Source: an uncultured bacterium
Lineage (GTDB): Bacteria; Myxococcota_A; UBA9160; SMWR01
Length of the DNA: 50,995 nucleotides
Assembly (NCBI GenBank): GCA_937937315.1
Contig: CALDCK010000047.1
Coordinates: 1-50,995, forward strand
Direction: 5' to 3'
In this document: positions 1 through 50,995 of the stretch, one piece after another
Layout: each line of letters opens with the position of its first letter
Position numbering within the stretch: the stretch's first letter is position 1
Program-made: the position numbers and the translations under genes
Notes under the pieces: model-generated
Told to the model about the DNA's origin: nothing
Database searches by the model: none
The model's input: only the letters and a program-made list of their open reading frames with translations

Positions 1-1
1 G

Positions 2-442
2 CACCAGTGCGCGAGCGCCTCGAAGCAGAGCTCGAGCGCGGCTGGCTCGACCACGATGGTCGACCTCGCGGATGTCATCCCGAGCGCGATGGGTGAGCTC
101 GCCGCACGGGCCTATCGGAGCCTTGACCTTTCATCCCTCCACCCCACATTCTTCAGTTGCGTCGTGACGAACGTGGCTGGCCCGGGAGATCCGCTCTTTC
201 TGGCAGGCTCGCGCATGACCGCCTGCTACGGGCTCGGGCCGATCTTCGACGGCGTTGGCCTGATTCACCCGGTTCTGAGCTACGACGGCGGCATCACGAT
301 CTCGTTCACGAGCTGTCCGGAGATGCTCCCGAACCCCGCACGCTACGAGGAGCTGCTCCGGGAGGCCTTCGAGGAGCTGGCGATCGCAGCCGGAGCGCGA
401 GGCACCGCGGACGTTCCAGCGACAGAGGGGTGCGGGCGATGA
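2..442 (+). CDS. WS/DGAT family O-acyltransferase, C-terminal part (5'-truncated by window)
   Basis: VVTNVAGP..LFLAGSRM..YGLGPIFDGVGL..V.SYDG.ITISFTSC.EM.P resembles WS_DGAT_C and the C-terminus of the 31360 paralogue; frame open from the window edge. Confidence 0.8.
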   Translation, partial: HQCASASKQSSSAAGSTTMVDLADVIPSAMGELAARAYRSLDLSSLHPTFFSCVVTNVAGPGDPLFLAGSRMTACYGLGPIFDGVGLIHPVLSYDGGITISFTSCPEMLPNPARYEELLREAFEELAIAAGARGTADVPATEGCGR

Positions 443-1323
443 CCATCTCCCTCATCACCGGCACCAGCACGGGTATCGGGCTCGCTACGGCGATACGGCT
501 GGCGAAGGACGGTCACAGGGTCTACGCCAGCATGCGAGATCTCGAGAGGTCAGCTCCCTTGCGTGCAGCGGCCGAGGCCGCAGGTGTCGAGATTGAGGTC
601 GTCGCCCTCGACGTCGTCGTCGACGACTCGGTTCGCGATGCCGTCGCGAACATCCTCGAAAGGGAGGGCCGAGTCGACAATCTCGTGAACAACGCCGGAA
701 TCGACGAGGGAGATGCGTTGGAGGAGACGTCGCTCGGCACTTTTCGCGCCGTCATGGAGACGAACTTTCACGGCGCGATTCGTTGCATCCAAGCCGTGCT
801 TCCGGGGATGCGTACCCGAAGAAAAGGATGCATCGTCAACGTCAGCTCGCTCATGGGTCGCGTTCCCAGCTCGGGAGCGTCCGCCTACTGCGCCTCGAAG
901 GCAGCCCTCGAGGCCGCGAGCGAGTCCCTCGCTGCGGAGGTCTCGGCCTTCGACATACGCGTCGTTCTCGTCGAGCCGGGGCTCGTCTTGACGCCCATCT
1001 TCGCGAAGCGACGGCTCCCAGCCGCCGGCTCTCCCTACGCCGATCTGTATCGGCGGAGCCTGGCGCTCTTTCCGAAGCTCATCGAAAGCGGGTCCACCGC
1101 GGAGGACACCGCGGATGTGATCGCCCGGGCCATCCACACGAGCGAGCCACACCTCCGCTATCTCGTAGGCCGGGACGCCGAGACCATTCTGGCAAAGCGC
1201 GCGAGGATGACCGACGAGGACTTCGTCGCCATGGGCCGGTGTGAGAGCGATGAGGACTTCTACGTGGCTTTCGCGAGACACTTTGGCATCGACGTCCGAC
1301 CCGGTGATCGAACGGCGTCCTAG
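439..1323 (+). CDS. SDR family oxidoreductase (17-beta-HSD-like classical SDR)
   Basis: ITGTSTGIG, NNAG, YCASK motifs; ATG at 439 overlaps upstream TGA (ATGA). Confidence 0.93.
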   Translation: MTISLITGTSTGIGLATAIRLAKDGHRVYASMRDLERSAPLRAAAEAAGVEIEVVALDVVVDDSVRDAVANILEREGRVDNLVNNAGIDEGDALEETSLGTFRAVMETNFHGAIRCIQAVLPGMRTRRKGCIVNVSSLMGRVPSSGASAYCASKAALEAASESLAAEVSAFDIRVVLVEPGLVLTPIFAKRRLPAAGSPYADLYRRSLALFPKLIESGSTAEDTADVIARAIHTSEPHLRYLVGRDAETILAKRARMTDEDFVAMGRCESDEDFYVAFARHFGIDVRPGDRTAS

Positions 1324-1421
1324 CCAAACCCGCTGCCTGCCCCCGGTGCCGAGCTCTAGTCGATCAGCGCGATGTCGTTCGCCATCAGGATCACGATGCG
1401 TCGAGAGGCCCGAGAGGCGGC

Positions 1422-4400
1422 TCACGCCGTGAGCTCGACCTCTAGCCGTGCGGCGTGGGCCGGTGCGCCGATCGCTTCGTAGCCCTGCTGCGCCTCGCGC
1501 AACAGCTCCCGGCGTGCATCGTCGTCTCCCAGAACTCCAGCGAGCTCGGCGCGCCACTCGCAGAGTCCGGGGGCGAGGGTGGTCGAGCCCGTCCGCTCGA
1601 TCAGTGCGGCGGCTTCCGCGAGAGCGGCTTCGACGCCGTCCCGAGCGGGTGCTCCTTCGCTGCGAAGCAGCGCGCGCGCCAGTACGCCATGGGCCGCGGC
1701 TTCGAAGTTTGCGCGCAGCGAGCGCCGGCAGAGGGCGATCGCCTCGGCGGCGGCCGGCCGAGCGCCCGAGAGATCGCCGCTCTCGAGCAGTGCTTCGGCC
1801 AGGATCCACGCGGTCCTGCCGGCATGCTGCTTCTCGACTCTCCCCAGGATCTCGAGAGCGGTCCGCGCCGGCGCGATCGCGTCCGTGGCGCGCCCGGCCG
1901 CCAGGTGTGCGTACGCGACGGAGTGCTGTGCGTGCGCGACCATCACCGGATGCTCGCCCAGCTGGAGGCTCACCTCCTCGACCTGACGGGCGATTGCGAG
2001 CAGTCGATCCGCGTCGTGGGCGTGATAGTAGACCTCGCTGATGAAGGACAGGGCGTAGCCGACCATCTCCAGCGTGTCGTCCTCCTCAGAAAGACGTCGA
2101 CAGCGGTTCAGCTCCTCGGCCGCTTCCGGGAGGCGGCCGGTCCACGCGAGGGCGTAGCCGCGCCAGATCGAATACCAGCTGTGGGGACTGACGCCGATGC
2201 TCCACTCATCCGGCGGGATACTCCGCGGGAAGCGCTGGAGCCCTTCTTCTGCCGCCTGGAGGGACTCCCCGAATCGCGCGGCGAAGCCCAGTGAATCGGC
2301 ACGGTATCCCCAGGCATTCGCCTGGGTCGGGACGTGATCGAGCTCGAGCGCTGCGCGCTGGTTCTCGATGGCCGCCTCTACGTACGCCCCCACGTCGCCT
2401 TCGGCACAGAGCGCACGGGCATGGCTGATCGACAGCCTCGCGTGGGCACGTCGGTCCCCGAGCACATCGGCGAGGGCCTTCCCTTCGTCGAGGATCTGGC
2501 GGGCCTCCTCGAGGCCCATGCCGACGCGCCAGCTCATGTTCAAGGTCTGGGCGCAAGCCGCGAGACCGAGCTCGGCAGCCTCACGATCCCCCGGTAGCGC
2601 GCGGAGCAGAACCCGCACCCGCGCCCAGTGATGCATCGCTGCGGCAACGTCGGTCGTGCCAACCCACTCGGCAGCGCGCCGGTGCCAGCGTGCGGCCGGG
2701 AGCGCGGCACCGGCCTCCTCGTAGTGGTGCGCGAGTAGGGGGGCACGTTCTTCGAGATGCTCCGCGTACTGATGCTCGATCGCACGCGCCACAGCGGCGT
2801 GGACCGATCGGCGCCGCTCCTTGAGCTGGCTGCCCAGCGCGACCTCCTGGGTCAGCGGATGCTTGAACGAGTACTCCGTGACCGGGTAGATCGCCTGCTC
2901 GTGGATGAACTCCGCATCCTGTAGGGCGGCCAGCGCCGCCTTCAGGCCTTCGAGGGGTTCCTCCGCGACCTCCACCAGGAGCGGCTCGGAGAAGTCCTTA
3001 CCGATGACCGACGCCACCTGGAGCAGTCGCTTCTCGCGCTCCGGAAGCCGATCGATGCGCGCGGCCAGCACCGCGTGTACGGTGGCCGGGACCTCGAGGC
3101 GATCGATCGGCGTCACCAGTCGGTACGAGCCGCGCTCCCCCTCGAGATGCCCCGACTCGATCAGGGTCTGTGCGACCTCCTCGGTAAAGAAGGGATTCCC
3201 GCCGGTGCGGGCGTGGATCGGGCCGGCCAGTGGCGCGAGGCTCGGGTCGGTGCCGAGCAGGTCCGCGAGCAGCTCTGCAATCGCCTCCTCGCCCAGCGGT
3301 GTCAGCGGAATCTGTCGGTACCAGGACCTCCGCATCCAGTCGGCGTGGTACTCCGGGCGGAAGTTCACGAGCATCAGGCTGCGGCTGCCGGAGCGCGCGT
3401 CGACCATGTGCTCCAGGAACTCTCCGCTCGCCGCGTCGAGCCAGTGCAGGTCCTCGATCAGCGTGATCATCGTCTGGGACTCGCTCACGCTTTGGATCAC
3501 CTGGCGCATCACGGCGAGCAGCTGACGCTGTCGTGCTTCCGGGTCGAGCCGAGGCGCCGGGCGCTCCGGATCCGCGACGCCGAGGAAGTCGAAGAGCAGA
3601 GGCAGCGCGTCCGCGAAGTTCTGGTCGAGCAGCACCATCCGACCGGCGATCCTCTCGCGAGCGGTCCGATCGTCGTCCTCCGCAGTGATCCCGAAGTAGG
3701 CGCGGAATACCTCGAGGATGGGCAGTAGGGGGATGTTCTTGCCGTGTGCAACAGCGCGGCCCTCGAACACGCGCATGCCCTGGGCGCGGCAGCGCTCCAG
3801 GAACTCGAAGCACAGCCGGCTCTTGCCGGTTCCCGCCTCGGCGACGACCCCCACGACCTGACCGTTGCCTTCGGCCGACTGCTCGAGGGCGTCGTCGAGG
3901 GTGCGCAGGTCGGCCGCCCGGCCCACGAAGCGCGAGAGCCCCCGCGCGCGGGAGATGTCGAAGCGCGTGCGCGATTCGCCGAGGCCAGCGAGGCGATGGA
4001 CGTGTACGGGTTCGCCGACACCCTTCACACGGAACTCGCCGAGGTCCTCGAGTGCGAAGTAGCCGCCGGCCAGCGCGGCCGTCGCCGCCGTCAGGTAGCA
4101 GGAGTTCGGCTCGGCGAGGGCCTCCATGCGCTGTGCGAGACCCACGGTGTGCCCCTGGGCGGTGTAATCCATGCGCAGGTCGTCGCCGATGCTCGCGACC
4201 ACGACCTCGCCCGAGTGGATGCCCATCCGCGTGGAGAAGCCGAGCCCGTGTTCCCGCTTCACCTCCGTGGCGTAGCGCGAGACTTCCTCACGCAACTGCA
4301 GCGCCGCGAAGCAGGCTCGCTGCGCGTGGTCCTCGTGGGCGATCGGTGCGCCGAAGAGCGCCATGATTCCGTCACCGGTGTACTGGTTGACCGTGCCTTC

Positions 4401-4793
4401 GAAGCGGTGGACGCCTTCGGTCAGGATCTCGAAGAAGCGCTCGAGGATGCGGTGCCACTGTTCGGGATCGAGCTGCTCGGCCAACTCCATCGAGCCCTTC
4501 ACATCGGCGAAGAGCACGGTCACCTGCTTGCGCTCCCCTTCGAGTGCGGACTTGCTCTGCAGGATCCGGTCGACGAGGTGCTTGGGCGTGTAGTCGCGGG
4601 GACTTCGTGCAGATTCCCCGGCGGCGGCCGGTGGGGCGGCACTGTCCACCGGATGCGCGCACTCGTCGCAGAAGCGGGCGCCCGGGCGGAGCCCGGTCCC
4701 ACAGCTGGCGCAGCTCGGTGCGAGCGGCGTCGCGCACGCTTCGCAGAACTTCGCCGAATCCCGATTCTCGTGCCCGCAGCCGGAGCAGTTCAT
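1422..4793 (-). CDS. Class III nucleotide cyclase with N-terminal double zinc ribbon, STAND/AAA ATPase and C-terminal TPR-like repeats
   Basis: CSGC/CEAC/CASC/CDEC; FADVKGS and TGDG metal-binding Asp; Walker A AEAGTGKS; Walker B LIEDLHW; GGNPFF; helical C-terminus; ATG at 4793 preferred over 4802. Confidence 0.93.
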   Translation of the reverse strand: MNCSGCGHENRDSAKFCEACATPLAPSCASCGTGLRPGARFCDECAHPVDSAAPPAAAGESARSPRDYTPKHLVDRILQSKSALEGERKQVTVLFADVKGSMELAEQLDPEQWHRILERFFEILTEGVHRFEGTVNQYTGDGIMALFGAPIAHEDHAQRACFAALQLREEVSRYATEVKREHGLGFSTRMGIHSGEVVVASIGDDLRMDYTAQGHTVGLAQRMEALAEPNSCYLTAATAALAGGYFALEDLGEFRVKGVGEPVHVHRLAGLGESRTRFDISRARGLSRFVGRAADLRTLDDALEQSAEGNGQVVGVVAEAGTGKSRLCFEFLERCRAQGMRVFEGRAVAHGKNIPLLPILEVFRAYFGITAEDDDRTARERIAGRMVLLDQNFADALPLLFDFLGVADPERPAPRLDPEARQRQLLAVMRQVIQSVSESQTMITLIEDLHWLDAASGEFLEHMVDARSGSRSLMLVNFRPEYHADWMRRSWYRQIPLTPLGEEAIAELLADLLGTDPSLAPLAGPIHARTGGNPFFTEEVAQTLIESGHLEGERGSYRLVTPIDRLEVPATVHAVLAARIDRLPEREKRLLQVASVIGKDFSEPLLVEVAEEPLEGLKAALAALQDAEFIHEQAIYPVTEYSFKHPLTQEVALGSQLKERRRSVHAAVARAIEHQYAEHLEERAPLLAHHYEEAGAALPAARWHRRAAEWVGTTDVAAAMHHWARVRVLLRALPGDREAAELGLAACAQTLNMSWRVGMGLEEARQILDEGKALADVLGDRRAHARLSISHARALCAEGDVGAYVEAAIENQRAALELDHVPTQANAWGYRADSLGFAARFGESLQAAEEGLQRFPRSIPPDEWSIGVSPHSWYSIWRGYALAWTGRLPEAAEELNRCRRLSEEDDTLEMVGYALSFISEVYYHAHDADRLLAIARQVEEVSLQLGEHPVMVAHAQHSVAYAHLAAGRATDAIAPARTALEILGRVEKQHAGRTAWILAEALLESGDLSGARPAAAEAIALCRRSLRANFEAAAHGVLARALLRSEGAPARDGVEAALAEAAALIERTGSTTLAPGLCEWRAELAGVLGDDDARRELLREAQQGYEAIGAPAHAARLEVELTA
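4422..4508. repeat. 87-bp perfect inverted repeat, copy A (partner 5750-5836), inside about 190 bp of near-identity
   Basis: Reverse complement of 4422-4508 equals 5750-5836 (gccgatgtgaagggctcg...ttcgagatcctg), compared by hand. Confidence 0.9.
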
Positions 4794-4904
4794 GGGTTCC
4801 ACTCTACCCCGAGGAGATGCAGAAGTGGCGCATCGTTCGGCCCCGGCTGGAATCGGGTCTCGAGACGAGAGGTCGGCGCAACCGCCGCCTGCATCGCGTG
4901 TAGG

Positions 4905-5290
4905 TCACGCTTCGATCGACCTCGCGCAATCCTCCCAGCCGTTGACTCCGATCTCCGAGAAACGCTGCCGCGCGTCGGCGAGGCCGCGTGCCATGGCGTC
5001 GTCATCGCCTTGCATGCGGGCGAGCCCCGCTCGCTCGAGCAGGATGTGCGGAAGGGGGCCGACGACCTCTCCGCGATCGACGAAGAGAGCGTGGGTGCCG
5101 TCGATCCGGGCCTGCAGCTCGTCCTGTTGCTCCGGCCCCCCGACCCTGCGCAGGACCCGCTCGGCGTCTCCGAGGACCCAGCAGGCCTGGCACTCCGCCG
5201 AGGCCGGTCGCTGAGCGAGGCGTTCGCCGGCGCAGGTTCGAGGCCCCCTCGACCGAGTCGAGCGCCGCGCGAGGCGGCGAGCGTATCTCG
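4905..5290 (-). pseudogene. Start-less C-terminal relic of a third cyclase-STAND-TPR paralogue
   Basis: Manual translation ...ECQACWVLGDAERVLRRVGGPEQQDELQARIDGTHALF...PHILLERAGLARMQGDDDAMARGLADARQRFSEIGVNGWEDCARSIEA* aligns with the last ~100 aa of both flanking cyclases; no plausible start upstream; 5' boundary approximate. Confidence 0.7.
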
Positions 5291-5422
5291 GGCGGGGGCG
5301 CCTGTCGCCCGGTATCAGACCGATCGGGCCATCGTGCCGGTCCGTCGGCCGGCTCGGTCCTTCTCACACTTCGCTCGCGCCGCGGCGTCCTTCCCCTCGG
5401 CGGTGGGTGTAGAATCGGTTCG

Positions 5423-8400
5423 ATGAGCTTCTTGAAGACGATCGAGGCGGCCCGGGCGTTCCTGGAACGCAACGAGCGGGTGTCGCTCCGCGCCCTCCAA
5501 CGCGAGTTCGCCCTCGATGACGACGAGCTGGAAGAGCTGATCGAGGAGCTGGTCGAGATCCAGAGGGTCGCGGTCCGGGACGGACGCGCCATCGCCAGGG
5601 TGGGAAGCTCTCCGCCGAGCCCGGCTCCAGCCGGGCCCCAGGAGTCCGAGCGGACGCCACGTGACTACACGCCGAAGCACCTGGCCGAGAAGATCCTTCG
5701 ATCGAGATCCGCACTGGAAGGCGAGCGCAAGCAGGTGACCGTGATGTTTGCCGATGTGAAGGGCTCGATGGAGTTGGCCGAGCAGCTCGATCCCGAACAG
5801 TGGCACCGCATCCTCGAGCGCTTCTTCGAGATCCTGGCCGAGGGCGTCCACCGCTTCGAAGGCACGGTCAACCAGTACACCGGCGACGGAATCATGGCGC
5901 TCTTCGGCGCACCGATCGCTCACGAGGATCACGCGCATCGGGCCTGCTATGCCGCGCTGCAGCTGCGCGACACCGTGCGGGACTACGCCAACGAGGTCCG
6001 GGTGCAGTACGGGGTCCCGTTTGGCGTCCGTATCGGGATCAACTCGGGCGAAGTCGTCGTGGGTCGGATCGGTGACGACCTGCGCATGGACTACACCGCG
6101 CAGGGGCAGACCGTCGGCCTCGCCCAGCGGATGGAGGCGCTCGCCGAGTCGGGGCATATCTGCCTCTCCGAGCACAGCGAGCGGCTCGTCACGGGCTACT
6201 TCGAGCTCCAGGACCTTGGACGCATGCAGGTCAAGGGAGTGGCGGAGCCCGTCGGCCTCTTCGATCTCGAAGGCGTCGGTGCGTTTCGCACTCGTCTCGA
6301 TCGCTCCCGAGCGCGCGGGCTCTCGAGCTTCGTCGGCCGCGACCGCGATATGGCCACGCTCGAGGCGGCCCTCGAACGCGCTCGCGGTGGCAGTGGTCAG
6401 GTGGTGGGCGTGGTGGCCGACGCGGGCACCGGCAAGTCTCGTTTGTGTGCCGAGTTCCTCGACGGATGCCGCGCACAGGGGATTCCGATCTTCGAGGGGC
6501 GTGGCGTCGCCCACGGCAAGTCGATCCCCATGCTGCCGATGCTCGAGCTCTGGCGGGCCTACTACGGGATCTCCGACGGAGATACCCCGGAAACCACACG
6601 CGACAAGATCGCTGGGCGCCTGCTGCTCATGAACGAAAGCTTCCGCGAATCCCTGCCCTTCGTCTTCGATCTCTTCGGCGTACCAGACCCGGCGAACCCG
6701 GCCCCGGCGATCGACCCGGAGCAGAGACAGAAGCGCCTGCACGGCGTCGTCAAGCAGGTGTTTCACGATCCCGCCTACGGCGGCACGCGCGTGATGCTGC
6801 TCGAGGATCTCCACTGGTTCGATGGCGCGAGCGATGGCTTCCTCGAGACCACGATCGAGAGCGCACCCGCGACCCGCGATCTCGTGCTCTTGAACTTTCG
6901 GCCCGAGTACCAGGCGGACTGGATGCAGCGTTCCTACTACCAGCAGCTTCCGCTTCAACCGCTCGCGCCAGAGGCGATCCGCGCCTTCCTGCGCGATCAG
7001 CTCGGTGAGGATCCGAGTGTGGCCGCGCTGCCCGAGATGATCCACGAGCGGACCAAGGGCAATCCGTTCTTCATCGAAGAGGTCGTGCAGTCGCTGGTGG
7101 AGAGCGGCCACCTCGCGGGAACCCGAGGTGCCTACCGCCTGACGAGTGCGGTCGAAGCGCTCGAGGTTCCGGCGAGCGTGCAGGCCGTGCTGGCGGCGCG
7201 GATCGACCGCTTGCCGGAGCGCGAGAAGCAGCTGCTTCAGACGGCGGCAGCAATCGGTAAGAGCTTCCCGGAGACGTTGCTCCGCCAGGTCATCGCCCGG
7301 GTTTCGGAGCTCGACGAGACCGAGCTCAATCGAGCCCTCTCGGCCCTCGTCGCGGCCGAGTTCCTGTTCGAAGCGGCGCTCTATCCGCAGCTCGAGTACT
7401 CCTTCAAGCACCCGCTCACCCAGGAGGTGGCGCAGGGTTCGCAGCTCCGTGAGCGGCGAGTGCGTGTACACGCGGCGGTGGCGCAGGCCTTCGAGGAAGC
7501 GGGCGGCAATCTAGGCGAGCACGCGGCTGAGATCGCGCAGCACTGGGAGGAAGCCGAAGACCGTGACCGTGCAGCGCGCTGGTGCCGCCGTGCGGCCGAG
7601 TGGGCCGGGCTCTCGGACCCGCGCGAAGGTCTACGGCACTGGCGCCGGGTGCGAGAGCTCGCACCGGGCATCGCGGACGAGAGGGAGCGCAACGACCTGA
7701 CGCTGCAAGCATGTCTTCAGCTCTTCAAGCTCGGTTGGCGGATGGGTGGCAGCGAAGCGGAGTCCGAGGCGGTCTTCAACGAGGGCTGCGCGGTCGCCGA
7801 GCGAGCAGGAGACAGACCCGCTTTGGCTCGGCTGGTCGGATTCTACGGGCTGATGCGGGCGCAGCACGCTGGATCGGCGATCGACTACGTTCGCTATGGC
7901 GAGGAAGCCGCAGCGATCGCCGCGGAGTGCGACGATCCGGCCCTGCGCGCCGGAATCGGAACGCTACCCGCATTCGGGCACTTCTACGTAGGCGACGGTC
8001 GAGCGGCGCTCGAGTGGTCGGAGCGGGTGCTGGCGGAGACCGGATCGGACGTCGCACTCGGCAAGGAGATCGCCGGCTATGGTCCGCGCGCGGCCATGCT
8101 CTTCAACCGGGCGAAGGCTCTCATCGATCTGGGGCGCCTGGCGGAGGCAGAGACTGCCCTTCATGAGGCGGATCGCGTGGCCGACGAATCCCAGGACCTG
8201 GAGGTCCTGGGTTGGGTGAAGTGGGCCTGGGCTGCTCTGGGCTACACGCGCGGCGGCCCCGAGTCCTTTCTGGAGCAAGGCGTTCATTGTCTCGAGATCG
8301 CCGAGAAGCTCGACAACGATTCCTCTCACGTGACCGCGCACTGGGCGCTCGGGGTGGCGTACCTGGTCGACGGAGAGTTCCGCGCCGCATGCGACGAGAT

Positions 8401-8851
8401 CGGCGTGGCGGCTGAGATCATTCGGTATCGAGGTGCCCAGCGCGCGTGGTTTCCCGTGGTTCTGTCGATGCTCGCGGAGGCCCATCTGGCACTCGGCGAG
8501 CCGGCCGAGGCGTTGGTCGCTGCCCGCGAGGCCATCGACCGGGGGAGCGCCGGCGGCAATCGTTTACCAGAGGCACAGGCGCACCTCGCACTGGCGGGTG
8601 CCATGCTGCTGACGGACGGGACCTTGCCTCGCGCGGAGATCGAGAGCGCCCTCGAGCGCGCCGAAGAGCACGTCGAGTCGATCTCGGCCCGCTCGCTGTC
8701 CCCGCGCATTCTCGAGATGCGCGGGCGTCTGGCGAACGCCCTAGGTGACGCGTCCGCTTCCGATCGCGCACTGCACGAGGCGCTCGACCTCTACCGCGCC
8801 ATCGGCGCTACGGGCCACACCGAGCGACTGGCGCAGGAACTCGGTGCCTGA
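5423..8851 (+). CDS. Class III nucleotide cyclase-STAND ATPase-TPR protein with short helical N-terminal domain
   Basis: Starts MSFLKTIEAARAFL; FADVKGS, TGDG, ADAGTGKS, LLEDLHW, KGNPFF; paralogue of 1422-4793. Confidence 0.93.
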   Translation: MSFLKTIEAARAFLERNERVSLRALQREFALDDDELEELIEELVEIQRVAVRDGRAIARVGSSPPSPAPAGPQESERTPRDYTPKHLAEKILRSRSALEGERKQVTVMFADVKGSMELAEQLDPEQWHRILERFFEILAEGVHRFEGTVNQYTGDGIMALFGAPIAHEDHAHRACYAALQLRDTVRDYANEVRVQYGVPFGVRIGINSGEVVVGRIGDDLRMDYTAQGQTVGLAQRMEALAESGHICLSEHSERLVTGYFELQDLGRMQVKGVAEPVGLFDLEGVGAFRTRLDRSRARGLSSFVGRDRDMATLEAALERARGGSGQVVGVVADAGTGKSRLCAEFLDGCRAQGIPIFEGRGVAHGKSIPMLPMLELWRAYYGISDGDTPETTRDKIAGRLLLMNESFRESLPFVFDLFGVPDPANPAPAIDPEQRQKRLHGVVKQVFHDPAYGGTRVMLLEDLHWFDGASDGFLETTIESAPATRDLVLLNFRPEYQADWMQRSYYQQLPLQPLAPEAIRAFLRDQLGEDPSVAALPEMIHERTKGNPFFIEEVVQSLVESGHLAGTRGAYRLTSAVEALEVPASVQAVLAARIDRLPEREKQLLQTAAAIGKSFPETLLRQVIARVSELDETELNRALSALVAAEFLFEAALYPQLEYSFKHPLTQEVAQGSQLRERRVRVHAAVAQAFEEAGGNLGEHAAEIAQHWEEAEDRDRAARWCRRAAEWAGLSDPREGLRHWRRVRELAPGIADERERNDLTLQACLQLFKLGWRMGGSEAESEAVFNEGCAVAERAGDRPALARLVGFYGLMRAQHAGSAIDYVRYGEEAAAIAAECDDPALRAGIGTLPAFGHFYVGDGRAALEWSERVLAETGSDVALGKEIAGYGPRAAMLFNRAKALIDLGRLAEAETALHEADRVADESQDLEVLGWVKWAWAALGYTRGGPESFLEQGVHCLEIAEKLDNDSSHVTAHWALGVAYLVDGEFRAACDEIGVAAEIIRYRGAQRAWFPVVLSMLAEAHLALGEPAEALVAAREAIDRGSAGGNRLPEAQAHLALAGAMLLTDGTLPRAEIESALERAEEHVESISARSLSPRILEMRGRLANALGDASASDRALHEALDLYRAIGATGHTERLAQELGA
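5750..5836. repeat. 87-bp perfect inverted repeat, copy B (partner 4422-4508)
   Basis: Direct sequence comparison. Confidence 0.9.
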
Positions 8852-8988
8852 GGCAGACAGGCGACGGAGCGACTCCGACTCGACGCGGTCCGTGTACTCG
8901 GCCACCAGAGCGTCCTGGGCTCTAGCCGCGGCCGGCTACCCGGGATAGGCTCGCGGTCTCGGCACCACCGCCGGAGCGAAGAGGCCCG

Positions 8989-10527
8989 TTGATCCGAACG
9001 CTGAAGAACGCGCTCGCGCTGAGTATGCTCCTGCTGGTGCTCGGCCTCGGCCTGGCCGGGGCGTCACGGGCCGACGACTACTTCGCGATCACGCGCGTCG
9101 ACAACGAGGGCCGCAGCGTGGCGGCGGAACTCGTCGATTTGAACGGGGACCGCCGCACCGACCTGTTCGTGGCGGCGTTGAGCGGGATTCCGCCCGAGGA
9201 GGAGCGCGTACTTCGCGTCTACCTCCAGGGAGAGGACGGGAAGCTCCCCGCCAAGCCCGACCACCTCATTCCGATTCCCGAGTGGAGCGCCGTCTACGAC
9301 GTGGCCGACGTGCGACCGGAGTCTCCCGGGGTGGAGATCGTGCTGCTGCGGCCCGAAGGAGTGACGATCCTGTCCCTGGCGAGCCCAGAAGGAAGGCGCT
9401 GGGACTTCGTCGCGCCCGGGCCGACCGCCGCGGGGCTGGCCGACGACGAGCGCGGCTTCGAGAGGTACCAGATCGTCTTCCGGGACTTCGGGGACGAGCC
9501 CTGGCTGATCGTCCCCCAGATCGGGCAGCTGACGGCGCTCACCCCCACCGGCGAGGTGCGGGCCCAGATGGCCATTCCGCGGCGTGCCAACTACTTCATC
9601 ATTCCGACGACCGGACTGCTCTCCCTCGAGAGCGACTTCCAGGTCTTCGTCGACATGCCCAAGACCACCTTCGGCGACGTCGACGGTGACGGTCGGGTCG
9701 ACGTCGTGTCGTCGACCCGCCACGAGATCCGCGTCTTCCTGCGCGCCGAGGACGGCAGCTACCCCCGGGAGCCGAGCCGCCGACTGGCACTGAGGCTGGT
9801 CACGCCCCGCGACCACATCCGAGGATCCGGAGGTGTGGGGTGCGAGGCTCGTGACATCGACGGCGATGGGCGGCTCGATCTGCTCATCACTCACGCGCAG
9901 GGAAGCATTCGCGACGCCACGTCGACCACCTATCTCTACTTGAACCACGGCGGTGGCTGGGATCTCGGCAAGCCGGATCAGGTGATGGGCCCCAGAAAGA
10001 CCGTTGGCTCGAATGCGCTCTTCGACCTGAATCGCGACGGCACCCGCGAGCTGATCCAGGCAGAGATCTCGTTCAGTCTGCTCGAGTTCGTCGAGCTGCT
10101 GCTGAGTCAGGAGCTGGACGCGACGCTCTCGGTCTACGGCTACGAGGAGGGCGTCGGCTTTGGCGACAAGCCCCGCGCGAAAAGGCGCTTCTCGGTCCCG
10201 TTCTCCTTCGACACCTTTCGACTCGAGGGCTTCGTCCCCAGTGCCGAGGTCGACATCAACGGCGACGGCTTCCTCGACTTCGTCGCGTCGGGAGGTGGCG
10301 AGGAGCTCGAGATCTACCGGGGCGACGACGACAGCCCCTTCGCCGACCGGGTGGGTGATCAAAAGCTCGATACGGCGGGGGTGATCCGCTTCGGCGACCT
10401 GGACTCCGACGGGCTCGTCGACTTCGTGATCTTCGACCCCCACAACTTCGACGTGCCGGTACGCCTGGGGCGAAATCTTGGGATGCTGCCGGGAACGCCC
10501 TCCGGACTGACCGCGCGACCCGAGTAG
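8989..10527 (+). CDS. Secreted FG-GAP/VCBS repeat beta-propeller protein
   Basis: Signal peptide; repeated DLNGDRRTD, DVDGDGRVD, DIDGDGRLD, DLNRDGTRE, DINGDGFLD, DLDSDGLVD Ca-binding motifs. Confidence 0.88.
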   Translation: MIRTLKNALALSMLLLVLGLGLAGASRADDYFAITRVDNEGRSVAAELVDLNGDRRTDLFVAALSGIPPEEERVLRVYLQGEDGKLPAKPDHLIPIPEWSAVYDVADVRPESPGVEIVLLRPEGVTILSLASPEGRRWDFVAPGPTAAGLADDERGFERYQIVFRDFGDEPWLIVPQIGQLTALTPTGEVRAQMAIPRRANYFIIPTTGLLSLESDFQVFVDMPKTTFGDVDGDGRVDVVSSTRHEIRVFLRAEDGSYPREPSRRLALRLVTPRDHIRGSGGVGCEARDIDGDGRLDLLITHAQGSIRDATSTTYLYLNHGGGWDLGKPDQVMGPRKTVGSNALFDLNRDGTRELIQAEISFSLLEFVELLLSQELDATLSVYGYEEGVGFGDKPRAKRRFSVPFSFDTFRLEGFVPSAEVDINGDGFLDFVASGGGEELEIYRGDDDSPFADRVGDQKLDTAGVIRFGDLDSDGLVDFVIFDPHNFDVPVRLGRNLGMLPGTPSGLTARPE

Positions 10528-10551
10528 CGGCCCGCGTCGGCCGCGGGCCGC
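10527..10551 (+). terminator. GC-rich hairpin just after the FG-GAP stop, no U-tract
   Basis: gcggcccgcg-tcggc-cgcgggccgc, 10-bp stem. Confidence 0.45.
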
Positions 10552-10826
10552 GCTACGGATACGCAGCTGCGAGGTCAGCCCGACACCCAGGCGCCGCCAG
10601 CTCTTCGCCGCCACTCACGAACCTCATCGCAAGTTGCCGACGGATGTGGCGCGAATCGCCTCGCTCCGAGGCCGGACCGGGGCCCGACGCCCCGTTCGCC
10701 CCTCGCCGAGCCGGCGTCGTCGTGGCTCCGCAGCCGCTGCGGCACCTCCGGGTTGGCGCGGCGATTGCTCTTCATCCCCGTCGAACCCCTCGAACATCAG
10801 TGAGTGGGAGACCGGGAGGCAGAGCC

Positions 10827-12503
10827 GTGACGACACTGGACGGAGGCGCGCTCGTCGGGCTGGCGCTGGCGAGCGAGGGCGTCGAACGGGCGTTCCTGCT
10901 CTGCGGCGGCCACATCATGCCGGCCCTCTACGGCATGCGGAACGCTGGGATCGAGATCATCGACGTGCGCCACGAGTGCTCGGCGCTGTACGCGGCCATC
11001 GCCTATACGCGGGCGACCGGGAAGATCGCCGCAGTCATGACGACCGCGGGGCCTGGCGTCGGCAACACGGCCACCGGGATGATGGAGGCCGCCTCCATGA
11101 GCATTCCGGTCGTGCACATCGGCGGCGCCGTATCGCTCGCCATGCGCGACGCCGGCGACCTCCAGGACATGTCGACCCTGACGCTGATGGAGTCCGTGTC
11201 GAAGTGGGCGCGGAAGGTGACGCTGGTCGAGCGGATTCCCGAGTACGTCTCGATGGCGTTCCGGCACGCGACGGATGCGAGCCCCGGCCCGGTCTATCTC
11301 GAGATCCCCACGGATCTCCTCTTCAAGCAGGTGGACGAGGCGGAGGTGCGGATGGCGCAGCCGGGCACGAATCGCGCTCTGCCGGCCGGAGAGTCGTCCC
11401 TCGTCGACGCGGCTGCAGCGCTGCTCGTCGATGCGAAGCGGCCGGCGATGCTCTTCGACGAAGGTGCGCGTGCGACCCTCGGCTCCTACGCCGGCGCCGT
11501 GACCGAGCTTTCCGACTATCTGAAGATGCCGGTCGGGATCGCGGGCTCCGGCTGTCGTGGCGCGTTCGGCGATGAGTCGAGCAACCGCCTGCTCAAGACC
11601 AACGCGATCGGCGGTGCGGACGTGGTCCTGACGATGGGGTGCCGCTTCGACTTCCGGCTGGGCTCGGGCCGCTTCATTCCGAAGGACGCGAAGATCATCC
11701 AGGTCCACACCGACACGCCGCAGATCGGGTTCAACGTCCGGGCGGACGTCGCGATTGCCGGCGGCGCGGGGCCGGTCGCCCGGCAGCTCCTCGATGCCGT
11801 CAAGACGAGGCGGGACCCCTTGGAGGGGGACTCCTGGGTCGGACCTGTGAGCCCCACCACGACCGCGGATCTTCCCGCCGACTTCCACGACGCCAAGGGG
11901 CCGATCCATCCCGCCCGCTGTGCGGGCGAGGTGGCGAAGTTCCTCGAGGCCGAGGGTCGCAACTGGTCTCTGGTGATGGATGGCGGCGAGGCGTCCGTGT
12001 GGATGGGCGTTGCGGCCACGGCCTACCAGCCGGGTCAGCTCCATGCGACGGGCCCGAACGGCACCATCGGTACCGGCCCCGGCCTGGTCATCGGCGCCTG
12101 GGCGGCAAACCGCGAGCCCGTGCTCTGGTACACGGGCGATGGCAGCTTCGGCTTCTACGCGATGGAGATGGACACGATGGCGCGACTCGGGATTCCCGTG
12201 GTCTGCGTGATCTCGAACGACTCGAGCTGGGGCATGATCAGCCTGGTCGAGAAGTACGTCCGGCCCGACGAGATCGAGCAGCGCGGATCCTGCAATACGG
12301 ACCTGCATCCCATGCGCGCCTACGAGAGGATGGTCGACATGTGGGACGGCTACGGCGAGCAGGTCACGGACCCGGAGAAGATCCTTCCGGCGATCCAGCG
12401 CGCCGCCGCCAACGGTCGACCCTCGATCGTCAACGTCCAGGTCGACAACGAGAGCCTGTCTCCGTTCATCGCGCCCTACGCGCAGATGATGAAGGGGGAG
12501 TGA
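10827..12503 (+). CDS. Thiamine diphosphate-dependent enzyme (acetolactate synthase-like; 2-hydroxyacyl-CoA lyase/benzaldehyde lyase-like)
   Basis: LCGGHI, DVRHE, TAGPG, PGPVYLEIP, GDGSFGF...ISND ThDP motif; GTG start after GGGAGG. Confidence 0.9.
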   Translation: MTTLDGGALVGLALASEGVERAFLLCGGHIMPALYGMRNAGIEIIDVRHECSALYAAIAYTRATGKIAAVMTTAGPGVGNTATGMMEAASMSIPVVHIGGAVSLAMRDAGDLQDMSTLTLMESVSKWARKVTLVERIPEYVSMAFRHATDASPGPVYLEIPTDLLFKQVDEAEVRMAQPGTNRALPAGESSLVDAAAALLVDAKRPAMLFDEGARATLGSYAGAVTELSDYLKMPVGIAGSGCRGAFGDESSNRLLKTNAIGGADVVLTMGCRFDFRLGSGRFIPKDAKIIQVHTDTPQIGFNVRADVAIAGGAGPVARQLLDAVKTRRDPLEGDSWVGPVSPTTTADLPADFHDAKGPIHPARCAGEVAKFLEAEGRNWSLVMDGGEASVWMGVAATAYQPGQLHATGPNGTIGTGPGLVIGAWAANREPVLWYTGDGSFGFYAMEMDTMARLGIPVVCVISNDSSWGMISLVEKYVRPDEIEQRGSCNTDLHPMRAYERMVDMWDGYGEQVTDPEKILPAIQRAAANGRPSIVNVQVDNESLSPFIAPYAQMMKGE

Positions 12504-12553
12504 TCGCCTCGGAGCCGACCGGATGGGCGGCAGAGTGAGGGGAGGAGCCGGCG

Positions 12554-13384
12554 ATGGTAGAGGGCAAGGCTGCCTTCATCACGGGCGCCGCGAGCGGCAT
12601 CGGCCGCGCAACGGCGGAGCTGTTCGCAGAGCAGGGCTTCTGGATCGGCGCCGCAGACCGCAATGTGGCTGGCCTCGAGGCTCTGCGCGCGGAGCTGGGC
12701 AGGGACCGATGCCGGACCTGGCGACTCGACGTGGCCGACAAGGCCGCCTACGACGAGGTCATCGGCGAGGTCGCCGAGGAGACGGGCGGACGCCTCGATC
12801 TGCTCTTCAACAACGCCGGGATCGCCGTCGCGGGCTTCTTCGAGGACATCCCGATCGAAGAGACCCGGAGAGTCATCGAGGTGAACCTCGGCGGCGTGAT
12901 CAACGGCATCTACGCCGCGCTTCCGCTGCTCAAGGAGACACCCGGATCCCTGTGCTTCAGCACGTCCTCCTCGGCGGCGACCTTCGGCGCGCCGGGGCTG
13001 GCCGTCTATACCGCGACGAAGTTCGCGGTGAAGGGGCTGACCGAGGCTCTGGCCGTCGAGCTGTCGCGCTGCGGCGTGCGGGTGGCCGACGTGCTGCCCG
13101 GCGTCATCGACACGGCCATCTTCGGAGACTCGCCGATCTACGTCGAGGGCCAGAAGCTGCCAGACGAGCTCCGTCCGGCGGCTCCTCCGGCTGCGGACAG
13201 CGGCGCTTTCCGTCTGGTATCGCCGCGGCCCGTCGCGGAGGCGGTGTGGCGCTGCTATGCGGGCGACCCCCGGATGCACTGGTACGTGCCGGTCGAGATC
13301 GAGGACATCGAGCGGGAGAAGACGGCCTCACCGGAGGCGATGCGCGATGCCCGGATCGCGTCGTCGGGTGCCGGCTCCGACTGA
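12554..13384 (+). CDS. SDR family oxidoreductase
   Basis: ITGAASGIG, NNAG, YTATK; RBS GGAGGAG. Confidence 0.93.
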   Translation: MVEGKAAFITGAASGIGRATAELFAEQGFWIGAADRNVAGLEALRAELGRDRCRTWRLDVADKAAYDEVIGEVAEETGGRLDLLFNNAGIAVAGFFEDIPIEETRRVIEVNLGGVINGIYAALPLLKETPGSLCFSTSSSAATFGAPGLAVYTATKFAVKGLTEALAVELSRCGVRVADVLPGVIDTAIFGDSPIYVEGQKLPDELRPAAPPAADSGAFRLVSPRPVAEAVWRCYAGDPRMHWYVPVEIEDIEREKTASPEAMRDARIASSGAGSD

Positions 13385-13488
13385 CCCACGACGCCGAGGG
13401 CAAGGCTGCCTGATCCATCGGAGCTCCGGTGTCCGGTCGATCGATTTGATGGTAGGTTGCGGAATCGAGGGCACTGGAGAACCGGGCC

Positions 13489-14874
13489 ATGAATCGTATA
13501 CGGCTCCCGGCGTGGATCGCGGTCGGCCTGGTCGCATTGTCGTCCATGGGATGCGCGACGTGGCGGGCGAGCAACCCGGCCATCGATCGGGTCGATCCCA
13601 ACGCCGGCTACCGGCCCAGAACCGCTCTCGAGAAACACGAGCTGGGCGAGCTAGCCCTGGTCGTGTCCCTCTCCGGCGGCGGCACCCGCGCCGCAGCGAT
13701 GGCCTACGGAGTGCTCGAGGAGCTTCGCGACACGGAGATCGAGGTCGATGGCACGATGAGGCGGCTCCTCGACGAGGTCGACGTCATCAGCTCGGTCTCC
13801 GGTGGCAGCTTCACCTCGGCGTACTTCGGCCTCTACGGCGACCGGCTCTTCGAGGACTTCGACGAGCGTTTCCTCAAGAGGAACGTCGAGCGCGACCTGC
13901 TGCTTCGGATGTTCAATCCGAAGAACTTCTTCCGGCTGATGTTCCCCTTCTTCGATCGCAGCTCGCTGACGATCGACTACTACGACGAGACGATCTTCGA
14001 CGGGGCGCGCTTCACCGACTTGGAGGCGGCGGGCGGACCGCTGATCGAGATCAACTCCACCGACCTGTCTGCCGGATCCCGATTCACCTTCATCCAGGAC
14101 CAGTTCGATCTGATCTGCTCGGACCTCTCGGTGGAGAAGGTCGCGCGTGCCGTGACGGCCTCTTCCGCGGTGCCCGTCGTCTTCCCCGCGATCACCCTCG
14201 CGAACCGGGCCGGGACCTGCGGATTCGAGAAGCCCGAGTGGATGGCGAAGGCACTCGCCAGCCCCCGCCAGGATCCCCGCCGATTCCAGGTCGCCACGGA
14301 GACCGCCGCCTACCTCGACCGCAAGGAGACCCCCTACGTCCATCTGGTGGACGGTGGCATCGCCGACAACCTGGGCGTTCGCGGTCCCCTCGACCAGGTG
14401 ATCGGCGGAGGAGGGATCGTCAAACGCTTCAAGGCCCTGGAGTTGAACCGCCCCCATCACATCGGCTTCATCGTGGTGGATGCCTCCACCGTACCCGACC
14501 GCGGGTTCGTCTCCGTGCCGGGCGCCCCCTCGATCTCCGCGCTGCTGGGCTCCGTCACGGACACCCAGCTCCATCGCTACAACTTCGAGACGCTGGCGCT
14601 TCTCGACGAGAGCATGAACCGCATGGGGCGGGAGCTCTCCACGGAGAGCCAGCCGGTGTACCCGCATCTCATCCGGGTGGCGGAGTACGCGATCGAGGAC
14701 CCGGACGATCTCGAGTTCTTCAACAACGTCCCGACGGCGCTCAGCCTCGACCCGGAGGACGTGGATCGACTGGTCCGGATCGCCCGGGAGCTCCTGCGGG
14801 CATCTCCGGAGTTCCAGCACATGGTCACCGAGCTGAAGGGGACGCTCCACCAGGAGGCAGCCGGGGGAAAGTAG
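13489..14874 (+). CDS. Patatin-like phospholipase, probable lipoprotein
   Basis: SGGGTRA oxyanion loop, SSVSGGS nucleophile elbow, ASSAVP, DGG; hydrophobic leader ending in SMGC. Confidence 0.88.
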   Translation: MNRIRLPAWIAVGLVALSSMGCATWRASNPAIDRVDPNAGYRPRTALEKHELGELALVVSLSGGGTRAAAMAYGVLEELRDTEIEVDGTMRRLLDEVDVISSVSGGSFTSAYFGLYGDRLFEDFDERFLKRNVERDLLLRMFNPKNFFRLMFPFFDRSSLTIDYYDETIFDGARFTDLEAAGGPLIEINSTDLSAGSRFTFIQDQFDLICSDLSVEKVARAVTASSAVPVVFPAITLANRAGTCGFEKPEWMAKALASPRQDPRRFQVATETAAYLDRKETPYVHLVDGGIADNLGVRGPLDQVIGGGGIVKRFKALELNRPHHIGFIVVDASTVPDRGFVSVPGAPSISALLGSVTDTQLHRYNFETLALLDESMNRMGRELSTESQPVYPHLIRVAEYAIEDPDDLEFFNNVPTALSLDPEDVDRLVRIARELLRASPEFQHMVTELKGTLHQEAAGGK

Positions 14875-14948
14875 GGGACGCGGGGCACAGCGACCGGGCC
14901 AGAGCGCCCGAGCGCAATAGGCCCCGGGCCGTGCCCGCGCCCGTCCCC
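14874..14948. terminator. Imperfect long inverted repeat between convergent genes
   Basis: ggggacgcggggcac ... gtgcccgcgcccgtcccc. Confidence 0.35.
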
Positions 14949-14970
14949 GAGTCGGAGCCGAAGGAGTGCC

Positions 14971-15831
14971 TCAGGCTGCGAGCGCCTCGAGGAGCTTCCA
15001 GTGGGGCCCGGAGCCCTCCGGGTTGTAGGCGCTCACCGCGATGTGGGATGCGCCGGCCGCCTCGTACTCGTCGATTCGGCTGCGGATTGCCGCCTCGTCG
15101 CCGGATGCCACCAGCATGTCGATCAAGCGATCGCTCCCGCCGTCGCCCCAGTCGGAGTCCTCGAAGCCCCAGTTTCGCCACTCCTTCTGGTAGGCCGGGA
15201 GCGGCATGTAGATGCTGAGGGCCCGGCGGGCGATCTTTCGCACGCGCTCGGGGTCGTCACAGAGGCAACACGGGAGGACGACGTTGAGGCGCTTCTCCGG
15301 CCCGAGGATCTCGCGGGCCCGCTTCGTGTGGGCCGGAGGCAGCAGGTAGGTGTTCGCCCCGTCGAGGCGCTGGGCGACGAGCTCGAGCAGCCGGGGACCG
15401 TTCGCGGCCAGCCAGATCGGCGCCGGCCCAGAGGGCGGTGGCGAGTCGACGCGCGTCGCCTCCATCGCGTCCAGGTACTCCCGCATCTTGCGAAGTGGCG
15501 GCAGCCATTCGAGCCCGTGCAGAGCCGCCATGGGCGGGTGGGAGACGCCGAGGCCGAGAACGAAGCGGCCATCGGAGAGCTCGGCCAGTGCATGACGGTT
15601 CTGGGCAGCCACGATCGGGTCGTGGGAGTAGACGTTCGCGATCCCGGTCGCGATCGTGAGGCGCTCGGTCCGGGCGAGGAGATGAGCCGCCGTGGTGTAG
15701 GGATCGCGGCCCGTGAACTCGGTGACCCAGAGCGAATCGTAGTCGAGCTCTTCGATCCGGCGCGCGAACTGGTCGAGCTCGCCAACCGGAAGCCCGTCGG
15801 TGTAGCAGATGATGCTGGGTCGGTTCTTCAT
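14971..15831 (-). CDS. LLM class oxidoreductase, probably F420-dependent
   Basis: YDSLWVTE, IATGIANVY, GRFVLGLGVSH, LAANGPR. Confidence 0.88.
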   Translation of the reverse strand: MKNRPSIICYTDGLPVGELDQFARRIEELDYDSLWVTEFTGRDPYTTAAHLLARTERLTIATGIANVYSHDPIVAAQNRHALAELSDGRFVLGLGVSHPPMAALHGLEWLPPLRKMREYLDAMEATRVDSPPPSGPAPIWLAANGPRLLELVAQRLDGANTYLLPPAHTKRAREILGPEKRLNVVLPCCLCDDPERVRKIARRALSIYMPLPAYQKEWRNWGFEDSDWGDGGSDRLIDMLVASGDEAAIRSRIDEYEAAGASHIAVSAYNPEGSGPHWKLLEALAA

Positions 15832-15862
15832 ACTGGCAGGTGCTCCTTCGTCGCGGCGCAGG

Positions 15863-16543
15863 TCAAGGCCCGCTCTGGTAGACCTCTTCGTGCGTCAGCG
15901 GCTGGTCATCGGGCGTCGGCTCGTCGCGATAGCGGATGTGGCGGGCGGGGATCCCGGCGACGATCGAGTAGGGCTCCGTGTCCTTGGTGACGATGGCTCC
16001 GGAGCTGACGACGGTCCCCGTCGCGACGCGAACTCCGGCGAGCACCACGGAGTTCGCGCAGATCATGCAGTCGTCGCCGATGAAAGTGGGGGCAAGGCGA
16101 TGACCCTGCTCGCTGATGGGGCGCAGGCGTGACTCGTAGTTGTGGTTGTGCGAGACGACGACGGTGTTCGGCCCGATCAGCACTCCGTCGCCGATGGTCA
16201 GACCCCCTCGCCCGCTGACGTAGGCCATGGAATTGATGGAGAGGGAACGACCGGCGCTGATCCCGTGGCAGTGGTCGATGTAGGCCCCCTGGTAGATGAA
16301 GGCGAACCCGTCCAGCTTCTTGAAGAGGCCTCTGTAGAGGAGTGAGCGGAGAGCGAGCCCTTCTGCGCCGGGAATCGAGCGGAGGAGCGTGCCGAGATAC
16401 TGCTCGGCGAGGATTCCGAAGACCTCGCGGAGAGAGTGCTCGCGGAAGTAGTTCCGGATGATGGTGAGTGCCCGGGCGCCGGTGCTGCCCGACGATCGGG
16501 CAGCAGTCGTCTCGTCGCGATCAGCGGCTCCAGGAACCGGCAT
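15863..16543 (-). CDS. Hexapeptide-repeat (left-handed beta-helix) sugar O-acyltransferase
   Basis: LTIGDGVLIGP..SHNH, IGDDCMI, VTKDTEPYSIVAGIPAR; RBS AAGGAG. Confidence 0.88.
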   Translation of the reverse strand: MPVPGAADRDETTAARSSGSTGARALTIIRNYFREHSLREVFGILAEQYLGTLLRSIPGAEGLALRSLLYRGLFKKLDGFAFIYQGAYIDHCHGISAGRSLSINSMAYVSGRGGLTIGDGVLIGPNTVVVSHNHNYESRLRPISEQGHRLAPTFIGDDCMICANSVVLAGVRVATGTVVSSGAIVTKDTEPYSIVAGIPARHIRYRDEPTPDDQPLTHEEVYQSGP

Positions 16544-16734
16544 GCGGATCTCCTTCGAAGGCGAACAATCCTACGCGATGCGGGGGCAAGTCGGCACTCG
16601 CGCGGCGATCCCGGAGGCCGCTCGCCGATCGATCCCTTCTGCGGAGCGCGGGTGGGCTCCGATCCTGCGTCTCGTCTCCGGATTGCGCCGGCGCATGTCT
16701 CAGAGTACGTCCCCTCCTCCGCCGGGTTCAACGG

Positions 16735-16784
16735 CGGCGAGCCGACGCCCCCGAGGTCGGGGCTCGCCGGGCGCGTGGTATAAG
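16735..16784 (+). promoter_or_regulatory. Inverted repeat followed by extended -10-like TGGTATAAG upstream of the 16842 gene
   Basis: cggcgagcc...ggctcgccg (16735-16769), TGGTATAAG at 16776-16784. Confidence 0.4.
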
Positions 16785-16841
16785 GGCGGCTCGCTCCGCG
16801 CGGCAGCTACCGCTGCGACGTGCGGGGTTCCGGGAGGCGCC

Positions 16842-17642
16842 ATGGGTCGATTCAGGTTCGAGGATGACCACCGCTACATGATGCCGGCTCACTTCGGCGG
16901 GCTGAAGCATGTCACCACGACGACCACCTATCGGGACGTGACGAGTCTCGTCGTGCAGTACCGGACGGAAGTGGATGCCGTCGAGGCCTACGTGCCCGAA
17001 GCCCTCGAGGTCACGGAGCCGATGATTACGGTGGCCTTCGTCATGAATCGCGGCGTCGACTGGATGGCAGGCGGCGTCTACAACCTCGTGGCCGTGAACG
17101 TCCCGGTGCGCTTCGACGGCGAGGTCGATCACGTCGAGGGCGGCTTCTCCCTGGTCGTCTGGGAGAACAAGGTGGCGCCGATCCTGCCGGGGCGGGAGGC
17201 GACGGGCATTCCGAAGATCGGCGCCCAGATCGAGGAGGCCCGCTACCTGCCGGGGCGTTGGACGGCGGAGGCCGCCTACGAGGGCAACACCTTCCTCGAG
17301 ATGAGCCTCGAGGAGGGCGAAGATCTCTCGGCGGCGGACGTGGAGGCATGGAACGAGGAGAGTCGGAGGACCGACTGGCTCGGCTGGCGCTACATCCCCA
17401 ACGTCTCGGGCCCTGGCGCGGCGCTGAATCACGCCACCACCTATCCCCAGGGAAGCGTGGTCCGGAGTGTGAAGACCTGCACGGGGTCGATCGCCTGGAG
17501 GCCCCTCACCTGGCTCCAGGCACCGACCCAGGCCCACATCGTCGGTGCCCTGGCGGGTTTGCCGATCCTCGAGGTGACCGCCGCCTTCGTGACCCGGGGC
17601 GAGTCCGTCCTGATCGGCGACGAGGCCCGGGCTCTGCGCTAG
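16842..17642 (+). CDS. Acetoacetate decarboxylase-like family protein
   Basis: YMMPAHFG, PILPGREATGIPK (Schiff-base Lys motif), LAGLPILEV; RBS GGGAGG. Confidence 0.85.
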   Translation: MGRFRFEDDHRYMMPAHFGGLKHVTTTTTYRDVTSLVVQYRTEVDAVEAYVPEALEVTEPMITVAFVMNRGVDWMAGGVYNLVAVNVPVRFDGEVDHVEGGFSLVVWENKVAPILPGREATGIPKIGAQIEEARYLPGRWTAEAAYEGNTFLEMSLEEGEDLSAADVEAWNEESRRTDWLGWRYIPNVSGPGAALNHATTYPQGSVVRSVKTCTGSIAWRPLTWLQAPTQAHIVGALAGLPILEVTAAFVTRGESVLIGDEARALR

Positions 17643-17667
17643 CGGGCTCGACGGGCGCGGGCGGCGA

Positions 17668-17889
17668 TCAGCCGCACTGGATCAGGCACTCGTCGAGCTG
17701 TTCGTGGCACGCGGCCTCGCACTCGACGGGATTGGAGTGGGCGCCGCACTCGCTGACACAGGCGGCCTTCTGCTGGTAACAGGCGGTTCGGCAGGGGTCC
17801 CCATCGATCGCCTGGGCCCAGACGGCGAAGCTCCCGAGCGCTGCCGTGCAGGCGGTGGCGACCAGGATGACGAGAGCCGGCTTGTGCAT
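17668..17889 (-). CDS. Small secreted cysteine-rich protein (73 aa, four CX3C motifs)
   Basis: RBS GAGGTGG; signal peptide ending VWA-Q; CRTAC, CVSEC, CEAAC, CLIQC. Confidence 0.75.
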   Translation of the reverse strand: MHKPALVILVATACTAALGSFAVWAQAIDGDPCRTACYQQKAACVSECGAHSNPVECEAACHEQLDECLIQCG

Positions 17890-17984
17890 GGATCCACCTC
17901 GCGATCGCCCCAGGGGTGATGGGATCGGGGCCCCGTCATTCTTGCAAAGGCCCGATCGCGGGGCGATCGCCTCCGCCATAGAAT

Positions 17985-18025
17985 ATTACGATCGTATTGT
18001 AATAAAAATACAATCGTGTATTTTT
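17985..18025. promoter_or_regulatory. AT-rich twin palindromic operator/promoter upstream of TetR gene
   Basis: TACGATCGTA palindrome (17987-17996) and AAAAATAC-n6-GTATTTTT (18004-18025), with TACAAT -10-like hexamer. Confidence 0.7.
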
Positions 18026-18030
18026 GGTTC

Positions 18031-18654
18031 ATGCGATCCGAGAGCCACGGAGCCCGGCGGCGTCGTCAGATCGTCGCGACGGCGGTCGACCTGAGTACGG
18101 CCGAAGGGCTCGAGAGCCTGTCCCTGAGCCGCCTGGCGTCGGAGGTGGGCCTCAGCAAGCCCGGGGTGGCCGCTCACTTCGGCTCGAAGCAGGCGCTCCA
18201 GCTGGCCGTCGTGGACGCCGCGGCTGACGCCTACGCCGGGTTCCTCGCCGAGGCCCAGGAAGCCAGCGAGCCCGGGCTGGCGCGGCTGCGCGCCCTGGCG
18301 CGCGCCTGGCTCGATCACCTGGATGGGATCGACTATCGCGGCGGCTGCTTCTTCGCCGCCGCGGGTCACGACTTCAGCGGCCGCCCGGGAGCGGTTCGGG
18401 AAGCCGTCGCGCGCTACACGCGTCGGTTCGTCCACACCCTCGACGAGCAGGCGCGCCTGGCAGCTCGACTCGGGGAGCTTCGCCCTGGAGTCGACGCCGC
18501 TGCCCTGGCATTCTCGCTGCACGCTCTCGCCCAGGAGGCAAACCTGCGTCGCGAGCTTCTCGACGACGACGAGGCCTTTCCCCTGGCTCGTCGGGCCCTC
18601 GATCAGCTGCTCGATGGTGTCACCTCACCCCCCTCGAAGGAGAGCTCCCGATGA
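18031..18654 (+). CDS. TetR/AcrR family regulator
   Basis: HTH GLESLSLSRLASEVGLSKPGVAAHFGSKQAL; C-terminal GGCFF motif. Confidence 0.92.
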   Translation: MRSESHGARRRRQIVATAVDLSTAEGLESLSLSRLASEVGLSKPGVAAHFGSKQALQLAVVDAAADAYAGFLAEAQEASEPGLARLRALARAWLDHLDGIDYRGGCFFAAAGHDFSGRPGAVREAVARYTRRFVHTLDEQARLAARLGELRPGVDAAALAFSLHALAQEANLRRELLDDDEAFPLARRALDQLLDGVTSPPSKESSR

Positions 18655-19061
18655 CCGAATCCCCGTCCGACCCCGCACGCCTCCTGCGCATCAGCCTGCG
18701 AGCCAACGCGGTCTTCTCCTCGCTGTCCGGAGCGACCTTCTGCGTGGCAGGTGCCGCCATCGCGGACCTCCTCGGTGTCGAGCCGGCGTTGCTCGTCAAC
18801 GTCGTGGGGCTCAACCTTCTGGTCTTCGCGGGAGTGCTCCTGTTCGTCGCGTCGCGTCGAATGATCTCGCCCCCCATCGCCAACGCGATCATCCTCGCCG
18901 ATCTGGCCTGGGTAGCGGGCAGCTTGCTCCTCGTTCTCGCCGACGTGTTCCATCCGAGCGGCGCCATCGCCGTGCTCTTCGTCGCCAACATCGTGCTCGC
19001 CTTCGCGGTGATCCAGTTCATCGGCGTGCGACGGCTCGTGGGTGCGGGGGCGGCGATCTGA
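18651..19061 (+). CDS. Small integral membrane protein (about 4 TM)
   Basis: Four hydrophobic segments; ATGA-coupled to TetR; RBS AAGGAG. Confidence 0.78.
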   Translation: MTESPSDPARLLRISLRANAVFSSLSGATFCVAGAAIADLLGVEPALLVNVVGLNLLVFAGVLLFVASRRMISPPIANAIILADLAWVAGSLLLVLADVFHPSGAIAVLFVANIVLAFAVIQFIGVRRLVGAGAAI

Positions 19062-19218
19062 CCCACCGCTCCTCCCTCTCGCAGCGCGGCAGACCTGCAG
19101 TATGCGGACTTCCCGAGGCGGCAGGTCGGGATCCGGCGACGCATCCGGCACGTCCCATTTCGTGCTCGAGCCGGGAAGTGTGCGAAGGCCGGCGCACCGC
19201 CGGCCGATAAGAGCATCC

Positions 19219-20400
19219 ATGAATGAACAGCCCCCCGTGGGCGCGCGACGGCGCCGGGTGCAGCCCTGGAAGCTCCTGCTCGGGTGGCCGTGGCTCCTGT
19301 CCTGCACGGCGGTATCTCCGACGCCGGATCTGGCGCGATCCCCTGCACCCTCCCCGGAAGCCGTCGCTGCGGCATCCCCCCAAGCCGTTGCTGCGGCGCC
19401 CCCCGCCGGCGTAACCATCGTCGATCCGGGCCACGGCTCCACCGCTCTGGCGGCGGGCTCGCCGGGCGCCTCTCAGCTCTCGGGCATCGTCTATGCCGGG
19501 GCGGATCGCTACTACGCGATCAGCGATGCCGGCGCCGTGCTCTTCGAGCTCTCCATTCAGATCGACCCGGCCAGCGCCGCGATCCTCTCCGCCTCGGTCG
19601 TGGACTCCCAGGTGTTGGCATCCGGCAGCGACCTCGAGGGGCTCGTCCATCATCCACTCGGCGGCTCGGTGCTGGCGGCCGACGAGGCCGGTCCTGCCAT
19701 CCGCGAGTACCGGCTCTCCGATGGCGCGGAGCTCTCGAGCGTGGCGCTTCCCCCGGTCTACGCCCAGGTGCGCAGCAATCTGAGCCTCGAGTCGCTCTCG
19801 ATGCGGGTGGCGGCGAGCGGCAGTGACGATGCGCTCTGGACGGCGAACGAAGAGGCCCTCGCGGTCGACGGACCGACTGCGACTGCGAGCGCAGGAACCC
19901 TCGTCCGCCTCCAGCGCTTCGACGCGACCTTTGCGCCGGATGGCCAGTGGGCCTACCTCACCGATCCCTATCCCGGCGCTCCCTTCCTCGGCCAGGAGCG
20001 CAGCGGTGTCTCCGACCTGCTCGCGCTTCCCGACGGCGAGCTCCTGGTCCTCGAGCGCAGCTTCAGCTCCGCGCTCTTTCGTGCGCGTCTCTACCAGGTG
20101 GATTTCGACGGTGCGACGGACACCTCGGCTCTCGCGAGCCTCGCGACGGATCCCTTCACGCCGGTTGGGAAGACGCTGCTCTGGGAGCGGACCGGAGTCC
20201 TCGAGAACTTCGAAGGCCTGACCCTCGGACCCCCCCTCGACGCCGGCGATCAGGGCCTGCTGCTCGTCTCGGACAACGGAAGTGGGGCGCCGCAGAGCCT
20301 CTACCCGCTGCGCATCTCCGCGGTTCCGGAGCCGGGGGCCACGACCTCCCTGCTCGTGGGCGTCCTGGGCCTCGTCGCCCTGGCCCGAGCACGCAGCTAA
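19219..20400 (+). CDS. Phytase-like/esterase-like beta-propeller protein with PEP-CTERM sorting signal
   Basis: LSGI..YYAISD, DLEG, NLSLESL, LVLERSF, NFEGLTLGP, LVSDN; C-terminal VPEP + TM + basic tail; start uncertain. Confidence 0.85.
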   Translation: MNEQPPVGARRRRVQPWKLLLGWPWLLSCTAVSPTPDLARSPAPSPEAVAAASPQAVAAAPPAGVTIVDPGHGSTALAAGSPGASQLSGIVYAGADRYYAISDAGAVLFELSIQIDPASAAILSASVVDSQVLASGSDLEGLVHHPLGGSVLAADEAGPAIREYRLSDGAELSSVALPPVYAQVRSNLSLESLSMRVAASGSDDALWTANEEALAVDGPTATASAGTLVRLQRFDATFAPDGQWAYLTDPYPGAPFLGQERSGVSDLLALPDGELLVLERSFSSALFRARLYQVDFDGATDTSALASLATDPFTPVGKTLLWERTGVLENFEGLTLGPPLDAGDQGLLLVSDNGSGAPQSLYPLRISAVPEPGATTSLLVGVLGLVALARARS

Positions 20401-22121
20401 TCCGCCGGCGCCTCGTGTGGCGCCGATCGTCGCTGTCGGGCCCGCTCGATCGCGGGGCGCACCTCGCGCGCGAGGTAGTCCTCGATCAGCGCATCGTAGT
20501 AGCCGGTATTGAGCCGCCAGATCTCCCGCAGGCGCGCGCCGTCGAGTAGGGGGCCGCGGGTCACGAGTCGGACCTTGTCGTAGTAGGTCTTCAGGCTCGG
20601 GTCCTTCAGGAGATTCCCGCCCCCGGCCACCGACGCGACGTAGCCCTCGGGGATCCGGCGCAGGAAGTGTCCCGACTTCCACTCCTCGATGCGCGCGGGT
20701 CGCATGGCCGGGAGCCGCGCGAGCAGCGGGTCGGTGAGACCGACCCGATCGATCACGAACTTGCGGGGGCCGGCGGCGTAACCGAAGTAGCCGATCGCCT
20801 CGCCGTGCATGAATCCGCCCACGTGCACTCGCTGCGGGCTCGCGCGGAACTGAAGCCCTCCCTGGTACCAGAGATTGTCGGGCCCGTAGGTGGCGCCGGG
20901 CTTCCAGTTGCTCGTCAGCGGGACGAAGTCGGGATAGATGAACTTCTTGGCGTCGATGTAGCTGCGTGCAGCGAGGAGCTCGTCCTCTCCGAGCGGCCGC
21001 GAGCGGAAGAGGGTGCGTTCGGAGTCGTAGGCCTTCGTTCCGAACTTGATGGCGGCCGCCGGGTTCAGGACGTTGAAGGCGAGCAGAGCCGCCCCGATTC
21101 CCGCGGCTCCCCTGCGGCTGTCGAGCACGTGGACGAAGAGCCCGATCGCCAGGAAGAGGGGCACGGCCGCGAAGCGTCCGGTCAGGTGGGTGGCGGAGCC
21201 GGCGTAGAGCGCCACGTAGACGAGGTAAGCGACCACGCCGGCGTAGAGCGCGAGACAGGCGCGGTCTCGTCTGCGCAGGCAGAGTGCGATCCCGGCCGCC
21301 ATCAGGGCGTAGAGAGGGAGGTCCCACTCGGCGCTGTTGCGCAGGTAGTCGAGGCCCCGTTCCAGGCGCCAGGCAGCGGGAAAGCCGGTAGCGGAGAGCT
21401 TCGCATAGGACGTATTCGGGAAGACGGACCCGTAGTAGAGGAGCGAGAAGCCGAGCCAGGCTGCGGCCGGCACGGTGGCGGCCGCGGCCTTCGCCCACGC
21501 GGCCCGCGAGAGCGCGCGCCCCCGGATCGCGGCCCACCCCAGGAGCGCCGGTGCGTAGAGAAGGATCGTGTCCTGGCGATTCAAGAAGGCCAGGGTGGCG
21601 AAGAGCGAGAGCCCCACGAAGCGGCTCTCCAGGCGCCACCGCGGCGACAGCAGGCAGATGGCAAAGGCGGTGGCGAGAAGATACGAGAGCGGATTCTCGA
21701 GCCCCGAAGACGCGTAGTCGATCACCGCCTTCGACGAGAGCAGGGCCAGGACCGTGAGGGGGACCTTCCAGAGATCGCGGCGGAACCCGTCGGTCGCGAG
21801 CCAGGCCATTCCGCCGACAGCCGCCAGGGAGAGCACGAGATTGGCGGAGATGGCGGTGAGATAGACCTCCTCCGTGAGGGCGACGAGGGCGGAGACGACG
21901 AAGAACCACAGGGGGTGGGTGTAGGCCTGGACGCGCTCGTCGACGTTCCAGCGCAGGCCGTGACCATTCAGGAAGTTCTCGACGCTGCGAAACGTGATGT
22001 AGGCGTCGTCGAGGATCCAGGCGTTGACGGCGAGGACGTAGACGAGGAGCAGGAGAGGGGCGAGCACCGCGAGGCCCAGCCGACCCAATCGCCGCGCGGC
22101 CCCCCTGGCGACTACGCTCAT
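20397..22121 (-). CDS. GT-C type multi-TM glycosyltransferase (AftB-like)
   Basis: DDAYITFRSVENFLNGHGLRWNVDERVQAYTHPLW, SSGLENPL, DRVGLTDPLLARLP, GHF.R.IP. Confidence 0.8.
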   Translation of the reverse strand: MSVVARGAARRLGRLGLAVLAPLLLLVYVLAVNAWILDDAYITFRSVENFLNGHGLRWNVDERVQAYTHPLWFFVVSALVALTEEVYLTAISANLVLSLAAVGGMAWLATDGFRRDLWKVPLTVLALLSSKAVIDYASSGLENPLSYLLATAFAICLLSPRWRLESRFVGLSLFATLAFLNRQDTILLYAPALLGWAAIRGRALSRAAWAKAAAATVPAAAWLGFSLLYYGSVFPNTSYAKLSATGFPAAWRLERGLDYLRNSAEWDLPLYALMAAGIALCLRRRDRACLALYAGVVAYLVYVALYAGSATHLTGRFAAVPLFLAIGLFVHVLDSRRGAAGIGAALLAFNVLNPAAAIKFGTKAYDSERTLFRSRPLGEDELLAARSYIDAKKFIYPDFVPLTSNWKPGATYGPDNLWYQGGLQFRASPQRVHVGGFMHGEAIGYFGYAAGPRKFVIDRVGLTDPLLARLPAMRPARIEEWKSGHFLRRIPEGYVASVAGGGNLLKDPSLKTYYDKVRLVTRGPLLDGARLREIWRLNTGYYDALIEDYLAREVRPAIERARQRRSAPHEAPAD

Positions 22122-22237
22122 CGGCCGAGCCCCATCGGGCTATGGTAGTGGATCGAAGCGCACCGCCGGCTCGCATCCGGATCCGGCCGGGTCGGACGAT
22201 GGCGCGGCTGCGCCGAGACGAGGAGGCGTCGCCCCAC

Positions 22238-23089
22238 ATGGCCCTCGGCCCCGACGACCTGGTTCTCTGTGCCGGCACCCTGGCGCGGGTGCCGCTTCGG
22301 GAGCGCGTGGAGATCGCGGCCGCCACGGGCTTCCGCGGGATCTCGCTCTTCCTCGACGACCTGGAGGGCGCCCGTCGCAGCGGTCTGTCCGACGCCGACC
22401 TGCGCGCCCTGCTCCAGGCGAACGGCCTCCAGGTCGCCGAGCTCGATCCGCTCATGCACTGGATTCCCGAACCGGGAGACGCGAGGGCGACCGCGGAAGG
22501 CAAGGGCTTCCTACGTTGGGGCGAGGAGGATTTCTACGACGCGGCAGCCGCCGTCGATGCCCGCTCGATCAACGCGGTGCTGTTCGCGAGTCGACCCGTC
22601 GAGGAGGGGCGACTCGTCGAGTCCTTCGCGGCGTTGTGCGACCGCGCGCGGGAGCGCAGTCTGCTGGTGCATCTCGAGTTCATGCCCTTCTCCCAGGTGA
22701 GCGACGTCTCGAGCGCCCTCTCCATCGTCGAGGCCGCCGGGCGCAGCAACGGGGGTGTGATGTTCGACGTCTGGCACCACTTTCGGGGCGGCGGATCCGC
22801 CGAGGCCCTGGCCCGCGCCGCGCCTCGGGTGCTGGGGATCCAGCTCGACGATGCTCCGGCGCAGGCGGAGTCGAACGTGGTGGACGAGACCCTCCACCGT
22901 CGCCTTCTTCCGGGGGAGGGAGACGCCGATGTGGCCGAGCAGATCCGCATCCTCGACGCCGGTGGCTGTCGGGCTCCCCTCGGAGTCGAGGTCTTCTGCG
23001 ATGATCTCGCGACCCTGGCACCGATCGAGGTGGCGCAGCGCTGTGCCGAAGCCACTCGGCGGGTCGTGGCCGAGGCGAGAGCTCGTTAG
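22238..23089 (+). CDS. Sugar phosphate isomerase/epimerase (xylose isomerase-like TIM barrel)
   Basis: LEFMP, DVWH, QLDD, RLLPGEG, GVEVF; RBS AGGAGG. Confidence 0.88.
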   Translation: MALGPDDLVLCAGTLARVPLRERVEIAAATGFRGISLFLDDLEGARRSGLSDADLRALLQANGLQVAELDPLMHWIPEPGDARATAEGKGFLRWGEEDFYDAAAAVDARSINAVLFASRPVEEGRLVESFAALCDRARERSLLVHLEFMPFSQVSDVSSALSIVEAAGRSNGGVMFDVWHHFRGGGSAEALARAAPRVLGIQLDDAPAQAESNVVDETLHRRLLPGEGDADVAEQIRILDAGGCRAPLGVEVFCDDLATLAPIEVAQRCAEATRRVVAEARAR

Positions 23090-23107
23090 CCCTCGGAGCG
23101 GGAGGGA

Positions 23108-24838
23108 TCAGGCCTCGGCGTCCTCGGGCTCGTGGATCATCACGCAGTTCTTGCCGGCGGCCTTGGCGCGGTAGAGCGCGGCATCGGCGTCGGCGAAGAG
23201 CTTGCTGCGGCTGTCCCGGTAGGCGGCGACTCCGATCGAGATCGTCATCCGCCGCGGTCGCTTCGTCTCGTCCACGATGAAGGAGGACTCCGCGACCTTG
23301 GTGCGCAGCTTCTCGCCCAGCAGAGCCGCCCCGGGTGCGTTGGTGGTCGTGGCCACGATCACGAACTCCTCACCTCCGTAGCGGGCCAGCAGATCGGTCT
23401 CCCGCACGGACTCTCGCAGGATCTGCGCCAGCTGTCTCAGGAACTCGTCGCCGGCGGCGTGGCCGAAGCTGTCGTTCAGCTTCTTGAAGTCGTCGATGTC
23501 GATGATGAGCATGGACAGGCCCAGGCCGGCCCGGCTCAGCCGCTTCTCCTCGCGTCGGAGCTGATCCTGGAAATAGCGGTGATTGTTGAGCTCGGTGAGA
23601 CCGTCGGTGACGGAGAGCCTCGAGAGGATCTGGTGCTCCTTCTGGAATGCCTGGTTCTGCTCGCTCAGGGCGCGCAGATTCTGCTCGCGCTGCTGATGAT
23701 CGGCGAGGAGCTTCGCCGTCATCCCGTTGAAGGCCCGGAAGAGCGCGCCCACCGGACCGAGCAGGCGACCGGCCGGGAGCTGGACGTCGAAGTCCCCGGC
23801 GGTCACTCGCCGAATGGCCTTGGTGACGGCGACCAGGGGTCGCACCGACCGCCCCGCCATCATCGAGGCGAGTGTTCCCATGCCGAGGATCAGACACCCG
23901 CTCACGAACACGAGTCCGGGCAGGATGACCGCGAGGGGCGCGAAGGCCTGCTCCACGCCCTGCTGCACGACGAGGGTCCAGCCGAGATCCTCGAGGGGCA
24001 GCGCGCTCGCCAGAGCCCAGGCGAGGGGAGTCTCGCCCGCGCGGCGGATCAGATGGGCGCCGGGAGCGTCGGCGGCGTCGCGTCGATCGCGCGGGATGGA
24101 CGCCAGCTCGACACCGACCCCCACCCCGGTCTCGGCCAGGATGCGATCCCCGGCGTCGAGGATCCGGACGGACCCGGCCCCGGCCAGCTGCTCGGCATGG
24201 AGGCTCTCGGCCATCCGCTCCGGGTGGAGCAGGCCGTGGATGGAGCCCGGGGATCCCAGCTTCGCATCGCGGAGGGGGCTCGAGACGATCGCCAGGGGCA
24301 TCCCTTCCCTCGGCTCGACGATCTGGATGGCGGTGTCGTCGCTCGAGGTGAGGGCCCGACGCAGGTCTGCCGAGCGCATGGCCTCGCTCAGTCCCGAGTC
24401 GAGGGCGCGCTTCGGCATCGCCACGGCCATGAGCTCGTCGAAGCTCACGCCTTCGCCGGCTGCGGCGAGGGGATCACCCTCCGGTGTCAGAACGAGCAGG
24501 CCGGAGAAGGAGCGGGAACGGGTCAGATGCTCGGTGAGACCGAGGGAGAGATCCGTGTGGGAACGGCGCAGCGCCATGTGTCGGAGCGTGGCGTCGCCCG
24601 CGATCGCCTCGATCTCGGCGCCTCCGTCCGAGACGAGCCGATTCAGGTGCTCGGCGCTCCAGCGCAGCGCCGTCGCCTGGGCTTCCTCGGCCCGCTCGCG
24701 AGCGAGATGATAGGTCGCGAAGGCGGCGAGCCCGCCCAGGGTGATGGAGCACACCACCGCGGACAGAACGGTGAGACGGACCATTCTGCGACCGATGCCA
24801 CCCTTGGGCAGCACTTCATTCTCCGTCGACTTCGCCAT
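23108..24838 (-). CDS. Membrane sensor diguanylate cyclase (periplasmic Cache-like domain, HAMP, GGDEF)
   Basis: Two TM segments, HAMP-like linker, TDGLTELNN, DIDDFKKLND.FGH, RETD I-site, GGEEF; RBS GGGAGGA. Confidence 0.92.
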   Translation of the reverse strand: MAKSTENEVLPKGGIGRRMVRLTVLSAVVCSITLGGLAAFATYHLARERAEEAQATALRWSAEHLNRLVSDGGAEIEAIAGDATLRHMALRRSHTDLSLGLTEHLTRSRSFSGLLVLTPEGDPLAAAGEGVSFDELMAVAMPKRALDSGLSEAMRSADLRRALTSSDDTAIQIVEPREGMPLAIVSSPLRDAKLGSPGSIHGLLHPERMAESLHAEQLAGAGSVRILDAGDRILAETGVGVGVELASIPRDRRDAADAPGAHLIRRAGETPLAWALASALPLEDLGWTLVVQQGVEQAFAPLAVILPGLVFVSGCLILGMGTLASMMAGRSVRPLVAVTKAIRRVTAGDFDVQLPAGRLLGPVGALFRAFNGMTAKLLADHQQREQNLRALSEQNQAFQKEHQILSRLSVTDGLTELNNHRYFQDQLRREEKRLSRAGLGLSMLIIDIDDFKKLNDSFGHAAGDEFLRQLAQILRESVRETDLLARYGGEEFVIVATTTNAPGAALLGEKLRTKVAESSFIVDETKRPRRMTISIGVAAYRDSRSKLFADADAALYRAKAAGKNCVMIHEPEDAEA

Positions 24839-24978
24839 GCTCCTCCCGAACGTCGCGGCATCCCTCATCGACGAGACGAGGCGCCGGCTTGACACCGCGG
24901 GGTGTCCCTTTTCGGTGTCGGAGGAGGGCTCGGCTTCAAGCTCAGGGGGGTGCGTGTCGATGAGATAGGAACCCGAGA

Positions 24979-26976
24979 ATGCTCAGTCTTTCCATCCGGA
25001 ATCGCGTTCGCGGCCTCGCGCGTCCGACGGCGGCCTCGCTGATCGGGTTGCTGCTGCTCGCCCCGGCGGCTCCCGCGGCGCCGACCCGGCCCGGTCCCAT
25101 CCCCGCGGAACGCCTGGTCTTCCTCCTCCAGTACATCGCCCTCGACTACGGGTTGGCGGTCGAGGAGGGGGAGATCGCGAGCCCCTTCGAGTACGAGGAG
25201 ATGCTCCGGTTCAGCCAGCTCCTGGTGGACGAGAGCGAGGCGTTGCGCTCGCGCGGGGCCTCGGCGGAGACCGGGGCCGGCCTCTCGGAGCTGCGGGAGC
25301 GTATTCGCGATCGGAGGCCCTGGGACGGCGTGCGAGAGCTCGCCACCGCCCTCGCGGCCGAGCTGGCCGCGGAGCTGGACCTGGTCACCCTGCCGGCCTC
25401 GACACCGGACGTCGAGCGTGGACGTCGTTTCTACCTGCGTACGTGTGCCGCCTGTCACGGGCTGAGGGGGCGTGGGGACGGTCCCTCCGCGGCCGAGCAG
25501 GATCCGCCGCCCACCGCCTTCGACGGGCCGCGCATGAACCGGGTTACGCCCCACCAGGTGGTCGGCGCCGTCGAGTTCGGCATCGAGGGCACGGCCATGC
25601 CCGCCTTCGGAGCGAGCCTGGACCGTGCGAAGCTCTGGGACATCGCATTCTTCGTCATGACCCTGCGCTCGGGATTTGCGCCCCATCCGCCGGAGCTCCC
25701 GCTTCCGATCACCCTGGCGGATCTGGCCGGGCGTTCGAACGAGGAGCTGCTGGCCGCGGCGCAGGAGGTCGACGCGAGCGCCCACCCCGCCTACATCGAT
25801 CACCTGCGGGCGACTCCGGCCGAGGCGCAGGGACCGGTCGTGCCCCGGTCTGCCGCCGCCGTCGATTCCACCCCGCGCGTGGTCCTGGACCCGCAGAGCG
25901 ACCTCGAGGTCGCGCTTCGGCTCCAGGGCGCCTTCGCCGCCGTCGCAGAGGCCGTCGCGCCCAGCGTGGTGGGGGTGACGGGGCTGGTGCGGAGCGACGC
26001 GTCGCCCACCTCGGACGCCGGCCCCGGCGCCTGGCGCGAGGGCAGCGTCGAGGAGCGCCTCTATCCCGGGCTTCGGCCCGCGCGCAGCGGAAGCGGGTTC
26101 TTCGTCAGCGCCGACGGTCGGATCCTCACCGCCCAACGTCTCCTGATTGACGAGAGCGACCAGCCGGTCGAGGCCGTCGACATCGAGCTCCACGACGGCC
26201 GGCACCGGACCGCGCGAATCGTCGCCACCGAGCCCACCATCGATCTCGCCGTCGTTGCGCTCGAAGAGTCCCAGTGGGCGCCGACGCCGAAGCTGAATCC
26301 GGTGCGGATCGGAGAGAGTGATCGGGTCCGGGTGGGCCATTGGGTCATCGCCCTGGGAAACCCCCCGGGCCCCGGCAGGACCTTCGCGGTGGGAACGCTG
26401 TCGAGTCCGCCGGAGCGCCAGTGTTACCAGGGTGATCTCACCGCCACCCTCATGCAGACCTCGCTGGACGTTCCGATGGGCGGCCACGGGGGCCCGCTCC
26501 TGAACATCGAGGGGGACGTCGTGGGCATGATGGTGCCCGGCCCCGGTGTCGACCTCGCGGCACTCTTCGCCTCCGAGCGGGAGCTGCGCTCGGCGCTACC
26601 CATGGATCTGGCGATGGCCATCTACGAGCCCCTCGTCCGGAGCGAGACCAATCGCTCTCCGTGGCTGGGATTCTCGGTGCTCGAGCTCGACGCGGCGCCG
26701 GCGAGGCGGGTGGATGGGAGCGACGGGTCACCGCAGACCGGCGTCTACATCGACGACGTCTTCGATCCCAGCCCCGCTTCGGTCGCGGGCATCCGGGTGG
26801 GCGACGCGCTGCTCGCGATCGACGGGAATCGTCTCGACTCCGTGGGCGCGTTCCAGCGCTGGCTGTATCGGTCGGGAATCGGGCGCGAGATCGCGCTCTC
26901 GATCTGGCGCGGAGGCGAGATCCTCGAGAGGCGGGTGGTGGTGGAGGAGCGCCCCGCGGCCGTCGCGCCGCGCTGA
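24979..26976 (+). CDS. Secreted cytochrome c / HtrA-like trypsin-fold / PDZ fusion protein with degenerate catalytic triad
   Basis: Signal peptide; LLQYIALDY..A...G....EYEEM; CAACHG and GIEGTAMPAF; APSVVGV, SGSGF, DLAVV, ALGNP, GGPLLNIEGDVVG; PWLGF...SPA..AGIRVGD PDZ. Confidence 0.85.
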   Translation: MLSLSIRNRVRGLARPTAASLIGLLLLAPAAPAAPTRPGPIPAERLVFLLQYIALDYGLAVEEGEIASPFEYEEMLRFSQLLVDESEALRSRGASAETGAGLSELRERIRDRRPWDGVRELATALAAELAAELDLVTLPASTPDVERGRRFYLRTCAACHGLRGRGDGPSAAEQDPPPTAFDGPRMNRVTPHQVVGAVEFGIEGTAMPAFGASLDRAKLWDIAFFVMTLRSGFAPHPPELPLPITLADLAGRSNEELLAAAQEVDASAHPAYIDHLRATPAEAQGPVVPRSAAAVDSTPRVVLDPQSDLEVALRLQGAFAAVAEAVAPSVVGVTGLVRSDASPTSDAGPGAWREGSVEERLYPGLRPARSGSGFFVSADGRILTAQRLLIDESDQPVEAVDIELHDGRHRTARIVATEPTIDLAVVALEESQWAPTPKLNPVRIGESDRVRVGHWVIALGNPPGPGRTFAVGTLSSPPERQCYQGDLTATLMQTSLDVPMGGHGGPLLNIEGDVVGMMVPGPGVDLAALFASERELRSALPMDLAMAIYEPLVRSETNRSPWLGFSVLELDAAPARRVDGSDGSPQTGVYIDDVFDPSPASVAGIRVGDALLAIDGNRLDSVGAFQRWLYRSGIGREIALSIWRGGEILERRVVVEERPAAVAPR

Positions 26977-27878
26977 TCCTCGACGTCGCGGAGGAAGGAC
27001 ACCAGAGCGCTGGCGATCTGGGCCGGCCGTTCCGGCAGCAACGCGTGTCCGGCGCCGCGGATCGGGACCAGGCGCACCCGATCCGGGAACTCGGCGAGCA
27101 GCGCTTCACCCGCCGTCGCCGGCGGCGCGATCGCGTCCTGGTCGGCCTGGAGGACGAGCATGGGCGCTCGCCCTCCGGCCCAGAAGTCGGCGCTCTGGCC
27201 GGTGCGCACGGCCTCGCCCTGGGCGAGTCCGCCCCACAGCCACCAGCCGGTCTGCCAGTGCTCCGGGATCTCGTTCTCGGCGGCGAAGAAGGCGCGTCGC
27301 AGCTCCGGCTCGCGCCGCGACCAGGGCAGGAAGGTCGAGCTCGAGACGAGGATCGCCTCGGTGAGCCGCGGGGGGACGGGCTCGCGTCCGCCGGCGGCGA
27401 TCAGCGCGACGCTGCGCGTGCGTTCCGGGTAGCGGGCCGCGAAGGTCCGCGCGATCTGGTTGCCGAAGGCGTGGCCCACGACGTGAACCGACTCGCGAGA
27501 TGCGAGCTCCGCAGCGCTGAGCACGACGTCGACGTCGCTGGCCAGGTCGGCTCGGGTGGGGCTCGCGAGGGGGCCGCCGCCGTCGCTGCCACCGATGCCC
27601 CGGGATTCGACGGCCAGGGTGCGGAAGCCTTCGCGGTGCAGGGTCTCGGCCAGCTCGTTGAAGTCGCTCACGGGGCGGGCAAAGCTCGCGAGCAGGACGA
27701 CGCAGGGCCCCGCTCCGCCGTCGTAGTAGGTGATCCCCAGATCGTTCGAGAATCCCCGCCCGGGAGTGCCCACCGCCGGGCGCGTGCCTCGGCCCTGGAG
27801 CGAGGCGCCGACGAAGTAGAGAGCGGCAACGAGGCAGAGCCCGACGATGCCGACCGTAGTCTTCACGGCACGGAGCAC
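26745..27878 (-). CDS. Alpha/beta-fold hydrolase-like protein with N-terminal anchor and GHAFG elbow
   Basis: RGIGGS, VVGHAFGN, QADQD, GAGHALLPERP; C-terminal ~77 codons run antisense into the neighbour; start may be GTG 27866. Confidence 0.8.
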   Translation of the reverse strand: MLRAVKTTVGIVGLCLVAALYFVGASLQGRGTRPAVGTPGRGFSNDLGITYYDGGAGPCVVLLASFARPVSDFNELAETLHREGFRTLAVESRGIGGSDGGGPLASPTRADLASDVDVVLSAAELASRESVHVVGHAFGNQIARTFAARYPERTRSVALIAAGGREPVPPRLTEAILVSSSTFLPWSRREPELRRAFFAAENEIPEHWQTGWWLWGGLAQGEAVRTGQSADFWAGGRAPMLVLQADQDAIAPPATAGEALLAEFPDRVRLVPIRGAGHALLPERPAQIASALVSFLRDVEDQRGATAAGRSSTTTRLSRISPPRQIESAISRPIPDRYSQRWNAPTESRRFPSIASSASPTRMPATEAGLGSKTSSM

Positions 27879-27887
27879 GGAGGACGC

Positions 27888-28526
27888 TCAGCTCGCCCGG
27901 GTGAGCAGCATCGCCGTCACCCGGCTCGTGGCGAGCTCGACGAGCACCTCCCGATCGAGGCGATTCGGCTCCATGCACAGCGACGTTACCGCGAAGACCG
28001 CCATGGTCACGAGCGTCCGCGCCTGCTCCGGATCCATGTCCGGGTGGACGGCCAGCACGAGTCGGCGCCACTCCTCGCGGTGTCGCAGCTCGCTGCGCCG
28101 CAGCGGGCGGCGGAACTCGTCGGCGAGATGGCGCGCCTCGAGTACGTAGGCGGCGTAGGTGTCGGCATTGTCGAGGGCGACGTCCACGTAGGAGCGGACG
28201 AGCCGCTCGAGGGCCTCTCGGGGATCGAGCGCCTCGTCGGTGACCGCGCTGCGGGTCGCCGCTGCGATGCGGCGAGAGCCCTCGCGGATCGCCTCGGCCA
28301 GCACCTCGCCCTTGCCGCTGAAGTGGCGGTAGAGCGCGGGGCCGGTCACGCCGGCGGTGGCGCCGATGTCGTCGATCGACGTGCCGTGAAATCCCCGCTC
28401 CCGAAAGAGGCGCAGCGCGGCGTCCAGGATCTCCCGCCGGCGGGCGGGACCCCGCCGCGCCCCGCTCGGCCCCGGGCGGTTCGACCCCGGGGCCACGCTC
28501 TCCGCCTGGTTGACGCGCTTCGCCAT
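27888..28526 (-). CDS. TetR/AcrR family regulator
   Basis: GFHGTSIDDIGATAGVTGPALYRHFSGK HTH. Confidence 0.93.
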   Translation of the reverse strand: MAKRVNQAESVAPGSNRPGPSGARRGPARRREILDAALRLFRERGFHGTSIDDIGATAGVTGPALYRHFSGKGEVLAEAIREGSRRIAAATRSAVTDEALDPREALERLVRSYVDVALDNADTYAAYVLEARHLADEFRRPLRRSELRHREEWRRLVLAVHPDMDPEQARTLVTMAVFAVTSLCMEPNRLDREVLVELATSRVTAMLLTRAS

Positions 28527-28533
28527 CCCCTTT

Positions 28534-28553
28534 AAGTTAACGATCGCTTACTT
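28534..28553. promoter_or_regulatory. Imperfect palindrome, probable TetR operator between divergent TetR and ACAD genes
   Basis: AAGTTAA-CGATCG-CTTACTT. Confidence 0.6.
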
Positions 28554-28644
28554 CCTCACAAGCCCCCGCGGAAGTCGATCCCCCACGAGCTCGTCGAGCC
28601 GGCAGCTCCCGGATCTCCGCTTCCGCGATCGACGGAGGTTCCCG

Positions 28645-29871
28645 ATGGCCGAGCATCGCATCATGAGCGACGAGGAGCTGCGCGAGCGAACCCGCGCGCT
28701 GCTCGACGAGGTCCACCCCGAGAAGGTGGAGAGCATTCCCTTCCGGCAGAAGCAGTACGAGCACGGCCTGGCCTGGGTGCACTTCCCCGAGGGCTACGGC
28801 GGGCTCGGACTGAGCCCGAAGATGAACCTGATCGTCCACGACGAGATCACGAAGCACTCGAAGGTCGTCCACAACGATCCGCCGGCGAGCATCATCGGCA
28901 TCGGCATGGGTGCGCCGGTGGTGCTCACCTACGGCACGGAGGAGATGAAGAAGCGCCTTCTGCCGAAGATCTTCAGCGGCGAAGAGATCTGGTGTCAGCT
29001 CTTCAGCGAGCCGAGCGCCGGATCCGACGTGGCGGGGCTCGCCTCCACCGCCGTCCGTGACGGCGATGACTGGATCCTGAACGGGCAGAAGGTCTGGACC
29101 ACCGTCGCTCACCTCTCGCGCTGGGGCATGCTCCTGGCACGCACGAACCCGGACGTTCCGAAGCACGACGGGCTCTCCTATTTCGTGCTCGACATGCACG
29201 CCCCGGGAGTCGAGGTGCGGCCTCTCTACCAGATCACCGGAGAGGCGGAGTTCAACGAGGTCTTCATGACCGACGTCCGAATCCCCCACGATCGGATGCT
29301 CGGCAAGGAAGGGCAGGGATGGCGGGTGGCCATCACGACCCTCATGAACGAGCGCGTGGCGATCGGCGGGGGCGGATCGAAGCGGAAGGGCGGCGGCGCG
29401 ACGGCGCAGCTCCTGAAGCTGTGGCAGGAGCGCAAGCAGGGGGGCCGGAGCGCCGGCCAGGAGGCCATCCTGCGCGATCGCGTGACCCGCGCCTACATCG
29501 AGACCGAGCTGCTGCGCCTGACGGCCCAGCGCGCTCGAGCCGCACAGAAGTCCGGCAACCCGGGACCGGAGGGGTCGGTCTCGAAGCTCGCCCAGGCGGA
29601 GATCCACAAGCGCCTGTGGGAGCTGGCCATCGACGTCCTCGGAGACGACGGGCTGTCCTTCGAAGCGGGCTACGAGCTTCGCCAGAACTCCCCGACCCCG
29701 GACACCGTCGAGGCGCTGGCGAAGTACCAGTTCCTGCGCTCGCGGGCGAACTCCATCGAGGGAGGCACCTCCGAGATCATGCGGAACATCCTCGGCGAGC
29801 GCGTGCTCGGTCTGCCGGGAGAGCCGCGGGTCGACAAGGAGGTGGCCTGGAAGGAAGTGCCGCGCTCCTAG
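28645..29871 (+). CDS. Acyl-CoA dehydrogenase (long subunit of a probable heteromeric pair)
   Basis: WCQLFSEPSAGSD, NGQKVWT, FNEVF, NER, IEGGTSEIMRNILGERVLGLP. Confidence 0.94.
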   Translation: MAEHRIMSDEELRERTRALLDEVHPEKVESIPFRQKQYEHGLAWVHFPEGYGGLGLSPKMNLIVHDEITKHSKVVHNDPPASIIGIGMGAPVVLTYGTEEMKKRLLPKIFSGEEIWCQLFSEPSAGSDVAGLASTAVRDGDDWILNGQKVWTTVAHLSRWGMLLARTNPDVPKHDGLSYFVLDMHAPGVEVRPLYQITGEAEFNEVFMTDVRIPHDRMLGKEGQGWRVAITTLMNERVAIGGGGSKRKGGGATAQLLKLWQERKQGGRSAGQEAILRDRVTRAYIETELLRLTAQRARAAQKSGNPGPEGSVSKLAQAEIHKRLWELAIDVLGDDGLSFEAGYELRQNSPTPDTVEALAKYQFLRSRANSIEGGTSEIMRNILGERVLGLPGEPRVDKEVAWKEVPRS

Positions 29872-29948
29872 GGCATCCGCCGGGAGATCGCAGCGGCAGG
29901 CGAAACGTCCGAGCGAGGCCCACCCGCTCGAAGAACGAGAGAGACGAC

Positions 29949-31067
29949 ATGTCATTCGATTTCAGCTTCACCGACGAACACGAAGAGCTCCGCGCCACCA
30001 TTCGCGGCTTCCTCCAGGGGCGGTCCGACGAGGCCGCCGTGCGCGAGCAGATGGCGACCGAGCGCGGCTACGACCCCGAGACATGGCAGCAGATGGCCGA
30101 GCAGATGGGTCTGGCCGGTCTGCTGATCCCCGAAGAGCACGGCGGCGCCGGTTTCGGCTACGTCGAGCTGCTGATCGTGATGGAGGAGATGGGCCGCGCG
30201 CTCTTCTGCGCGCCTTATCTCGGTACAGCCGTCCTCGCAACCAACGCTCTGCTCCAGTGCGCCGACGAGAAGACCCGCAAGGAGCTGCTCACCGAGATCG
30301 CGGCGGGTCGAGCGACGGCCAGCCTGGCCCACGCAGAGCCCAACGGCCGCTGGGACCTCGAGGGCATAGAGATGGAGGCCCGGAAGACCGACTCCGGCTA
30401 CGAGCTCACGGGCACGAAGACCTGGGTGCTCGACGGACATACCGCCGACGTGCTCCTCGTCGTGGCCCGCAGCGCGGAGGGTCTCTCCCTCTTCCGGGTC
30501 GAGCCCGACGCCGACGGCCTCTCGCGGACCCTCGTCCCGTCCCTCGACACGACGCGAAAGCTCGCGCGGGTCACTTTCGAGGGGACGCCCGCTGTGCGGG
30601 TGAGCGCCGGGGATCAGACGGAGGCGCTGCGGCGCGTCCTCGCCCTGACCCAGGCGGCCCTCGCCGCCGAGCAGGTGGGTGGGGCCCAGCGCTGTCTCGA
30701 GATGGCAACCGACTTCGCGAAGACGCGCCTCCAGTTCGGACGACCCATCGGGTCCTACCAGGCGATCAAGCACAAGTGCGCCGACATGCTCGTCGAGGTC
30801 GAGATGGCGAAGTCCGCGGCCTACGCGGCGTGCTTCGCGGCGGCGACGGATCAGGACGACTTCCTCGAGACGGCGGCTCTGGCAAAGGCCTGCTGCTCCG
30901 AGACGTACTTCCACGCCGCCGCCGAGAACATCCAGATCCACGGCGGCATGGGGTTCACCTGGGAGCTCCCGGTACACCTCTACTTCAAGCGCGCGAAGGC
31001 GAGCGAGCTCTTCCTGGGCGACGCCGCCCACCACCGCGAGGTCCTCGCCGACCTGGTCGGGATCTAG
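29949..31067 (+). CDS. Acyl-CoA dehydrogenase (short partner subunit)
   Basis: R.QFGRPIGSYQAIKHKCAD, IQIHGGMGFTWE; shortened C-terminus. Confidence 0.93.
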   Translation: MSFDFSFTDEHEELRATIRGFLQGRSDEAAVREQMATERGYDPETWQQMAEQMGLAGLLIPEEHGGAGFGYVELLIVMEEMGRALFCAPYLGTAVLATNALLQCADEKTRKELLTEIAAGRATASLAHAEPNGRWDLEGIEMEARKTDSGYELTGTKTWVLDGHTADVLLVVARSAEGLSLFRVEPDADGLSRTLVPSLDTTRKLARVTFEGTPAVRVSAGDQTEALRRVLALTQAALAAEQVGGAQRCLEMATDFAKTRLQFGRPIGSYQAIKHKCADMLVEVEMAKSAAYAACFAAATDQDDFLETAALAKACCSETYFHAAAENIQIHGGMGFTWELPVHLYFKRAKASELFLGDAAHHREVLADLVGI

Positions 31068-31359
31068 CAGGCCGCCTGGGGGGCTCTTCGCCACGCGGCG
31101 GCGTGTACGATGCTCTCCCCCCTTGCGGGCGAGGGGTGAGAAGATGCCGCCGAGGCGGGGCGCGCGGTGCGAGCCGCGGACGCCGGAGGGGCACGACGAC
31201 CCGCGTGGTGCACCCATCGAGAACAGTCTCTACCCCGAGTGGAAGGGCGCTCACCCCGTGTGCAGGTCTACCTTCTCGGAGGACACATTCCTGCCGGGTG
31301 CCGGCACCGGTCCGATGGATGCCAACCTGCTCTGGCAGAAGATCTAGGAGGAGCGAAGC

Positions 31360-32823
31360 GTGCAGCAGCTCACCGGACTCGACACGAGCTTCCTGAACAT
31401 GGAGAACGCGACCACCTACGGTCACATCTCCGGCCTTGCGATCTTCGATCCCTCGACTTCGCCCGGAGCGCCCGCGACCTACGAGGACGTGAAGCGGCTC
31501 ATCGCGGATCGGATCCACCTGTTGCCGCCCTACCGCCGGCGTCTCGTCCAGGTGCCCTTCGGGCTCGATCACCCCTACTGGATCGAGGACCCGGACTTCG
31601 ATCTCGACTTCCACGTGCGCAACATCGGACTGCCGCCGCCGGGCGACGATCGACAGCTGGCCGAGCAGGTGTCGCGCATCGTCGCGCGCCCCCTCGACCG
31701 CAACCGCCCACTCTGGGAGCTCTACGTGATCGAGGGCCTTCCCGGAGGGCTGGTGGCCCAGCTCACGAAGATCCACCACTGCACGATCGACGGCGTGTCC
31801 GGGGCAGAGATCCTGGCCACCCTGCTCGACCTCGAGCCGGAGCCCCGGGTCGTGGACCCGCCCCGGCGTGCGTGGCGACCCGAGCCCGAGCCCACCCAGA
31901 TCGAGATGCTGGCGCGGGGTCTGTGGGCGGTGGCCGGCACGCCGCGCAAGGCCTGGCGGCTCGGACGCGAAGGGCTGCGGCACCTGCCGGAGCTCACCCG
32001 CTCCCTGGGCTTCGGCGAGCTCCCGGGTGCGAGCGTGATCAACCAGCTGATCGGCCGGAGCCCGGAGCCCATGCTTTCCGAGGCGCCGACGAAGGCGCCG
32101 CGCACGTCCTTCAACGATCGGATCACGCCCCACCGTCGCTTCGCCTTCGGCTCCCTGCCCCTCGGCGACGTGAAGGAGATCAAGTCGCAGCTCGGAGTCA
32201 CGGTGAACGACGTGGTGATGGCGATCTGCGCCGGAGCGTTGCGGCGCTACCTGGAGGAGCGGGACGGCCTCCCGGCGGATCCGCTGATCGCGATGATCCC
32301 GGTCTCGATTCGCACCGAGAACCAGAAGGGGACCTTCGGCAATCAGGTGTCCGCGATGAGCGCATCACTGCACACGGACGTCGCCGATGCGGTCCAGCGG
32401 CTGCGGCGCATCCATGACTCCATGAGCATCGCCAAGGAGCAGCACCAGGCGTTGCCCGCCACCCTCCTCCAGGATTTCGCCCAGTTCGCTCCGCCGGCGG
32501 TGGCGGCTCGCGCCGCTCGCGTGGTCGCCCGCGCCACTGCCGCCCAATGGATGGACGTCCCCTTCAACGTCGTCATCTCGAACGTGCCCGGCCCCCAGTT
32601 CCCGCTCTACGGCGTGGGCTCGAAGCTGGTCGCCAACTACCCGGTCTCCGCCATCAACGATGGCGTCGGTCTCAACATCACGGTCCAGAGCTACAACGGG
32701 AGCCTCGACTTCGGTCTGATCGTCTGCCGGGAGCTCATGCCCGACGTGTGGGACCTGATGGACTACCTCCGCGACGCCCTCGCGGAGCTGAAGGCGGCGG
32801 CGAAGGAGTCCGCGGGGACATGA
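31360..32823 (+). CDS. Wax ester synthase/diacylglycerol acyltransferase (WS/DGAT)
   Basis: LTGLDTSFL, PLDRNRPLWE, HHCTIDG catalytic motif, TVNDV, ISNVPGP; RBS AGGAGGAG. Confidence 0.95.
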   Translation: MQQLTGLDTSFLNMENATTYGHISGLAIFDPSTSPGAPATYEDVKRLIADRIHLLPPYRRRLVQVPFGLDHPYWIEDPDFDLDFHVRNIGLPPPGDDRQLAEQVSRIVARPLDRNRPLWELYVIEGLPGGLVAQLTKIHHCTIDGVSGAEILATLLDLEPEPRVVDPPRRAWRPEPEPTQIEMLARGLWAVAGTPRKAWRLGREGLRHLPELTRSLGFGELPGASVINQLIGRSPEPMLSEAPTKAPRTSFNDRITPHRRFAFGSLPLGDVKEIKSQLGVTVNDVVMAICAGALRRYLEERDGLPADPLIAMIPVSIRTENQKGTFGNQVSAMSASLHTDVADAVQRLRRIHDSMSIAKEQHQALPATLLQDFAQFAPPAVAARAARVVARATAAQWMDVPFNVVISNVPGPQFPLYGVGSKLVANYPVSAINDGVGLNITVQSYNGSLDFGLIVCRELMPDVWDLMDYLRDALAELKAAAKESAGT

Positions 32824-33902
32824 GGCGGCGAGTGGCGACCACGCTCCTCTCGATCCTGGCCTTCGGTTGCCTCGGCGACGACGAGCGGACCCCGATCCTG
32901 GGCTGCGAGTCCGAGCCGGGATTCGAGGTCGATTGCCAGTTCCAGAACCCGGAAGATCTGGCGCCGAGTCCGGACGGTCGCATCCTGGTGAGTCAGTTCG
33001 GCGACATGGACGGCGAGGCCGCCGGGAACCTCGCGATCTACGACCCCGAGACCCGCGTTCTCGAGGTGCTCTACCCCGACGACGCCGCGCCGGCGAGGGC
33101 AGCGGAGTCCACCTGGGGCGATCCGGACTGCACACCGCCGGATCCGAAGCGCTTCTCGCCCCATGGGATCGACCTCGCCCAGCGACGCGACGGGCGCCAC
33201 CAGCTGGCGGTGGTCAATCACGGTGGGCGCGAGTCGGTCGAGCTCTTCGAGGTGGCCGCCGACGGATCGTTGGCCTGGAGGGGCTGCGTCGAGGGCCCCG
33301 CCGAGAGCTACTTCAACGACGTCGTGGTGCTCTCGAACGGCGGGTTCTGGGTCACCCACATGTTCCCGCGCGGACAGACCGTGGTGCCGCTGATCCGAGC
33401 GAGGCTGGGGATGGACACGGGCTGGGTCTACGCCTGGGACCCCCAGGGCGGCTTCACGAAGCTGCCGGGCACCGACGCCCCGTTTCCGAACGGAATCGAG
33501 AGGTCCGAGGACGAGCGCTACGTCTACCTCAATACCTACTCGACGACGGGCGTACGAAAGGTGGACGTGAGCACCGGCGAGCAGGTCGCCGAACACCTCC
33601 TTCCGAGTGTCGACAACAGCACCTGGGGCGAGGACGGGCGCCTGCTCGTCGCGTCCCACACAGGTGGCCTGGGCCAGATGATCGCCTGTCAGCAGCTCGA
33701 GGAGGGCGCGTGTGGATTGGCCTTCGAGATCCTCGCCCTCGATCCCGAGGACCTCGGCGGCGGTGTGATCCTTCGCCACGAAGGTGCACCCATGGGCGGC
33801 GCGACGGTGGCGCTCGAGCGGGAGGGCGTGCTCTACCTGGGCAGCTTCAAGGGCGATCGGATTGCGCGCGTGTCGCGTTCCGCGCAGCTGGACGCCGAGT
33901 AG
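32820..33902 (+). CDS. Paraoxonase/arylesterase-like (SMP-30/lactonase) six-bladed propeller lipoprotein
   Basis: Lipobox LAFGC; NPEDL, PHGI, VNH, NDV, PNGI, VDN; ATGA-coupled to WS/DGAT. Confidence 0.85.
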   Translation: MRRRVATTLLSILAFGCLGDDERTPILGCESEPGFEVDCQFQNPEDLAPSPDGRILVSQFGDMDGEAAGNLAIYDPETRVLEVLYPDDAAPARAAESTWGDPDCTPPDPKRFSPHGIDLAQRRDGRHQLAVVNHGGRESVELFEVAADGSLAWRGCVEGPAESYFNDVVVLSNGGFWVTHMFPRGQTVVPLIRARLGMDTGWVYAWDPQGGFTKLPGTDAPFPNGIERSEDERYVYLNTYSTTGVRKVDVSTGEQVAEHLLPSVDNSTWGEDGRLLVASHTGGLGQMIACQQLEEGACGLAFEILALDPEDLGGGVILRHEGAPMGGATVALEREGVLYLGSFKGDRIARVSRSAQLDAE

Positions 33903-33949
33903 CAGCCGTCCGTCGGCCTCTCGGCGCGGTCTGATCTCGCCGGGTGGGC

Positions 33950-35551
33950 TCAGTCCGGCTCGGGCGGCTCGGCTCCCGGCGCAGGGGGGTGATCGAGGGC
34001 CATTCGCCGCAGATGGTGATGGATGCGCCACACGTGATGGGTGACGCGCTCGATCCACCGGTAGGCGTCGAGTCGGGCCAGGGCCTCGTCGTTGGGGATA
34101 TCGTCGGCGCTCGCCCGCTGGAGTGCATGGCGTCGGAAGTCCCTGTGGGAGTCCACGAGCCGCGCCTCGAGTGCTCCCAGGTCGGCCTCGGTGGAGGCGG
34201 ATCGCTCCGTGTCCTCCAGGTGCAGCAGCCGAGCGAGTGCGCGCGTTGCCTCACCGAGGGCCGGATCTCGCCGGGTCGCCGCGATGCGCTCGCCCTGGGC
34301 GCAGCGATCGAGCAGGCGTCGCAGCTGGTCGATCACGTGGAGGGCCGACACTTCCCGCGCATCGGCGCCTCGCCCGTCCTCGGGTGTCGCGATGTGGCCG
34401 ACGTAGACCTGGGTCTGTGAGAGGCCTTCGCGAACGTCTTCCAGGAGCTCGGCGTCGGCCTCGCGCCCGGAGAGGGAATCGCCCAGGACCGTGAAGGCGG
34501 CCGCGGAAAGCTCGCCGAGAGTCGCGCTGACCGCCCTCAGTGCCACTCCCGGCTCGTCGAGGTACGCGCGATCGAGGCGGCTGGCGAAGGGCGCCGGCCG
34601 CTCGGGAACGAGGCGCTCGACCAGACGGGCGAAGGGTGACGCCAGGGGGAGTGCGACGACGACCCCGAGCACGTTGAAGGCGCTGTGGAAGCCCACCAGG
34701 GCGAGCTCGGGGCTGTGCTGGAGGACCCCCGGAAGGAGACCTTCGAGGCTCCACACGTAGAGGGGCAACAGCAGGAACGCGCCGATTCCCGTCAGCACGT
34801 TGTAGATCACGTGAGCCCAGCCCGTGCGCCGCGCTGGGAGCGACGTGCCGACCGTGGCCAGGGCTGCGGTCACGGTCGTGCCGACGTCCATCCCGATCAC
34901 CATGGCGGCGGCCTGGGAGAAGTGGATGGCGCCCGCATCCACGGCCACGATGGCGGTCGCGACCCCGGCGCTCGAGGACTGGGTGGCCAGGGTGACGGCG
35001 ATCCCGATTCCGACGAGCAGGATCCGGCCGCCGATCGAGTCGTCGGGAAAGATCTCCGGCGTGACCAGGCCTTCGAAGTGCGCCATGCCCTGCTGGAGGC
35101 TCACGAAGCCGACGAAGACGAGGCCGAAGCCCGCCAGGGCCAGACCGATGCGTCCCAGTCGCCTCCCTCCGAAGAGCCGAAGGAGTACGCCGAGCAGGAC
35201 GATCAGCGACGAGACGGTGCCGATGTGGACGCGAAAGCCCACCAGAACGACGAGCCAGCCTCGGAGCGTCGTGCCGATGTTTGCGCCGAAGACGATCCCG
35301 AGTGCCTCGGGGAAGGTGAGGAGCCCTGCGCCGGCGAATCCGACCGCGGTGACGGTCGTCGCGCTCGACGACTGCACGACGGCCGTGGCGACCATGCCCG
35401 AGATCGCTCCGGAGAGCGGGCTGCGGGTGAAGCGGCGCAGCGAGCTCTGGAGCGCGTCGCCGGCCAGGCCGCGCAGGCCGTCGGTCATGATGACCATGCC
35501 CAGCAGGAAGAGCCCGATCCCGCCGGCGGCTTGCAAGAGGCCGAGGGTCAC
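33950..35551 (-). CDS. Na+/Pi cotransporter family protein
   Basis: GGIGLFLLGM, two QSSS motifs, GANIGTT and GMDVGTT. Confidence 0.92.
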   Translation of the reverse strand: MTLGLLQAAGGIGLFLLGMVIMTDGLRGLAGDALQSSLRRFTRSPLSGAISGMVATAVVQSSSATTVTAVGFAGAGLLTFPEALGIVFGANIGTTLRGWLVVLVGFRVHIGTVSSLIVLLGVLLRLFGGRRLGRIGLALAGFGLVFVGFVSLQQGMAHFEGLVTPEIFPDDSIGGRILLVGIGIAVTLATQSSSAGVATAIVAVDAGAIHFSQAAAMVIGMDVGTTVTAALATVGTSLPARRTGWAHVIYNVLTGIGAFLLLPLYVWSLEGLLPGVLQHSPELALVGFHSAFNVLGVVVALPLASPFARLVERLVPERPAPFASRLDRAYLDEPGVALRAVSATLGELSAAAFTVLGDSLSGREADAELLEDVREGLSQTQVYVGHIATPEDGRGADAREVSALHVIDQLRRLLDRCAQGERIAATRRDPALGEATRALARLLHLEDTERSASTEADLGALEARLVDSHRDFRRHALQRASADDIPNDEALARLDAYRWIERVTHHVWRIHHHLRRMALDHPPAPGAEPPEPD

Positions 35552-35564
35552 GCCGCCGCGCTCC

Positions 35565-36428
35565 TCACCCGATGAGCTCGACCGCCTCGCCCTCGCGCAC
35601 GGTCCCGGGCGTCTCCACGGCGGCGTAGACGCCGATGTTGCCCGCGTTCTCCTTCACGAGGGCGCGCATCACGCCCGGGTCCCTCGGAAGGTCGGCGACG
35701 GCGTGGGTCGTCATCACGCAGCGAGGGCACTCCATGGCGATGCGCAGGACCGCGTCACCGACTCGCACCCGCTTACCGACCCAGGCGCTCTCCGGGAATC
35801 CTTCTCGCTCCTCGCTCTCGAGCAGGAGATTCGGCCGGAAGCGCAGCGGGTCGAAGCGGGAGGACTCGTGGCGCGATTGGAGGGTCGAGAGGGAGGTCCG
35901 GGTCAGCAGGAAGAGCGGGTAGCAGTCGAAGTAGGTGCCTGGAAGCGTGCTCGAGGCCAGGGTCTCCCGTGGGAAGGAGCCGATATCGGGCAGGGGCTCC
36001 TCGGGCAGGCGCCCGAAGACCGCGCGAAGCTCGTCCATCAGATCCTTGTGGTCCGGAGCGCCACGCCGGTAGTGGGCCAGGTCCTCGGCGGGCTGACGGG
36101 GCCAGAGGGTGAGCTCGCGATCGACGTGCTTCGAGAGCGTGGGCGCGGCCTCCGGTGCGTCGGCGCGCAGGCGCGCGCCTCCTGGAAGCTCGATCTCGGG
36201 CACCGGGAGCGGCCCGCGGTCCGGAACGGGCTCGACGTAGCGCGCGGTGCAGCCCAGCAGCGAGGGCAGCTTCCGCGCCCCTTCGATGCCGCCTCGCACC
36301 TCGTCACGGGTGGCCCAGCCGCGGTCTCCTCGCAGTCCGTCGGTAGCGACCGGGCAGCTCGCCAGACGCTCACCCTGCATGCTCTTCACCGGGTAGCGGT
36401 GGATCTCCGTCAGCGTCGCGATCTTCAT
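35565..36428 (-). CDS. MOSC domain protein
   Basis: RYPVKSMQGE, GDRGW, RFRPN, CPRCVMTT. Confidence 0.92.
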   Translation of the reverse strand: MKIATLTEIHRYPVKSMQGERLASCPVATDGLRGDRGWATRDEVRGGIEGARKLPSLLGCTARYVEPVPDRGPLPVPEIELPGGARLRADAPEAAPTLSKHVDRELTLWPRQPAEDLAHYRRGAPDHKDLMDELRAVFGRLPEEPLPDIGSFPRETLASSTLPGTYFDCYPLFLLTRTSLSTLQSRHESSRFDPLRFRPNLLLESEEREGFPESAWVGKRVRVGDAVLRIAMECPRCVMTTHAVADLPRDPGVMRALVKENAGNIGVYAAVETPGTVREGEAVELIG

Positions 36429-36470
36429 GGGACCATGATGGCGCGGAGGAGGGCGTCGCGCCCGTGGGTG

Positions 36471-37934
36471 TCAGAACTGGAAGTAGATGAACTGCTTCGC
36501 CGTCCGCATGCAGACGAGGATCGCGCAGACCATGATGGCGGTCGCAGCAGTGGCGGCGAGGTTGCGGACCCAGGCGGGGAAGGGGCTCGCGTGGTCCCTG
36601 CGCAGCAGGGCGTGGATGGCGACCATGCCCGCGAGCACGAGCCCGGCCCAGAGGTAGGCGCCGAGGGGGAGCGCGTGACCGGCGATCGGGTAGGCGCGCG
36701 GGTCGACCAGACGTCCCATCAGAATGCCGGTCTGTTCCAGGGAATGGGCCCGGAAGGGGATCCAGCCCGCCATTGCGAGGGGGAGGAGCAGCATCCACGC
36801 CAGGACCGGACGTCGCTCGGGCAGCGCGCCCAGCAGGGGAATCGCCCGGTAGAGCAAGATGACGGCGGCGTGGTAGACGCCCCAGATCGCGAAGGTCCAG
36901 GCCGCACCGTGCCACAGTCCCATGATGAACCAGGTGAGCAGCAGGGCCAGGTTGCGACGGCTCGAGTCGCCGCGCGTGGCCTCGCCGATGCCGCCGACGC
37001 TCTGGGTGTGGAAGGGTCGGCCGGTGAGCGGCGCGTAGAGGTAGTCGCGGATCCAGGACGAGAGCGAGATGTGCCAGCGCGTCCAGAACTCCCGCGGCGA
37101 CGCGGCCAGATAGGGCCAGTCGAAGTTGCGCGGGAAGATGAGACCCAGCATGCGGGCCGATCCGATGGCGATGTCCGAGTAGCCGGAGAAGTCGAAGTAG
37201 ATCTGGAAGCCGAAGAGGAAGGCCGCGACCCAGACGTCGAGGGCGTTCAGGCTGGTGGGATCGCGGGAGAAGGCGTCGTCGACCATCGGCGCCAGGCCAT
37301 CCGCCAGGACGACCTTCTTGAACAGGCCCACGACGACGAGGCCGAGACCGAGCCAGAGGTCGCGGGCGCGAAAGATTCGCGGAGCCTCGAGCTGTGGGAT
37401 CACCTCGCCGGCTCGCAGCACCGGTCCCGCGATCAGCTGGGGCCAGAAGGTGACGTAGCAGAGGAAGGAGACGAGGCTGCGTGTCGGGACGATGACGCGG
37501 CGGTAGACGTCGATGGTGTAGGAGATGGTCTGGAACGTGTAGAAGCTGATGCCCAGGGGCAGGATGATGCGAAGCCCCAGGTCCTGGAGTGCGGGGAGGT
37601 CGGCGCCGCCGAAGCCCGCCACGATGCGTACGTTGTCGTAGACGAAGTACGTGTACTTGAAGCCGATGAGCAGCCCGAGATTGATCCCGAGGCTCGTGAG
37701 CAGCCAGCGTCGACGAATCCGCGGCGCGTCGCTGGCCGCGATCTGCCGGGCCGCCACGTAGTCGACACAGGCGGAGAACAGGACCAGGAGCGAGAACTCC
37801 CAGCGCCACATGCTGTAGAAGCCCACGCTCGCCGCGACCAGCAGCCCCAGGCGCAGTCGCTGACTGCCGAGCCACCAATGGAGCGGCACGACCAGCAGGA
37901 GGAAGAGCAGGTATCCCCAGCTGTTGAAGAGCAT
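36471..37934 (-). CDS. MBOAT family polysaccharide O-acyltransferase (AlgI/PatA-like)
   Basis: MLFNS, LPLGISFYTFQ, QIYFDFSGYSDIAIG, EFW.RWHISLS.W.RDY.Y, GLWHGA. Confidence 0.94.
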   Translation of the reverse strand: MLFNSWGYLLFLLLVVPLHWWLGSQRLRLGLLVAASVGFYSMWRWEFSLLVLFSACVDYVAARQIAASDAPRIRRRWLLTSLGINLGLLIGFKYTYFVYDNVRIVAGFGGADLPALQDLGLRIILPLGISFYTFQTISYTIDVYRRVIVPTRSLVSFLCYVTFWPQLIAGPVLRAGEVIPQLEAPRIFRARDLWLGLGLVVVGLFKKVVLADGLAPMVDDAFSRDPTSLNALDVWVAAFLFGFQIYFDFSGYSDIAIGSARMLGLIFPRNFDWPYLAASPREFWTRWHISLSSWIRDYLYAPLTGRPFHTQSVGGIGEATRGDSSRRNLALLLTWFIMGLWHGAAWTFAIWGVYHAAVILLYRAIPLLGALPERRPVLAWMLLLPLAMAGWIPFRAHSLEQTGILMGRLVDPRAYPIAGHALPLGAYLWAGLVLAGMVAIHALLRRDHASPFPAWVRNLAATAATAIMVCAILVCMRTAKQFIYFQF

Positions 37935-37940
37935 CCTCCT

Positions 37941-39098
37941 CTAGTGACCCCGCTCCTCGAACCAGCGGTCGATCTCGGTGCCGAGGAGGCGGTGTCCCTC
38001 TTCCCGGAAGTGGAAGACGTCGGGGAGGAACTGGTCGGTCAGCCCGAAGGTCTCCCCCGGCACGAGCTCCTCGAGGTCGAGATAGGCGAAGCCCTCCCGT
38101 GCGGACAGCGCCTCGAGCTCGGCGTGGAAGGCGTCATAGGCGTTGCGGTCGTGGTAGAAGCGCTCTGCACCGGGTCGATGGGGCGCCTTGTATACCAGGA
38201 GGGCAACGCCGTCGGCCCGGGTCTGGGCGATCAGCGCTCCCAGGGCCTCCTCGTTCACCACCCTCGCTCCCGGATCGACTCGTTGGACCGGGCGTCCTCG
38301 GAGGTGGAAGACGAGGCTCGTGAGGGGGAGCTTCCAGGCGGCGACGCCGGCGGAACGCAGGCGGTGACGTTCGGCGTAGGCGGGCCAGTGAGTTTCGAGG
38401 CGGGAAACCAGGGAGCGCTCGAGGCGCTCCTGGGGCGTTCCCGCCGTGGCGCTGCGCTCGACCGGAGCGGAGGCCGAGGCGAGGCGGCGCTCCCGCCGGG
38501 TCTCCTCCCGCGCCCGCTGAAGGATCCTGGCAGCTTCGCTTTCGGGGCCTCCGGTCGGGGCGAGGTCCGGGCTCGCGGTGTCGAGGAGCGCGATCACGTC
38601 CTCGCGCAGCGCCGTCTCCGAGAGATCGTCGTAGGTAAAGGCGAGCACGACCTGGTCGGGTCGGACCGCGGTCGCCCGAAAGGCCTGATAGGCGGCGAGG
38701 AGCTCGAGAAGCCCGGCATTCGGCAGGCTCAGCTGGGTGTAGGCGACGTCGCCGTGACGCGTTCTGGCCCGCTCCTCGGCAACCCAGACCGCCAGCTTCG
38801 CCTCGGGACCGGGCCGGTTGATGGCGTGGAGCTGCGAGGCCCCCAGCCACAGGGCGGTCGTCCGCCCCGCCCGGCGCAGCGACCGCAGGCGGTCGGCCAG
38901 GGCCGGGGCATCCCCGGCGTCGCCGGAGATCCGCCCTCCGTCGCGATCTTCCGCGGCGAAAGAGTAGGTCTGGAGCCCGAGCCCGAGCTCGGCGGCCACG
39001 AAATCGCGCTGCCAATGGGCGAGAGCCATCAACAGTCCGATCCCGATCCCGATCCCGATCGGGACGCTGACCCATGAGATGGGCGTCCGCGCGCTCAC
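37941..39098 (-). CDS. Membrane-anchored SGNH-like protein, probable MBOAT partner acyltransferase
   Basis: N-terminal TM; LGASQ block I, DVFH (DxxH)..EGH; directly upstream of MBOAT. Confidence 0.7.
   Translation of the reverse strand: MSARTPISWVSVPIGIGIGIGLLMALAHWQRDFVAAELGLGLQTYSFAAEDRDGGRISGDAGDAPALADRLRSLRRAGRTTALWLGASQLHAINRPGPEAKLAVWVAEERARTRHGDVAYTQLSLPNAGLLELLAAYQAFRATAVRPDQVVLAFTYDDLSETALREDVIALLDTASPDLAPTGGPESEAARILQRAREETRRERRLASASAPVERSATAGTPQERLERSLVSRLETHWPAYAERHRLRSAGVAAWKLPLTSLVFHLRGRPVQRVDPGARVVNEEALGALIAQTRADGVALLVYKAPHRPGAERFYHDRNAYDAFHAELEALSAREGFAYLDLEELVPGETFGLTDQFLPDVFHFREEGHRLLGTEIDRWFEERGH
39037..39060. repeat. (CCGATC)x4 in-frame hexamer repeat encoding IGIGIGI
   Basis: Direct reading. 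Confidence 0.85.
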
Positions 39099-39205
39099 CG
39101 ACCCCTCGTCTTCGCGGGGGGAGTGCGATCGCGCGAGTGTCGCCCAGAGGCCCCGCGGCGTCGAGCGCGGCGCGTCTAGCTGATAGGATCGGGGAGGCGA
39201 GGGCC

Positions 39206-40219
39206 GTGCCCGGCGGAGCGCGACCCGAAGGCGCCGCTGGCGACGCAGCGGCCGGGCGCCGCCCGGGCGGAGGTGAATTGGACAGCGAGCGCAGCGAGCC
39301 GCGGGTCGCCGTGGTCATCCCCTGCTACGACGAGGCGTCGACGATCGAGTCGGTGGTTCGAGACTTCGCTCAGGCGCTGCCCCAGGCGAGGATCTACGTC
39401 TTCGACAACAACTCGACGGACGATACGGCCGAGCTCGCGCGCCGGGCCGGCGCCGAGGTGATCCACTCGCCCCAGCAGGGGAAGGGGAACGTCGTGCGCC
39501 ACGCCATGAGTGCGGTGGACGCCGACCTCTACCTGCTCGTGGACGGAGACGCCACGTACCCGGCCGACGCCGCTCCGGCCCTGCTCGAGCGCTTCGAGCG
39601 CGACGACCTCGACATGCTGGTGGCAACCCGGCTCGGCTCCCACGACCGGGGCGCCTTCCGCGGGTTCCACCGTCTCGGAAACCGCTGGATCTCCCGGCTC
39701 ATCAGCCTGCTCTTTCGGACGGAGCTTCACGACGTCCTGTCGGGCTATCGGGTGTTGTCGCGCCGCTTCCTGGATGTCGTGCGGGTCCGGACCGGTGGAT
39801 TCGAGATCGAGACCGAGCTGACCCTCCAGGCCCTCGCAAAGGGTATGGCGATCGCCGAGACGCCGGTGCACTACGACCGGCGACCCGAAGGCAGCGCGTC
39901 GAAGCTCAATACCTGGAGCGACGGCTTCCTGATCGCCCGCTGCATCGGCCTGCTCTTCAAGGACTACAAGCCTCTCGCCTTCTTCACCGCGATCTCGCTG
40001 CTGCTGGCCGTCGCAGCCCTGGCGAGCGGAAGCGCTCCCATCATCGACTTCGTGCAGACGGGCTTCGTGCTCCACGTTCCGCGCGCGATCCTGGCGGCGG
40101 GGCTCGGAATCCTCTCGGTGGTGTCCCTGACGGCGGGACTCATCCTCGACACGATCGCGAAGTTCCACGCCGAGACGATCGAGCTGTGGAAGCGGCATCT
40201 GCGTGAGCACCGTTCCTAG
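39206..40219 (+). CDS. GT2 polyprenol-phosphate glycosyltransferase-like protein with C-terminal TMs
   Basis: VVIPCYDE, DNNSTD, GKG, DGDATY, SGYR, FEIETE; GTG 39206 after GGAGG (TTG 39278 is an alternative). Confidence 0.9.
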   Translation: MPGGARPEGAAGDAAAGRRPGGGELDSERSEPRVAVVIPCYDEASTIESVVRDFAQALPQARIYVFDNNSTDDTAELARRAGAEVIHSPQQGKGNVVRHAMSAVDADLYLLVDGDATYPADAAPALLERFERDDLDMLVATRLGSHDRGAFRGFHRLGNRWISRLISLLFRTELHDVLSGYRVLSRRFLDVVRVRTGGFEIETELTLQALAKGMAIAETPVHYDRRPEGSASKLNTWSDGFLIARCIGLLFKDYKPLAFFTAISLLLAVAALASGSAPIIDFVQTGFVLHVPRAILAAGLGILSVVSLTAGLILDTIAKFHAETIELWKRHLREHRS

Positions 40220-40919
40220 CAAGGACGACGCCCGCGCCTTCGAGGCTCCGGACCTCATCGAGGTGATGGAGGAGGCCGTCCGTTACAACCGATTCCTCGT
40301 CGGCGAGCTCTCCGCCTGGGCGCGTGACGCGGAATCGCTGCTGGACTTCGGCGCGGGCAACGGGCGATTCTGCGTCGCCCTCCAGGAGCGCGGCTATCAG
40401 GTTCACGCCGTCGAGCCCGACGCCGCCCTGCGCGCCCGGATCGCCGATCGCGGTGTCTCGACCGAGGAGGTCCTCGAGGGATTCGATCCGGACCTTCGCT
40501 TCGACGGCATCTACACGGTCAACGTGCTCGAGCACGTCGAGGACGATGTCGGCCTGCTCCGCGCGTTCTTCGAGCGACTGCGTCCCGGCGGGCGGCTGCT
40601 CGTATACGTCCCGGCCTTCGAGGTGCTCTTCTCGGCGAACGATCGCCGGGTGGGCCACCTGCGCCGCTATCGCCTGTCCGCACTGTGCGACCTGGTCCGC
40701 GGCGCCGGCTTCGAGATCGAGACGGCATCCTACGTCGACTGCCTGGGCTTCTTCGCGGGGCTCGCCTACCGCTTCTTCGGGAACCGCGACGGTGGGCTCG
40801 ACGTCGGAGCCGTGCGTCTCTACGACGGCGTAGTGTTCCCCCTGAGCCGCCTGTTCGATCGCGTGCTAGGGCATGTCTTCGGGAAGAATCTGATGATCAC
40901 CGCGGTCCGGCCCGACTGA
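40203..40919 (+). CDS. Class I SAM-dependent methyltransferase
   Basis: LDFGAGNG, NVLEHVEDD, LRPGG, VPA, GHLRRY. Confidence 0.9.
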   Translation: MSTVPSKDDARAFEAPDLIEVMEEAVRYNRFLVGELSAWARDAESLLDFGAGNGRFCVALQERGYQVHAVEPDAALRARIADRGVSTEEVLEGFDPDLRFDGIYTVNVLEHVEDDVGLLRAFFERLRPGGRLLVYVPAFEVLFSANDRRVGHLRRYRLSALCDLVRGAGFEIETASYVDCLGFFAGLAYRFFGNRDGGLDVGAVRLYDGVVFPLSRLFDRVLGHVFGKNLMITAVRPD

Positions 40920-41789
40920 GGCGGAGGCCTCCGCGCGCTCGAGCAGGACGTTCACGAAGAGCCCGCCCCCGAGCGCGTTCTCCGCGCGCAGCAGCAGGGA
41001 GGTCGCGGCGGTGACCAGGGGATGCCCGTCCATGCGTCCGCGGTGGAGCCGGTCGAACCAGAGCTCTCGGATCCGTAGTCCGGCCGCCGAGGCGGCGCGC
41101 TCGAGGCCGGGGCGGGTGAAGAACACGAGGTGGTGAGGCTCGTGGGTGCGGCGCGCCGGATAGCGCAGGTGTCCGAGGCTCGCGCGGTAGGTGGCGCGCC
41201 CGAGGACGGGCAGGAGACTCCGCTCGTGGATGGTCTGCAGGTAGATGAGGCCGCCGGGCGAGAGGCGCTCAGCAAGGCCCACGAGGAGCTGGGTCGGAGC
41301 GTCGACGTGCTCGAAGACGTCCCAGAGCGTCACCAGATCGAAGGGGCCCGGCGTCCGGGCGAGCCCCGCCAGCGCGTCGGTCGCGTGGATCCGCGCGTCG
41401 CGGTCCGCGGCCGCGGCGGTGGCGGAGCGCTCCGGGTCCAGCTCGATGCCCTCGCGCCGCACCTGGGGCAGGACGTCGCGCAGATGCCGGAGGAAGGCCC
41501 CGGTGCCGCAGCCCACGTCGAGTGCGGCGTGGATGGAGGCCCTGCGGTCTCCGAGGCGCCGGAGCAGCGCGTCCCACTTGTCGCGATCGAGGTCCGCGTT
41601 CTCGAAGTAGGAGTCCGGCGAGAAGGAAGTCCGGGCGGTGCGCACTCCCGCATCGCTCGCCCAGCAGCCGCATTCTCCGCAGTGCAGCAGCTGGAAGTCG
41701 CCGAGATCGATGCGCGGCTCCGAGGGCCCACGGCACACCGGGCAGACCCGACCACCCCGGGTCGCGAGCTCCGATCGCGTCACCGCCAC
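40866..41789 (-). CDS. Class I SAM-dependent methyltransferase with N-terminal Cys4 zinc motif
   Basis: CPVC...CGEC, LDVGCGTG, WDVFEH, PHHLVFFT. Confidence 0.88.
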   Translation of the reverse strand: MAVTRSELATRGGRVCPVCRGPSEPRIDLGDFQLLHCGECGCWASDAGVRTARTSFSPDSYFENADLDRDKWDALLRRLGDRRASIHAALDVGCGTGAFLRHLRDVLPQVRREGIELDPERSATAAAADRDARIHATDALAGLARTPGPFDLVTLWDVFEHVDAPTQLLVGLAERLSPGGLIYLQTIHERSLLPVLGRATYRASLGHLRYPARRTHEPHHLVFFTRPGLERAASAAGLRIRELWFDRLHRGRMDGHPLVTAATSLLLRAENALGGGLFVNVLLERAEASASVGPDRGDHQILPEDMP

Positions 41790-41839
41790 GCCCTCATCCT
41801 ATCGTGTCCGTCGGTTCCGTCGTGGATACACTGTGGCCC

Positions 41840-43420
41840 GTGCGGGTCGGGCCAAAGCGGATGAAGCTCCGGCGGTTCTGGTGGGCGGCGCTCCTGGCGG
41901 TCGGCTATCTGGCGTTCTCGGCCCACTACAGCCGGCTGGCGCCCTCTGGCTCCTGGGCCAACGCGATCTTCGGCGAGCTGGCCTGGAGCGAGGGGGATCC
42001 GGGGGGCTTCTACTTCGCGTCCGCTCACGAGCTTGCCTGGGGCGAGGCGCCGCTCTTCGTCGGCCACCCCGGCGCGACCCTGACGCCCCTGCTGCGCGGG
42101 ATCCAGTGGGCACACCATCTCGTCGCCGGCGATGGGGAGACCTCCTTCACCCGCTTCACCGTGCAGCACCTGCCCGAGGGGTTCCTGCTGTCGAAGCTGC
42201 TGATGACCGTGCTGCATCTGCTCTCCTTCGTCGCGCTCTACGCACTCGCGAAGGCGCTCCTGCGAGATCGTCGCGGAGCCGCGGTCGCGACCCTCGGCTA
42301 CGCGACCTCTCTGCCGGTGCTCTACTACCTGTCGCGGATCTCGGTCGAGCCGATCATGGTGCTCTGCCTCGTCGCGGGCTTCTGGGTCACCCTGCGTAGC
42401 GAGGACCTGGCTCGAGAAGGTCGAGTCGGTTCGTCGCGGCTCTGTGCGGCGCTGGCCGGGGTCGTCGCGGTCTCGGGCGCCATGACGAAGCTCGCCTTCC
42501 TGGGGCCGCTTCCCTTCTTCCTGGCGCTCCACCTCCTGGCAGACGGAGGATGCCCCGGCGGTGAGCGATCCATCGCCTGGCGAGTGCGCTGGCAGGCCTT
42601 CGCCGTCTTCGCCGTTGCCGGTCTGGTGACGCTGGCGCTCTTCTCCCAGATCGTCGACTGGTCGCAGTTCGTCGCCGCCTGGCGGGTCGTCGCCCGGAAG
42701 CCCGTCGGCGGCTGGACGCTCTCGGACCTCCTGCCTGGGCTGGGCGCGAGCCGGATCTTCCTGGCGGCCGAGCTGGGCTTCGCGCTCTGCGCTGCGGCGG
42801 GCTGGGTACACTTCGTCCTTCGGCGCCCTCGAGACCGCCGGCGCGCACTCTGGCTCTCCGCCTATGGCGCCTACGGGCTGGCGTTCTTCGTCTATCGGGT
42901 CGTGTTGGAGGGAAGCTTCCTCCCCTTCCACTACGCCTTCGTCGCCTGGGCAATCGGGGCGATCTTCTTCGGCTACGCAAGCGTCCTCCTCGCGCAGCGC
43001 CTCCAGATCGCCCCCGGTTGGCCGGCGGCGGCGGCCCTCGCCCTCTGGCTCGCGATCCTCCACGGAGTCGGCGTCTTCGGCGTCGTCGATGCGCGGCGCC
43101 ACGACGCCCGGGCGTTCGAGCAGCGTCAGGCCTTCTTCCCCCTGCTCGCCCAGGTCGGACCGGACGATCGGCTCGCCGTGGTGAGCGCCTCGCCGCGGCC
43201 GAATCCGCTGTCGGGTGAGCTCGTTCGACTCCATGGATTCGTCTTTCCGACGCTCTTCCACGCGAGGCGTTCGCGTCTCCGCGAGGAGATCGATTCGATC
43301 GTGACCCGGATCCCCCCGAGGAGCGTCCCGAAGGACGCTCCGGGTGCCCGGGTGCCGGTCCTGAGGAGCCGGGTCGTGGTGCTCCGAGCGGACGAGGGGG
43401 AGGAGCCCCGGGGCCTTTGA
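41840..43420 (+). CDS. Polytopic membrane protein, possible GT-C glycosyltransferase
   Basis: Many TM segments; first loop EGDP..FY, GHPG, SVEP, TKL; glycan-locus context; start GTG 41840 or ATG 41861. Confidence 0.6.
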   Translation: MRVGPKRMKLRRFWWAALLAVGYLAFSAHYSRLAPSGSWANAIFGELAWSEGDPGGFYFASAHELAWGEAPLFVGHPGATLTPLLRGIQWAHHLVAGDGETSFTRFTVQHLPEGFLLSKLLMTVLHLLSFVALYALAKALLRDRRGAAVATLGYATSLPVLYYLSRISVEPIMVLCLVAGFWVTLRSEDLAREGRVGSSRLCAALAGVVAVSGAMTKLAFLGPLPFFLALHLLADGGCPGGERSIAWRVRWQAFAVFAVAGLVTLALFSQIVDWSQFVAAWRVVARKPVGGWTLSDLLPGLGASRIFLAAELGFALCAAAGWVHFVLRRPRDRRRALWLSAYGAYGLAFFVYRVVLEGSFLPFHYAFVAWAIGAIFFGYASVLLAQRLQIAPGWPAAAALALWLAILHGVGVFGVVDARRHDARAFEQRQAFFPLLAQVGPDDRLAVVSASPRPNPLSGELVRLHGFVFPTLFHARRSRLREEIDSIVTRIPPRSVPKDAPGARVPVLRSRVVVLRADEGEEPRGL

Positions 43421-43488
43421 CCGCACCATCGGGGCTCCAGTAACCTCCTCGCGGAGCCGATTGAAACGGGTGGTGTGAGGTAAACGAT

Positions 43489-44505
43489 TTGAGCGATCCC
43501 ATACCCTTGAACGCGAGGACCTTCGTGGCGGGTCACCGGGGCCTGGTAGGCTCTGCCGTGGTCCGCCGCCTCGAAGAGGAGGGGTTCACGGACCTGCTCC
43601 TGGCCGGGCGCGAGCAGCTCGACCTTCGAGACCAGGCCGCCGTGGACTACTGGTTCCGAGCAAATCGACCGGAGTACGTCTACCTCGTGGCCGGCACGGT
43701 GGGAGGCATCCTCCCGAACTCGCGGCGGCCAGCGGACTTCATCTACGACAACCTGATGATCCACGCGACGGTCGTCCAGGCGGCGCACCACTTCGGCGTG
43801 AAGAAGCTCCTCTACCTGGGAAGCTCCTGCATCTATCCCCGAGAAGCTCCCCAGCCCATGACCGAGTCGAACCTGCTGGCGGGCCCGCTGGAGCCCACCA
43901 ACGAGGCCTACGCGATCGCGAAGATCGCGGGGATCAAGCTCTGCGCCGCCTACAAGAAGCAGTATGGCTGCAACTTCATCTCGGGAATGCCCACGAACCT
44001 CTACGGTCCGAACGACAACTTCGACCTGGAGACCTCCCACGTCCTGCCTGCCCTGATCCGCAAGTTTCACGAGGCGAAGCTGCGGGGCGAGAAGAGCGTG
44101 ACCGTGTGGGGGACGGGCTCGCCGAAACGCGAGTTCATGCACGTCGAGGATCTGGCGGACTGCTGTCTCTTCCTGATGCGCAACTACGAAGGGGACTCCC
44201 ACGTCAACATCGGGACCGGGGAGGACATCAGCATTCGGGAGGTCGCCGAGCTCGTTCGAGATCTCGTCTACCCGGAGGGGGAGCTCGTACTCGACTCTAC
44301 GAAGCCCGATGGGATGCCCCGGAAGCTCCTGGACGTGAGCCTTCTTCACGAGCTCGGCTGGCAGCACCGCATCGGCCTCCGCGAGGGCATCGCCAGCACC
44401 TACGAGTGGCTGCAGGAGCACTACGGCGCCGTGGAGGACGGTTGCCGCGGGTCCGTCGCCCCGACGCCGCTGCGTCGCGCCGGCGACCGCCGCCGCTCGG
44501 TCTGA
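43489..44505 (+). CDS. fcl: GDP-L-fucose synthase
   Basis: VAGHRGLVGSA, VGGI, LGSSCIYP, LEPTNEAYAIAKIAG, PTNLYGPNDNF, SHVLPAL, WGTGSPKREF. Confidence 0.96.
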   Translation: MSDPIPLNARTFVAGHRGLVGSAVVRRLEEEGFTDLLLAGREQLDLRDQAAVDYWFRANRPEYVYLVAGTVGGILPNSRRPADFIYDNLMIHATVVQAAHHFGVKKLLYLGSSCIYPREAPQPMTESNLLAGPLEPTNEAYAIAKIAGIKLCAAYKKQYGCNFISGMPTNLYGPNDNFDLETSHVLPALIRKFHEAKLRGEKSVTVWGTGSPKREFMHVEDLADCCLFLMRNYEGDSHVNIGTGEDISIREVAELVRDLVYPEGELVLDSTKPDGMPRKLLDVSLLHELGWQHRIGLREGIASTYEWLQEHYGAVEDGCRGSVAPTPLRRAGDRRRSV

Positions 44506-44518
44506 TTCCGATCCGGCG

Positions 44519-45265
44519 GTGGAGTCGCGGCCGTCCCTCGACGATCCCGAGCGGATCGACGCGATTCGACGCCGCATTCGCGGAACACCCGCCCTCGAGC
44601 TCTGGTATCGCGAATGCTACGCGAAGTTCGCGGCCTGCATCGACCGCGCTGCGGGCGACGGACCGGTGCTCGAGCTCGGCTCGGGTGCGGGCTTCCTGCG
44701 CGAGATCCTGCCCGAGGTGATCACCTCCGACGTCCTTCCCTACGAAGGCGTCGACCGCGTGATCGATGCGACGCACCTGCCCTACGAGGACGGCGCCCTT
44801 CGCGCGATCGTGATGCTCAACGTCTTCCATCACATCGCCGACGCCGGCGCCTTCCTCTCCGAGGTGGACCGCTGCCTCGCGCCGGGGGGCCGGTTGTTCA
44901 TGGTAGACCAGCACGTGGGGTGGATCAGCGGCCCCATCCTCGCCCACGCCCACCACGAGCCCTTCGACCGCGAGGCGCGGGACTGGTACTTCGACTCCGA
45001 GGGTCCCCTCCAGTCGGCGAACGGCGCGCTCACCTGGATCGTCTTCTGCCGCGACCGCGTCCTGCTCGAAGCCCGCCATCCCCGGCTTCGCCTCGCGCGC
45101 TACGCCCCCCACACCCCCCTTCGCTACTTCCTGGCCGGCGGCTTGAAGCGCTGGAGCTTGTTGCCGGGCTGGGCCTTCCCCATGGCGAGCGCCCTCGATC
45201 GGGCGCTGCTGGGCTTGTCCGCCGAGCTGGGTAGCTTCGTGGACGTGGAGCTGGTGCGGCGCTGA
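44519..45265 (+). CDS. Class I SAM-dependent methyltransferase
   Basis: LELGSGAG, NVFHHI, LAPGG, HHEPFD. Confidence 0.88.
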   Translation: MESRPSLDDPERIDAIRRRIRGTPALELWYRECYAKFAACIDRAAGDGPVLELGSGAGFLREILPEVITSDVLPYEGVDRVIDATHLPYEDGALRAIVMLNVFHHIADAGAFLSEVDRCLAPGGRLFMVDQHVGWISGPILAHAHHEPFDREARDWYFDSEGPLQSANGALTWIVFCRDRVLLEARHPRLRLARYAPHTPLRYFLAGGLKRWSLLPGWAFPMASALDRALLGLSAELGSFVDVELVRR

Positions 45266-45284
45266 TCCGTCCGCGGGACGCGGC

Positions 45285-46604
45285 TCAGAGTCGCGCCGTC
45301 CGGATCCTCGCGAGCCCCACGGCGGTCATTCGCAGCAGGTCCAGACCGTGGCGGAAGCGGCGGATCTGGGTGCTGCCGAAGGTGCGGTCGCGATATCGGA
45401 TCGGAACGTCCACCACGCCGAGCCCGAGGACCGCCGCGGGGAAGAGCAGCTCGAAATCGCCGAATGGGTCGAAGTCCCCGAAGTCCTCGCGCCAGCGGCG
45501 GAAGCGGTCGTAGTCCTCGCGGGAGAGGAGCTTCGTGCCGCAGAGCACGTCGGTGAGGCGCGTTCCCAGGATCCAGCTCAGGGTCTTCGCGAAGAAGAGG
45601 TTCCCGAGTAGGTTCAGCGAACGCATGGCCTCCCCCTCCATCGGGTAGACGAGTCGGCTCCCGTTGATCAGGTCCGCGTCGCCGCGGCAATAGGCGTCGT
45701 AGAAGCGGGGCAGCAGCTCCGGGGGCATGGTGAGGTCTGCATCCAGGATCGTGAGCACCTCTCCCGTTGCGTGTTCGAAGCCCAGCCGCACCGCGTCGGC
45801 CTTGCCCTCCCCGGACTGCCGCAGGGCCAGGCAGTCGAAGCGGGGGCTTGTCGCGATCACGCGCTCGATTTCCTCCCAGGTTCCGTCGCTCGAGTGACCC
45901 TCTACGAAGACCACCTCGACCCGGTCGGAGTCGAAGTCGGGCAGCCGTTCGAGAGCGGGCGCGATGTTGCCGCGCTCGTTGCGCGCCGGGATTACGATCG
46001 AGAGCGACGGCCTCCGGGGACCCGGAAGGATGGGGCGGAGGAAGACGATCTCGACCATGGCGAAGTTGCGCAGCAGCGGCAGGGCCGAGAGCAGGCGGTC
46101 GAGCAGCGTGCCGAGGCCCAGCAGTGCGAAGGGGAAGTGGGCGGCGGACCGCTCTCGGACGACCTCGAAGCCCGAGAGCTTTGCGATCCCCATCAGGGCC
46201 GAGCGCGTCACGAAGGTCGTCGGCAGCTCCGCCTCGCGCAGGCCCAGTCGATGCGCGAGGGCGAAGAGCCCGCGCAGGTAGGGGTTGTAGCAGACCGCCA
46301 GCACGCGAGAGGTGCGTGAGAGCTTCGGCTTGATCTCCATCAGGATCTTCTGGATGTCGAAGTCGTAGTTGAAGTTCGCGTAGAGGAGCACGGCCGCCCG
46401 CTCCTCGCGATCCTTCGAGAGGTCGGGAAGCGCCGCCTCGCCGTCGACGCGTTCCTTCCGCGGGCAGTCGATCGCTTCGAGGAACTCACCCCGATCCGAT
46501 GCGTGGGGGAGCCACTGGACGAGACGGTCGTAGTAGCGCGTCGCCGTCGAGATCTCGGCGGCGATCTGCTTCACGAGGTGGGTCGTCGAGAGCTTCCAGC
46601 TCAT
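45285..46604 (-). CDS. GT2 glycosyltransferase with degenerate methyltransferase-like N-terminal domain
   Basis: SIVIPARNE, EGHSSDGT, GKADAV, DADL, D.LCGTK, DPFGDFELL. Confidence 0.87.
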   Translation of the reverse strand: MSWKLSTTHLVKQIAAEISTATRYYDRLVQWLPHASDRGEFLEAIDCPRKERVDGEAALPDLSKDREERAAVLLYANFNYDFDIQKILMEIKPKLSRTSRVLAVCYNPYLRGLFALAHRLGLREAELPTTFVTRSALMGIAKLSGFEVVRERSAAHFPFALLGLGTLLDRLLSALPLLRNFAMVEIVFLRPILPGPRRPSLSIVIPARNERGNIAPALERLPDFDSDRVEVVFVEGHSSDGTWEEIERVIATSPRFDCLALRQSGEGKADAVRLGFEHATGEVLTILDADLTMPPELLPRFYDAYCRGDADLINGSRLVYPMEGEAMRSLNLLGNLFFAKTLSWILGTRLTDVLCGTKLLSREDYDRFRRWREDFGDFDPFGDFELLFPAAVLGLGVVDVPIRYRDRTFGSTQIRRFRHGLDLLRMTAVGLARIRTARL

Positions 46605-46658
46605 GCCCGAAGGGTGACCGCGATCCCGCGAGGTGTCCACGCGGACCGGGTCGCTGGC

Positions 46659-47531
46659 TCAGAAGCGAGCCGTCTCCTTGGGCTCGGGGACGACTCCGTT
46701 CTCGATCTCTCCGATGCCATCGATCGCGATCTTCACCACGTCGCCGGGTACCAGCCAGCGGGGCGGCTTCATCGCCCCGGCAATTCCGCTCGGTGTCCCC
46801 GTGGAGATCACGTCCCCGGGCTCGAGGGTGAAGGCGGTCGAGAGGTGCTCGACCAGACTGAAGCAGTCGAAGATCAGGTTCTTCGTGTTCGAGGACTGAC
46901 GCAGCTCGCCGTTGACCCAGGTGCGGACGTCCAGGGTGTGGGGATCGCCGAGCTCATCGGCGGTGACGATCGCCGGTCCCATCGGCCCGTGGGTGTCGAA
47001 AGACTTGCCCATGGTGAAGGTCGGCACCCGAAGCTGCCAGTCGCGGACGGAGACGTCGTTGCAGATGGTGTAGCCGGCGATGACCTCCGCAGCGTGCTCC
47101 TTCGGAACGTGTCGGCACTCCTTGCCGATCACGAAGGCGAGCTCGCCCTCGTAGTCGAGGCGGTGAGAGGCGCGAGGCAGGTGAAAGGGCTCGAAGGGGG
47201 GATGCGCGCAGGTCGACTGCTTGTTGAAGATCATCGGGACCTTCGGAATCTCCATCCCGGCCTCTTCGGCGTGATCGCGGTAGTTGAGGCCGACGCCGAG
47301 GAACTTCGGCGGGCGGGGCACCGGCGGCCCGAGTCGCACCGAGGGCAGGGGCCGGCGCGAGCCGCTCCCGGCGAGGACTCGTCTCGCCGCCTGGGTCGCC
47401 TCCTCGCCCGCGGCGAGGAACGCACACATCTCCGTCGGCAGGGTCGGATCTGCGGCCTGGAGGTCGACCACCTCGTCTCCGTCCAGGAGGCCGATCCGCT
47501 GGGTGTCGTCGCTGAAGGTGATGAGACGCAT
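46659..47531 (-). CDS. Fumarylacetoacetate hydrolase family protein
   Basis: GLNYRDHAEE, DYEGELA, NDVSVRDWQ, GKSFDT, GDVISTGTPSG. Confidence 0.94.
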   Translation of the reverse strand: MRLITFSDDTQRIGLLDGDEVVDLQAADPTLPTEMCAFLAAGEEATQAARRVLAGSGSRRPLPSVRLGPPVPRPPKFLGVGLNYRDHAEEAGMEIPKVPMIFNKQSTCAHPPFEPFHLPRASHRLDYEGELAFVIGKECRHVPKEHAAEVIAGYTICNDVSVRDWQLRVPTFTMGKSFDTHGPMGPAIVTADELGDPHTLDVRTWVNGELRQSSNTKNLIFDCFSLVEHLSTAFTLEPGDVISTGTPSGIAGAMKPPRWLVPGDVVKIAIDGIGEIENGVVPEPKETARF

Positions 47532-47817
47532 GGGTGGTGGGCCTGGGGGTTGCTTCGATGGGTCGGAGATCTTGCCCCATGGCGCCCTGACCACGCCAGG
47601 GCGGCCGCGGGTCGAGTCGTAGTATCCTGGGCCGGGTCGAGGGAGGGAGACCCCATGAGTGCGCAGTGGACGATCCGGGGGCGTGCGCTGCCATTGCGTG
47701 CTTCGTGCTGGAGAAGAAGGTGCTGCCGGGTGGCCGGCGCAGCGGTCGGCTGGCAGGACTCGCGCTGATCGCCCTCGTTCTGGGAGTAGAAGTGGCTGGC
47801 CGGGCGCGGGGGCTGTC

Positions 47818-48831
47818 GTGAAGGTCTACACCACCGCTCCTCTCGAGGATCCGCGCGAGGCGCGGCGGGTCTTCCCTCGACTCGAGGAGATCGGCTACGA
47901 CGGCGCCTTCAGCTTCGAGGCGAAGCACGATCCCTTCCTGCCGCTCGTTCTGGCTGCGGAGCACACGCGAGAGCTCCGCCTCGGCACCGCCATCGCGATC
48001 GCCTTCGCGCGCAATCCGATGAACCTGGCGAACCTCGCCTACGGGCTCCAGGCGATCAGCGAGGGGCGCTTCGTGCTCGGGCTCGGCTCCCAGGTCCGTC
48101 CCCACGTGGAGCACCGCTTCGGCATGCCCTGGTCGAAGCCGGCGGCTCGCATGCGGGAGATCGTCCGGGCGATTCGTGCGATCTTCGCCTGCTGGGAGGG
48201 AGAGGGGGAGCTCGACTTCCGCGGCGAGTTCTACCGCCACACGCTGATGATCCCGGCCTTCGACCCGGGCCCCAATCCCTTCGGGCCGCCGCCGATCTTC
48301 ACCGCCGGCTTCGGACCGCGCATGACCGAGGTGGCGGGAGATTCGGCGGACGGCTTCTTCGCCCATCCCTTCAACACGCGCCGGTCGCTGCTCGAGAACA
48401 CCCTCCCGGCGATCGAGCGGGGGCTCGCCCGGGTCGGTCGCCCGCGCGACGGCTTCGAGATCGTCTGCGCGACCCTCGTGGTGACGGCGGACGACGAGGC
48501 CGAGCTCGAGAGGGTCAAGACGGCGGCTCGCAAGCAGCTCGCCTTCTACGGATCGACCCCGGCCTACCGTCCAACCCTCGATTGCCACGGCTGGGGGGAG
48601 CTCCACGAGGAGCTGAATCGGCTGTCGAAGCAGGGTCGTTGGGACGAGATGGCCGATCGGGTGGACGACGAGGTCCTGGAGACCATCGCCGTCGTGGGGC
48701 CGAGGGCGGAGATCGCCGGGCGTCTGCGCGCACGCCTCGATGGCATCGCGGATGGCGTGAGCCTGACCCACAACCGCGCCCCGGATCCATCCCACTGGGC
48801 CGACGTGGTGGCCGCGCTTCGCAGCGGCTGA
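47818..48831 (+). CDS. LLM class F420-dependent oxidoreductase
   Basis: EAKHDPFLPL, AIAIAFARNPM, LGLGSQVRPH, FYRHTLM.P.F, QLAFYGSTPAY. Confidence 0.9.
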   Translation: MKVYTTAPLEDPREARRVFPRLEEIGYDGAFSFEAKHDPFLPLVLAAEHTRELRLGTAIAIAFARNPMNLANLAYGLQAISEGRFVLGLGSQVRPHVEHRFGMPWSKPAARMREIVRAIRAIFACWEGEGELDFRGEFYRHTLMIPAFDPGPNPFGPPPIFTAGFGPRMTEVAGDSADGFFAHPFNTRRSLLENTLPAIERGLARVGRPRDGFEIVCATLVVTADDEAELERVKTAARKQLAFYGSTPAYRPTLDCHGWGELHEELNRLSKQGRWDEMADRVDDEVLETIAVVGPRAEIAGRLRARLDGIADGVSLTHNRAPDPSHWADVVAALRSG

Positions 48832-48862
48832 GGCCGGTTTGGGGTGGCCGAGGGGGCCAACT

Positions 48863-48900
48863 CTGCTATAACGGTGTTACCCCTGATATAGCAGCGTTAC
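48863..48900. promoter_or_regulatory. Tandem operator-like repeats upstream of TetR-RND operon
   Basis: CTGCTATAACGGTGTTAC and CTGATATAGCAGCGTTAC at 20-bp period; first contains TAAC-n3-GTTA. Confidence 0.65.
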
Positions 48901-48909
48901 AGGTGCCCC

Positions 48910-49548
48910 GTGAACCCCCTCCATCCCCCCAGTCCGACCCGTACCGGTGAGCGCTCGGCTCGCGCCCCGGACTCTCGCGCGGCCATCCTCGCGGCGGCCG
49001 AGGCGGTGCTCCTCGACCAGGGCGTCGAGGGGGTGTCGATTCGCAAGGTGTCGGATCGCTGCGGCTTCACGGCGCCCACGATCTATCACCACTTCGGCGA
49101 CAAGAAGGGCCTGATCGACGCGGTGCTCGAGACGCGCTTCGCCGTGGTCCTGAAGGTCATGGCGGCGATCGAGCGCGGGAACGATCCGGCGGCATACCTG
49201 ACCGAGATGGCCCGCGCCTTCGTGAGCTTCGCCCTCGAGAACCCCAGCTACTACCGACTGCTCACCGTGCCCCGGCTGGAGGACGAAGACGTGGTTCCCT
49301 CCGCCGAGGCGGCGCGCGGACTCGTGAAGAATGCCCTCGAGGATCTCGCCCTCGAGGGCACCCTGGGCACCCCCGATATCGACGAAGCCTTTCAGGTGCT
49401 GTGGCTGATGCTCCACGGCCTCATCTCGCTGCACCTGATCCGACCGATCGACGAGATCTCGCCAAACCTGATCGAACGCACCTTCGCGGTGATGAAGGCG
49501 GGCCTGCTCCGACGTGAGCCGAGCGCACAGCCGGAGGCGACACGGTGA
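48910..49548 (+). CDS. TetR/AcrR family regulator (WHG-like C-terminus)
   Basis: SIRKVSDRCGFTAPTIYHHFGDK; LWLMLHG. Confidence 0.92.
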   Translation: MNPLHPPSPTRTGERSARAPDSRAAILAAAEAVLLDQGVEGVSIRKVSDRCGFTAPTIYHHFGDKKGLIDAVLETRFAVVLKVMAAIERGNDPAAYLTEMARAFVSFALENPSYYRLLTVPRLEDEDVVPSAEAARGLVKNALEDLALEGTLGTPDIDEAFQVLWLMLHGLISLHLIRPIDEISPNLIERTFAVMKAGLLRREPSAQPEATR

Positions 49549-50672
49549 AGACCGACCTGATCCGACGTACCGCGTGTGCCGCCTCGCTGCTGGCCTTCGC
49601 GCTCCTTGCCTGTGACTCCACCGAGGCGCCGTCGGAGGCGACCGGAAAGCCCGTCGTGGTGACACCGGTCTTCTCCATGGACCTCGAGGAGCGGATCGAG
49701 GCCTCCGGCGAGCTGCTCGCGAAGCAGCGCGCGGACGTGGCCGCCCAGGTTTCGGGGGAGGTCACCGAGGTGCTGGTCGAGGAGGGGGGCGCCGTAGAAG
49801 AAGGCGCGGTGATGATCGAGATCGATCCCGAGCGCCGACACCTTGAGCTCGACCGCGCTCGGGCCCGGGTGGGCGAGACCCAGGCCGCGGTAGCCGAGCA
49901 GGAGCGCGAAGTGAACCGGATGCGCGCCCTGGCGAAGCAGGGCGTCGCGTCGGAGACGAAGCTCGATCAGACCGAGACGGCCCTCGAGACCGCCCGGTCT
50001 CGCCTCGCCGGCGCGAGGGCCGATCTGGGCGTGGCCGAGCGCGAGCTTCGGGACGCCAGCGTGACGGCACGCTTCTCCGGTCTGATCGCGGAGCGCTACG
50101 TCGACCTCGGCGAGTTCGTCCGCGAGGGCCAGAAGCTGGTCGACCTGGTGACCCTCGACCCGGTGGAGGTGGAGTTCCACCTGCCCGAGGCAGACGCGGC
50201 GCGGGTGAGGGTGGGCCTCCCCATCGAGGTCACCGTCGCGCCCTATCCAGAAGACGTCTTCGACGCGACGGTGGCCGTCGTGTCGCCGACGATCGATCCA
50301 CGCACCCGCACGCTCCGGGTCCGGGCCGTCATCGAGAACGCGGACGGTCGGCTTCGCCCCGGGTTCTTCGCCCGCGCGAACCTGGGTGTTGCGAGCCGCG
50401 AGGGCGTGCTGATGGTTCCCGAGGAGGCGGTGCTGCGCCGCCTCGACGGGGCAGTCGTGTTTCGGGTCGGAGAGGATGCCCGCGTCACCCGCCTCGTCGT
50501 GGAGACCGGGCTCATGCGTGACGGGATGGTGGAGATCCGCTCGGGCCTCGCCGAGGGCGACCCGATCGTGAGCCGCGGCCACGACGATCTGATCGACGGC
50601 AGCGCGATCATCGCACGCAACCCCGACGGGACCCTGGCGGTGCCGCGGGCGGCCGGAGTGGCCGCGCAATGA
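49545..50672 (+). CDS. RND efflux periplasmic adaptor subunit, probable lipoprotein
   Basis: LLAC lipobox; lipoyl/coiled-coil layout, IDPRTRT, LRPG.F. Confidence 0.92.
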   Translation: MKTDLIRRTACAASLLAFALLACDSTEAPSEATGKPVVVTPVFSMDLEERIEASGELLAKQRADVAAQVSGEVTEVLVEEGGAVEEGAVMIEIDPERRHLELDRARARVGETQAAVAEQEREVNRMRALAKQGVASETKLDQTETALETARSRLAGARADLGVAERELRDASVTARFSGLIAERYVDLGEFVREGQKLVDLVTLDPVEVEFHLPEADAARVRVGLPIEVTVAPYPEDVFDATVAVVSPTIDPRTRTLRVRAVIENADGRLRPGFFARANLGVASREGVLMVPEEAVLRRLDGAVVFRVGEDARVTRLVVETGLMRDGMVEIRSGLAEGDPIVSRGHDDLIDGSAIIARNPDGTLAVPRAAGVAAQ

Positions 50673-50995
50673 TCGAGATCTGCATCCAGCGTCCGATCCT
50701 CACCCTGATGCTGACGCTCTCGCTGATCGTGTTCGGGGTGCTCGGCTACAACCAGCTCGGGATCGACCAGATGCCCGAGATGGAGTTCCCGGTCGTCACG
50801 GTCACGGCCCAGCTCGAGGGCGCGGCTCCGGAGGTGATGGAAGAGGACGTCACCGAGGTGCTCGAAGAGCACCTGAACACGATCGGCGGGCTGCGCAGCC
50901 TGAGCTCCACCAGCTTCCAGGGCGCTTCCGTCGTCGTCGCCGAGTTCGAGCTCGAACGCGACCTCGACCAGGCGACCCAGGACGTGCGCGACAAG
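50669..50995 (+). CDS. RND efflux permease (AcrB-like), 3'-truncated
   Basis: MIEICIQRPILTLM...GIDQMPEMEFPVVTV...GAAPEVME..VT..LEE; ATGA-coupled. Confidence 0.9.
   Translation, partial: MIEICIQRPILTLMLTLSLIVFGVLGYNQLGIDQMPEMEFPVVTVTAQLEGAAPEVMEEDVTEVLEEHLNTIGGLRSLSSTSFQGASVVVAEFELERDLDQATQDVRDK

Follow-up and report, generated by a model that had tools for sequence, protein, structure and literature searches.

A cytochrome c fused to a catalytically dead HtrA-PDZ protein, from a widespread family that probably helps to handle iron outside the cytoplasm

The nearest analogues of the protein described here are MamE and MamO. MamE, as presented in PMC4794232, is an active protease with magnetochrome CXXCH repeats placed between the protease and the PDZ. 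According to the same source, MamO and LimO have an HtrA-like fold in which the triad is degenerate, and they take part in iron handling without acting as catalysts; in MamO the nucleophile position is occupied by Thr, a TauE transporter domain is attached, the surface carries a di-His metal site and there is no haem. Other comparable systems associate iron with haem proteins. Clusters encoding an imelysin (M75) and DHOR, the DUF1111 di-haem peroxidase, are tied to Fur-regulated iron uptake in PMC3143127, in which imelysin/DHOR and FTR1-type iron systems are described as common and their periplasmic chemistry as poorly understood.

The window analysed here is the whole stretch of 50,995 nucleotides. 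It contains an open reading frame (24979..26976, + strand) of 665 amino acids, which starts with a signal peptide and a helical domain, continues with a class I cytochrome c and ends with an HtrA-type trypsin fold and a single PDZ; the helical domain, the cytochrome c and the helices that trail it are together called the N-module below. This architecture had been proposed by the first-pass annotation and is borne out by Pfam, the coordinates of the motifs also agreeing: Cytochrome_CBB3/Cytochrom_C (PF13442 and PF00034) match residues 144-229 above cut-off (2.6e-10 and 2.8e-8), Trypsin_2 matches 371-517 (4.8e-24) and PDZ_2 563-653 (6.8e-10), and the scan found neither FTR1 nor TauE domain in the protein. 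The features, all on the + strand, are:

24979..25083, +, predicted signal peptide region (residues 1-35), with a basic n-region and hydrophobic LIGLLLLAPAAPAAP, read from the sequence
25105..25374, +, helical domain of the N-module (residues 43-132), AF2 pLDDT 96-98
within the helical domain, +, conserved Y52, D56-Y57 (nt 25144-25149) and E71-x-x-E74 (nt 25189-25200)
25408..25665, +, class I cytochrome c domain (residues 144-229; PF13442, PF00034)
25444-25458, +, haem motif CAACH (residues 156-160) of the cytochrome c domain
25597-25599, +, distal Met207 of the cytochrome c domain, within GTAMP (residues 204-208)
25714..25833, +, C-terminal helices of the N-module (residues 246-285), common to N-only and FTR1-fused relatives by alignment
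25834..25893, +, flexible linker (residues 286-305), pLDDT <50 over 287-303
25894..26646, +, HtrA-type trypsin-fold pseudoprotease domain (residues 306-556), from Trypsin_2, alignment and Foldseek
26137-26139, +, His site, R387, within TAQRL (residues 384-388, starting at nt 26128)
26242-26244, +, Asp site, D422, within DLAVV (residues 422-426)
26413..26430, +, clade-specific motif E479-R-Q-C482-Y483-Q484 at the start of sensor loop L3
26485-26487, +, Ser site, H503, within GGHGGP (residues 501-506, nt 26479-26496)
26659..26937, +, PDZ domain (residues 563-653; PDZ_2, 6.8e-10)
26659-26673, +, PDZ carboxylate-binding loop P561-W-L-G-F565, aligning to the WLGV/YIGV loops of solved HtrAs

The gene is far from a chance reading frame. 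A word-index search with the query returned 109 matches, and 162 were found at E <= 1e-30 when all 1.84 billion representatives were scanned. Codons 387 and 503 do not differ in contigs from two other studies (X3 and X10). Among the contigs listed from four runs, none bridges the domain junction, one stopping and the next starting at 25881, so that the case against a chimeric assembly is carried by the 41 other loci in which the fusion occurs. RNA-labelled libraries contain short identical or near-identical contigs (X19, 25012-25278; X20, 26797-26985), which do not show transcription.

Foldseek relates the pseudoprotease domain to DegQ, DegP and DegS (E about 1e-22) and phmmer to solved chains (E 1e-27), and R387, D422 and H503 were aligned residue by residue to solved DegP-like and HhoA chains. 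The alignment upholds the earlier reading that His and Ser have been lost from the query and that Asp has been kept. With respect to MEROPS S1C HtrA/DegP features, the protein has the fold and at least one PDZ, but it lacks the His-Asp-Ser triad and stays under the NCBIfam cut-off, its best HtrA score being 151.3 bits against 416.2 required (TIGR02037) and all other HtrA models scoring lower, far under their cut-offs.

These substitutions were followed in 88 full-length fused relatives, query included, and compared with 48 stand-alone Ser-less proteins and 37 Ser-bearing HtrAs from the same match lists. The nucleophile site is Ser in a single fused protein; it is Tyr in 40, Phe in 18, Leu in 16 and His in 4, Ile, Val or Ala also occurring, and Ser is found in 0/48 stand-alone members. 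The Ser-bearing HtrAs, for their part, have His and Ser in 37/37 and Asp in 35/37. Judging from these alignments, loss of Ser is a trait of the family and not a defect of the query gene. Since the nucleophile is lost throughout the clade, the trypsin fold should be unable to cut, and the labels ‘serine protease Do’ or ‘S1-C serine protease’ given to the family by automatic annotation are misleading because that nucleophile is missing. Conservation thus applies to the loss of Ser but not to the particular replacements seen in the query: the His site is Arg in only 9/88 and still His in 50/88, and His at the Ser site is as rare as stated above. The suggestion that this His could be a metal ligand is not supported by the comparison either, as it occurs in only 1/48 stand-alone members and the usual residues are Tyr, Phe or Leu. 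On the other hand, what could have undone the first-pass proposal was looked for and did not appear, the homologues having no intact triad and the fusion recurring elsewhere.

In a quick FastTree tree of 129 rows, 91 Ser-less rows (44 fused, 47 stand-alone) form a group that is set apart, with support 99, from the 37 intact HtrAs. The tree thus unites the fused and the stand-alone Ser-less proteins in one clade, nested, as far as sequences tell, among ordinary HtrA-PDZ proteins and of separate origin from MamO. This clade has a signature of its own: C482, Y483 and Q484 are present in 88/88 fused and 45-47/48 stand-alone members, while among the Ser-bearing HtrAs Gln484 is found in 4 and Cys482 and Tyr483 are not among the commonest residues. 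The motif lies in what we take to be loop L3, from the alignment and from HtrA loop nomenclature. The clade-specific invariants as a whole (C482, Y483, Q484, E403, T490, Y630 and R658), together with the retained PDZ loop (P561, W562 and G564, each 88/88 fused), are signs of a new function in the protease/PDZ part.

Could this new function still be proteolysis, by means of a non-canonical nucleophile? The Gly-Gly-Pro of the oxyanion loop is retained in 86-87/88 fused members, 32/88 keep both His and Asp, and Cys482 is invariant. However, the alignment puts Cys482 in L3 and not in the active-site pocket, the query has no His, and 34/88 members have Phe or Leu at the nucleophile site and others Ile, Val or Ala, none of which is able to act as a nucleophile. 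An active peptidase is thus extremely improbable.

A different reading of the same domains is that of a periplasmic chaperone or stress sensor gated by redox state or metal, as the first-pass annotation had put forward: unfolded proteins or peptides with a free C-terminus would be bound by the HtrA-PDZ part, with the haem reporting redox. Ser-mutated DegP retains chaperone activity, a precedent that favours this reading, as do the preserved HtrA fold and PDZ carboxylate-binding loop and the strong conservation of the L3 sensor loop. Against it, the proposed gating ligand, His503, is precisely the residue restricted to 4/88 members. We consider a chaperone or sensor unlikely, and the gene neighbourhoods described below also bear on it.

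The N-module is modelled with high scores (pLDDT 95.3, pTM 0.91); in the AF2 model, residues 1-30 of the signal peptide region have low pLDDT (39-68). Its cytochrome part is related by Foldseek to c6, c552 and ACIII monohaem subunits in the PDB (target TM 0.5-0.83), and both CxxCH and the distal Met are present in 88/88 aligned fused members. On the basis of these two motifs and of the fold, the query is classed as a class I c-type cytochrome, predicted to bind haem covalently; the genome has three Cytochrom_C_asm genes, that is, cytochrome c maturation genes. Concerning the helical domain, there is no fold match in the PDB, Foldseek of the N-module having caught the cytochrome part only; two helical stretches compared by hhalign with alignments of imelysin and of DHOR reached probabilities <1% only, and the ESM Atlas returned for residues 36-140 unnamed clusters only, with scores below 0.9. 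Its residues Y52, D56, Y57, E71, Y72 and E74 are conserved in 83-87/88 fused proteins, 24-28/28 proteins having the N-module only (N-only) and 26-29/29 long FTR1-type proteins, the long set comprising 29 N-module-bearing proteins of at least 500 aa matched by the query N-module.

This last set leads to the permeases. FTR1 is recorded in 12 of the long proteins in a precomputed Pfam column, and our own Pfam scan, of P0089 (45% identity to the query, E 3e-55), found FTR1 (PF03239) at 9.6e-24. On plasmid pMOL30, the FTR1 protein at the pbrT position matches residues 8-245 of 255 (tblastn, 32.9% identity, E 1e-21), or 93% of the N-module, and 122 plasmid records, this one among them, match the N-module, with annotations as FTR1 or ‘cytochrome c/FTR1 family iron permease’. 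The resemblance to PbrT/FTR1 fusions noticed at first sight is thus substantiated, and by sequence the N-module is homologous to the module carried by cytochrome c/FTR1 permeases.

The metal concerned need not be iron, since PbrT is a lead uptake protein, and the same scaffold could serve uptake or detoxification of lead, copper or manganese, as PbrT does in the pbr operon. The pMOL30 protein indeed adjoins a Cd/Pb regulator and a heavy-metal P-type ATPase, and many of the plasmid matches come from metal-resistant Cupriavidus and Ralstonia. Yet most carriers of the N-module are annotated as iron permeases, no metal-resistance genes are found near the window gene, and the stand-alone relatives are encoded together with imelysin and DHOR, both tied to iron in PMC3143127. 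Another metal is in our opinion quite unlikely.

The fusion is found as one reading frame in 42 loci, 41 besides the query, which clustering reduces to 40 groups at 95% identity and to 20 groups at 60%; a scan of genome contigs with a single protein gave only 5 loci. In 4 further loci the halves are encoded by two neighbouring genes, both of which start with a signal peptide, and the break falls at about the position of the query linker. Stand-alone Ser-less HtrA-PDZ genes have different company: in the 19 loci with upstream DNA to assess, DHOR (PF06537, 2.6e-74) lies directly upstream on the same strand in 15, and imelysin (PF09375, 5.7e-56) precedes it in 10, a linkage that corresponds to 5 lineages at 60% identity. 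In L074, the genes for ApbE, an FMN_bind protein and an N-module/FTR1 permease all lie within 7 kb of a stand-alone copy and share its strand; in L084, L087 and L089 the operon is adjoined by a small monohaem cytochrome. Ser-less HtrA-PDZ genes are thus linked to genes of haem and iron systems. This operon link concerns the more divergent stand-alone subclade, because DHOR is found in only 2/46 fused or split loci, about 4 kb away, and, leaving aside the fully syntenic close relative L025, neighbours of the fused form recur in 4-5 loci at most.

The window gene itself stands alone between opposite-strand genes, encoding a GGDEF/HAMP protein and an alpha/beta hydrolase. The divergent GGDEF/HAMP gene, retained in L025, could be counted in favour of the chaperone or sensor described above; however, it is not conserved outside close relatives, no envelope-stress genes are found close to the window gene, and the partners that recur with the clade belong to haem and iron systems rather than to stress regulation. 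These contexts suggest something more specific than a redox- or metal-gated chaperone or sensor, namely a partner of haem and iron-handling modules. In the window's own genome (84.5% complete), no match to PF03239 (FTR1), PF09375 (imelysin) or PF06537 (DHOR) was found. The same genome encodes three intact HtrAs with TNxHV and GNSGG, so the window copy is not the housekeeping protease.

The haem content of the partners admits yet another explanation, that of a holdase for assembly or quality control of c-type haem proteins, fused to its client here and encoded beside it (DHOR) elsewhere. Every recurrent partner, whether the N-module, DHOR or the small cytochrome, does have c-type haem. But a permanent chaperone-client fusion maintained in 42 loci would be unusual, and the N-module functions on FTR1 permeases without any HtrA-like part, so that we hold a holdase to be very unlikely.

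We favour instead an exported HtrA/PDZ scaffold that has no proteolytic activity and bears a haem module able to bind metal, serving the oxidation or uptake of iron in the periplasm, a function that we infer and that has about an even chance of being the right one. In this model, the helical domain, with its putative carboxylate cluster (Asp-Tyr and Glu-x-x-Glu), would be packed against the monohaem cytochrome c, and the N-module would bind a metal ion, most likely Fe(II), exchanging an electron via the haem. Its role would resemble that of EfeO/EfeB or imelysin/DHOR beside FTR1-type permeases. The dead trypsin fold, the PDZ loop and the Cys-Tyr-Gln of L3 would form an oligomerising and docking platform, by which the haem module would be tethered to a ligand or partner. 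Metal binding, direction of electron flow, oligomerisation, docking by the PDZ and a physiological role in iron are all deduced here, and at a more general level the family, which is widespread, probably helps to handle iron outside the cytoplasm.

A bolder proposal, possible but somewhat doubtful, is that Ser-less HtrA-PDZ proteins are the third component, ancient and widespread but unrecognised, of the systems that oxidise and take up iron in the periplasm with the help of haem, imelysin-DHOR clusters and PbrT-type cytochrome modules among them, and a non-magnetotactic counterpart of MamE/MamO. The Cys-Tyr-Gln of L3 and the Tyr at the nucleophile site might then constitute a new metal or redox site, taking oxidised iron or an electron from the cytochrome and handing it to a PDZ-docked partner. 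As had been supposed, a full-text literature search found no published description of a cytochrome c joined to a dead HtrA-PDZ. A clade of dead proteases fused to, split from or encoded beside haem modules points to an overlooked component, for which the window gene offers a concrete protein for testing.

Compared with known systems, the likeness to MamE resides in the association of HtrA trypsin fold, c-type haem and PDZ within one exported, iron-linked protein, and the MamE model NF040960 does match the query weakly (4.8e-20), with 71.7 bits against a cut-off of 800, which fails as an equivalog score. Unlike MamE, the query has a dead triad, its only CxxCH belongs to the N-terminal class I cytochrome c, and no magnetosome genes were seen. 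With MamO and LimO it would share the repurposing of a catalytically dead trypsin-like protein, which in their case binds transition metals; but the PDZ arrangement differs, TauE is absent, the query clade has its own Cys-Tyr-Gln signature, and the MamO model NF040961 gives 23.7 bits for a cut-off of 800. DegP, DegQ, DegS and HhoA have the same fold, PDZ and loop layout, whereas the query lacks the catalytic Ser and His and has gained the N-terminal cytochrome module. The PbrT-type cytochrome c/FTR1 permeases share the whole N-module, with helical domain, monohaem cytochrome c and trailing helices, but in the query the HtrA-like pseudoprotease and PDZ stand in place of the FTR1 membrane permease. 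With imelysin/DHOR clusters, directly after which stand-alone members of the clade are encoded, and with EfeUOB, there is an analogy of layout, in that a helical protein that binds metal and a c-type haem protein are accompanied by a third component, although the query protein contains neither imelysin nor DHOR domain and its genome neither gene. The precedent of MamO, a trypsin fold repurposed for metal handling, would in this way extend to uncultured bacteria of sediments and soils that are far removed from the magnetotactic groups.

The target gene, 24979..26976 on the plus strand of the window, encodes 665 amino acids. Conversion of residue numbers to window coordinates places the haem motif and the altered His- and Ser-site motifs exactly where the first-pass annotation had put them.

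Features of the target gene and its flanking genes (residues are those of the target protein, other positions those of the window)
23108-24895, minus: GGDEF/HAMP protein with a long N-terminal sensor region, divergent from the target, 83-nt gap upstream
residues 144-229, plus: class I cytochrome c (Pfam PF13442 2.6e-10, PF00034 2.8e-8)
25444-25458, plus: haem motif CAACH
residues 371-517, plus: Trypsin_2 (Pfam 4.8e-24)
from 26128, plus: TAQRL, His-site motif
26479-26496, plus: GGHGGP, Ser-site motif
residues 563-653, plus: PDZ_2 (Pfam 6.8e-10)
26745..27878, minus: alpha/beta hydrolase, 377 aa, convergent with the target

Residue-by-residue alignment with solved DegP-like and HhoA chains sets R387 at the catalytic His position of TNxHV, D422 at the catalytic Asp and H503 at the Ser of GNSGG, which upholds the earlier reading that His and Ser are lost and Asp retained. 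From its sequence, the target is robustly predicted to be a haem protein destined for export, with an HtrA half incapable of serine protease activity. Codons 387 and 503 are identical in contigs of two other studies, so these unusual triad residues are not assembly errors. A polymorphism elsewhere in the pseudoprotease domain, outside the triad, is an A>G change at window position 26159 that two independent runs show in their contigs (X3, X10); it turns codon 394 from Asp to Gly. The AlphaFold2 model of the target, built with 56 relatives as input, reaches a confident mean pLDDT of 88.2, with weak parts that include the first residues and the linker 287-303. In Foldseek the C-terminal half of this model resembles DegQ, DegP and DegS (about 1e-22). 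All NCBIfam HtrA models match the target, all far under cut-off (best 151 bits versus 416).

A word-index search with the target returned 109 proteins and a scan of all 1.84 billion representatives gave 162 matches at E <= 1e-30; 251 fetched proteins were aligned to the family HMM and grouped by the parts covered. The 88 full-length proteins, query included, all keep the haem motif and the Met. Their Ser site holds Ser in one, Tyr in 40, Phe in 18, Leu in 16 and His in 4, their His site His in 50, and their Asp site Asp in 56 and Asn in 19. Trypsin-PDZ-only proteins without Ser (n=48, some being fragments) show Ser in 0 and Tyr in 26, His at the His site in 26, Asp in 19 and Asn in 25 at the Asp site, and none has the haem motif and Met. 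These are also absent from all 37 Ser-bearing HtrAs of the same match lists, a group chosen by its Ser (37 of 37), in which only the His (37) and Asp (35) counts check the alignment independently. The comparison of same-architecture homologues called for by the first-pass annotation thus makes Ser loss a family-wide trait, whereas its suggestion that the His at this site is a metal ligand describes no family feature, given the four fused members that have it. A non-canonical protease is very unlikely, because the nucleophile site is Phe or Leu in 34 of the 88 members.

In a quick, unrooted FastTree built from 129 trypsin-PDZ regions (all 85 trypsin-PDZ-only proteins and every second one of the fused), a Ser-less clade of 91 rows, 44 fused and 47 stand-alone, is separated with support 99 from 37 Ser-bearing rows and one long-branch row. 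C482, Y483 and Q484 are present in 88/88 fused and 45-47 of 48 stand-alone proteins; among Ser-bearing HtrAs, position 484 is Gln in 4 of 37, and Cys 482 and Tyr 483 are not among the commonest residues. In the alignment with solved HtrA chains this Cys-Tyr-Gln motif maps to the start of one loop, which we take to be L3, the "sensor loop" of HtrA nomenclature. E403, T490, Y630 and R658 are further invariants specific to the clade, and the PDZ carboxylate-binding loop is kept (P561, W562 and G564, each in 88/88 fused proteins). Together, these invariants and the retained PDZ loop point to a Ser-less domain under selection for something other than catalysis.

A separate model of residues 36-290, of very high confidence (pLDDT 95.3, pTM 0.91), has a bundle of helices against which the cytochrome domain and further, trailing helices are packed. 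Foldseek with this N-terminal module retrieved class I cytochromes c only (c6, c552, ACIII monohaem subunits) and no fold match to its helical part. Three settings of the module are seen: joined to the pseudoprotease, alone (a class in which many records are truncated) and ahead of an FTR1 permease. Twelve of 29 module-bearing proteins of at least 500 aa, counted by module and length, have FTR1 in precomputed Pfam data, and a Pfam scan confirmed the domain in one match, P0089. In a tblastn search with the module, 122 plasmid records matched, their annotation being FTR1 or 'cytochrome c/FTR1 family iron permease'. Among them, the FTR1 protein encoded on the Cupriavidus metallidurans plasmid pMOL30 (32.9% identity, 93% of the module, E 1e-21) adjoins a Cd/Pb-responsive regulator and a heavy-metal P-type ATPase, the pbrT position. 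An excerpt of PMC11647595 gives pbrT as 'iron permease FTR1'. The likeness to PbrT-type cytochrome-permease fusions, previously proposed, is thus confirmed. Y52, D56, Y57, E71, Y72 and E74 are kept across all three settings. Glu-x-x-Glu is the form of iron-binding motifs in Ftr1p and PmrB, and the similarly shaped E71-x-x-E74 is a candidate site.

HMMs for the N-terminal module, the pseudoprotease, imelysin (PF09375) and the di-haem oxidoreductase DHOR (PF06537, DUF1111 peroxidase) were run on 80 metagenome loci, four genome loci and the window, sixteen loci with a match at a contig edge being excluded from locus counts. As a single ORF, the fusion is present at 42 loci, the window among them (40 clusters at 95% identity, 20 at 60%); at 4 others the two halves are neighbouring genes, each with its own signal peptide. 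Among 19 stand-alone loci whose upstream DNA spans 900 nt or more, 15 (11 clusters at 95% identity, 5 at 60%) have a DHOR gene (2.6e-74) immediately upstream on the same strand, with an imelysin gene (5.7e-56) ahead of it in 10 and a contig end cutting the other 5. In the remaining four, the DHOR pair is divergent in one and 5.5 kb off in one, and the HMM search found no DHOR in two. Only 2 of 46 fused or split loci have a DHOR gene, about 4 kb downstream. According to passages of PMC3143127, clusters of imelysin with a DUF1111 peroxidase are under Fur regulation and, in parallel with EfeUOB, are implicated in the uptake of iron. One metagenome locus (L074:9049-16099) carries on one strand, in this order, a stand-alone Ser-less HtrA-PDZ, ApbE (flavin transferase), an unassigned ORF, an FMN_bind protein and a permease of the N-module/cytochrome c/FTR1 type, and may serve to reduce and take up metal with the help of flavin. 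At three loci (L084:2859-3362, L087:421-897 and L089:7293-7814, all minus) the imelysin-DHOR-pseudoprotease operon is adjoined, on the opposite strand, by a gene for a small cytochrome c (about 160-170 aa, one haem) with a signal-peptide-like start and a Cys as possible lipobox.

Time and again, members of the Ser-less clade are fused with c-type haem proteins of FTR1- and imelysin-type metal systems, split from them or encoded next to them. On the basis of this association, we propose that the HtrA-PDZ half would be a docking and oligomerising scaffold bearing a metal-binding, electron-transferring module for periplasmic iron oxidation or uptake. The metal could be other than iron, and a redox-gated chaperone or sensor and a cytochrome assembly factor are rival readings. 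Against the iron proposal stand the lack of known partners in the window's own genome (84.5% complete), where FTR1, imelysin and DHOR gave no match, and of a conserved neighbour of the fused form.

The target gene stands alone in the window; acyl-CoA dehydrogenases and a TetR regulator are encoded beyond the hydrolase. Full synteny is seen in L025 (78% identity), a metagenome contig of 109 kb that shares the GGDEF/HAMP-target pairing. This pairing is absent from more distant carriers, which have none of the window's neighbours in common with it. The hydrolase ORF overlaps the target 3' end by 232 nt (26745-26976); since the hydrolase's Pfam domain stops at around residue 284, it is a tail of about 90 aa that overlaps. 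L025 has a similar, shorter overlap (about 10908-11019). Also shared with L025 (79% identity) is a 574-aa multi-pass membrane-like protein (20397-22121, minus) with no Pfam match at E <= 0.001.

Besides a single copy of the target, the own genome has genes for cytochrome c maturation and for three intact HtrAs in which TNxHV and GNSGG are kept. Intact HtrA genes form tandem arrays of two to four there (G000:C259) and in many relatives (e.g. G005:C374, G004:C125). Of 40 relatives that share its family or order, one (G024) has a full-length orthologue (60% identity) and two have fragments; 400 other sampled genomes of the phylum gave no match at E <= 1e-60. Elsewhere, MAGs with the labels Myxococcales, Limnocylindria and Polarisedimenticolia are among the carriers, and the stand-alone form is present in a Planctomycetota MAG. 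Near-identical DNA appears in 17 runs of 7 studies, from marine, estuary and other sediments. Two matches (P0049, P0051; 874-875 aa) add zinc-ribbon-type domains (PF13240, PF12773, PF13248, PF13453) to cytochrome c, trypsin and PDZ, which suggests that this form is anchored in the membrane and has a portion in the cytoplasm.

Full-text literature searching returned no description of a cytochrome c joined to a pseudo-HtrA-PDZ, and term look-up in two surveys of PDZ and serine-protease architectures (PMC6411480, PMC2605481) did not find it. Database labels of members read 'serine protease Do' or 'S1-C serine protease/mono/diheme cytochrome c family protein'. Both component kinds, pseudo-HtrA and the PbrT-type cytochrome module, are already known. 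The NCBIfam models of MamE and MamO match the target weakly, below equivalog level in each case. MamE likewise combines HtrA, haem and PDZ, but differs in being proteolytically active and in having magnetochrome repeats. MamO shares the dead trypsin fold and, according to an excerpt of PMC4794232, binds metals, but does so with a di-His site and carries a TauE domain.
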